Source: an uncultured Acidimicrobiales bacterium
GTDB lineage: Bacteria > Actinomycetota > Acidimicrobiia > Acidimicrobiales > AC-14
Length of the DNA: 36,829 nucleotides
Direction: 5' to 3'
NCBI GenBank assembly: GCA_964440725.1
Contig: CAYTTL010000003.1
Coordinates: 1-36,829, forward strand
Of this stretch, positions 1-36,829 are shown one piece after another; within the stretch, counting starts at the first letter, position 1; every line of letters begins with the position of its first letter. The position numbers and the translations under genes were made by a program. Below the pieces are notes generated by a model. That model did no database searches. It was not told where the DNA came from and saw only the letters and a program-made list of their open reading frames with translations.

Positions 1-55
1 GAGCTGGTCCCGGAGCTGGCCCCCGAGCTGGCCCCGGAGCTGGTCCCAGAGCTGG
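1..55. repeat. Exact 55-nt terminal direct repeat (identical to 36775..36829)
   Basis: Direct string comparison of both ends gives GAGCTGGTCCCGGAGCTGGCCCCCGAGCTGGCCCCGGAGCTGGTCCCAGAGCTGG at each. The same string also recurs at 181..235. Confidence 0.97.
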
Positions 56-252
56 CCCCCGAGCTGGTCCCGGAGCTGGCCCCGGAGCTGGTCCCGGAGC
101 TGGTCCCGGAGCTGGTCCCCGAGCTGGCCCCAGAGCTGGCCCCCGAGCTGGTCCCGGAGCTGGCCCCCGAGCTGGTCCCGGAGCTGGTCCCGGAGCTGGC
201 CCCCGAGCTGGCCCCGGAGCTGGTCCCAGAGCTGGCCCCCGAGCTGGTCCCC
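1..252 (-). repeat. 12-nt tandem repeat, 21 units, coding (xxQL tetrapeptides on the minus strand)
   Basis: Contiguous units GAGCTGG[T/C]CCC[G/A/C]. Block 1..60 is repeated exactly at 181..240. Confidence 0.97.
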
Positions 253-513
253 CGAAGGGGGGACGTTCTTGGCTCGGGGGCCAGCTCCCGTCGGCAGTTG
301 GCTGACAAGCCAACTGCCCAGGCAGCCGGCCCACGGGCTGTCGAGCCACACGATCACCGGCGCTGGCAACCCGATCGCCGCGTAGGCCTCGGTCACGCCG
401 GCGGCGGCGACCGCGCGATCGGCGGGGCCGGTGGCCAGGCCGGCGCTCAACCACTGCTGGCGGGCGTCGACGAGGCGCGCGAGCTCGCCGTCGTCGAGAG
501 GTGAGGTTCGCAT
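1..513 (-). CDS. 5' part of the repeat-containing early protein (N-terminal domain plus xxQL repeats); continues off the window start
   Basis: ATG at 513..511, 25 nt after the stop of the upstream gene. Translates [91 protein letters not shown], then runs in frame into the repeat. Absent from the ORF track because no stop lies in the window. Confidence 0.7.
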
Positions 514-538
514 GGGCTCGGGAAGGGCGGGGGAAGGG

Positions 539-958
539 TCAGTCGGCCACGAGGCGGGACTCGTCGGCCTGCTGGCGCTGGCGGCCCAGGGTGTAGGAGC
601 CGGAGCCGATGCCCGAGGCGCCGTGCTCGGGGTGCAGCAGGTAGGCCACCGCCCCCTCGCTGACCTGGATGTAGCCGAGGACGGTACCGGTGGGCCCGCC
701 CGCGACGGGGGCCCAGGACACGTCGCCCTCGGCGACGAGCAGGTGGGTGTTGCCGCCGACCTCGCCCCGTACCACGCCCACGCCGGCGGGCGGAACCTTG
801 GTACCCGGCTTGCGGGGACCCTGGATGGGAACGACGATCACGTCGCCCTGCACCTGGGTCTGGCCCGAGACGACAGGCACCTCGGCCTGGGCCTCGAGGT
901 GGGCGGGGATCTCGACGTCGTGGGCCGTGAGGACCTCGGCGTATGTGGTGGTGCTCAT
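539..958 (-). CDS. Hypothetical protein, 139 aa
   Basis: ATG at 958 forms an ATGA overlap with the stop of the 955..2013 gene. High third-position G+C. Begins MSTTTYAEVLTAHDVEIP. The longer track ORF (to 1159) overlaps the upstream gene. Confidence 0.8.
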   Translation of the reverse strand: MSTTTYAEVLTAHDVEIPAHLEAQAEVPVVSGQTQVQGDVIVVPIQGPRKPGTKVPPAGVGVVRGEVGGNTHLLVAEGDVSWAPVAGGPTGTVLGYIQVSEGAVAYLLHPEHGASGIGSGSYTLGRQRQQADESRLVAD

Positions 959-2013
959 GGGGCAGTGCTCCCTTTGCTTGGGACCGGAGCGGCGGTGCCG
1001 ACCCGGTCGTGAAACGCCCGACGGACTGCCGGGACGTCGGTCTTGTGCACTGCGTCGACCCTGGAGACGCGCCCGCCGGTGGCCGCGGCTAGCAGTGCGG
1101 AGATGTCGTCTTCGCTCATGTGAGCCGCCCGCGCGGCGCGGATGAACCGCCGGCGCCACTCGACGTCGACGAGGACCTCGTCCGCCTCGGTGAACAGCGG
1201 CGGCGGCGCGGGCCCGGCGGCCGCAGGGGTCGTGGATTCCTGCGGCCGCGGACCGGCGGGTGGATCAGGCGCCGGCGGGCTCAGCGTCGCCGGCGGGACG
1301 ACGTCGCCGGCGGCGAGCTCACCGGGCCGCGCGCCGGCAGCGAGCTCGGCGAGGGTCCCCCGCAGCCGGAGGACGGGGACGTTGAACTTGCGCTCGTAGG
1401 GCTCCCACGCCTTCTTGAGGCGACGCTCCTCGATGCCGAGACTCGCCTCGACCAGCTGGGCCCGACGGTTGATGGAGCCGATGCCTGCCAGCAGGTCGGC
1501 CTGGGCGCCGAGCTCGGAGACGGCGATCTCGGAGTGCGACGTGCACAGCCAGATCCCGAGGCCGGGGATGTCGGGCAGGACCACCCGCACCCGCACGGTG
1601 GCCACGCAGGCGCCCTTCTCGCGGTCCTCGTGGGGCACCAGGTTCTGCGCGGCGCACCGGCAGTCCATCTCCAGCAGCGACCCCATGGCCGGGACCATGC
1701 AGCGCAGGCCGTCGCAGCGCTGGGTGAGGCCTCCCGAGCCCCAGCGCTCGTAGGCGGTCTCGATGGCATCGGGAGGTAGCAGGACCGAGATCTCGGCCGC
1801 GTCGGAGAGGAGCTGCCAGACCTGCTCGCCCCTCACCCACCGCTCGACGGTGCCGCCGTAGCGCATGACCACCGCGCCCAGGGCCTCGCCGTCGTTGGAC
1901 GTGAACCGGAAGGCCGACAGCGGCTTGCCCGGCTTGCCCTCGTCCTCGGGGGCCTCGTCGCCCAGGCGGATCCGCCCGAGCGTCGGGTAGCGGACGGGGA
2001 GGTTGCGGATCAC
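955..2013 (-). CDS. Early protein, possibly phiC31 gp3-like (recombination directionality factor-like family); function uncertain
   Basis: 352-aa ORF with a GTG start in a GTGA overlap. N-terminus GRIRLGDE..GKPGKPLSAFRFTSNDGEALGAVVMRYGGTVERW and Cys cluster CDGLRC..CRC resemble my recollection of the gp3-like family. Needs HMM confirmation. Confidence 0.8.
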   Translation of the reverse strand: MIRNLPVRYPTLGRIRLGDEAPEDEGKPGKPLSAFRFTSNDGEALGAVVMRYGGTVERWVRGEQVWQLLSDAAEISVLLPPDAIETAYERWGSGGLTQRCDGLRCMVPAMGSLLEMDCRCAAQNLVPHEDREKGACVATVRVRVVLPDIPGLGIWLCTSHSEIAVSELGAQADLLAGIGSINRRAQLVEASLGIEERRLKKAWEPYERKFNVPVLRLRGTLAELAAGARPGELAAGDVVPPATLSPPAPDPPAGPRPQESTTPAAAGPAPPPLFTEADEVLVDVEWRRRFIRAARAAHMSEDDISALLAAATGGRVSRVDAVHKTDVPAVRRAFHDRVGTAAPVPSKGSTAP

Positions 2014-2120
2014 CGAGGCGCCTCATGCTTCTCGCCCAAGGCGATCGCCCGCCCCACGAGGACGGCCACGACGAAGGCACCGGCCAAGTAACACAGGGCG
2101 AAGGCGAGGAGCCGGATCAC
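2010..2120 (-). CDS. Small membrane protein, 36 aa
   Basis: GTG at 2120 in a GTGA overlap with the upstream stop, and its own stop in a GTGA overlap with the 2013 start. Sequence VIRLLAFALCYLAGAFVVAVLVGRAIALGEKHEAPR contains one clear TM helix. Confidence 0.55.
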   Translation of the reverse strand: MIRLLAFALCYLAGAFVVAVLVGRAIALGEKHEAPR

Positions 2121-2404
2121 CGTCGGCCACCACTGGCTCGGGGGCCCGGGCGGGGTACGTTCGGGGTGTCGGTGCCCCGGATGCGCGCCTCGGACGACCG
2201 GCTGGGGGGGGCCGCCCTGTCGCGCGCTTGTACCCCGCTCGGGGATTGCCGCCGCCGGCGGCCGGAGGTCGGCTCCGGCCGTTGTGCGCGGGAGGATCCG
2301 GCGGCGGACATCTTGGACCCGATGCCGCCGAGGGCATCGAGGGCTGATCGGAAGGCAGCCACGGAGCGGGCGTCCTGGGCCCACCCGCTGTCGTTGTGCC
2401 TCAT
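2117..2404 (-). CDS. Hypothetical protein, 95 aa
   Basis: ATG at 2404 in an ATGA overlap with the upstream stop. High GC3 throughout the frame. Confidence 0.6.
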   Translation of the reverse strand: MRHNDSGWAQDARSVAAFRSALDALGGIGSKMSAAGSSRAQRPEPTSGRRRRQSPSGVQARDRAAPPSRSSEARIRGTDTPNVPRPGPRASGGRR

Positions 2405-2649
2405 GGCTGGGTCTCCCGGGCGGCCGCCTCGTCAAACAGGCGTAGGGCGTAGTAGAAGACCGCTGGCCGGGCCCGGGTGAGATCGGCGAAGGTCGACACC
2501 GGGGGGCGCTCGTGGTGGCCGGCCTGGGCGATCAGGCGCTCGGCCTCTTCGTCGGCGAGCAGGAGGATGGACGCCACCGTCCGGCCGACCTCCTCGCCGG
2601 TGCGTCCGGGGGAGCCGTAGGTTGGCTGGCGCAGCGCGGTCTCGCTCAC
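2401..2649 (-). CDS. Hypothetical protein, 82 aa
   Basis: GTG at 2649 in a GTGA overlap with the stop of 2646..2975. This is the track ORF 2401..2679 trimmed to the coupled start. Confidence 0.65.
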   Translation of the reverse strand: MSETALRQPTYGSPGRTGEEVGRTVASILLLADEEAERLIAQAGHHERPPVSTFADLTRARPAVFYYALRLFDEAAARETQP

Positions 2650-2975
2650 GTCGCCAGCGCCTTGGCGCACTTCCGGCACGACCGGGGGTCCGCGGCATCG
2701 AAGCGGCCGCCGGAGTCACGCCAGCGGACCCGGGCACCACAGGCCGCCCGGAAGCTCACGCCGGTCTCGGCGTATCGCGGCGCCGGCACGGCCAGGGCGT
2801 GGAGGGTGGCCTCGGTGTCGATTCGGTTGCGCGTCCCGCTGTGGGCGCTCCAGCAAGGGACCCAGATCCCGTCGCAGCGGCTGCTGGGAGCACCCCCCCG
2901 AGGCACACGGGTGGCGGGTCCCTGGCCTCCAAAGGGGGCGCTCGCAGCAGCCGCTGCGACGGGGCGGCGGGTCAT
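2646..2975 (-). CDS. Hypothetical Cys-containing protein, 109 aa
   Basis: ATG at 2975 in an ATGA overlap. C-terminal motif CRKC. Confidence 0.65.
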   Translation of the reverse strand: MTRRPVAAAAASAPFGGQGPATRVPRGGAPSSRCDGIWVPCWSAHSGTRNRIDTEATLHALAVPAPRYAETGVSFRAACGARVRWRDSGGRFDAADPRSCRKCAKALAT

Positions 2976-3184
2976 GCGGCCGCCTTTGCGGGCAAGATCG
3001 TCGCCAGCCCGACGGTGTCGGTGGGGCAGGGCTGGCGGTCGAGTCCGTTGTGCCGACGCAAGTACGCGTACTGGTGACGCCGGCCGTTCGCGTCGGGGAG
3101 CGAGACGTGGATCGGGTCACGGTGGAGGGCGGCGACTGAGCGCCCACAGGTCGGGCACGTGAAGCGGGGCCAGGGCGGGCTCAC
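2972..3184 (-). CDS. Hypothetical small protein with CPTC motif, 70 aa
   Basis: GTG at 3184 in a GTGA overlap. Sequence includes FTCPTCGRSV. Confidence 0.65.
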   Translation of the reverse strand: MSPPWPRFTCPTCGRSVAALHRDPIHVSLPDANGRRHQYAYLRRHNGLDRQPCPTDTVGLATILPAKAAA

Positions 3185-3417
3185 AGGACGATCCGCAGTG
3201 GGTAGGCGGCGAGGTCACCGTTGAGGGGGTCACGGCAGGTGGCCAGCTCGGCCTCGAACTCGGACTGGTCGGCGTCGCGGTGGACCGCGACGCGGGTGAT
3301 GAAGGCGTGCACGTCGATGCCGCTCGAGGTCCGGCCCTCCCAGACGCGGGCGGGCATCACAACCCCGTCGAGCTCGAGCTCGACCGTCCTGGTCGTGGAC
3401 TCCAACTCGATCTTCAC
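3181..3417 (-). CDS. Hypothetical protein, 78 aa
   Basis: GTG at 3417 in a GTGA overlap with the stop of the 3414..5480 gene. Protein-like composition. Confidence 0.75.
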   Translation of the reverse strand: MKIELESTTRTVELELDGVVMPARVWEGRTSSGIDVHAFITRVAVHRDADQSEFEAELATCRDPLNGDLAAYPLRIVL

Positions 3418-5480
3418 GACGCCGCCGCCCTCGGCCGGGCATTCCAGGTCCAGCCGGGCACCCGCTCAAGGGCCTCGACACGATCCGCGGCCAGACGTCC
3501 CCGACGGTGGGCCATGCGCTGTCCGGTGGCCCAGGACGCGAGGGGCGCGGGGAGCCGGAGCCGCTGGCCCTCCCGGTGATGGCGGATGGCGAAGGCGAAC
3601 AGCTTGTCGAGGTTCTCCTCCCACGCCGCCTCGTCGGTGTCCCACACCCAGCCCGGCACCACGTCGAGGCGGCGGATCCGGTCGGCCGTCATCGTCGATC
3701 GAGGCCGGGAACCGATCACGTTCTGGCGCTGCCTCGATGCCCAGGATCCGACCTTGAACCCGGCGTAGGTCTCCTTCTGGGGGGGCAGGCGGCCGTGTGC
3801 CTCCACGAAGGCCCTCAGGTGCAGCAGCCCCTCGTCCCACGCCGCGTCGTACACGGCGAAGTAGTCGTCGACCCACCCGGGCAGGGCGCGTAGGCGGGCG
3901 ATCCGGTCGTCTCGGAGGCTGCCCTCGCGGATCCGGCTGCGCTGCTTGTTGCACCACCGGCCGATCAGGAAACCGTCGATCGAGTCGCTGGCCGTGGGGT
4001 CGGCGGAGCCGTGGTCGGCGACCCAGCGCTCGAGCTTGGCGAAACTCTCGTCCCACTGCCGGTCCTTGGTGTTCCAACACCAGCCGGGGATGGCCTCGAG
4101 GGCGGCGATGCGGTCGGGGTACAGGTTCAGCCGGTGCCCGTCGTGGTCGGTGCGAGCGGCACGGCAGGAGTTGAGGAACAGGCCCGGTTTCTGGCCCCGC
4201 CACTCCTCAAGGTGGTGGGGGTCGCGGCCGTGGGTGACCATGAACTCGCGCAGCAGGTCGAACTTGGCCCACCAGCCCTCGTCACGCGGGTCCCATCTCC
4301 AGCACCCCACCGCCTCGAGGGCCTGCGTGCGCTCCTTGGCCAGCAGTCCCCGCCGGCGCAGCGTCCGCTGGACAGTGCACCACGCCCCGAGGGAGAAAGT
4401 GCCCGAGTCGTCGGGGACCTTGGTGCCCTGGCCGGGAAGTGCTCCCGTCTCGGCGACGTAGTCGAGCAGGCGCCCGTAGGCCTCGTCCCAGGAGGGGGTC
4501 GCCTCGCGGACCAGGTGCAGTGCCATGGCGCCGGCGAGATCACCCGTGGCCCCTCCAGGAACGTGCATCTCCACCCGCGACCGCAGCAGCCCGTGAGCGG
4601 CCCGGCGGCGCAGCGCCGCCCCGAGCCTGACAGCCGGCTGGACCCGGGTCCCCAGCTGGCGGCGGGTGGTGGCCAGGCGCGCCGACAACTCGTCGTCGTG
4701 GGACGACAGCGCCCGCCCGCCCCACCATCCCTCGCGCTCGCCGTTGTAGAGGGCCGAGCCCAGGCACGCCGACTTCACCGGGCACCCGTCGCAGATGGCA
4801 CGGAGGGGCCTCGTGTCGCAGCCGCGGCCCGGGTAGAACTGGTTCGGGTCCAGCCCGGCGCACGGGGCGTCGTCCCACCACCCCGGGGCGGCCTCGTCGG
4901 GACCACCCGGGAGCAAGGCCAAAGCGACGGCCATACCCAGCACGTCCTCGTCAACGCCGGAGGCGGCCGAGGCCTCGGCCAGGACCAGGGGCTCCAGTGC
5001 TGGTGCGGCCACGCTCATGGCGCAGTCGCGGGTTCGGGCCAGCTGAACGCCGACCAGGTCAGGTGGATGGTCTCGCCCCGACCACTCGCTGGCGCCGAGG
5101 GGCTCACGGCGCAGCGCCCGGAACCGCGCAGCGGGCCTGGACCCCTCGTCGTCGATCTCGACGTCGAGGCCGCACCCCGCAGGGAGGACGTCGATCACGG
5201 CGCAGACCTGGCGGGCGCTCACGACGCCGCCGACCGGAGCTGCTCGGGAAGCAGGGCGACCGGGGATGAGGCGCGGCGGGACGAGGTCGCGGCGAGGGCG
5301 GGCCAAGTGGTCCATCACGTCGACGTGGTGGCGGTGCTGGGCGACCGCCTCGCGCTGGCGTCGACGAGGGACCCCCCGCCACGAGCAACCACCACAGGAG
5401 GGCGCCCACCGGTGGACGTGGCCGAGGCCGCGATCGGTAAGGACGAGGGGGTGGTGCCGCCGTCTCCGCCGCCGGGCCAT
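3414..5480 (-). CDS. Large early protein: Arg/His-rich N-terminal region, WhiB-like 4-Cys domain, five helicase-associated (HA) domain-like repeats
   Basis: 688-aa ORF with high GC3 from 5480. Aa ~201-256 read APCAGLD..GRGCDTRPLRAICDGCPVKSACL..GWWGG (WhiB-like CxxCx5C plus G-W-GG). Five repeats of the W..f..L..F...G......G..LG.W...QR......L...R...L..hPGW.W pattern fill aa ~330-680. The start is coupled (TGATG) to the small upstream ORF. Confidence 0.85.
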   Translation of the reverse strand: MARRRRRRHHPLVLTDRGLGHVHRWAPSCGGCSWRGVPRRRQREAVAQHRHHVDVMDHLARPRRDLVPPRLIPGRPASRAAPVGGVVSARQVCAVIDVLPAGCGLDVEIDDEGSRPAARFRALRREPLGASEWSGRDHPPDLVGVQLARTRDCAMSVAAPALEPLVLAEASAASGVDEDVLGMAVALALLPGGPDEAAPGWWDDAPCAGLDPNQFYPGRGCDTRPLRAICDGCPVKSACLGSALYNGEREGWWGGRALSSHDDELSARLATTRRQLGTRVQPAVRLGAALRRRAAHGLLRSRVEMHVPGGATGDLAGAMALHLVREATPSWDEAYGRLLDYVAETGALPGQGTKVPDDSGTFSLGAWCTVQRTLRRRGLLAKERTQALEAVGCWRWDPRDEGWWAKFDLLREFMVTHGRDPHHLEEWRGQKPGLFLNSCRAARTDHDGHRLNLYPDRIAALEAIPGWCWNTKDRQWDESFAKLERWVADHGSADPTASDSIDGFLIGRWCNKQRSRIREGSLRDDRIARLRALPGWVDDYFAVYDAAWDEGLLHLRAFVEAHGRLPPQKETYAGFKVGSWASRQRQNVIGSRPRSTMTADRIRRLDVVPGWVWDTDEAAWEENLDKLFAFAIRHHREGQRLRLPAPLASWATGQRMAHRRGRLAADRVEALERVPGWTWNARPRAAAS

Positions 5481-5590
5481 CAGAAGACCCTGTCCAGCAG
5501 CCAGAACAGCGCGCCCAGAAGAGCGACTACGACGAGGATCTCGACGTCATCGCCGAACCACCTGTTCACGGCGTCGCCGAACTCGCCCAT
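5480..5590 (-). CDS. Small membrane protein, 36 aa
   Basis: ATG at 5590. Sequence MGEFGDAVNRWFGDDVEILVVVALLGALFWLLDRVF. Its stop overlaps the ATG of the 688-aa gene (TGATG). Below the ORF-track cutoff. Confidence 0.5.
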   Translation of the reverse strand: MGEFGDAVNRWFGDDVEILVVVALLGALFWLLDRVF

Positions 5591-5605
5591 CAGGCCGCGA
5601 ACTCC

Positions 5606-6046
5606 GTGAGCACGGGTTCAGGGATCGGGCGTAGATTCGGCGGCGTGTCGGCGACCTGGCGGATTGCGCTCGCCCTTACCGTTGCCGTGTTGACAGCCTG
5701 CGGCGGGAGCTCGGACGAAGCCCCAGAGGGTCCGCGCGGCTCCCCGGTGACCGAGGTCCTCAAAGGGACCTTCGTCTCGCCAGACACCGGATGCGGGGGG
5801 TACACCACCTTCAATGCTGGACAGGCTGCGTCGTCCAGGACAGCAGCCACCGCATCGTCGGTAGCGGAGTCCTGGCCGAGCCGCGGCCGATGACCCGCGC
5901 TGGATATGAGCCGTACGCCTGCGCCTTTGACTTCTCGGTGCCGGACCTGCCCGAGCTCCCGTTGTACGAGCTGCGGCTCGAGAGGACCGAGCCGATCACC
6001 GTGGTGCTGACGCTGGACCAGCTTCGGGCCCGCAGCTGGTTCGTGA
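5606..6046 (+). pseudogene. Lipoprotein gene with an apparent 1-nt frameshift near 5825..5832; 3' end uncertain
   Basis: The frame from 5606 gives a signal peptide and lipobox (RIALALTVAVLTAC|GGSS) up to ..GCGGYTTFNAGQ. The protein-like sequence then continues only in the frame of ORF 5791.. (VVQDSSHRIVGSGVL..YEPYACAFDFSVPDLPELPLYELRLERTEPITVVLTLDQL). GC3 decays after ~6040. Confidence 0.55.
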
Positions 6047-6113
6047 GACCCGTTCTTCCGCTCCGCGGGCGAGCTGGTCCTGGGAGAGCCGGGCCGACCC
6101 GGTCTGCCCTGAC

Positions 6114-6359
6114 TCACGCCGCCGGCTCCTGGTTCGGCCGTGACATGGCGAGGTCCTCCCGATCCTCGGGGAACCACGCCCGCAAGGTCTCCTGCGTCAC
6201 GTCCACTTTGCCCTCCGTCGCCTCGAAGAGGGCACTGGCCACGTGCCGCCAGGCCAGGCCGTCCGCTCGACGGGACGCCACGAACTCCTCAAGCTTTCCC
6301 TCGAGTATGAGGTCAGCGAGGAGGTACTTCGGTGTCCGGGCCGGAGCGGGATCTGCCAT
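6114..6359 (-). CDS. Cro-like / early HTH DNA-binding protein, 81 aa
   Basis: Divergent from the XRE repressor gene. HTH-like segment GLAWRHVASALFEATEGKVDVTQETLRAWF. Confidence 0.75.
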   Translation of the reverse strand: MADPAPARTPKYLLADLILEGKLEEFVASRRADGLAWRHVASALFEATEGKVDVTQETLRAWFPEDREDLAMSRPNQEPAA

Positions 6360-6441
6360 GGCGCGTAGGTTTACTCCGAGAAACGGAATCGCGCAAGGGA
6401 AGATGTCAATCCGCTTGGCAACCGATTAGGTTCCGGAGTCC
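6360..6441. promoter_or_regulatory. Divergent switch region between the Cro-like and repressor-like genes
   Basis: 82-nt intergenic region of locally lower G+C. TAGGTT (6427..6432) lies 9 nt before the ATG at 6442, which could be the -10 of a near-leaderless transcript. Inverted hexamers ACTCCG and CGGAGT are present. No operator proven. Confidence 0.4.
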
Positions 6442-6882
6442 ATGACAGCCGAAGTGGCCTACCTGGAGCGTGCAGCGGAGGCGCGACGGAGCATTCCGGA
6501 GATCATCCGGCTGTTGTTGGCGGTCACGCAGCGCCCGGCCCGGGACCTCGCGGGAGCGTTGGGCATCTCGACTGGTCGGCTGTCTGAGCGCCTAACGGGG
6601 AAGGTCCGAATCACCAGCGACGAGCTGGCTGCCTGTGCGCTCTTCTTCGGCGTGGACGCCGGTGTGTTTTACCGTGACCCGGCCGACCTGCGCCGGACGA
6701 TCCTCGGGGGGGTGATTCCCCGGCCGGGCGCGGGGGCTGAAGCGGCCCATTCAGGAGCGTCTACTCTGAACGGAGATACGGTCGGGTATCGCAACACGCC
6801 TGCTCAAAGGCCGTGTGCGGAGGGTCCAAATGGCGTCGGCCTGCTACCACCGGGTGACCTGCCCAAGGCCAAGGTCGCCTAG
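6442..6882 (+). CDS. XRE-family HTH protein (candidate phage repressor)
   Basis: 146-aa ORF. HTH segment PARDLAGALGISTGRLSERLTGKVRITSDEL. Lies immediately upstream of the integrase. Confidence 0.8.
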   Translation: MTAEVAYLERAAEARRSIPEIIRLLLAVTQRPARDLAGALGISTGRLSERLTGKVRITSDELAACALFFGVDAGVFYRDPADLRRTILGGVIPRPGAGAEAAHSGASTLNGDTVGYRNTPAQRPCAEGPNGVGLLPPGDLPKAKVA

Positions 6883-6887
6883 TTCCG

Positions 6888-7859
6888 GTGGTATCGGCGG
6901 CTCACCTTCGCCTCGTCGATCCGCAATCGCCCGGCTCCACGATGCCCCGGCTCCGGGGCATGCCATCTCGCTTCGTACTACGCGCCGAACTCCAAGGCAT
7001 GGGCTTCTCGCCAAAGACGGTCGACACCTACTACGGAATAATCACCAGGGCCGACACGTGGATGACGGCGCGTGGCCACCCGGCGGCGAAGGCGCCGGCG
7101 AGCCTGGTCGCCCGGTACGCCGACACCCTCCCCCGATCGTGGTCGACCCGCAAGGGCCTGCGCGCCGCCCTCGCCGCCTACTGGGAGCTGGTCCACCGGC
7201 GGAACCCACCGCTGGCGGTGATCCGGGTACCCCCGAAACCCGAGATGGTGTGCCGTGCCCTCGATGAGGACGAGGCGGCCGCCCTGGCCAGGGCGGCACG
7301 CGACCGGGGTGACATGCGGGCGTTCCCGATGACGCTCGGGCTCTACCAGGCGATGCGCCGGGAGGAGATGGCGCGCTGTCGCTGGGTCGACTTCAAGGGC
7401 GGCCGCATGCTCACGGTCATCGGCAAGGGCGAGAAGCAACGGACCCTCGACGTCAGCCCGTCCGTGCTCGGTCATCCGTACTTCCGGGCCCACCGACCAC
7501 CCACCCCCGGAGCGGGCGACTATCTGTTCCCAGGCCGCTTCGGAGGACACGTGAACCCGGCAACCATCTGGAAATGGGTCACTGAGCTCGCCGAGGACGT
7601 CGGTGTGTTCGGGGTTACCCCCCACCGGCTCCGCCACACCTGCCTGGCCACACAAAACGACACCACCGGCGATCTCCGGGCCGTGCGCGACTTCGCCGGC
7701 CACTCCCGAACGGCGACGACGGAGGGCTACACCCGGACGAAGGCCTCGGCCATGCATGCGGTGATGCTGAGCGTCGACTACCTCAACGAGCGGCCCAGGC
7801 GTGGCCGGCGGCCGCACGCCCCGCCCCCGTCGCTCTTCGACGACGACGAAGGTAGGTGA
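6888..7859 (+). CDS. int: Tyrosine recombinase / phage integrase
   Basis: 323-aa ORF. Catalytic-type motifs MRREEM (Arg), HRLRHT (H-x-x-R) and GHSRTATTEGYTR (His..Tyr). Confidence 0.9.
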   Translation: MVSAAHLRLVDPQSPGSTMPRLRGMPSRFVLRAELQGMGFSPKTVDTYYGIITRADTWMTARGHPAAKAPASLVARYADTLPRSWSTRKGLRAALAAYWELVHRRNPPLAVIRVPPKPEMVCRALDEDEAAALARAARDRGDMRAFPMTLGLYQAMRREEMARCRWVDFKGGRMLTVIGKGEKQRTLDVSPSVLGHPYFRAHRPPTPGAGDYLFPGRFGGHVNPATIWKWVTELAEDVGVFGVTPHRLRHTCLATQNDTTGDLRAVRDFAGHSRTATTEGYTRTKASAMHAVMLSVDYLNERPRRGRRPHAPPPSLFDDDEGR

Positions 7860-7862
7860 GCG

Positions 7863-8105
7863 ATGCCGTACAACCAGTTCGCGCCCTGCAACGTCTCAGG
7901 ATGCGAGGAACCTCGGGCGAAACGGAGGGCCTGGTGCGCTGAGCATGTCGTAGTGATCGACTCGGCCAAAGACCGGAACCGGTGCGACGGGTCCGCCCGC
8001 GCGAAGGATCGGATCGAGAAGTGTTTCTTGGTGCGGGGCCACGTCGGGCCGTGCCGGCCCCGTCTCGAGGTCCTGCGCGACGTTGTGAACCGCTTGGGCT
8101 ACTGA
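7863..8105 (+). CDS. Cys-rich hypothetical protein, 80 aa
   Basis: Starts 3 nt after the int stop. High GC3. Sequence includes CNVSGC..C.EH. Confidence 0.55.
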   Translation: MPYNQFAPCNVSGCEEPRAKRRAWCAEHVVVIDSAKDRNRCDGSARAKDRIEKCFLVRGHVGPCRPRLEVLRDVVNRLGY

Positions 8106-8261
8106 CCTCTGTCGCTTCTGTGCTTCTTGTACGGCGCTGCCTGGACGCGACGAAGCGCCCGATAGGCAGCGGGCGGATCAACCTCGACGTCGACGAGACA
8201 CACCTGGCCATCGGTGACGAGATCCGCCTCACCGGTCTCGTTGTCCCGGCGTTTCGCGACA

Positions 8262-8291
8262 ACGCCCCGCCACCCGAAGGCAGCGGGGCGT
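8262..8291. terminator. Perfect 9-bp stem hairpin between convergent genes (candidate bidirectional terminator)
   Basis: ACGCCCCGC (8262..8270), 12-nt loop, GCGGGGCGT (8283..8291). No U-tract. Confidence 0.45.
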
Positions 8292-8329
8292 CAGGTCCTG
8301 GAGTAACTAGGGCCCCCGGCGGACCTTGC

Positions 8330-8735
8330 TCATCGGGTCGGCCAGTGATGGCGCCGGCGGCCGGCCACGACTGCGCAGGCCCCGAGCACCAGCAGGCACG
8401 CAGCGAACCCCAGCCGTTCGGTCGGCGTCGATACCGGTCGTCGGCATCTGCGCGCTCCTCGACGGGGCCGCCTGGTTTTGTGCAGCGGGAGCGGTCGGTG
8501 CGTCGGGAGCGGCCGTCGCGGTTCCCTGCCTTGGCAGGGATTCACAGGCGATGCCATCGTTGTCGTTGCCGTCGAGGCCGTTGGGGTCGGAGGTGTCGGC
8601 GTTATAGACCGCCTGGGCCTGCTCCTGATAGGTGAAGTCGTCACAGTTCCGGTCGGTCTGCGCCGATGCCGCCGGCCCGGTCAAGACCACCGCGACCATG
8701 GCCACAGCGAGCGCCGCCAAGAGCTTCCTGAACAT
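8330..8735 (-). CDS. Secreted Excalibur calcium-binding-domain protein with an apparent frameshift near 8420 separating it from a C-terminal sorting-signal-like tail
   Basis: Signal peptide [25 protein letters not shown]. Excalibur-type [35 protein letters not shown]. After ..[10 protein letters not shown] the high-GC3 frame switches to [29 protein letters not shown], stopping at 8330. The uninterrupted track ORF is 8307..8735. Confidence 0.75.
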
Positions 8736-8768
8736 GGTTCCGCCTCCCCGTTGGTGTGGGGAGGAACC
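8736..8768 (-). promoter_or_regulatory. Hairpin between the stop of the 51-aa ORF and the Excalibur gene ATG; contains its RBS
   Basis: GGTTCCGCCTCCCC (8736..8749), loop GTTGGTGT, GGGGAGGAACC (8758..8768). On the minus strand GGGAGG sits 8 nt before the ATG at 8735. Confidence 0.35.
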
Positions 8769-8924
8769 CTACTTCGGCAGCGGCCGAGGGTCGTCGCCGA
8801 AGGTCGCCCGGCTGGCCCAGTCGTCGGGCAGGTCGTCCGGCGCTCTGTGACCGAGGTACGGCGGGGGTCGGAGGATGACCACCTCGACCTCGGTGTTGTT
8901 GTCCGTGGTCTCTTTGCTGGCCAT
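8769..8924 (-). CDS. Hypothetical small protein, 51 aa
   Basis: ATG at 8924 overlaps the upstream stop (TGATG). Sequence MASKETTDNNTEVEVVILRPPPYLGHRAPDDLPDDWASRATFGDDPRPLPK. High GC3. Below the track cutoff. Confidence 0.55.
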   Translation of the reverse strand: MASKETTDNNTEVEVVILRPPPYLGHRAPDDLPDDWASRATFGDDPRPLPK

Positions 8925-9307
8925 CAGGGGCGCTTTGGGGGTCGGGTACGGCGGACGGCCGACTCGCCGCGCAACTCGGCGACCTCGGCTTCGAGCGTCT
9001 CGACTCGGTGCTCGAGCTCCTGGTTGCGCCGCTGCTCGTGAGCCAGGGCCTCCTCGGCCACGCGGCGGGCCTCCTCGGCCACGCGGCGGGCCTCCTCGGC
9101 CTCGGCCAACTGAGTGGTCATGCGCCGCTCCAGCTCGGCCATCTGCGTCCGCAACCCTTCGAGGGCGTCCTTCTGCACCACGATCACGTCGGTGGCCGAG
9201 TCCACGATGATCTTGGTCACCTCGGGCTTGTACTTGAGGATGGCGACGAGGGCACCGACGAGACCGCCGACGGTCGTGACGACTGCGATCACCAGCGAGG
9301 TGTCCAT
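8924..9307 (-). CDS. N-terminally membrane-anchored coiled-coil protein of the lysis cassette, 127 aa
   Basis: ATG at 9307 overlaps the holin stop (TGATG). TM segment MDTSLVIAVVTTVGGLVGALVAIL followed by a Glu/Arg-rich helical region. Confidence 0.8.
   Translation of the reverse strand: MDTSLVIAVVTTVGGLVGALVAILKYKPEVTKIIVDSATDVIVVQKDALEGLRTQMAELERRMTTQLAEAEEARRVAEEARRVAEEALAHEQRRNQELEHRVETLEAEVAELRGESAVRRTRPPKRP
9047..9101 (-). repeat. 21-nt tandem repeat, ~2.6 copies, coding (AEEARRV duplication)
   Basis: GGCCTCCTCGGCCACGCGGCG at 9047..9067 and 9068..9088, with a partial third copy. Confidence 0.9.
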
Positions 9308-9699
9308 CACAGCCTCCGCAGGACGAGCAGCCGCACGATGCAGGCCACGGCGACGCCGCCCTGGACGATCACCGTGGGCAGGATGGGCGCCCCGGCCGCC
9401 AGCGAGGCGATGAGCGACACGGTGATGCCCGAGCCCAGCAGGTGCAGGCCCGCCCCCTCGATCCGGGGTGAGCGACGGAGGAGGCCGATCAGCATGGCGG
9501 CACCCCCCAGGCCGTACAGGAAGCTCCACACCGGCACGAGCCGGGGGAACTCCAGCTCGACCGCCTGTGCGGTGCCCGAGGCTGCCAGGGCGGGGATGAA
9601 GTAGGAGATCCCCGAGTAGATCGCCGCGACGGCGATCCAGACCTCGAATGGTGGCAGGGCCAGCTTGCCCCGCACGATCGGGGCGTCGGTGTCGGTCAC
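9307..9699 (-). CDS. Holin-like protein with four predicted TM helices, 130 aa
   Basis: GTG at 9699 chosen because GC3 is low in the 9700..9768 extension and high after 9699. GAGG lies 8 nt upstream. Four hydrophobic segments. Sits downstream of the endolysin. Confidence 0.75.
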   Translation of the reverse strand: MTDTDAPIVRGKLALPPFEVWIAVAAIYSGISYFIPALAASGTAQAVELEFPRLVPVWSFLYGLGGAAMLIGLLRRSPRIEGAGLHLLGSGITVSLIASLAAGAPILPTVIVQGGVAVACIVRLLVLRRL

Positions 9700-9817
9700 C
9701 GGTGGGCCTCGTGCGTGGCCTGGGCGATCGGGTCGATGACGTGGCGACGGATCCACCAGCCGACCCACGTCATGCGGAGGAACCAGTCCCAGCGGGACCA
9801 GTGAGCGGGGCGGTTCC

Positions 9818-11092
9818 TCACACCAACGTCCACGAGTGATTGTCGTGGTTCTCGTCGGGCCAGACGAGCAGGGCCTTTCCCCTGTCGCCCGAGCCGTCCT
9901 CCGTGCCGAGCACCAGGCGAGGCTTGGCTTCGCCCTGCGGCGGGATCATCGAGTAGATGGCGACCTTGCTCGGGTTGCCGTCGCGGGGGACGATGCGCCA
10001 CAGGCCGTTGCGCCCGCCATCGTCGGGCCACTGGACGACATGTCGGCCGACGGCCTTCTCGTAGCCATCCTCGACGTCATCCCCGATGCCCGGGACGTTG
10101 AGCGTGCGCCCGGAGTGAGCGCACACCAGCCGCACCATGTCGGGGGCCTCGCGCGTGCCGGCAGGGTGCACGACGATGCGCTGGTGCTTGCCGCCGTTGT
10201 CGTCCCACAGGATCACGCGGGCGCCGTCGCGGACGTCGGCTCCGCCGACGTCGGCCACCTTGCCAGAGAAGGCGGTGAGGGCACGGCGGGGCAGGTCGTT
10301 GGCGAGTAGCAGCATGGTGCGATCTCCGATCTGGAGCGGGTCGGCAGGCGGGGCGGGAGGCCTCGGCGGGCCAGCGTCGAGCACGGCCCACGTCTGGGGA
10401 CCGACTTCGCCGTCGACGGTCAGGCCGCAGTGGTGCTGGAGGTTGAGGACGGCGGCACCGGTCGCCTCACCGAAGTCCCCGTCGACGACAAGGCCGTACC
10501 CGAAGGCGTTGAGCTTGGTCTGGGCCTCGGCCACGTCGGCTCCGCTGTCACCGCGGCTCAGGGTGCGACGGCCGGGCGCCTGGCCCGGGCCACCGGGCGC
10601 TGGGGTGGCGTTGCCGGTGGGCAAGAACCCCACGTGGGCGTGGTCGTCGTGGTTCTGCGTCGGGCTGCCACGGTCGGGCATCAGGCGCCAGTAGCGGCCG
10701 ATCTTGTGGTTCCAGATGTACCGCCGGCTGATGATGTAGTCACCGCCGAAGCGGGGATGGTTGGCGATGTAGAACGCACAGATGGCGTCGCTCAGGGCCC
10801 GGTCGCTGATCCGGTGGAAGATGTCCAGGGCGCGGTCGGGGGCAGGTTGGTGTCCGTTGTAGGTGCCGAAGGACGAGGCCCCGGTGGCGTCGTTGCACGC
10901 GTTGGCGAAGGCCTGGACGTGGGGCCGCACGGCGATCCCGCCGTTGACCCGGATGAGCCCCCGGAGACGTGACAGGAACCGCCGCACACGGAGGGCACGC
11001 TCCCGGCCGAGGCCGAGGGCCTCTAGTTCCTCCTCGGTAATCGGCGGGCCGACGGGGCCGGGCGGCGGCGCGGGCGCGCGTGGGTCAGGCAT
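9818..11092 (-). CDS. Endolysin: N-terminal putative metallopeptidase-like domain, PG_binding_1-type domain, C-terminal beta-trefoil/ricin-like repeats
   Basis: 424-aa ORF with GGAG 6 nt upstream. His/Asp motifs GHQPAPDRALD and HDDHAHV. Peptidoglycan-binding-type LSRGDSGADVAEAQTKLNAFGYGLVVDGDFGEATGAAVLNLQ..GLTVDGEVGPQTW. Three W-containing subrepeats at the C-terminus. Confidence 0.9.
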   Translation of the reverse strand: MPDPRAPAPPPGPVGPPITEEELEALGLGRERALRVRRFLSRLRGLIRVNGGIAVRPHVQAFANACNDATGASSFGTYNGHQPAPDRALDIFHRISDRALSDAICAFYIANHPRFGGDYIISRRYIWNHKIGRYWRLMPDRGSPTQNHDDHAHVGFLPTGNATPAPGGPGQAPGRRTLSRGDSGADVAEAQTKLNAFGYGLVVDGDFGEATGAAVLNLQHHCGLTVDGEVGPQTWAVLDAGPPRPPAPPADPLQIGDRTMLLLANDLPRRALTAFSGKVADVGGADVRDGARVILWDDNGGKHQRIVVHPAGTREAPDMVRLVCAHSGRTLNVPGIGDDVEDGYEKAVGRHVVQWPDDGGRNGLWRIVPRDGNPSKVAIYSMIPPQGEAKPRLVLGTEDGSGDRGKALLVWPDENHDNHSWTLV

Positions 11093-11367
11093 GAACGCTC
11101 CGATCGGGTTGGGGTGTGTGGGGGGCCCGGGAGACCAGGCCGTCAGCGCGCGCGGAGTTCGGGATCAGCCGCGGAGATTCAGCGGGGCAGTGAAGCGAGC
11201 TGGCGGGCGCAGCTGGTCGCCGGCGTTGCCGTGGGGGCCAGAATGGGGGGCCGATGAGACTGATCGGACCGGACAACGTGCCGACCGGATGGGGGCTGGA
11301 CGCCTCCTGCTGCTGGTCGTCAACCACCCTTCGTGGTCCTGCCCGGGCTTGTCCTGCGCTCGCTGTT

Positions 11368-11526
11368 CTAAGAGGCAGACAGCCGTTTGGTGAGCGCCAG
11401 GTACCGCCGCTCCAGGGCCTCGCGGCGCTTCTGGTCCTCGGGCGTCTCGGGCGGGGACTCGCGCAACGCTTTGTCGATCTCGAACAGCTCGAACTGCTCG
11501 GCGGGTGTGAGGGCCTTGGTGGCCAT
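11368..11526 (-). CDS. Hypothetical small protein, 52 aa
   Basis: ATG at 11526 overlaps the tailspike stop (TGATG). Sequence MATKALTPAEQFELFEIDKALRESPPETPEDQKRREALERRYLALTKRLSAS. Below the track cutoff. Confidence 0.6.
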   Translation of the reverse strand: MATKALTPAEQFELFEIDKALRESPPETPEDQKRREALERRYLALTKRLSAS

Positions 11527-13517
11527 CAGAGACGGTTCTTCTCCCAGGAGGCCAGGACGTTGAGCGCAGGAGCACCGGTGGTCGTCACGGCCACGGCCGA
11601 GCGGTTGCGGATGTAGACGATGACCAGGCCGTCGGTGTTGACCGCGGCCGTGGCGTGAAGGCTGCCGAGGGACCCTGCCGCGATGGCACCGGTGCTGGCG
11701 AGCTGCAGGGCGACCTTGATGGCGTCGCCGGTCTTGGGGCCGCGCATGGCGAAAGGGCCACCCGGCAGGATCACTTCCGCGCTGGCGGCGTAGGTGGCGG
11801 CGTTCGCCACGAACAGGAGCACCGTCGCCCCGGTCGGCACTTCGCCCGGGGCGATCGACTTGATCTCGACAGCCGAGCCCACGCAGGATGCGAGGCGTAG
11901 ATCCGCCCCGCGGGGGATGCGCGCCGCGTAGTCGTGGGCTCCCTCACTGAACTGATCCAGAGTCAGCACGCCGCCGCTGGGGTCGGCCACCGTGGAGGCG
12001 CCGATGGTGTTGCCGATGACCCCAAACTGCTGCTTGGCGACACGAGTCCGTACCTGGAGGTCGAGCTTGGTGCCGGAAGGACCGCGGGCGGTGTGCAGGG
12101 TGGACTTGATGGCCCAGTCCTCGGTGTGGCCGCCGGAGCCGTTGTGGCGCAGCCGGCCCCGGAAGTAGTTGTCCGGCGCCCAGATCTCCAACGCCCGGTG
12201 GGCGTCGGGGTAGTCGGAGCCGACCTCGCAGTCGATGTCGTCGAAGGTGTTGTCGTAGGCCTGCTCGCCGACGGAGATGATCGTCTTGGGGTTGATGGCG
12301 CTCGAGTACTTGTAGGCGCCGTAGATCGACCGGAACACGCTGTTGTGCGTGAACTGCTTGACCTCCATCATCCGCTCTTGGAACCTGCCCTTGATGTTTT
12401 CCCAGTGGGTGAAGGCCATTGCGTTGCAGCTGATGAGGTGGTCGCAGTCGGCCACGATGTTCTTGATGACGCAGCGCCACCCGGCCGTGCGGCTGTGCAG
12501 CGGGGCGATGCCGATGAGCTCGAAGTCCCGGATGGTGACCCGCTGCGACACCTTCCAGGGGACACCGCGGGGAACGTCGGAGGCGGCGTTGATCTTGACC
12601 ACCGGGCCGCCGAGGATGAACGTGCTGGCCGTGGTGACCATGGAAACGGGAACCGGCACCTCCAGCTTCATTGCCCCAGTGACCGCGTTCCAGGACACGA
12701 CTCGGTTCCACATGCTGAAGTCGTGGGTGACGGACACGCCGCCGTTGTTGTTCGACGAGCAGATGGCCACAATGTCGCCCGCGGCGAGCGGCGCGCTGAC
12801 ACCGGCGGGGGTGGTGACGGTGATCGTGGTGTCTCCAGCGGTCACGGGATCGAGTCCGTGAGTTGCCCATGCAAGGGATGGCAACGAGGGGTTCATGGCT
12901 TGCGGGTGCATGTTGCCGACCTCGAAGCACGCCGCGTCGTAGGCGTCGGGGGCCACGTAGCGCAGCGCCCGGTTCTCGATGGTGGCCCCCAGGCCGAAAT
13001 GCACCTGGTCGTCGAGGGGGGCGACCATCTTGTTGGTGATGAGGTGGCCCCGGTAGCGAACCGCGCCACCCACACCGGCCGCCAGAGTCGCCGCCTGTGC
13101 GGCTGCCCAGTCGATCTCGTTGGTCAGCGCCGTGGCGTGGGGGTAGACGGCCTGGGCGGCAGCCAGGGAGCCGTAGAGGCCCGACAGCGGGTGCGAGTTG
13201 CCGTCGGCGTAGGCGCCGTAGTCCTCGGGCCGCAGCTCGTCGTCGGCGTCGGCGGGGTCCCGCCAGATGGTGATGGTCGCGACCTTGGACGGACCGACCC
13301 ACAGGTCGTAGTGGCCGGGCAGGGCGTAGAAGTCGTAGGTGCCCGACGTGGCGTCGGTGTTGAACGGGTTCGACTTGGGCGTGCCCGCTGGGGTGCTGTA
13401 GATGGCGGCCAGAGTGACGGCATCGCCCTTGGGCCGCACGGTGACGGCGGCGCCCTTCAGTAGCTGGGAGCCCACGTCGAGGAGGACGTCAGGGTTGGCG
13501 TGTCCGAATAGCGCCAC
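11526..13517 (-). CDS. Tailspike / receptor-binding protein with pectate-lyase-like right-handed beta-helix features (candidate depolymerase)
   Basis: 663-aa ORF. Segment PEDYGAYADGNSHPLSG..AAAQAV....IDWAAAQAA resembles the N-terminal cap of pectate_lyase_3-type tailspikes. Position is after the minor tail genes. Confidence 0.8.
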   Translation of the reverse strand: MALFGHANPDVLLDVGSQLLKGAAVTVRPKGDAVTLAAIYSTPAGTPKSNPFNTDATSGTYDFYALPGHYDLWVGPSKVATITIWRDPADADDELRPEDYGAYADGNSHPLSGLYGSLAAAQAVYPHATALTNEIDWAAAQAATLAAGVGGAVRYRGHLITNKMVAPLDDQVHFGLGATIENRALRYVAPDAYDAACFEVGNMHPQAMNPSLPSLAWATHGLDPVTAGDTTITVTTPAGVSAPLAAGDIVAICSSNNNGGVSVTHDFSMWNRVVSWNAVTGAMKLEVPVPVSMVTTASTFILGGPVVKINAASDVPRGVPWKVSQRVTIRDFELIGIAPLHSRTAGWRCVIKNIVADCDHLISCNAMAFTHWENIKGRFQERMMEVKQFTHNSVFRSIYGAYKYSSAINPKTIISVGEQAYDNTFDDIDCEVGSDYPDAHRALEIWAPDNYFRGRLRHNGSGGHTEDWAIKSTLHTARGPSGTKLDLQVRTRVAKQQFGVIGNTIGASTVADPSGGVLTLDQFSEGAHDYAARIPRGADLRLASCVGSAVEIKSIAPGEVPTGATVLLFVANAATYAASAEVILPGGPFAMRGPKTGDAIKVALQLASTGAIAAGSLGSLHATAAVNTDGLVIVYIRNRSAVAVTTTGAPALNVLASWEKNRL

Positions 13518-14015
13518 TCAGGCCCCCAAGGGTTGGCCGGCGACGCGGCGGTAGGTGGCGGACCCGACGGCGGGGCCGGCGTAGACCCGGTACTTCGGCG
13601 TGATGGTGAGGTTGCCGGGAGTGATCCCTCCGAACGCCATGGTCACGCCAAAGGCCGCCCCGACGTTGTTGCTGCCAGGCGTGAAGTTCAGCGACCAGTC
13701 GTCGGCGGCACCCAGCGTGAACGAACCCGACAGCGCCACCGACATGTAGATGCCGGTCCCGGCGAGATCGGTGGCGAGCAGCGCCGACCAGGAGATGAGA
13801 CAGATGCCCGTCGAACCCACGGGCGCCACGACGGCCGGTCCGAGTCCGGTCAGGTCGTCGTAGAGCGTGGACGTGGTCGTCTCTGTGCCCGCGGCGTAGG
13901 ACGCCACCGGCGTGGTGCGTCGGTGGAGGTCCTCGAGGTCGTCGCGGATGTCATTGAACATCGCCGCCGTCGGGATCTCTAGCGATGTCCAGGTCCGCGG
14001 AACGTGCCAGGCCAA
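13518..14015 (-). CDS. Minor tail protein, 165 aa
   Basis: N-terminus W.VPRTWTSLEIPTAAMFNDIRDDLEDL matches a motif common at the N-termini of actinophage minor tail/fibre proteins. TTG start. Confidence 0.8.
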   Translation of the reverse strand: MAWHVPRTWTSLEIPTAAMFNDIRDDLEDLHRRTTPVASYAAGTETTTSTLYDDLTGLGPAVVAPVGSTGICLISWSALLATDLAGTGIYMSVALSGSFTLGAADDWSLNFTPGSNNVGAAFGVTMAFGGITPGNLTITPKYRVYAGPAVGSATYRRVAGQPLGA

Positions 14016-14021
14016 GCGGGG

Positions 14022-14558
14022 TCAGCGCCCCACGGGGAGAGCCCGGGGGCCCGGCTGGAACTGCGGGAGCACGTCGGAGGGCCCGAGACGCCGGCCGTCC
14101 ATGACCAGTCCACCGAAGTCGGCCGGCAGATCGCCCATGAGGACGTTCTGGGCCTGGAGATCGACGACGGTCTCGGTGCGGGGGTCCCAGTTGCGGGTCG
14201 CAACCTCCCGGCGCTGCGACAAGACCACGTCGGCCACCTCGATGTCGGCGGTGCTGGGGAACTCGGCCCGACAGACCACGCCGCAGGTGAGGCACGCCCA
14301 GCGGTTGTTGGCCGGCCATGCTGCCTCAGAGCCCCGGCCGTCCTCCGAACACTCGGGGTTCGGGCAGTCGGCCACCCAGCGGGCACGGCTCACGTAGGCC
14401 GTCACCGTGTCGTCGGTGTCGTGGAGGCGCAACCCTCGGTCAACCGCAGCTCGGGCCCAAGCCGCGCGCACGTCGGCCACGGTGGTCAGCCGGCCGGACC
14501 CCGCCAGCACCCGTGGATCCTGGATCATGTCGCGCTGGTCACGAATCACTTGGGCCAC
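14022..14558 (-). CDS. Tail-region hypothetical protein with a Cys4 zinc-ribbon-like motif, up to 178 aa
   Basis: Sequence CPNPEC....CLTCG. The start may instead be GTG at 14549, which has better spacing from GGGGAGG. Confidence 0.75.
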   Translation of the reverse strand: MAQVIRDQRDMIQDPRVLAGSGRLTTVADVRAAWARAAVDRGLRLHDTDDTVTAYVSRARWVADCPNPECSEDGRGSEAAWPANNRWACLTCGVVCRAEFPSTADIEVADVVLSQRREVATRNWDPRTETVVDLQAQNVLMGDLPADFGGLVMDGRRLGPSDVLPQFQPGPRALPVGR

Positions 14559-14564
14559 CTCCCC

Positions 14565-16490
14565 TCAGTACGCAAGACAGCCGACGCCCAAGGCGGTGAC
14601 GCCGAGGATCCAGTAGTCGGTGGTCGTGTCGGCCGGCGAGAGCCGCCAGGTCGTAGTCCAGCCGCGCCCGTCGAAGTCGTGGTCGATGCCCTCGATGCGA
14701 CAGGCCACGGTGATCGGGTCGCCGCCACCGGGCGGGCGACGGACCACGGTGATGAGGTCGCCGAGGCGGCGGACGAGCATCTGGGGGAACATCCGGTACT
14801 CATCGCCGAGGGGACTCAGCACCATCGACGCGAACCGCGTGTGCGGCTCCTTGTAGCGGTTCAACAGGTAGTGCGCCGCGTCCCGAGCCAGGGCGGGGGA
14901 GATGGGCAAGGGCGAACGCTCGTAGGTGCGGGGGCCGTAGTGGGCCTGGCTGGCGGTGTCGATGGCGTACTGCGGCGGTGCGCCCTCGGGGGTGACCTTG
15001 ATCTCATTTCGGATGTACTGCGCCGGCGAGGAGGGTTCGAGGTTCTCGTAGGGAAGCTCGGCGTCGGTGTCGCCGAAGGTGGCCTGGCTGGTCGTGTAGG
15101 GCGCCTTCAGGAAGGCGTGGCGCTCGACGAGGGTGACCTTGCCGGCGAACGACATGTAGAACAGGCCGTCCTCGGCGTCTCCGATCACCTGCATGTGCTC
15201 CAACCAGGAGCCGCTCACCACGGCGGAGGTCAGGGTGGTGTTGCCGACGTCGATGTCCCGGGCGGTGGACGACCAGCCGATGGCGTCGAGGAGGGCCTCA
15301 AGGCGCTGACCGGTGGTGTGGTTGACCCAGCCCCGGCCGCCGGCCAGGTAGTGGGCGAAAATCCGGTCGTCGGGCAGGGCGTAGTCGTAGACGATCCACT
15401 CGTCGATGTAGCCCTCGAACCCGTTGTCGCCGAACACGTTGGACGGGTTGTTGCCGATGGCGTAGCCGGTGATGAGGTTGCCGGGGAAGACGGGCGCGGT
15501 GGAGGTCCCCATGACCGTGGTGTCGACGCCGTCGACGATGATCTCGACGCTCGACGCGCTGTTGACCCGGACGACGACGTGATGGGCGGCGCCGTCGTCG
15601 AACTGGCGGCCCGACCACGCCTGGAGGACGAAGGCGTTGTTGTAGAGGTAGAACTGGAGCTCGCCGGGCCGGCCGCCCACCTCGTCCTCGTAGTCGACGC
15701 TGAGGCCGATCTTCTGGGTGGCGATGAAGGGGCCGTCGAAGGCGGAGAACAGGACCTTGGTGATCGCCCGGTTAGGGAAGGTCCCCGCCCAGCACTCGAA
15801 GGTGAAGGGGTAGTTCGCGATGACGTCCTGGTTGTCCATCAGGACCCGTTGGCCGTTGGCGGCGGCCGGGGCGAAGGCCCCGTCGGGGTCCCCGGTGATG
15901 AGACCGGGGACGCCCATGGTGTTGAACTGGGCGGCGGCGGTCGACTGGTACTGGCCGTCGTTGTCGTTGCCGGAGGAGTCGGCGGCTACGTTGCCGGAGG
16001 ACTCGCCCAGGCGCAGCCACGACTTGGGGTTGTCCTTGCCGATCTCGATAGCCCAGATGGACTCCCGGAGCTTGTGACGGGCGAAGAGGGCGAAGGCGTC
16101 GGAGGCGTCGAGGTCGACCCGAGCGGAGAAGGACGACTCGTAGACCTGCGGCCAGTCCTCGACGTGGCCGGTGAAGAGGGGGTACTCGATGCCGTCCCAC
16201 AGCGACAGGACCCGGATATGGGCGCCGGGGACGATGTTGGGGTGGTACGGCGACGCGGCGTTGTTCGGGTCGAGGCTGCGATCGTCGTTGCGAACGCTGA
16301 TGCCCAGGACCGAGGAGTTGACCCGGCCCTCCTCACGGTCCCGGCCGCTGGTGATGCTGACGCTCTCGACCTTGCCGAGGGTGACCCACTGGGTGGGGGT
16401 CGGGGTTGCGTAGGCGTTCACGCCGAAGGCGACCTGGCACCAGACATCAGGAAGCCGAAGGACGGCATCGAGACCGACTCCGATGGGCAT
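14565..16490 (-). CDS. Distal tail protein (Dit)-like minor tail protein with an inserted LamG/concanavalin-like domain
   Basis: 641-aa ORF immediately after the tape measure gene (TAG then ATG, abutting). Dit-like N- and C-terminal parts. The central DSSGNDNDGQY... region is typical of Laminin_G_3-type insertions. Confidence 0.85.
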   Translation of the reverse strand: MPIGVGLDAVLRLPDVWCQVAFGVNAYATPTPTQWVTLGKVESVSITSGRDREEGRVNSSVLGISVRNDDRSLDPNNAASPYHPNIVPGAHIRVLSLWDGIEYPLFTGHVEDWPQVYESSFSARVDLDASDAFALFARHKLRESIWAIEIGKDNPKSWLRLGESSGNVAADSSGNDNDGQYQSTAAAQFNTMGVPGLITGDPDGAFAPAAANGQRVLMDNQDVIANYPFTFECWAGTFPNRAITKVLFSAFDGPFIATQKIGLSVDYEDEVGGRPGELQFYLYNNAFVLQAWSGRQFDDGAAHHVVVRVNSASSVEIIVDGVDTTVMGTSTAPVFPGNLITGYAIGNNPSNVFGDNGFEGYIDEWIVYDYALPDDRIFAHYLAGGRGWVNHTTGQRLEALLDAIGWSSTARDIDVGNTTLTSAVVSGSWLEHMQVIGDAEDGLFYMSFAGKVTLVERHAFLKAPYTTSQATFGDTDAELPYENLEPSSPAQYIRNEIKVTPEGAPPQYAIDTASQAHYGPRTYERSPLPISPALARDAAHYLLNRYKEPHTRFASMVLSPLGDEYRMFPQMLVRRLGDLITVVRRPPGGGDPITVACRIEGIDHDFDGRGWTTTWRLSPADTTTDYWILGVTALGVGCLAY

Positions 16491-19406
16491 CTACGTGGGG
16501 GTGAGGTGGAGGTCCTGGCCGCGGTCGGCCATCTTCTGGAGCTCCGCCAGGGTGTGGGGCGTGGTGAACCGAGCGAAGGTCCGACCGTCGATGTTGAGGT
16601 TGAACGTCAGGGCGCCGGCGACGGCGGGAGGGGCGGCCTCGGCGACCGGCGACGCCTTGCTGTAGAACGAGGGCCTCACCCACGACCCGTCCTCCGCCTG
16701 GATGGACCCCGGCTTAGGTTCCCACCCGCCGCCGGCCGCCGGCCGATAGGCGGCCTTCGTGTTCGCCGACTGGCGCGCGTACCACGAGTCCGAGCGCCGA
16801 TTGGGGTTGGGACCACCGGGGGCCGGGCCGTAGAACGACGACGGCACCCAGGACCCGTCTTCAGCCTGCACCATCCCGCCCGAGGCGTAGCCCGCTGCGC
16901 GCTGCACGAAGGATGACAGCCACTCAGGCAGGACCATCTCGCCCCCGTGGAGGTTCGCCGGAACGATGCCACCGCGGGCGTAGGTCCCGGCGTGGACGTG
17001 GTCCCAGTGATCGTCTATCGCATAGCGGGCGACCTGCTGGCCGTTCTTGATGTTGAACGGAGCGCCCGAGTAGATCAGCTCGGCGAGGTTGCCGGCGATC
17101 GGGAGCAGCGCGTTAAAGATCGCTGAGAGGTTCCCGACGAGGTCGACGGCCCGGCCGAGGGCGTGCAGGCTCAGGTTGCCTGAACTGGTGATGGCTCCCG
17201 GCCGGACGGTGGACGAGACCCCGTAGGGCTGGCCGACGCTGTCCAAGTATCGGGTGACGGCCTGCCACCCGGAGCCCACGGCTCCGGAGCCCACGCCGCC
17301 GGTGAAGGCCTGCGGGTTGTCCCTGGCCCATTGCTCGGCAATGTCGCGGGCCTTCTTGTCCGTGATGTCGTTGATGGCCCCGGCCCAGGCCCCGATGTCG
17401 TCGGTGCCGGGGACGCGGGCATGGATGTTGACCGACCCACCGGTGGCGTAGCCCTGGACGAGGCCACCGGTGGCGAAACCCACCCGCGGGTACGTGCGGT
17501 TCCTGATCGCCTCCATCATTCCTACGCCGTAGTAGTCAACGGCCGCGACCGGCTGGACGTACTCCCGGGGGGTCAGCCAGGCGGGAACGGTGTCGCCGGT
17601 GCCGTAGCCGGGAACGGGGCCACCGGCGGCGAACTCCTGCTGGTTGTTGCCCCCCGCGGCGGCGGTGATCCTGGCCTGGATGTTGATGTCCTTGTCGGGG
17701 AGGCTGCTGATCCGACTGCCCAACTCAGCCAAGGCGCCGTGCGCCTCTCCCATGCCCGGCGTGTTGATCTGCGTGTTCACGTCGTGGGGGACGAGGTTGT
17801 AGCGCTGGATGAGGGCGTCGATCTGGGCGTCGGTGAAGCCCGCCTGATGCATGACCGAGCGGAGCTGGTTGACGTTCTCGGCGAACGTCGCATTGACCTG
17901 TTGGGTCGTCGCGTTTTCCTGCTCCATCGACGTTGCAAGGTTGGTGGTGCCGGTGATCAGGTCGAGGATCGCCGTCATGTTGGTGCGACCCTGCGAAGTG
18001 TTGATGTCGAGGGTGGCCCCGTTTGCTTGGAACGAAGCGGTGAGCTCGTCGACCTTGGCCTCAAGGTTGATGGCCGCCTGATCCGCCGCTACGTGGACGC
18101 CGATGAGCATGTCGAGCCCAGCCTTGAGTTGGGCCGCAGCAGCCGTCGACGCATCGAAGGCTGCAACGGTCCCGCGTTGCTTGCTGGCCAGGGCCTCCGC
18201 AGCAGTACCGGTCAGGCCGTAGATGCTCTGGGCCTTGCCCAGCTGGCCGACGAGTTCCTCGATCTTGTCGGCCTGCTGTTGGGCCGCCTCGATCGAGGCC
18301 TTGGTCGCCTCGGTGAGCTCCCCTTCGGCCGCCTCGACCGGGGGAATGGCCACGCCGAGGGCGGCCGCCTGGGCGGCCTGCATGCGGTAGGCCGCCGCCG
18401 CCTTGTCCGCCGCGTTGGCGCTCTCGTCGCTGCCGCCCGTGAAGGCTCGGAGCGCACCGAGGGCAGGCAGTAGGTTCGACACCACGCCTTGCACGATGCC
18501 GCTGAGCCCGCCGACCGGAGCAGCCACGGAATCGATCACGGCCGTGAGGTCGGAGACTGCGCCAGCCACCGCGGTGAGGGTAGGTACCAGGCCCTTGCCG
18601 AGGTTCATCTGCAACTCAGACGTGGCGACGCTGAGTTCCCGCTGGGCCATCGAGTAAGCCTTGGTGTCGGCCAGATCCTTGTCGCTGAGGATCGGGCCCT
18701 GGTTCTTGAACTTTTCCCACTCCTCGTTTGACAGAGCCAGGGCGGCCCGGACCTCGAGGCCCCCCTTGCCGACCGCCTGCTGGAGGAACGCCGCCTTGAC
18801 CAGGGGGTCCTCGATCGACTGGTAGGTCCCGCGCAGGTTCTCGACGGTCTGGACGAGGTTCGTCGTCCCGTCGGAGTTCTGCGCGACCTCGATCTTCAGC
18901 CCAGCGAACTCACCACCGGTGTTGAAGATGTTGGTGGCCAGCTTCTGCATGGCCTTGCCCATGGCATCGGTGTCGATGCCCAGGCCGATGGCGACGTTGC
19001 GGAAGCCGGAGGCCTCCTCCGCCGTCGAGCCGAGGGTCGCCTTGAACTTGCGGACCTCGGCGCCAGCCGACACGAACTTGTCGATCCCGGCGGCAGCCAT
19101 CGCCAGCAGGGCACCACCGGCGGCGACCGCCCCGGCCGCGACGCCGGTCTTCAGGACGTTGCCGACCGCCGCGCCTTCGCCGCCGATCTTCTGGAGGGAG
19201 CCGGGGATCTTGTCGAGGCTGCCGGCGGCGGCACCAGCCGCCCCGGGGAGGGCCTTGCCAAGGAACCCGGACAGGGCGCCAACGGACTTGCCCGCCACGT
19301 CGCTGGTCTTGCCGACCTTGTCGGTGGACCGTTCGACGTTGTTGAGGACCCTGGACGCGCCACGGTCGTCGCCCAGGATGACGACGCGGAGTTCACGTTC
19401 CCCCAT
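16491..19406 (-). CDS. Tape measure protein with a C-terminal LAS/VanY-type zinc peptidase motif set
   Basis: 971-aa Ala/Gly-rich ORF following the G/GT chaperone, with strong RBS AAGGAGG. SLHALGRAVD (H-x6-D) and DHWDHVH lie at aa ~746-805. Confidence 0.95.
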   Translation of the reverse strand: MGERELRVVILGDDRGASRVLNNVERSTDKVGKTSDVAGKSVGALSGFLGKALPGAAGAAAGSLDKIPGSLQKIGGEGAAVGNVLKTGVAAGAVAAGGALLAMAAAGIDKFVSAGAEVRKFKATLGSTAEEASGFRNVAIGLGIDTDAMGKAMQKLATNIFNTGGEFAGLKIEVAQNSDGTTNLVQTVENLRGTYQSIEDPLVKAAFLQQAVGKGGLEVRAALALSNEEWEKFKNQGPILSDKDLADTKAYSMAQRELSVATSELQMNLGKGLVPTLTAVAGAVSDLTAVIDSVAAPVGGLSGIVQGVVSNLLPALGALRAFTGGSDESANAADKAAAAYRMQAAQAAALGVAIPPVEAAEGELTEATKASIEAAQQQADKIEELVGQLGKAQSIYGLTGTAAEALASKQRGTVAAFDASTAAAAQLKAGLDMLIGVHVAADQAAINLEAKVDELTASFQANGATLDINTSQGRTNMTAILDLITGTTNLATSMEQENATTQQVNATFAENVNQLRSVMHQAGFTDAQIDALIQRYNLVPHDVNTQINTPGMGEAHGALAELGSRISSLPDKDINIQARITAAAGGNNQQEFAAGGPVPGYGTGDTVPAWLTPREYVQPVAAVDYYGVGMMEAIRNRTYPRVGFATGGLVQGYATGGSVNIHARVPGTDDIGAWAGAINDITDKKARDIAEQWARDNPQAFTGGVGSGAVGSGWQAVTRYLDSVGQPYGVSSTVRPGAITSSGNLSLHALGRAVDLVGNLSAIFNALLPIAGNLAELIYSGAPFNIKNGQQVARYAIDDHWDHVHAGTYARGGIVPANLHGGEMVLPEWLSSFVQRAAGYASGGMVQAEDGSWVPSSFYGPAPGGPNPNRRSDSWYARQSANTKAAYRPAAGGGWEPKPGSIQAEDGSWVRPSFYSKASPVAEAAPPAVAGALTFNLNIDGRTFARFTTPHTLAELQKMADRGQDLHLTPT

Positions 19407-19862
19407 CGTCCACCTCCTTGGGCTTGGCCTTCAGCGCCGACATGTAGCGGTCGATCTCGTGGTCAGTCAGCAGGTCGAGTTCCCATGGCTTGAGGCCGAA
19501 GACGCGGGACAGGGCGGGCCACCAGTCGAGGAGGGCCCGCCTCAGTCGGGGGGGCCGGTCTCGGCCTCCTCCTCGCTGTCGACCGCGGCGTCCTCAGGCG
19601 GGACCAGGGCCCGCAGGGTGAGTCCGCGCAGCGTGTCCTCGTAGGTCAGGCCCGGCTCGTCCCGGCGTCGCTTGATCCAGATGAACGCGCCAATGGCGTC
19701 GAGGTCGCGGTCCATGAGGGCCGATGTCATCAGGCCGCTCCGGCCGAGGCCGGTGACTCGCTTCAGGTCCCGCCATTCGACGCCGTCGAGGTCGAGGAAG
19801 TCCACGACGACCTCAGTGCCGTCGACCATCCAGGAGATGATGGAATCAGGCTGGTCGGCCAC
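19393..19862 (-). CDS. Tail assembly chaperone G-T fusion product (programmed -1 frameshift)
   Basis: The -1 frame from the slippery run reads PPRLRRALLDWWPALSRVFGLKPWELDLLTDHEIDRYMSALKAKPKEVDDGGT with no stops, ending at 19393 and overlapping the TMP start. Confidence 0.75.
19542..19862 (-). CDS. Tail assembly chaperone (gpG-like), 106 aa
   Basis: Lies between the major tail and tape measure genes. GTG start 1 nt after the major tail stop. Confidence 0.85.
   Translation of the reverse strand: MADQPDSIISWMVDGTEVVVDFLDLDGVEWRDLKRVTGLGRSGLMTSALMDRDLDAIGAFIWIKRRRDEPGLTYEDTLRGLTLRALVPPEDAAVDSEEEAETGPPD
19548..19554 (-). promoter_or_regulatory. Slippery heptanucleotide C_CCC_CCC for -1 ribosomal frameshifting
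   Basis: Seven G on the plus strand, i.e. seven C in the mRNA, phased X_XXY_YYZ in the G frame, 3 nt before the G stop codon. Confidence 0.7.
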
Positions 19863-19863
19863 C

Positions 19864-20856
19864 TCAGATGGCCGTGTCGGTGCTCATGTACGTGATCGTG
19901 ACGCCCGGGTTCGTGGCGTCGTGCGCCCCCTCGAACGGGATCTTCGGCACGATCACGTCGGGCCCGCCGACCTTGGGCGTCTCGCCGGTGAAGTGGACCT
20001 CGGGGACGGTGATGCGGAAGGTCTGGGCGAACGTCGAGGCGATGATCGGCCCGACGAACTCCAACACCAGGGCGGCTGCGGAGTCGGCGGCGAACCGGTC
20101 GTAGAAGGTCGCGGCCGAGTCGAACTCGGCCGACAACGAGCCGGTGACCTCGGGGAAGTCGTTCTCGAAGGGCTCGGACTTGAGGCCACCGGTACCGAGG
20201 TACCAGCCGTCAGTCTTGGACTTGCGGTCGATCTTCACCGAGGCATCGTTGACCTTGGCCACCGAGACGCCGCCCACGAGGAGCGTGCCCTGCGCGAAGT
20301 TGAACGACTGGGCGGCGGCAGGGTACGTCAGGGCAGCGGCGGCCGTGGTGGTGTTCACGTCGCGGGCGTCGATGTCAAACGACGCCTCGAGCAGGTTCGA
20401 CACCGAGATCGCGAACTCGCCACTCAGGAGCTTGCAGCCGGCGAAGGTGAACTTCTCGATGAGGGCGTTCGTGGAGTCCCGGAGCTGCTTCTGGATGGTC
20501 ATCGACTTGCCGCCCTGACCACCGAGGGAATGGGTCTGGAGGTGAGCCGTGGTGGCGCCCTGCTGCACGATGGTCGACGTGCCGCCCATGAGTTGGCGGA
20601 GCCAACGGCCGAAGCCGACGGTCGGAACCTCCATCTTCACCGGCCCGCCGCCGTCGCGGGCCACCAGGGCGCGCCGGGAACCGCGCCGGAGGTTGATCGT
20701 CTGAGACCGCAGGCCCTTGGACGAGATGACCTGGTTCCGACGCTCCAGGCCCTCGTCAGTGAACTCGACGGCCCGGTCGGGGGCCACGACGGTCCCGTAG
20801 ACCGTCTCCTCGGCCGTCGTAAGGCCTGTCGTGAGGCCGGTGGCGGTGTTGGGCAT
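19864..20856 (-). CDS. Major tail protein
   Basis: 330-aa ORF directly upstream of the chaperone pair. Composition and size typical of actinophage major tail subunits. The ATG overlaps the upstream stop (TGATG). Confidence 0.85.
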   Translation of the reverse strand: MPNTATGLTTGLTTAEETVYGTVVAPDRAVEFTDEGLERRNQVISSKGLRSQTINLRRGSRRALVARDGGGPVKMEVPTVGFGRWLRQLMGGTSTIVQQGATTAHLQTHSLGGQGGKSMTIQKQLRDSTNALIEKFTFAGCKLLSGEFAISVSNLLEASFDIDARDVNTTTAAAALTYPAAAQSFNFAQGTLLVGGVSVAKVNDASVKIDRKSKTDGWYLGTGGLKSEPFENDFPEVTGSLSAEFDSAATFYDRFAADSAAALVLEFVGPIIASTFAQTFRITVPEVHFTGETPKVGGPDVIVPKIPFEGAHDATNPGVTITYMSTDTAI

Positions 20857-21245
20857 CAGACGTTCTCCTCGGTGCGCTCGGGCTGGTCTGTGGCGTCACC
20901 GTCGCCGGTGTCCTCGTCGTCGTCCTCGTCGTCGTCCTCGTCGGGCTCCTCGACTTCGTCGGCGTCGGCGTCGGTGGCTGGAGCGAAGTCGACGCCCACG
21001 TTGTCGGCCACCGCCGGCGACGTCGCCGGATCGTGTCTGTCCGGGAGCCTGGGCTCGGCCCGGTCGGCAGCCACGGCCTTGGCCGCCTTGGTGTTGGGCC
21101 GCTCCCATACCGCCTGCTCGAGCAGCGAGGCGGCGAGGCCCGCGTCATCGATGGTGACCGTCTCGCCGTGGCCGACCAGCTGGCCCGTGGCCTCGATCTC
21201 GACGCCGTCGACGAAGGGCCCGACGTAGGTGATCCTGGTGCCCAT
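20856..21245 (-). CDS. Hypothetical head-tail region protein with a strongly acidic C-terminal tail, 129 aa
   Basis: Track ORF. The EEPDEDDDEDDDEDTGDGD tail is encoded by a TCCTCGTCGTCG repeat at 20911..20943. Confidence 0.8.
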   Translation of the reverse strand: MGTRITYVGPFVDGVEIEATGQLVGHGETVTIDDAGLAASLLEQAVWERPNTKAAKAVAADRAEPRLPDRHDPATSPAVADNVGVDFAPATDADADEVEEPDEDDDEDDDEDTGDGDATDQPERTEENV

Positions 21246-21254
21246 GCGGGCCTC

Positions 21255-21671
21255 CTATCTGGGGAACGCGGCCCGGGTGGCGTCTGCCACCATGCGGGAG
21301 TAGCTGGCGATGATCTCGGGGGACTCTTCGCGGATGGCGGGATAGAGGGCGTATCCAGCCTCGGGGCCGCTGCCCCGCCACGGGTCGAACTGCTTGAACC
21401 GCTTCGACCCGAACTCGCCACCGAGGGCGTAGGGGTAGCGCTCGCCACCGATCCTGACCTGGGCCCGGGACTGCTGTGCCAGGGCCTTGATGGACGTCGA
21501 CGCCTTGCCGATGGCTCCACCCCAGCCTTCGGCGTTGGAGCGGGCCTTAGCAGCGACCTGCTGTGCGACACGGAGGTTGATCCGACGGATCTCGCGGGGG
21601 AACGTCCTGTCGAGCTTGCGGAGCTCCCGATTGAAGTCCCGGAGGCCGGCGACCTGGATGGGGTCAGCCAT
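21255..21671 (-). CDS. HK97 gp10-like head-tail joining protein
   Basis: 138 aa. Segment YPYALGGEFGSKRFKQFDPWRG..GYALYPAIRE resembles the gp10-family signature. Confidence 0.8.
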   Translation of the reverse strand: MADPIQVAGLRDFNRELRKLDRTFPREIRRINLRVAQQVAAKARSNAEGWGGAIGKASTSIKALAQQSRAQVRIGGERYPYALGGEFGSKRFKQFDPWRGSGPEAGYALYPAIREESPEIIASYSRMVADATRAAFPR

Positions 21672-21675
21672 GCGA

Positions 21676-22137
21676 TCAGCGGCCGATTCGCTGGGCGCAG
21701 CGGATCAGGATGCGCAGGAAGATGACCCAGCCGGCCGCTGTGCCGTCCGGGCCCTCAGCCGGCATGGCGCCGTTGGTGGTCATGCTCGCCACGAGGGCGG
21801 TGCGAACGGTGCCGTCGAGCGTCAGGTTGCGGTCTGCGGGCTCGAGGAGGGCGCAGACGGCGTCGGCCAGGGCGAACCCCCGAGCGTCGACGTCGGCGGC
21901 GTCACCGGCGGGGTCGTGGACCTTGACGCCCACCTCGAGGTCGTACTCCTCCTCCTTCATCAGCTGCCCGATGGCGGCCGGCTCTTCGCGCGGGTCCTGC
22001 ACGCCCAGGAGGGCGACGACCTCCTGCTCCTCGTACTCGGCCGGCGGGCCGAAGGTGATCTGAGCGGAACCCAGGGTGTCGGCGGCATCGAGACGGGCGA
22101 ACAGGGCCTGGCGGGCCGCCGAGATGGAGGAGCTCAC
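21676..22137 (-). CDS. Head-tail joining protein (putative), 153 aa
   Basis: GTG at 22137 in a GTGA overlap with the upstream stop. This is the C-terminal part of track ORF 21676..22632. Confidence 0.75.
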   Translation of the reverse strand: MSSSISAARQALFARLDAADTLGSAQITFGPPAEYEEQEVVALLGVQDPREEPAAIGQLMKEEEYDLEVGVKVHDPAGDAADVDARGFALADAVCALLEPADRNLTLDGTVRTALVASMTTNGAMPAEGPDGTAAGWVIFLRILIRCAQRIGR

Positions 22138-23003
22138 CCGAAGGAGAAGACGCGATGCCGGCGACGCACGGCCACTTCGTCGACGAAGGGGATGCCGAAG
22201 GGCGTCTTCGGCCCGGGAGTGGACGACCGCACGATGCCGGCCTCCGTGGCCACCGAGTACTGACGGTTGCCGGCGTTGGCGCCGAGCACCCGGTCGGCGA
22301 TGGCGACCTTGCCCGCCTCGACGATGTCGGGTGTGGGACGGTCCTTGCCGTGCTCGTACTCGACGGTGATGGTCGAGGTGCCGGCCGGCCAGAAGGTCTG
22401 GCTGCGACGGGAGAGGATCCCGGCATCGTCGACGACCAGGCCGGCGAGCTCGGGAGAGGTGAAGGCAGTCGTGACGCCGGCGGAGCTCGTGCAACTCACG
22501 GACCGGATGGAGCGGACGTAGAGGTCGGGCAGGATGAGCGAGCCGTCCATCGACCAGCCGTCGAGGGTCACCCGGCGGTACCGCGGGACCCAGGCCACGG
22601 CCGTGAAGTCCTCGAAGGTCTCCTCGAACCACGTCCGGGCCGTCCTCAGGGTGGCCGAGGGGAACTTGTCGGCGTCGTTGAGGTTCTTCGCGGTGCGGAT
22701 CGCGCCCAGGGTGAGGTAGAACCCGCCGACGATTTCCACCTCGGTGGTGATGGTCTGCACCTGGCCGGCGAAGGTGCCCGACCAGACGGCGGTCAGCTCG
22801 TTGAGGTCATCCTGGGGCGGCAGGACGTAGGTGTAGGTGTCCTCGCCGGGCGTGTGGGTCGTGTTCGTGGTGGCGACGACCACCGTGCCGTCGGTGGCGG
22901 TGATGGTCACGGTCACGGCGCCGTCGGCTTCGGCGACATCCTCGTCGGAGTAGAAGACGACGGCCAGGGTGGCGGAGGTGCCGCGCAACACTCGCTCGCT
23001 CAT
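22134..23003 (-). CDS. Putative head-tail connector/adaptor protein with an N-terminal beta-rich extension, 289 aa
   Basis: ATG at 23003 in an ATGA overlap. Function assigned from position and loose gp6-like similarity only. Confidence 0.75.
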   Translation of the reverse strand: MSERVLRGTSATLAVVFYSDEDVAEADGAVTVTITATDGTVVVATTNTTHTPGEDTYTYVLPPQDDLNELTAVWSGTFAGQVQTITTEVEIVGGFYLTLGAIRTAKNLNDADKFPSATLRTARTWFEETFEDFTAVAWVPRYRRVTLDGWSMDGSLILPDLYVRSIRSVSCTSSAGVTTAFTSPELAGLVVDDAGILSRRSQTFWPAGTSTITVEYEHGKDRPTPDIVEAGKVAIADRVLGANAGNRQYSVATEAGIVRSSTPGPKTPFGIPFVDEVAVRRRHRVFSFG

Positions 23004-23197
23004 CCGGCGCCTCCCTCGAACGATGTGGCTGCGGTGGCCGCCTCCCGGTAGCCGGTCGCGCTGGTCCTGCCGTCGAAGGTGGTCGTCGTCGCCTCGCCGT
23101 CGAACTGTCGCCAGGCGGGCGACGGTGGAGCAAGGTTGCCGAAGGTGCCGCCCGGTGCACCGAAGACCTCGCCGGGTGCTCCGAAGGTGCCGGGCAT
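23000..23197 (-). CDS. Hypothetical small protein, 65 aa
   Basis: High GC3. Its stop is in an ATGA overlap with the next gene. Confidence 0.55.
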   Translation of the reverse strand: MPGTFGAPGEVFGAPGGTFGNLAPPSPAWRQFDGEATTTTFDGRTSATGYREAATAATSFEGGAG

Positions 23198-23204
23198 CAG
23201 GGCA

Positions 23205-24218
23205 TCAGGTCCACGTGATCACGGCCCACCCGGCGCCGCCGACGCCACCAGCGCCAGAGCCCCCTACGTCGTTTCGCGCCGCACCCCCGCCGCCGCCACT
23301 GCCGCCGTAGATCCCGTTCCCGCCCCGGCCGGCGTTGCCCGTCACCGACGACGCACCGCCGCCGCCGCCGGTGCCGCCGAGGGGCCGCGTCGCCGGGTGC
23401 ACCGCATCGCCGCCGTTCCCGCCCGGGGCGATGCCGGCGACCGGCGCTGCCGTGCGGCGACGGTTCCCAGGCTGGAGCCCGGTGCCTCCGTTCGACGTGG
23501 CGTTGGCCGCGGTCAACCCACCGCCGGCACCGCCGGACGAACCCATGCCAGCCACGACCCCGGTCGTTCCGACCAGACCGCCGGCCGAACTCGCTCGACC
23601 GGCCCCTCCATTGATCTTGCCGACACCAGCGACACCGGCGGTCGCCGCCACGCCCGTCGCCTGGCCGCCGCCGCCGCCGGTGCCGCCGTCGGCGGCGACG
23701 AGCGAGTCAGCCGATCCCGACGACGGGCCGAACCATGAGTCCTCTGCACTCCCGCCGGTCCCGCCGGCCGAACTGTTGGCCTCGGCGGCCGTGCCAGCGG
23801 CTCCGCCACTCGCCACTCTCATGGCGAGTGATCCGAGGGCGACCAGGTCGGCCACGGTGCCGGCGGCCTCCGACCAGGCACCGGCACCGCCCGACGCTCC
23901 GCCGGTGGCGATGACTCCGCTCGGCCCCTTCCCGCCGCCGCCGCCGCCGCCGCCGCCGCCCATCATTTCCAGGTGCCAGAGCGTCGCGCCGACCGGGGGC
24001 GTGATTGCGTAGAGACCGGGGACGGTGTAGGTGTCGACCTGCACTAAGGCAGCAAGCCGCGCTGTGAGGTTGGCGAAGGCCCCCGAGGGGTCGGCGCCGA
24101 GCTCGTCGACGATGTCGTTGACAGCGGCGGCCACGGCGTTGTGGCGCTCGGCGTGCTCCGACGGCGTGGCGGTGGCGTCGGTGGCGTCGGTTTCCGGAGC
24201 GCCGGGCGGGTACGCCAC
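23205..24218 (-). CDS. Glycine-rich domain protein (fibre-like) located in the head module
   Basis: 337 aa. N-terminal HAERHNAVAAAVNDIVDELG fibre-type motif, then TYTVPG.Y...P.GATLWHLEMMGGGGGGGGGG and long irregular Gly-rich tracts ending GGAGWAVITWT. Confidence 0.85.
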   Translation of the reverse strand: MAYPPGAPETDATDATATPSEHAERHNAVAAAVNDIVDELGADPSGAFANLTARLAALVQVDTYTVPGLYAITPPVGATLWHLEMMGGGGGGGGGGKGPSGVIATGGASGGAGAWSEAAGTVADLVALGSLAMRVASGGAAGTAAEANSSAGGTGGSAEDSWFGPSSGSADSLVAADGGTGGGGGQATGVAATAGVAGVGKINGGAGRASSAGGLVGTTGVVAGMGSSGGAGGGLTAANATSNGGTGLQPGNRRRTAAPVAGIAPGGNGGDAVHPATRPLGGTGGGGGASSVTGNAGRGGNGIYGGSGGGGGAARNDVGGSGAGGVGGAGWAVITWT

Positions 24219-24231
24219 TGGGCCTTTTTAC

Positions 24232-24471
24232 CTACCGCCGAGGCGGGCGCGGCTTGGACGGCACCGCGCGCTCAGGCAGCCGCGATGCCTCGGTGGTCTC
24301 GGGAGCACCGGGGGCGCTCGCCGGTGCCGCGGTGGATGGCGTCGTGGCGCCCATCCGCCCCAGCTCGGCCTCGACGTCGGCGGCGCGCTCGGGCCGGCCC
24401 TGGGCCAGGTAGCCAGCCCGTTCCCGGCGTAGCGCCGTCACGTAGGCGCTCAGCTTGACGTCGGCGCTCAC
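24232..24471 (-). CDS. Hypothetical head-region protein, 79 aa
   Basis: GTG at 24471 in a GTGA overlap. Confidence 0.7.
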   Translation of the reverse strand: MSADVKLSAYVTALRRERAGYLAQGRPERAADVEAELGRMGATTPSTAAPASAPGAPETTEASRLPERAVPSKPRPPRR

Positions 24472-24833
24472 CGAGAGTCGGCGACCTTGCCGGGGCCCTC
24501 GAGGGCCTGCCGGTTGTCGTCGACCCGGAGCTGCGCCTCCGGCAAGTCGACGGTGTCGGGGGCGCGGTGGCCGGCCAGGGCGCGCTCCCGGGCGTTCGAC
24601 TCGCGGTCGCGGTCGATGCGCTCACCCTCGATGTTGGCCTGGGCCTTGGCGATGCCGGGCGTCGCCGTGTGGATGACGCTGGGCACACGCCCGTCACCGT
24701 CGCCGCCGGCAGCGGTTGCGCCGGCCGACACAGGCGGGGCCACGCCGGCGACAGCCGGGTGGTTGACGTCGGTGTCGATGCCCTTGTCGGCCGGCGTGGT
24801 GTCCGCCGCTGTCTCCTGGTTTGCTCTGGCCAC
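24468..24833 (-). CDS. Hypothetical head-region protein, 121 aa
   Basis: GTG start with AAAGGAGG 6 nt upstream. Lies downstream of the capsid gene. Confidence 0.75.
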   Translation of the reverse strand: MARANQETAADTTPADKGIDTDVNHPAVAGVAPPVSAGATAAGGDGDGRVPSVIHTATPGIAKAQANIEGERIDRDRESNARERALAGHRAPDTVDLPEAQLRVDDNRQALEGPGKVADSR

Positions 24834-24889
24834 GATGGGCCTCCTTTCCGCTGAGCCCTCGGCTCAGAAGAGGTCGGGATCCGGTCGGA

Positions 24890-26470
24890 TCAGAAGGTGG
24901 GCGTGATGAGGCCGGTGCCGGAGATGACCGACGTGGCGCCCGGGTAGCGGGCGGCGGTGAAGGCCACGTAGCCGTAGACCTGGAGCCGCACGGTGAGGGT
25001 CCCGGAGAGGACCTCGGGGAGCGCCCGGGTCCGCAGGGCGCCCTCGAAGAGCACGTGGTCGGTGCTCAACGTGGCGACCACGCGGTCTTCGTTGGTGCCG
25101 GCGCCGAGGTTGATCGGCATGTTGGGGTCGAGGACGAACGGCGTCCCCTGGAGGGTGCCGGCCGGACCCTCGAAGACCTGGTCACGCACCTCGGCCAGAG
25201 AGTTGAACGGCCCCTGGGCGGAGGGCACGACGAGCGGCCGGTTCTGGCCGTCGAGGGCAGCGGTCATCCAGAACCACCGGCGGGGAGCGCCCACCAGGAC
25301 GTTCGGCACCCGCTTGCGGGCGGTCGAGGCCTGGGAGAGGGCGTCGGCGACCTTGGGGTACAGCTCCGGTACCGTCGGCGTGGCGTCGGTGTAGGTGATG
25401 GCGTTGATGCCGGCGACACCGAGCAGGCCCTGGATCTGGCCGGCGGCGCCGGTGCCGGACAGGAGCTGGGCGTCGAGCTTGGCGTTGTAGTCGGCTCGGA
25501 GGTCGGCGAACACGAGCTCGTCGAAGACGATCGGCGACTGCTCGAGCAGCTGCAGGGCGACATCCTGCTGGCCGGCCAGGGTGCGGACGGGGCAGGCCAC
25601 CGAGTTGGTGATCATGTCGGTCTCGGCCACGGCAGCGTTGTCGGCCGTCTGCGACTCGACAGCGGCCCCGCCGGTGATGCGGGGGATGTTGATGGAGTCC
25701 GTGCCGGTGGGCAGGGGAATGTTGCGCACCAGCTCGGCGAACGGCCGGCCGGCGCGGGCCAGGGTGGCCATCTCGTCGAAGAGCCACAGCGGGGGAACGA
25801 ACTCGCCGCCGGCGCCGTCGACCCGGGAGATGTCCCGGCGCTCCACCGCTGCCCGGCGGTCGCCCTCGCTCAGCGACTCCAGGGCCCGGGAGAACTCAGC
25901 CTCCATGCGGGCCTCTCGGCGGGGGATCTCCTCGGCCATCTCCGAGCGGTGACGGGCCAGGCGCTCGCGCGCCTCCTGGTCGCCACCCACGTAGGCCAGG
26001 CCGAGGTCACGGAAGTAGCTGGCCTGGCGGTTCTCCCGCTGGTAGGTCAGCGGCTCGGACCGCACACGGACGCCGCCCGGGCCGTTGCTGCGCCCCTCGA
26101 GCTCGCCGGCCAGGCGGGCGGCCGTCGCCTCGCGCGTCTCGGACTCGAGCAGCTCGGCGATCCGGGCGTCGAGGGCGTTGATCTCGTCGGTGAGACGGCG
26201 GTACTCGGTCTCCTCGTCTTCGGTGAGGTTGGTCCGCTGCTCGGTCTCGACTCGATCGAGAAGAGCCTGACGGGCCTCGTGCGCCGTGGCGCGGGTGGCG
26301 CGGGCGCGGGTGACGAAGGGATGGACGTCGGGGACGTCGTCACCGCCGGGGCCGTCACGGCCGAGCATGGCCATGGCGAGCACGACAGGAACGGCGCAGG
26401 TGAACAGGGTGGCCGAGACTCGCTCGGCCAGGCGCTGCCCGAAGGAGCGCAGTCGGGTGGTGGGATTCAT
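24890..26470 (-). CDS. Major capsid protein, HK97 fold, with an N-terminal scaffolding-like (delta) coiled-coil region
   Basis: 526-aa ORF with AAGGAGA 7-8 nt upstream of the ATG at 26470. Charged helical N-terminal ~200 aa followed by a capsid-type C-terminal body. Lies after the prohead protease. Confidence 0.93.
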   Translation of the reverse strand: MNPTTRLRSFGQRLAERVSATLFTCAVPVVLAMAMLGRDGPGGDDVPDVHPFVTRARATRATAHEARQALLDRVETEQRTNLTEDEETEYRRLTDEINALDARIAELLESETREATAARLAGELEGRSNGPGGVRVRSEPLTYQRENRQASYFRDLGLAYVGGDQEARERLARHRSEMAEEIPRREARMEAEFSRALESLSEGDRRAAVERRDISRVDGAGGEFVPPLWLFDEMATLARAGRPFAELVRNIPLPTGTDSINIPRITGGAAVESQTADNAAVAETDMITNSVACPVRTLAGQQDVALQLLEQSPIVFDELVFADLRADYNAKLDAQLLSGTGAAGQIQGLLGVAGINAITYTDATPTVPELYPKVADALSQASTARKRVPNVLVGAPRRWFWMTAALDGQNRPLVVPSAQGPFNSLAEVRDQVFEGPAGTLQGTPFVLDPNMPINLGAGTNEDRVVATLSTDHVLFEGALRTRALPEVLSGTLTVRLQVYGYVAFTAARYPGATSVISGTGLITPTF

Positions 26471-26568
26471 CGGGTTGGTCTCCTTGTGAGGATCGGGGGT
26501 TTCAGGGACCAGCTCCGACGTTCAGGTGGTGGCTCCGGGTGGTGGCCCTCTCGGGCTCCGGCGCGGTG

Positions 26569-26591
26569 CTCCGGCGTGAACGGGGCCGGAG
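26569..26591 (-). promoter_or_regulatory. 7-bp stem hairpin just downstream of the 58-aa ORF, upstream of the capsid gene
   Basis: CTCCGGC (26569..26575), 9-nt loop, GCCGGAG (26585..26591). Confidence 0.3.
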
Positions 26592-26595
26592 TAGA

Positions 26596-26772
26596 TCAGG
26601 TGCGCAACTCCGCCAGGATGGCGAGCAGGTAGGGAGCGGCGGCCTCGCCATAGGTCTCAGGCGAGTCGGCCAGGCGCTGGGATTCAGAAGCGAAACGACG
26701 ATCGGGCTCCTCGCGCCAGCGCCGTTCCCACTCGGTGAAGGCGGCAGCGAGCTCCTGCGGTGTGGCTTCCAC
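26596..26772 (-). CDS. Hypothetical small protein, 58 aa, between the protease and capsid genes
   Basis: GTG at 26772 with AGGAG overlapping the protease stop ~9 nt upstream. Sequence VEATPQELAAAFTEWERRWREEPDRRFASESQRLADSPETYGEAAAPYLLAILAELRT. Below the track cutoff. Confidence 0.65.
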   Translation of the reverse strand: MEATPQELAAAFTEWERRWREEPDRRFASESQRLADSPETYGEAAAPYLLAILAELRT

Positions 26773-26784
26773 TGAGGACGGCTC

Positions 26785-27618
26785 CTATGCGGCGGATGCG
26801 GGCTCCAGCGCGGCGCGGGCCTCGGCGAGGCTCATGCCGGTCGGGGCGAGGGCGGACGGGATGACCGGGGGGCCGTCGGCGCGGGCCGTGCTGAGCACGG
26901 CGGCGACGACCTCACGCACGCTGGCGAGAGTCCCGCCGTCGTCGACGCCGAGCGATCGGACCTCGGCGAGCACGGATGCGGGCTCCCGATCGGCGAAGCC
27001 GCCGTCGAGGACCGCCCGGAAGAGGTGCTCGAGGTCCGCGCTCGAGCGGTTGCGCAGGGTGCCGGAGGTCGCCGGGTTGGCGCCGTAGTTGACGACGGAC
27101 ACGTCGCCACGGTGGAGGCTGAGCTCGAGCAGGCGCCGCTTGGTGTACTCCTCGTCCCACTCCTGGCGCAGGACCCGGAAGGCGAAGCTCATCTCGTCGA
27201 TATCCCGGCGATCCATGGCCAGGGCCAACTCCTGCACCCTCGCCGATCGGCCGTCGAAGGTGGCGTTCGTGTCGAGGCCGGTGTTGTCGGCCGCCAGGCG
27301 GAGGGTCCCGGACTTCGTCCGAGCGAGAGGAAGGTCGCGGTGGTTGATGAGGAACTGCACGTCGGGCTTCTCGCGCAGCGTCTTGTCGGTGGCGCCAGGG
27401 TCGACCGACTCGTCCCAGCCCCACGGCGGCCCGCCATACATCTCGTACTCGACGTCGAAGACGCAGGCGTAGCCGGTGAAGGTGAGGGTCCCGTTGCCCT
27501 CGTCGTCGCCGGCGGCCCGCTCGATGCGGAACTCGCTGCTCGGGCGGTAGCGCTCGGTGCGCTGGCGCATCTCGATGGCGGCGGCGACGACGTCGCGCAC
27601 CTGGTCCTTGAGGATCAT
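26785..27618 (-). CDS. HK97-family prohead protease
   Basis: ATG at 27618 in an ATGA overlap with the portal stop. Motifs TFTGYACVFD and FLINHRD. 277 aa. Confidence 0.9.
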   Translation of the reverse strand: MILKDQVRDVVAAAIEMRQRTERYRPSSEFRIERAAGDDEGNGTLTFTGYACVFDVEYEMYGGPPWGWDESVDPGATDKTLREKPDVQFLINHRDLPLARTKSGTLRLAADNTGLDTNATFDGRSARVQELALAMDRRDIDEMSFAFRVLRQEWDEEYTKRRLLELSLHRGDVSVVNYGANPATSGTLRNRSSADLEHLFRAVLDGGFADREPASVLAEVRSLGVDDGGTLASVREVVAAVLSTARADGPPVIPSALAPTGMSLAEARAALEPASAA

Positions 27619-28847
27619 TCGTCGCCTCCTGGGGCGTTCTTCGGGTCCGCCTCGTCGAGCAGCACCTTGAGGGCCGCCTCGGCGTCGATCATGTTGAGGG
27701 GCTGCAGGTACACGTCGCCGCCGTCGACGGGCGGGAGGTCCTCGAGCTCCCGGATGTCGTTCACACTCACCCAGCCCCACTGCCGGGCGATGGCGTAGGC
27801 GAGGTAGCGGTCCTTCACGTTGCCCCGCAGCAGGGCGGCCGGGTTGAACTTGAGGTACTGCGGCCGGGGCAACTGCGGGGTGAAGGCGTCTTCGAAGCGC
27901 ACCAGGTCGGGGCCGATGGAGTAGACGGCGTAGCCGATGCCCTGCTCCTCGAGGCCCTTGCCCCACGAGGTCGTCTTCACCAGCTCTCCGATCATGTGCG
28001 GCGGGGTGCGGAACAGCCGGGCGATCTGGCTCGTGTTGAAGTGCTTGGTCTCGAGGAACTGCGAGTCGTTGGGGGTGATCGTGATGGGCCGCCACTTCAG
28101 ACCACCGGACAGCACGGCCGGGCGGCGCCGGCCGCCGTGGGTGTGTACCCAGTTGGCCACGGTCTTCTTGGCGTCGACGTCGTCGAGCTCCTGGTCCGTC
28201 TCCAGCACCGAGCTCGGGGCGGCGCTGTCGGCGAACCAGCGGGCCCCGAAGTTCTCGGCGGCCATCGTGGCCCCGAGGCCCCGGCGGGCGCACTCGATGG
28301 GGTTGAGCCCCTCGAGCTGACCGGGGATGGTCGGCCCCTTCACGTGGATCATGTCGGCCTTGGGGAGGACATCGCCGTTGACCAGCTGATACTCGATCCG
28401 CCCGGACCTCGGATTGCGTCGGGGGCGGGCGTCGTCGGGGTGGAGTAGCTTCGTCGCCGTGGGCCAGCCGGCGGCGTCGCGGCTGGTGATGACGGCGTAG
28501 GCGTTGCCCCGCAGCTGGAGCGAGATCTCCATGCCGGACCAGAACTCGCCGGCCGTCATCTCCGGGTCGGGCTGAGCGATCAGCGGCGGCTGGGGGTTCA
28601 GCTTGTCCCGAACGCCGCCCTTCTCACGGAACGCCCTCGCCGGCAGCATGAGGATGGAGTCGGCCCGGAGGCTGACGCAGGCGTAGACGTCGAGGATCTG
28701 CAGCGAGGTGCGCTCGGTGACGATCGGGCCCGCCGTCGACATCCCCTCGAGGCCGGGCGGGGGGATCCTGCCGCCGGCGTAGGGACCCCAGGGGTTGGAG
28801 AGGTCCCGTCGCTCATGGCCTCCGACCAGGTGCCGGAGGACGCTCAT
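27615..28847 (-). CDS. Portal protein (HK97-type Phage_portal family)
   Basis: 410-aa ORF downstream of TerL. ATGA overlap with the upstream small gene. Typical portal-like central region. Confidence 0.93.
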   Translation of the reverse strand: MSVLRHLVGGHERRDLSNPWGPYAGGRIPPPGLEGMSTAGPIVTERTSLQILDVYACVSLRADSILMLPARAFREKGGVRDKLNPQPPLIAQPDPEMTAGEFWSGMEISLQLRGNAYAVITSRDAAGWPTATKLLHPDDARPRRNPRSGRIEYQLVNGDVLPKADMIHVKGPTIPGQLEGLNPIECARRGLGATMAAENFGARWFADSAAPSSVLETDQELDDVDAKKTVANWVHTHGGRRRPAVLSGGLKWRPITITPNDSQFLETKHFNTSQIARLFRTPPHMIGELVKTTSWGKGLEEQGIGYAVYSIGPDLVRFEDAFTPQLPRPQYLKFNPAALLRGNVKDRYLAYAIARQWGWVSVNDIRELEDLPPVDGGDVYLQPLNMIDAEAALKVLLDEADPKNAPGGDE

Positions 28848-29041
28848 GCACTATCCGGGTCTGGAGCAGGGGGCTCCGCCGGCGCCCGGTCTAGGGCGAG
28901 GCTGAGGATCACGAGCTCGGCGCCGGCCACGACGACGCCGAGCCAGACCTCCAGGAGGCCCCAACCGAAGGCGAAGACGACCATGCCGACGATCTCACCG
29001 ACTGTGGAGCGGATCTCTCGCCGCCTGACCGGCGGCGTCAT
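28844..29041 (-). CDS. Small membrane protein between TerL and portal; start uncertain (ATG at 29041 or 28984)
   Basis: Hydrophobic core MVVFAFGWGLLEVWLGVVVAGAELVILSLAL. Its stop is coupled to the portal ATG. Confidence 0.5.
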   Translation of the reverse strand: MTPPVRRREIRSTVGEIVGMVVFAFGWGLLEVWLGVVVAGAELVILSLALDRAPAEPPAPDPDSA

Positions 29042-30674
29042 CGCCCTCTTCTGCTTCCAGCTCGCGGAGGATCTCATTGAACTCCTCGTCATCGTCCGCC
29101 CAGGTGTGCACGGCGGGTGTGGGCGGTGAGTCCTCCGGCTTCGCTGACGCCCAGGCGGCCAGCGTCACGGCCGACAGCGGCGAGATGTCCACCCCGGAGC
29201 GTCGATCGAAGACCCAGGAGTCGCCGGCGGTGCGCTTGGTTGCCCCGCTCACGGCCTTGTTGAGCTCGGGCTGGCCGATGTGGCGCCACCGGTGTTCGGT
29301 GATGTCGTCGTAGGCCGCCCCGCACGCCTGGGCGAAGTCGCCCGCGGTGATGGCCCGGTGCTTCGGCTTTCCCTTGGGAGTCGTCCCGTTCGGCAGGCCG
29401 ATCGTCAGGCCGGCCGTCTCGCAGGCAGGCAGGAGAGCGCCGGCCGGCCCTGACGGCAGGCAGACGATGGCGGCGGGGTCGTGCCTGTCCCTGAGCTCGA
29501 CCAGGCGGGGGACCACCCAGGCCGTGCCGGGACGGTTCTCGAGGATCTCTACATGGGTTCCGTCGAGGGTCGACGGAGCGGCGGCGGCGATCTGCGCCCA
29601 GCGGCGATCGGCACTGACCTCGAAGGCGAGGGTGACGGGGTCGAGGAGCCCCGACGACGGTGACTCACACTTCCGCCAGTCGGCTTCGTCGATGGCCAGG
29701 TCGAGGACCTCGACCTCCTCCGGGTAGATCCCGAGACGCTCCCGGGCGTACTCGTCGTCGGTCATGGCCGTGCGCTCGGTGGCGGCGAAGTCCTCCGCGA
29801 GGCGGTAGCCCAGCCCGGGGTTCGCCTCCGCCAGGGCCTGGCGGTGCGCCTCCTCGTCGGCGAGCAGCTCGGCCAGGGCTGCTTCCCACTTGCCGCGGTC
29901 GGTGGGGTCGGCTTTGAGCTCGGCGCACCACTCGAAGTAGGCCAGGCGCAGGGCCCGCTTCTGCTTCCGGGCGCCGGCCCGGCCCCGCTTGCAGAGCCGA
30001 CGGAGGATCTCGGACTCGAGTCGTGGGAGCGGAGCGCTCGACAGGTACCAGAGCTGGGGGTTCGGCCGGGCCGACATGGTCGGCAGGAGTGAGCCGAGCT
30101 CGAGGAGCCAGAAGGCCTCGTCGAGGTAGACCACGTCGCCGGAGAACCCTCGGCCCGAGCCCTTCGACCGGGCCTTGAAGTTGAGCCGCTGCGTGGGCCC
30201 GCTGAAGCGCTGACCACGGGAGCGGTTGTAGAGCTCGATCGACTCCTGGCCGTGGGAGTTGCTGATGTGCTTGACCCGCTTCCGCAGGTCGTCGTAGCCG
30301 TCGATGATCTCCCGGATCCGCCGGAAGCCCTCGAGGCAGGTGTCGAAACGGTGAGCGGTATGGGTCTGGAGCGGCTCGCCGAACAGATACAGGCCGCCGA
30401 GCTCCCGGGCGGTGATGATGCCGCCCTTGCCGTTCTGGCGGGGCTCGACGACAGCAGCTTCGAACGCCGCCCACTTCCACTGGCCCGGGCGCTTCGGATC
30501 AGGGTTTTCGCCGAGCGCTCCGTTGAGGACCAGCTGCTGGTGTGGCTCGAGATCCAGCCCGTGGCTTGCGCACAGGTCGATCACCTCGGCCCCCGCCGAC
30601 GACCTTGCGCGGGGCACGAGCTGGTACCGCGGCGTCTGCTTGCCGCGCAGCACGCTTCTTCTGGGCCTCGTCAA
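28995..30674 (-). CDS. terL: Terminase large subunit
   Basis: 559-aa ORF. N-terminal TPRYQLVP...LDLEPHQQ and ATPase/nuclease-type body. The start could be TTG at 30674 or GTG at 30653. Confidence 0.92.
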   Translation of the reverse strand: MTRPRRSVLRGKQTPRYQLVPRARSSAGAEVIDLCASHGLDLEPHQQLVLNGALGENPDPKRPGQWKWAAFEAAVVEPRQNGKGGIITARELGGLYLFGEPLQTHTAHRFDTCLEGFRRIREIIDGYDDLRKRVKHISNSHGQESIELYNRSRGQRFSGPTQRLNFKARSKGSGRGFSGDVVYLDEAFWLLELGSLLPTMSARPNPQLWYLSSAPLPRLESEILRRLCKRGRAGARKQKRALRLAYFEWCAELKADPTDRGKWEAALAELLADEEAHRQALAEANPGLGYRLAEDFAATERTAMTDDEYARERLGIYPEEVEVLDLAIDEADWRKCESPSSGLLDPVTLAFEVSADRRWAQIAAAAPSTLDGTHVEILENRPGTAWVVPRLVELRDRHDPAAIVCLPSGPAGALLPACETAGLTIGLPNGTTPKGKPKHRAITAGDFAQACGAAYDDITEHRWRHIGQPELNKAVSGATKRTAGDSWVFDRRSGVDISPLSAVTLAAWASAKPEDSPPTPAVHTWADDDEEFNEILRELEAEEGDDAAGQAARDPLHSR

Positions 30675-30939
30675 CGGGGCTCTCAGCTTCCGGGTCGGGC
30701 AGGGCGGCCAGGGCGGCCACCGTGTCCCGCAGCTGCTTCGACAAGGGGGCGACCTGGCCGAGAGCGAAGGCGGCAGCCTTCTCCCCGGCCGTGTCGTCGG
30801 GGAACCTGGAGACGTCGCCCTTCGCCATCTCGATCGCGTGGGCCAGCTCTGCCCGCAGCGCCTCGAGGGCCCGTCGCTGGTCGCCCGATGCAGCGGCGCT
30901 GGACAGGCTCTCCGGGGACTCTGGCGCCTTCCTCGTCAC
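30499..30939 (-). CDS. terS: Terminase small subunit (putative); the 3' ~175 nt overlap terL out of frame
   Basis: GTG at 30939. Helical RRALEALRAELAHAIE... region typical of actinophage TerS. GC3 in the overlapped part favours the terL frame. Confidence 0.6.
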   Translation of the reverse strand: MTRKAPESPESLSSAAASGDQRRALEALRAELAHAIEMAKGDVSRFPDDTAGEKAAAFALGQVAPLSKQLRDTVAALAALPDPEAESPVDEAQKKRAARQADAAVPARAPRKVVGGGRGDRPVRKPRAGSRATPAAGPQRSARRKP

Positions 30940-30966
30940 GATCCGAGCGCCCTCCGGGGAGTCCGT

Positions 30967-31001
30967 GGGGAGAGATTTCCGGGACGTTCCGGGGTCTCCC
31001 C
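30967..31001. promoter_or_regulatory. Inverted repeat with internal direct repeats in the HNH-terS gap (candidate packaging or regulatory site)
   Basis: GGGGAGA (30967..30973) pairs with TCTCCCC (30995..31001). TTCCGGG occurs at 30977 and 30987. Confidence 0.3.
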
Positions 31002-31050
31002 GTCGTCAGCGGCGCTGAACTTTCGACCCTCCCTACCCCTGACCATTGGC

Positions 31051-31335
31051 TCACCACTCTCGACTCCGTCGAGGTCGACGCTCGCTGGTCCGGTTACCTC
31101 GGCTGCTGTTGCACGACCGGTGAGCATGGCGGCAGTTCTCCCGGGTCAGCGCCGCCGTCCTTCGGTCTGCCGCCTTGGATCGAGGCACGACCTCATCGAC
31201 CGTGCTCGACATCGGATGCCAGTGGTGTAAAGACAGGTCGATACGCCGACCACACCACCAGCAGTTCGGCTCCTCGATCCTGACCTGAGCCACGATCCGC
31301 CGACGTGGCCGACCACTCAGCTCCGGTGAGCCCAC
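31051..31335 (-). CDS. Terminase-associated HNH-family endonuclease-like protein
   Basis: 94 aa. Sequence CWWCGRRI...STVDEVVP...NCRHAHRSCNSSRG. Position immediately upstream of terS. Confidence 0.8.
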   Translation of the reverse strand: MGSPELSGRPRRRIVAQVRIEEPNCWWCGRRIDLSLHHWHPMSSTVDEVVPRSKAADRRTAALTRENCRHAHRSCNSSRGNRTSERRPRRSREW

Positions 31336-31353
31336 GCTCCGACAGCTGTGCGT

Positions 31354-31674
31354 TCAGCTCACAGACCGAAGAAGCTCGGCTTCGGCTGGAGAGGCGACGT
31401 ACACCGACACGGTGACGACATCGCCGGCGACGCCCTCGGGTGCAGTGTGATCACGGTTGGCATGGCCACCGAGCGACGCCTTCAGCACGCCGGCGCCGAG
31501 GACGCCCGAGTCCGCCAGGTCGCCGACCACTTTCACCGCCGCCTCGAGCTGCGCTCGGGTCTCCGCACTGGTCCCCTCACGAGCGAGGTACTCCCGAAGG
31601 AGGGAGTCCGCAGCTGCAGCCATGCGATGCGCCGGCGTGGCTGGTACAGACAGGCACCAGCTCATGGGGCTCAA
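31354..31674 (-). CDS. Hypothetical protein (start may be ATG at 31623)
   Basis: Track ORF with a TTG start. No recognisable motif. Confidence 0.6.
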   Translation of the reverse strand: MSPMSWCLSVPATPAHRMAAAADSLLREYLAREGTSAETRAQLEAAVKVVGDLADSGVLGAGVLKASLGGHANRDHTAPEGVAGDVVTVSVYVASPAEAELLRSVS

Positions 31675-31704
31675 GTCTTGGCGGTCGAGGCCCGCTTGTC
31701 GGTG

Positions 31705-31968
31705 TTATCCCCCAACGACCGACAGCGTCTCCCGCTCCCGAGTCTCCTCGCACGCCGCCGCCTTGGCGCCCAGGGCGGCCCGGGCCATCGAGGTCGACAG
31801 CGCCCGATAGGTGGACACGGCGTATCCCACGCCCTTGAAGCTTGGCTTGCCCGAGCGTCGGAAGTACTCCTTGAGCACCTCGGCCGCTGTGTCCCGTTGG
31901 GTCTCGAGGGGGACCAGCTTGCGCTTGGCCTCGAGCCACGACTTGGCCGCTTCGGTCACCGTCATCAC
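31705..31968 (-). CDS. Hypothetical protein, 87 aa
   Basis: GTG/ATG start overlapping the recombinase stop (GTGATGA). Confidence 0.7.
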   Translation of the reverse strand: MMTVTEAAKSWLEAKRKLVPLETQRDTAAEVLKEYFRRSGKPSFKGVGYAVSTYRALSTSMARAALGAKAAACEETRERETLSVVGG

Positions 31969-32591
31969 GCACTCGCCTCCAAGCGGCGGATCACCCGTCG
32001 CAGGGTCTCGGGGTGCCAGGACTGGGATCGCTTGGGCCTGAGTCCCTCGCGCTCGAGCACCGTGGCCATGGCCCGGAGTGACATGCCGCGACCTCGGAGC
32101 TCGCCGATGCGGCGGATCACGGCCTGCTCGTCGACGTCGACGACGAGCTCTCGATCGACGGTGCGCCAGCCGAGGGGCGGGGAGCCGTAGGCGTAGCCCC
32201 CGCGCGCCGCCTTGGCTACGCGGCCTGCGTTCATCCGGGCGACGATCAGGGCTCGCTCGTACTGGGAGATGGCGCCGAGCACCTGGCGGATGAGAACCCT
32301 GGTCGGGTCGTTGCCCTCGATGTCGGGCTCGGTGACCGAGCGCACCTGGCGGCCGAGGCGAGCGATGCGCTCGAGGATCGTCTCCTGGACGATGAGATCT
32401 CGGGCCAGGCGGTCGAGGCGGTAGACCACCAGCGCATCGGCCCGGCCCGTCTCCATGGCGGCCAGAGCCAGGGTGAGGCCGGGCCGGTCGAAGAGCTTGC
32501 CGCTCACTCCCTCATCCGCGTGCAGCGCCACCAGGTGGAGGCCTGCCTCGGCGCAGAACGAGCGGATCCGCTCCTCCTGGACCGTGCGCAC
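31965..32591 (-). pseudogene. Serine recombinase (resolvase/invertase family) lacking the N-terminal catalytic-serine segment
   Basis: The ORF begins at ..VRTVQEERIRSFCAEAGLHLVALHADEGVSGK.. and retains YRLDRLARD and the GGYAYGSPPLGW..W.PETL region. No YxRVSxxxQ-type segment exists upstream in the frame. Confidence 0.8.
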
Positions 32592-32904
32592 ACTCGATCT
32601 TCTGGGCGTTGGCCGCCTGAAGGGTGTCTCCCCTGCGCAGATTCTCGCCGGGCGTGACCGGCTCGAGATGCGAAGGGTTCACGCACTGGCGAACCCGACA
32701 GAGGTGGTCGAGCTGCAGACCGGCATGGATCGGGCCGACCAGGAGCTCGTAGGCAAACCGATGGGCGCCGACAAGCCTCTTCCCAACTCGGAACTGGCCG
32801 TAGCCCCGTGGGGCGGGGTAATTCAGCGTGCCGGTCCACAACCAGCACCCCGAGGGTACCGTCCGATCCACCTTGGCCCAGAACCTCTCGGCTGGCGCGA
32901 CCAC
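32512..32904 (-). CDS. HNH_3-type homing-like endonuclease, apparently 3'-truncated at the junction with the recombinase remnant
   Basis: Sequence CWLWTG......GYGQF...K.VGAHRFAYELLVGPI.AGLQLDHLCRVRQCVNPSHLEPVT.GEN...ECAHG, then low-GC3 read-through into the recombinase region. Confidence 0.8.
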   Translation of the reverse strand: MVAPAERFWAKVDRTVPSGCWLWTGTLNYPAPRGYGQFRVGKRLVGAHRFAYELLVGPIHAGLQLDHLCRVRQCVNPSHLEPVTPGENLRRGDTLQAANAQKIECAHGPGGADPLVLRRGRPPPGGAARG

Positions 32905-33027
32905 GAGGTCAACGCTAGCGGTGTGGGCCCTGGGCTACGCCGGGCGGTGCGCCAGGGGGGACACACGCCCGACGCAGCTACCAGACGCGCACGGTAGCGG
33001 CGTAACGCTCGGCGCGAATACCCCAGG

Positions 33028-33645
33028 TCAGCGTCTCGCGCCGGCCCGGCGTGACGACGTCAACGGCGCCAGGGCCTGGGCCACCAGCGCCGTGGTGATC
33101 CTGCGGCCGTCCCGGCGAGCCGCGAGGATGACCTCGGGGACGTCGGATCCATGGACGAGCCACCACCGGTAGCACCAGTCGCAGCGCTCGGCCCGATGAA
33201 CCGGGGCTTGGCCGCACACCCGGCACAGAGGAGGTGGGTTGGTGGGGTCCGCCGGCGTCGCACGGGCCAGCGCGCCGACGGAGCCGTGCAGCGCCACGAG
33301 GGCGGTGTCAGCGCCACGGATCACCTGGCGCCACAGGTCGAGCAGCTCGTCGCGGTCGCCGCGCACGACGGCGTTGCCGACGGGATCCGCCGGGCCCGAC
33401 GTGTGACTCCCGGCGTTCGGTCCACTTGAGGCGCGGAAGCCGTCGGTGGTGCGCACCCGCGTCCGGCGCAGCAGGCCCACCGCCGACAGGCCGCGCTTGG
33501 TCCACCTCTCGGGCTTGGGATCTGAGCGGTCGAGGACGCCTAACTTGAGGTCGGCGACAGCGGCCTCCAGCTCGTCGAGCAGGTCGACCACGTGGCGCTC
33601 TTCGGCGATGATCAGTGGCTCCGCTTGGGATGGGCGGCGCGCCAT
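33028..33645 (-). CDS. Hypothetical protein with a C-terminal CxxC...CxxC motif; start uncertain (ATG 33645 or GTG 33591)
   Basis: Track ORF 33028..33738 trimmed. Sequence CRVCGQAPVHRAERCDWCYRWW. Confidence 0.7.
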   Translation of the reverse strand: MARRPSQAEPLIIAEERHVVDLLDELEAAVADLKLGVLDRSDPKPERWTKRGLSAVGLLRRTRVRTTDGFRASSGPNAGSHTSGPADPVGNAVVRGDRDELLDLWRQVIRGADTALVALHGSVGALARATPADPTNPPPLCRVCGQAPVHRAERCDWCYRWWLVHGSDVPEVILAARRDGRRITTALVAQALAPLTSSRRAGARR

Positions 33646-33815
33646 CGCCTGACGCGTGCCGCGGCCTGGGCCCGCCGGCGGGCGGCCTGCTCGGGTGTCT
33701 CCGGTTTCTCGGGCTTCACGTTGAGCTCGCTCCGACAACGCCCGCAGAGTCCGTCGTCGTCATCGGCCTCCCGGTAGGCACAGCCCGGACAGAGGTCCAC
33801 CGCGATGCAGCTCAC
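33612..33815 (-). CDS. Small zinc-ribbon protein with a basic tail, 67 aa
   Basis: GTG at 33815 in a GTGA overlap with the WhiB stop. Sequence CPGC...CGRC, then an Arg-rich C-terminus. This is the 3' part of track ORF 33612..34064. Confidence 0.65.
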   Translation of the reverse strand: MSCIAVDLCPGCAYREADDDDGLCGRCRSELNVKPEKPETPEQAARRRAQAAARVRRWRAAHPKRSH

Positions 33816-34078
33816 GCTGAGGCGAGCAGCTCGCGGGCCCGGCGCCGTAGGGCCGCCCTGTTCTTGACCCCGAAGTTCACCCCGCCCCAGATGCCTGAGG
33901 GTTCGTCCCGCTCGAGTGCGGCCTGCAGACACAGGCGGCGCATGGCGCAAGGTCCACACAGTGCGGTGGCCCGTTCCTTGTCGGCCTGGTCGTCGGAGAA
34001 GAACAGCTCCGTGAGCTGGTGGCAAGGGGCCTGCTCGGGGCGCTCGAAGAGGGTGACCCTCCACGCTGGTTCGGCCAA
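33812..34078 (-). CDS. whiB: WhiB-family (Wbl) Fe-S transcription factor
   Basis: 88 aa with four Cys (C..x..CGPCAMRRLC) and a GIWGG motif. GGGAGGAG RBS before the TTG start. Confidence 0.92.
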   Translation of the reverse strand: MAEPAWRVTLFERPEQAPCHQLTELFFSDDQADKERATALCGPCAMRRLCLQAALERDEPSGIWGGVNFGVKNRAALRRRARELLASA

Positions 34079-34184
34079 GCTCTCCTCCCAGGAGGCCTCG
34101 GCCGGTCGGGCTCCAGCCAGGACAACCTGAAAGATGAAGGCTACGGGGGTAACGCTTCGGAACCGCCGACCACGCTCAGCCTGG

Positions 34185-34310
34185 TCACTCCCGCAACCAC
34201 CACCACCGGCCCTTCGTCCACCGGTCCCAGATTGTCGCTACCACGAGGGCGAGGGCGAAGGCCCACGTGGCCAGGAACAACACGACGGCCACCCAGATGG
34301 CGACGAGCAT
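34185..34310 (-). CDS. Small membrane protein, 41 aa
   Basis: ATG at 34310 overlaps the upstream stop (TGATG). Sequence MLVAIWVAVVLFLATWAFALALVVATIWDRWTKGRWWWLRE. Confidence 0.6.
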   Translation of the reverse strand: MLVAIWVAVVLFLATWAFALALVVATIWDRWTKGRWWWLRE

Positions 34311-35200
34311 CACGGGCCCTGAGCTCGTCTCGGCCTGCGGAGGCTGGCCCGCAGGTCCGGTGGTGGGTTGGTCCACGGCGCCGGTTCTGGCGGTTCGGTG
34401 AGGTTGCCGAATCGCCCGAAGCGCGGGGGCTGGAGCGTGGGCGGGGCGCCCCTGGGGTTGGTGCCGACGGCGCGGGGGTTGGTGCCGAGGGCCCGGGGTC
34501 TGGAGCTGCGGGGTTTGGTGCTCGGCGGGGCCGGGGCCGGCGGCGGGGTTGGGGTTCGGGGTTTGCGAAGTGGCTCCCCCAGCTCGGCTGGGGGTTGGGG
34601 GGGATTTTGACTCTCTCGGGGTACTTCTCGGGTGGGGGGCCTGTAGAGGCCCCCTTTTCTGGTACCGGATAAGCCCCCTTTTCTGTCATTCGAAAGGGGG
34701 TCCGTAGAAGCCCCCTTTCCGGAGTGAAGGCGGGCTCGTAGAGGCCCCCCTTTCTCGGCATCGGTGTGTTCTGTCGGGAGCGCGGCGAGCCCCCTTTTCT
34801 TGTCATTCGAAGGGGGGCTCGTGGAGGCCCCCTTTTGTGGCAGCCCAACCCTCGAGAAGTTGCCCCGGCCGACCCCGGGCGAGTAGGTGACGATCCCGAG
34901 CTCAACGAGGCGCTTGAGCGCGCGCTTGGTGGCCTTGCGCCGGGTCTCGATCGACCCAGGAACGCCGGCCTTGTTGGCCAGCTGGTCGATCGACAGGTCG
35001 TCCTCGAGACGCGACCACAGCGCCGTCGCGCCGACGATGGCCATCACCACGCGCATCTCAACGGCCTTCAACGACTCGGCGAGCGCGGCATCCATCGCCG
35101 CCCTGCCGGCCTGACAGACGACCGTGTAAGCCTGGCGACCCTCCGGGATCCGGGGGTCGGCGCGCTCTTCGGCTTCTCGGGCTGCAGCTGCGAACGTCAC
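34310..35200 (-). CDS. Replication-initiator-like protein (winged-helix N-terminal part); the coding sequence contains an iteron cluster
   Basis: GTG at 35200 in a GTGA overlap with the upstream stop. wHTH-like SIDQLANKAGVPGSIETRRKATKRALKRLVELGIV. Its stop is coupled to the next gene. Low-complexity Pro-rich C-terminus. Confidence 0.65.
   Translation of the reverse strand: MTFAAAAREAEERADPRIPEGRQAYTVVCQAGRAAMDAALAESLKAVEMRVVMAIVGATALWSRLEDDLSIDQLANKAGVPGSIETRRKATKRALKRLVELGIVTYSPGVGRGNFSRVGLPQKGASTSPPSNDKKRGLAALPTEHTDAEKGGPLRARLHSGKGASTDPLSNDRKGGLSGTRKGGLYRPPTREVPRESQNPPQPPAELGEPLRKPRTPTPPPAPAPPSTKPRSSRPRALGTNPRAVGTNPRGAPPTLQPPRFGRFGNLTEPPEPAPWTNPPPDLRASLRRPRRAQGP
34643..34840. repeat. Iteron cluster: four GTAGAGGCCCCCTTT-type direct repeats plus two ~33-bp palindromic elements (candidate origin of replication)
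   Basis: GTAGAGGCCCCCTTTTCT at 34643, GTAGAAGCCCCCTTTCC at 34704, GTAGAGGCCCCCCTTTCTC at 34738, GTGGAGGCCCCCTTTTGTGG at 34821. Palindromes AAGCCCCCTTTTCTGTCATTCGAAAGGGGGTCC at 34671..34703 and GAGCCCCCTTTTCTTGTCATTCGAAGGGGGGCTC at 34787..34820. Confidence 0.75.
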
Positions 35201-35517
35201 GGCGGTGCCACGAGGACGAGTCCGCCTGCTTCGGGATGTTCTCGCGGGGCAATGAGCAGCTCGTAGCTCTCGGGTGCCCGCGCCCCCCTCGCCTCGTACC
35301 GGCGCTGGCGGGACAGCAAGCCGCGGGCCTCGAGTTGGCGTAGCTGGCGCTGCACGGTTCGCACCGACTGCTCTGTTGCCAGGGCGAGCGCCTCCTGGGT
35401 CGGGGAGCAGCAACTCTCCCCCTCGTCGACCAGGCCGGCCAGCACCAACAGGACGGCCTTGGGCCCGACCCCCCCGGCGATCTGGCGCTCGGCCCAACGG
35501 CGGGCGCGGAGGCTCAT
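35197..35517 (-). CDS. Winged-helix DNA-binding protein, 106 aa
   Basis: Segment PTQEALALATEQSVRTVQRQLRQLEARGLL is HTH-like. Confidence 0.8.
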   Translation of the reverse strand: MSLRARRWAERQIAGGVGPKAVLLVLAGLVDEGESCCSPTQEALALATEQSVRTVQRQLRQLEARGLLSRQRRYEARGARAPESYELLIAPREHPEAGGLVLVAPP

Positions 35518-35581
35518 GCCAGCAAGCTTCCCCTGTTCTCCTTGGGGAGGACTAGGGGGGTCTTCTTGGGGGCAACTCTGT

Positions 35582-35953
35582 TCATAGGCCCGGCAAGTGC
35601 AGCTGGATTCCCGTGGTCAGGCAGGCGTGGCTGACGATCCGATCACGGACTACACGCGCCGAGGGCGACGTCTCTACGCGCTGGCAGGCGTTGATCACCG
35701 TGGTGTGATCCCGGTTGAAGAACCGGCCCAATGCCGGATAGGACCACCCGCTCGACGCGCGAGCCGCGGCCATGGCGACGTGACGCCAGCGCACCAGCGG
35801 CAGTGACCGACGTTGGCCGAGGAGCTCGCCAACCGAGAACCCCGACTCGGCGGCGGTCGCGGCGAGCACGACCGAGGGGTGTGGACCCTCCATGGTGTCG
35901 AACGGATCCTCCCGGAAGCACGCGGCGGCATCCACAGGAACCCCTGAGGTCAT
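35582..35953 (-). CDS. Stand-alone DnaA domain IV (Bac_DnaA_C)-like DNA-binding protein, 123 aa
   Basis: ATG at 35953 in an ATGA overlap with the upstream stop. SVGELLGQRRSLPLVRWRHVAMAAARASSGWSYPALGRFFNRDHTTVINACQRVE aligns by eye with E. coli DnaA [56 protein letters not shown]. Confidence 0.88.
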   Translation of the reverse strand: MTSGVPVDAAACFREDPFDTMEGPHPSVVLAATAAESGFSVGELLGQRRSLPLVRWRHVAMAAARASSGWSYPALGRFFNRDHTTVINACQRVETSPSARVVRDRIVSHACLTTGIQLHLPGL

Positions 35954-36829
35954 GTCCGGCGCGCCATCCCGGCGTACTGCTTGCGGGAGACGACCGGGTA
36001 GGTCCAGGCCGCCGCGCTGAGGGCGTCGTCGATCTCGGCGGGGACGGTGAGACCGAAGCGTCGGCGGGTGCCGTCGCGCTCGGGAGAGCCGTTGGTGCAC
36101 AGCAGCAGCCGCACGCGGGTTCGTCCGTAGACCTGCAGGCGGTCGGGGAGCTCGTAGAGCGCCAGCTGCTGGCCGGGGTTGCCGGGATCCGCGGCGGTGG
36201 CCACGAGGCTCAGGGAGGCCGCGACCACGAAGCGGTCCCAGCCGATGACCTCGACGGCGGCCCGGCGCAGCTCGGTGTTGGGCTCGGCCATGATGCGCTC
36301 GAGGGGCCACCCGGCGATGAGGTCGGGCGGCACCCGAAGCCCGTGCCAGGCGTGGATGGCCCAGGTGTCGGGGTAGGCGATCGCCGGGCCGTCCTCGCTG
36401 TGCAGGCGGCCCTCGGCGTCACGACGAAGGACGGTCGGCCGCTCGGTGAGGACGCATACACCGCGCATCGGCCACCACCACCCAGATGAGGTGGCGATGG
36501 AGATCTCGGCGGCCAGGGCCCGGCTGGCCCACGGCTCGTACTGCACGCCGAGCTCGTCCTCGGGCCAGCGGCAGAAGGCCAGCCAGTACAGATCGTGCTG
36601 GCCGTACAAGGCCAGACCGAGCTGGCCCCGGAGCTGGCCCCGGAGCTGGTCCCCGAGCTGGCCCCGGAGCTGGCCCCCGAGCTGGTCCCCGAGCTGGCCC
36701 CAGAGCTGGCCCCGGAGCTGGCCCCCGAGCTGGCCCCGGAGCTGGTCCCAGAGCTGGTCCCCGAGCTGGCCCCAGAGCTGGTCCCGGAGCTGGCCCCCGA
36801 GCTGGCCCCGGAGCTGGTCCCAGAGCTGG
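35950..36829 (-). CDS. 3' part of the repeat-containing early protein (xxQL repeats plus C-terminal WWP/ERP domain, DUF6745-like by recollection)
   Basis: The repeat frame CAG CTC NGG GNC runs without stops into ..[14 protein letters not shown].. of track ORF 35950..36609. The C-terminal domain contains [18 protein letters not shown]. Confidence 0.8.
36619..36829 (-). repeat. 12-nt tandem repeat, 17 full units plus 7 nt, same family as 1..252
   Basis: Contiguous GAGCTGG[T/C]CCC[G/A/C] units. The last 55 nt equal nt 1..55. Confidence 0.97.

Follow-up and report, generated by a model that had tools for sequence, protein, structure and literature searches.

Organization of the locus

The DNA analyzed in this work (the window, i.e., the whole stretch of 36,829 nucleotides) is a temperate siphophage of a high-G+C host, a 36.8-kb actinophage harboring genes for the terminase, portal, major head protein, tape measure, endolysin, a tyrosine integrase, a serine recombinase, a WhiB fusion and a Gp3-like recombination directionality factor (RDF). 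The last 55 nucleotides are identical to the first 55 (36775..36829 = 1..55), and this terminal overlap closes a circle of 36,774 nucleotides. Across the junction lies a minus-strand gene, whose 445-aa product consists of an N-terminal domain (aa 1–87, encoded by 253..513, with the ATG at 513..511), a linker corresponding to a tandem array of 12-nt units (residues 88–223, encoded by 1..252 plus 36619..36774) and a C-terminal DUF6745 domain (aa 224–445, encoded with the stop codon by 35950..36618). The gene is located in the phage early region, next to replication genes; the gene content of the window is in agreement with the initial annotation, which had assigned the array to a phage early gene.

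The C-terminal domain belongs to the Pfam family PF20530 (DUF6745), the match extending over residues 223–439 with an E value of 4.7e-36 and a score of 124.4 bits versus a cut-off of 27. The N-terminal domain carries the family motif W-x-DSP-x-x-G, in which D58, S59, P60 and G63 are invariant in one alignment of the family (A2) and W56, S59 and P60 reach a conservation of 90% or more in another (A1). Within the region coding for this domain, about 40 nucleotides before the array in the mRNA sense, there is an inverted repeat (293..318) with perfectly matching 11-bp arms separated by a 4-nt loop, whose predicted RNA minimum free energy is −39.5 kcal/mol over 51 nucleotides (z = −6.7); stems of at least 9 bp were detected upstream of the array in 4/76 related loci versus 0/76 control regions. 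The same inverted repeat contains the rare codons AGT, CTT and CAA, despite a GC3 of 0.93 for the gene.

Immediately upstream of the array gene, on the same strand, lies a partner gene (539..958, minus strand; 139 aa; phrog_27831), whose ATG overlaps the stop codon of the Gp3-like RDF gene (955..2013, minus strand; ATGA at 958..955) and whose stop codon is located 25 nucleotides before the ATG of the DUF6745 gene. The partner and the array gene probably form an operon in the window. Partner homologues (134–142 aa) were retrieved near a DUF6745 gene in 89 of the 138 sequences searched, mostly adjacent to it, either upstream or downstream, which suggests that the two genes represent a conserved two-gene module. 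Searches against Pfam, PDB sequences and PADLOC returned no match for the partner protein.

The AF2 models of the array protein assign a pLDDT of 89–98 to residues 1–70 of the N-terminal domain and mostly higher than 90 to the C-terminal domain. The array is helical in two models at low confidence (pLDDT of about 47–75): the 34-unit array comes out as a pair of long helices, and a 10-unit version as a single one. On the basis of these models, the array is probably an alpha-helical linker of variable length between the N-terminal and DUF6745 domains. A Foldseek search with the AF2 models disclosed no relative in the PDB (best E value 1.1), and the matches in BFVD were exclusively other DUF6745 proteins. 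In the PDB sequence profile search, the matches were restricted to Q-rich low-complexity regions; PADLOC and NCBIfam gave nothing for the array protein, and the literature searched contained no publications on DUF6745, nor any retrieved for repeat peptides.

Some other features of the window can be mentioned here. A 688-aa protein (3414..5480, minus strand) combines a WhiB domain with four helicase-associated (HA) repeats, an unusual early-region fusion. The phage encodes two site-specific recombinases, the tyrosine integrase and a small serine recombinase/resolvase, at 6888..7859 (plus strand) and 31965..32591 (minus strand). Further tandem repeats disclosed by TRF are a perfect 21-nt repeat of 2.7 copies (9046..9101), a 12-nt repeat of 5.2 copies (20910..20972; GTCCTCGTCGTC) and (CCG) in 9.7 copies (23932..23960).

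Unit composition, reading frame and assembly

On the forward strand, all the units of the array, i.e., the 21 of the promoter-proximal part (1..252) and the 17 complete ones of the distal part (36619..36822, followed by a 7-nt partial unit reaching position 36829), read GAGCTGG[T/C]CCC[G/A/C], and 34 of them are left once the terminal overlap is merged. On the minus strand, the unit reads [C/T/G]GG G[A/G]C CAG CTC, encoding (R/W/G)(D/G)QL, with the six unit types represented as RD 7, RG 8, GG 8, GD 5, WD 3 and WG 3. These figures are the same as those of the initial annotation, in the unit pattern, in the 21 and 17 units, in the total and in the six tallies. The variable sites in the window array are coding-strand nucleotides 1 and 5 only, both nonsynonymous, with zero synonymous differences; the earlier statement that ten of the 12 positions are invariant and that no synonymous difference exists therefore holds in the minus-strand frame, which is the one backed by homology. 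A pattern of two consecutive units was matched 36 times in the whole window, versus 0.03 matches expected, and none of the matches fell outside the array. The 36-nt period proposed by TRF was not supported by unit-level autocorrelation at lag 3, either in the window array or across related arrays.

Six of six reading frames are open across the array, so that the coding strand is not readable from the array alone and the flanking regions are needed. The minus-strand frame is the only one joining the N-terminal domain (ATG at 513) to the DUF6745 domain, and its GC3 is 0.93; the antisense frame, which reads E-L-(A/V)-P and in which one of the two changes is synonymous, is not backed by homology. 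The codon usage of the phage itself is 0.50 CTC and 0.41 CTG for leucine, 0.36 CGG and 0.42 CGC for arginine, and 0.18 GGG and 0.65 GGC for glycine. Under independent draws from this usage, the codon uniformity observed in the array has a P of ~1e-32, which argues that the units have been copied from one another and that they are not a peptide motif independently encoded many times. The length of the unit, 12 nucleotides, is a multiple of three and keeps every copy number in frame, at variance with what is expected for a phase-variable on/off contingency locus.

The number and the order of the units have to be considered separately from their composition. The exact higher-order repeat reported at the beginning (1..60 = 181..240) is present, but its true extent is longer: it is a 71-nt sequence (1..71 = 181..251), the longest exact internal repeat, which begins at the first base of the contig. 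Because of this starting point, the total of 34 units is assembly-dependent and, with the second copy at 181..251, the length of the array is ambiguous, corresponding to 19 + 15n units. The 55-nt terminal overlap is the first 55-mer of this repeat and represents a branching node of the assembly graph; 17 repeated 55-mers occur in the array and none at k ≥ 77, and the contig end is compatible with a k = 55 graph path cut at the branching node. The repeated 5-unit block is itself only marginally unusual (P = 0.04 versus shuffles).

A similar picture emerged from the related loci. As an example, one Pseudonocardia prophage is available in three independent public assemblies (L053, L132 and L133), which share identical flanks of 5,207 and 5,675 nucleotides (10.9 kb) and contain 17, 17 and 11 units, the disagreement being confined to the array; two partial contigs of the same gene (P0171 and P0172) combine the beginning of one version with the final part of another. 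This suggests that the three arrays are different collapses of one longer array. Moreover, 14 of the 80 viral contigs end within the array. Given the assembly break in the window and the disagreement between assemblies, copy number, unit order and higher-order repeat are not to be interpreted, and the 34-unit count and the higher-order repeat cannot be retained as biological features, as they were initially regarded. The same caution applies to the comparative arrays, mostly derived from short-read assemblies in which order and number are unreliable. Whole-unit differences do occur between proteins at least 90% identical, although assemblies with identical flanks also disagree; two near-identical Mycobacterium abscessus genes, with 42 and 14 units, differ by a clean internal deletion. 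An attempt to separate point change from unit turnover by means of close relatives was defeated by assembly collapse, as exemplified by the Pseudonocardia case.

These same data might be read as a sign that the pattern itself was produced by the assembly, through collapse of a repeat or formation of a chimera, since the 71-nt repeat begins where the contig does, the overlap corresponds to a branching k-mer, some contigs stop within the array and assemblies with identical flanks give different numbers of units. Such an explanation is, however, extremely improbable: the array and its two flanking domains share one reading frame, and the same unit with the same variable sites occurs in more than 100 independent contigs and in cultured isolates. 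Gene 38 of prophiGD102-1, an isolate-derived Mycobacterium prophage (M. abscessus), harbors 46 units with the identical DNA unit and variable sites, which are also found in the isolates M. parascrofulaceum ATCC BAA-614 and Brevundimonas olei JCM 16237. The presence of the unit in genomes of cultured isolates makes the unit composition safe, and doubt is restricted to copy number and order, without touching the reality of the array. It follows from the behavior of these loci that such arrays break or collapse short-read assemblies and give spurious "circular" joins, so that the copy numbers published for them cannot be relied upon, nor can some genome ends.

Variation and homogenization in related arrays

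A search of 5.8 billion proteins yielded 602 scored relatives, the best of which is 59% identical to the window protein; among those inspected, the majority display [RWG][DG]QL or one of its variants, such as [RWG][DA]QV or [RWG][DA]SV. The DUF6745 domain alone comprises 6,808 clusters at 50% identity. The DNA of 217 loci in total (L001–L217) was fetched, the related ones being drawn from viral and genome collections and the genome scan being carried out with a 12-sequence alignment, and arrays were delimited with a DNA-periodicity finder. This led to 120 non-redundant homogenized arrays, 91 of which share the register N-GGG-N (2,461 units) and constitute the comparison set. The family spans several bacterial phyla, and the flanking domains are only 30–50% identical between arrays. 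Homogenized arrays were found in 69 of the 80 viral contigs (L138–L217) versus 19 of the 80 genome contigs (L052–L131) retrieved by a C-domain search of the same kind; on chromosomes, many DUF6745 genes possess a non-repetitive or decayed linker instead, and homogenized arrays are thus concentrated in phage-borne copies.

The distribution of variable sites in the comparison set is strongly uneven. On the coding strand, nucleotide 1 varies in 91/91 arrays, nucleotide 5 in 90/91 and nucleotide 2 in 27/91, and the third codon positions (nucleotides 3, 6, 9 and 12) vary in 10, 6, 4 and 11 of the 91 arrays, respectively; in 42 arrays, variation is limited to nucleotides 1 and 5. The initial annotation had indicated ordinary synonymous drift in relatives as the observation that would speak against its reading: such drift is absent from most arrays, and it is seen in a decayed minority. 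In the decayed array L067, for instance, the leucine codons are CTC 18, CTT 8 and CTA 6, and the degenerate arrays of clusters 1–5 are alike in this respect.

Synonymous choices differ from array to array. The consensus codon for the leucine or valine of the unit is CTC in 50 of the 91 arrays, CTT in 3, TTG in 1, GTC in 33 and GTG in 4, and the third base of the codon for the second residue (x2) is C in 63 and T in 28. Arginine is encoded exclusively by AGG in 49 arrays and exclusively by CGG in 32; both codons occur in nine arrays, in eight of which the minority codon is represented by a single unit, the only appreciable mix being that of array L148 (23 AGG to 15 CGG). CTG is never used for leucine in QL arrays, though it accounts for 41% of the leucine codons in the genes of the window. 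The succession CAG-CTG would put the 6-bp palindrome CAGCTG into every unit.

Synonymous changes fixed across whole arrays and nearly absent within them are the signature of concerted evolution. In the explanation that we favor, with a probability of roughly 0.7, the array is an in-frame coding minisatellite, the copies of which are homogenized by recombination, while selection at the protein level keeps R/W/G and D/G at the first two residues of the unit. According to this model, out-of-register recombination or slippage would continually duplicate, delete and recombine units; new changes would either sweep the whole array or vanish, and only differences maintained by selection on the protein would persist. 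The surviving unit types would then differ by minimal nucleotides, namely base 1 of NGG and base 2 of GNC, since, with everything else homogenized, selected unit types differ by the fewest possible nucleotides; moreover, tryptophan fixes TGG, so that arginine and glycine appear as [C/A]GG and GGG, and not as the preferred CGC and GGC. Concerted evolution of this kind would account both for the lack of synonymous differences and for the pair of nonsynonymous sites, with no need for targeted mutagenesis. It would thereby resolve the combination that the initial annotation could reconcile with neither an old nor a young repeat.

The contribution of selection is indicated, as far as sequence comparison goes, by three observations. 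Firstly, R, W and G are all present at the first residue (x1) in 88 of the 91 arrays, with mean fractions of 0.34, 0.28 and 0.39. Secondly, the alternative to D at x2 tracks the fourth residue (x4), being G in 50/52 arrays with QL units and A in 30/36 arrays with QV or SV units, a covariation that looks structural, internal to the four-residue unit. Thirdly, in decayed arrays x1 and x2 have drifted, and Q and the hydrophobic residue (L) have been retained. The suggestion of the initial annotation that units are shuffled or slip under selection is therefore backed, in that homogenization and two retained variable codon positions are common to 90–91 of the 91 arrays, and synonymous sites differ between arrays, not within them.

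A simpler scenario might be imagined, in which each array has recently expanded from a handful of unit variants differing by chance at two sites, with no selection on x1 and x2 and too little time for other changes to accumulate. The uniform backbone codons are what this would produce, some arrays do show recent block duplications of up to 10 units, and the decayed arrays would be the old stage expected. Nonetheless, the same sites and residues recur in 88–91 of the 91 arrays across QL, QV, SV and GV backbones and in several phyla, and such a recurrence, across divergent backbones and with flanks 30–50% identical, cannot be accounted for by chance founders. Besides, no array made up of a single unit type was found among the related ones, and the x2 alternative covaries with x4. 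A young expansion without selection is thus considered improbable.

It might also be asked whether the DNA itself is selected, as iterons or origin, as a recombination hotspot or through the antisense ORF E-L-(A/V)-P. The DNA unit NGG GNC CAG CTC is common to Actinomycetota and Alphaproteobacteria, leucine is never encoded by CTG, all six frames are open and replication genes adjoin the array gene; against these points, other lineages display the same peptide design on other backbones (TCG GTC, GCG GTC and GGC GTG), and decayed arrays conserve Q and L, not the DNA. In addition, the identities of the N- and C-terminal domains correlate (r = 0.65) and the arrays form no obvious mosaic joints; for the same reason, the idea that arrays are sites at which phages recombine into mosaics is unsupported. 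As for the antisense ORF, its "synonymy" is an automatic consequence of the relation between NGG and CCN, a point against that reading. Selection on the DNA therefore appears even less credible than a young expansion.

The initial annotation had left room for some targeted process, that is, mutagenesis directed to two nucleotides by a diversity-generating retroelement (DGR) or by another site-directed mechanism. The variable bases lie in the contexts NGG and GNC, in which stop codons cannot arise by substitution, a property shared by DGR targets, and two assemblies with identical flanks differ in nine consecutive units solely at nucleotides 1 and 5. These nine units, however, are better explained as different collapses, because both versions are carried by the partial contigs P0171 and P0172. 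AGG and CGG are almost never found together in one array, though they are about equally frequent overall (230 and 242, respectively, pooled over the first 55 arrays), and the presence of one arginine codon per array, decisive against a random rewriting of nucleotide 1, argues that the unit types are inherited and shuffled, not regenerated. The adenine of CAG is invariant, no reverse transcriptase was detected among the window ORFs scanned, and the window contains no second (template) copy of the unit outside the array. Within the ORFs scanned, the machinery of a DGR is thus missing, the substitution pattern is not that of a DGR target, and targeted mutagenesis is very hard to credit.

Turning back to homogenization combined with selection, several points are against it, among which are the mix of two arginine codons in L148, the low AF2 confidence in the array and the short-read origin of most comparative arrays. 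In addition, unit order in the related arrays is near random, identical neighbors are slightly rarer than expected (z = −2.45) and a significantly long repeated block is present in only about 11% of the arrays, the opposite of what simple one-unit slippage predicts. Out-of-register recombination with multiple offsets, selection against runs or the loss of block-rich arrays in short-read assemblies could contribute to this order pattern. Whatever their relative weight, these arrays lend themselves, as a natural system, to the study of concerted evolution in which polymorphism is maintained.

Comparison with known systems

The closest precedent is gp54 of the phage Tweety, in which unique N- and C-terminal regions surround 48 copies of a 12-bp unit encoding AA(G/W/Q)(S/Y) (Pham et al. 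2007, PMC2884959). In Tweety gene 54, third codon positions are invariant and changes fall at first and second positions, a pattern that its authors described as "consistent with selection for variation"; homologues are Che8 gp57 and PMC gp51, and copy number differs between relatives (PMC2884959). The nucleotide pattern was re-measured in this work, and the invariant third positions were reproduced. As summarized in two reviews, Tweety defense-escape mutants gain or lose repeats, tuning gp54 against the Phrann gp29/gp30 and MichelleMyBell defenses (Dedrick et al. 2017, summarized in PMC9262239 and PMC8549241).

The likeness between the two proteins concerns several aspects. Both possess a 12-bp in-frame unit encoding a tetrapeptide, repeated in tens of copies between unique termini (in the window, 34 units between regions of 87 and 222 aa); in both, third positions are invariant and variation affects first or second positions of the codons for two residues; and both are encoded by an early-region gene of a temperate actinophage near a WhiB gene. 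They differ in the unit, which is AA(G/W/Q)(S/Y) in Tweety and (R/W/G)(D/G)QL here, in the location of the large domain, which is N-terminal in Tweety and C-terminal in the window protein, and in the basis of their proposed role, since counter-defense has been tested for Tweety (PMC9262239) and is proposed for DUF6745 proteins by analogy. Homology of the flanks was not detected, with an hhalign probability of 0.13 (E value 0.45) and no Pfam hit for gp54. The sole aligned stretch between Tweety gp54 (L134) and alignment A2 is a W-x(n)-DSP-x-x-G motif located shortly before both arrays, which, at that E value, is not significant. Since gp54 is non-homologous, the likeness extends to the design, and possibly to the mode of action, but not to family membership, and the idea of tuning is extended to the window protein by analogy only. 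By this analogy, the copy number may set the spacing of the two flanking domains, changing it by ~6 Å and 40° per unit if the linker is helical, and conflict between phage and host, or between phages, might select for its rapid retuning. The initial annotation knew of no function described for an array of this sort in an early phage gene; a published, non-homologous precedent bearing the same nucleotide signature is Tweety gp54, in which the role of copy number has been tested (PMC2884959, PMC9262239).

Members of the same family as the window protein are prophiGD102-1 gp38 and the DUF6745 protein of the Microcystis phage LMM01, which have the N-terminal domain, the position of the linker and the partner gene in common with it. 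A further parallel is offered by phage genes with localized nonsynonymous hypervariability, among which VR2 is a tandem array that differs in copy number between isolates; in contrast to these, the window has no reverse transcriptase among the ORFs scanned, no template repeat and no adenine-specific pattern.

Transcription activator-like (TAL) effector repeats are 33–35 residues long and form a superhelix that reads DNA according to a known code. The array shares with them near-identical tandem repeats, variation almost entirely concentrated in two adjacent residues and reshuffling by recombination; it differs in that its unit is of four residues. It is tempting to speculate, as a long shot, that the DUF6745 protein and its small partner represent a very large, cross-phylum phage conflict module, for defense or counter-defense, the specificity of which out-of-register recombination in the array would retune within a few generations; the array length and the order of the six diresidue units (R/W/G × D/G) would then both serve as a code for spacing or recognition that can be rewritten, comparable, at the scale of four residues, to repeat-variable diresidues.

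If the analogy with Tweety holds, the signature of gp54, i.e., uniform synonymous sites together with two diverse residues, would represent a general design. Given this published analogue, the array phenomenon is not categorically new; earlier descriptions do not extend to the DUF6745 family, which is unrelated to gp54, far larger and cross-phylum, or to its partner gene.
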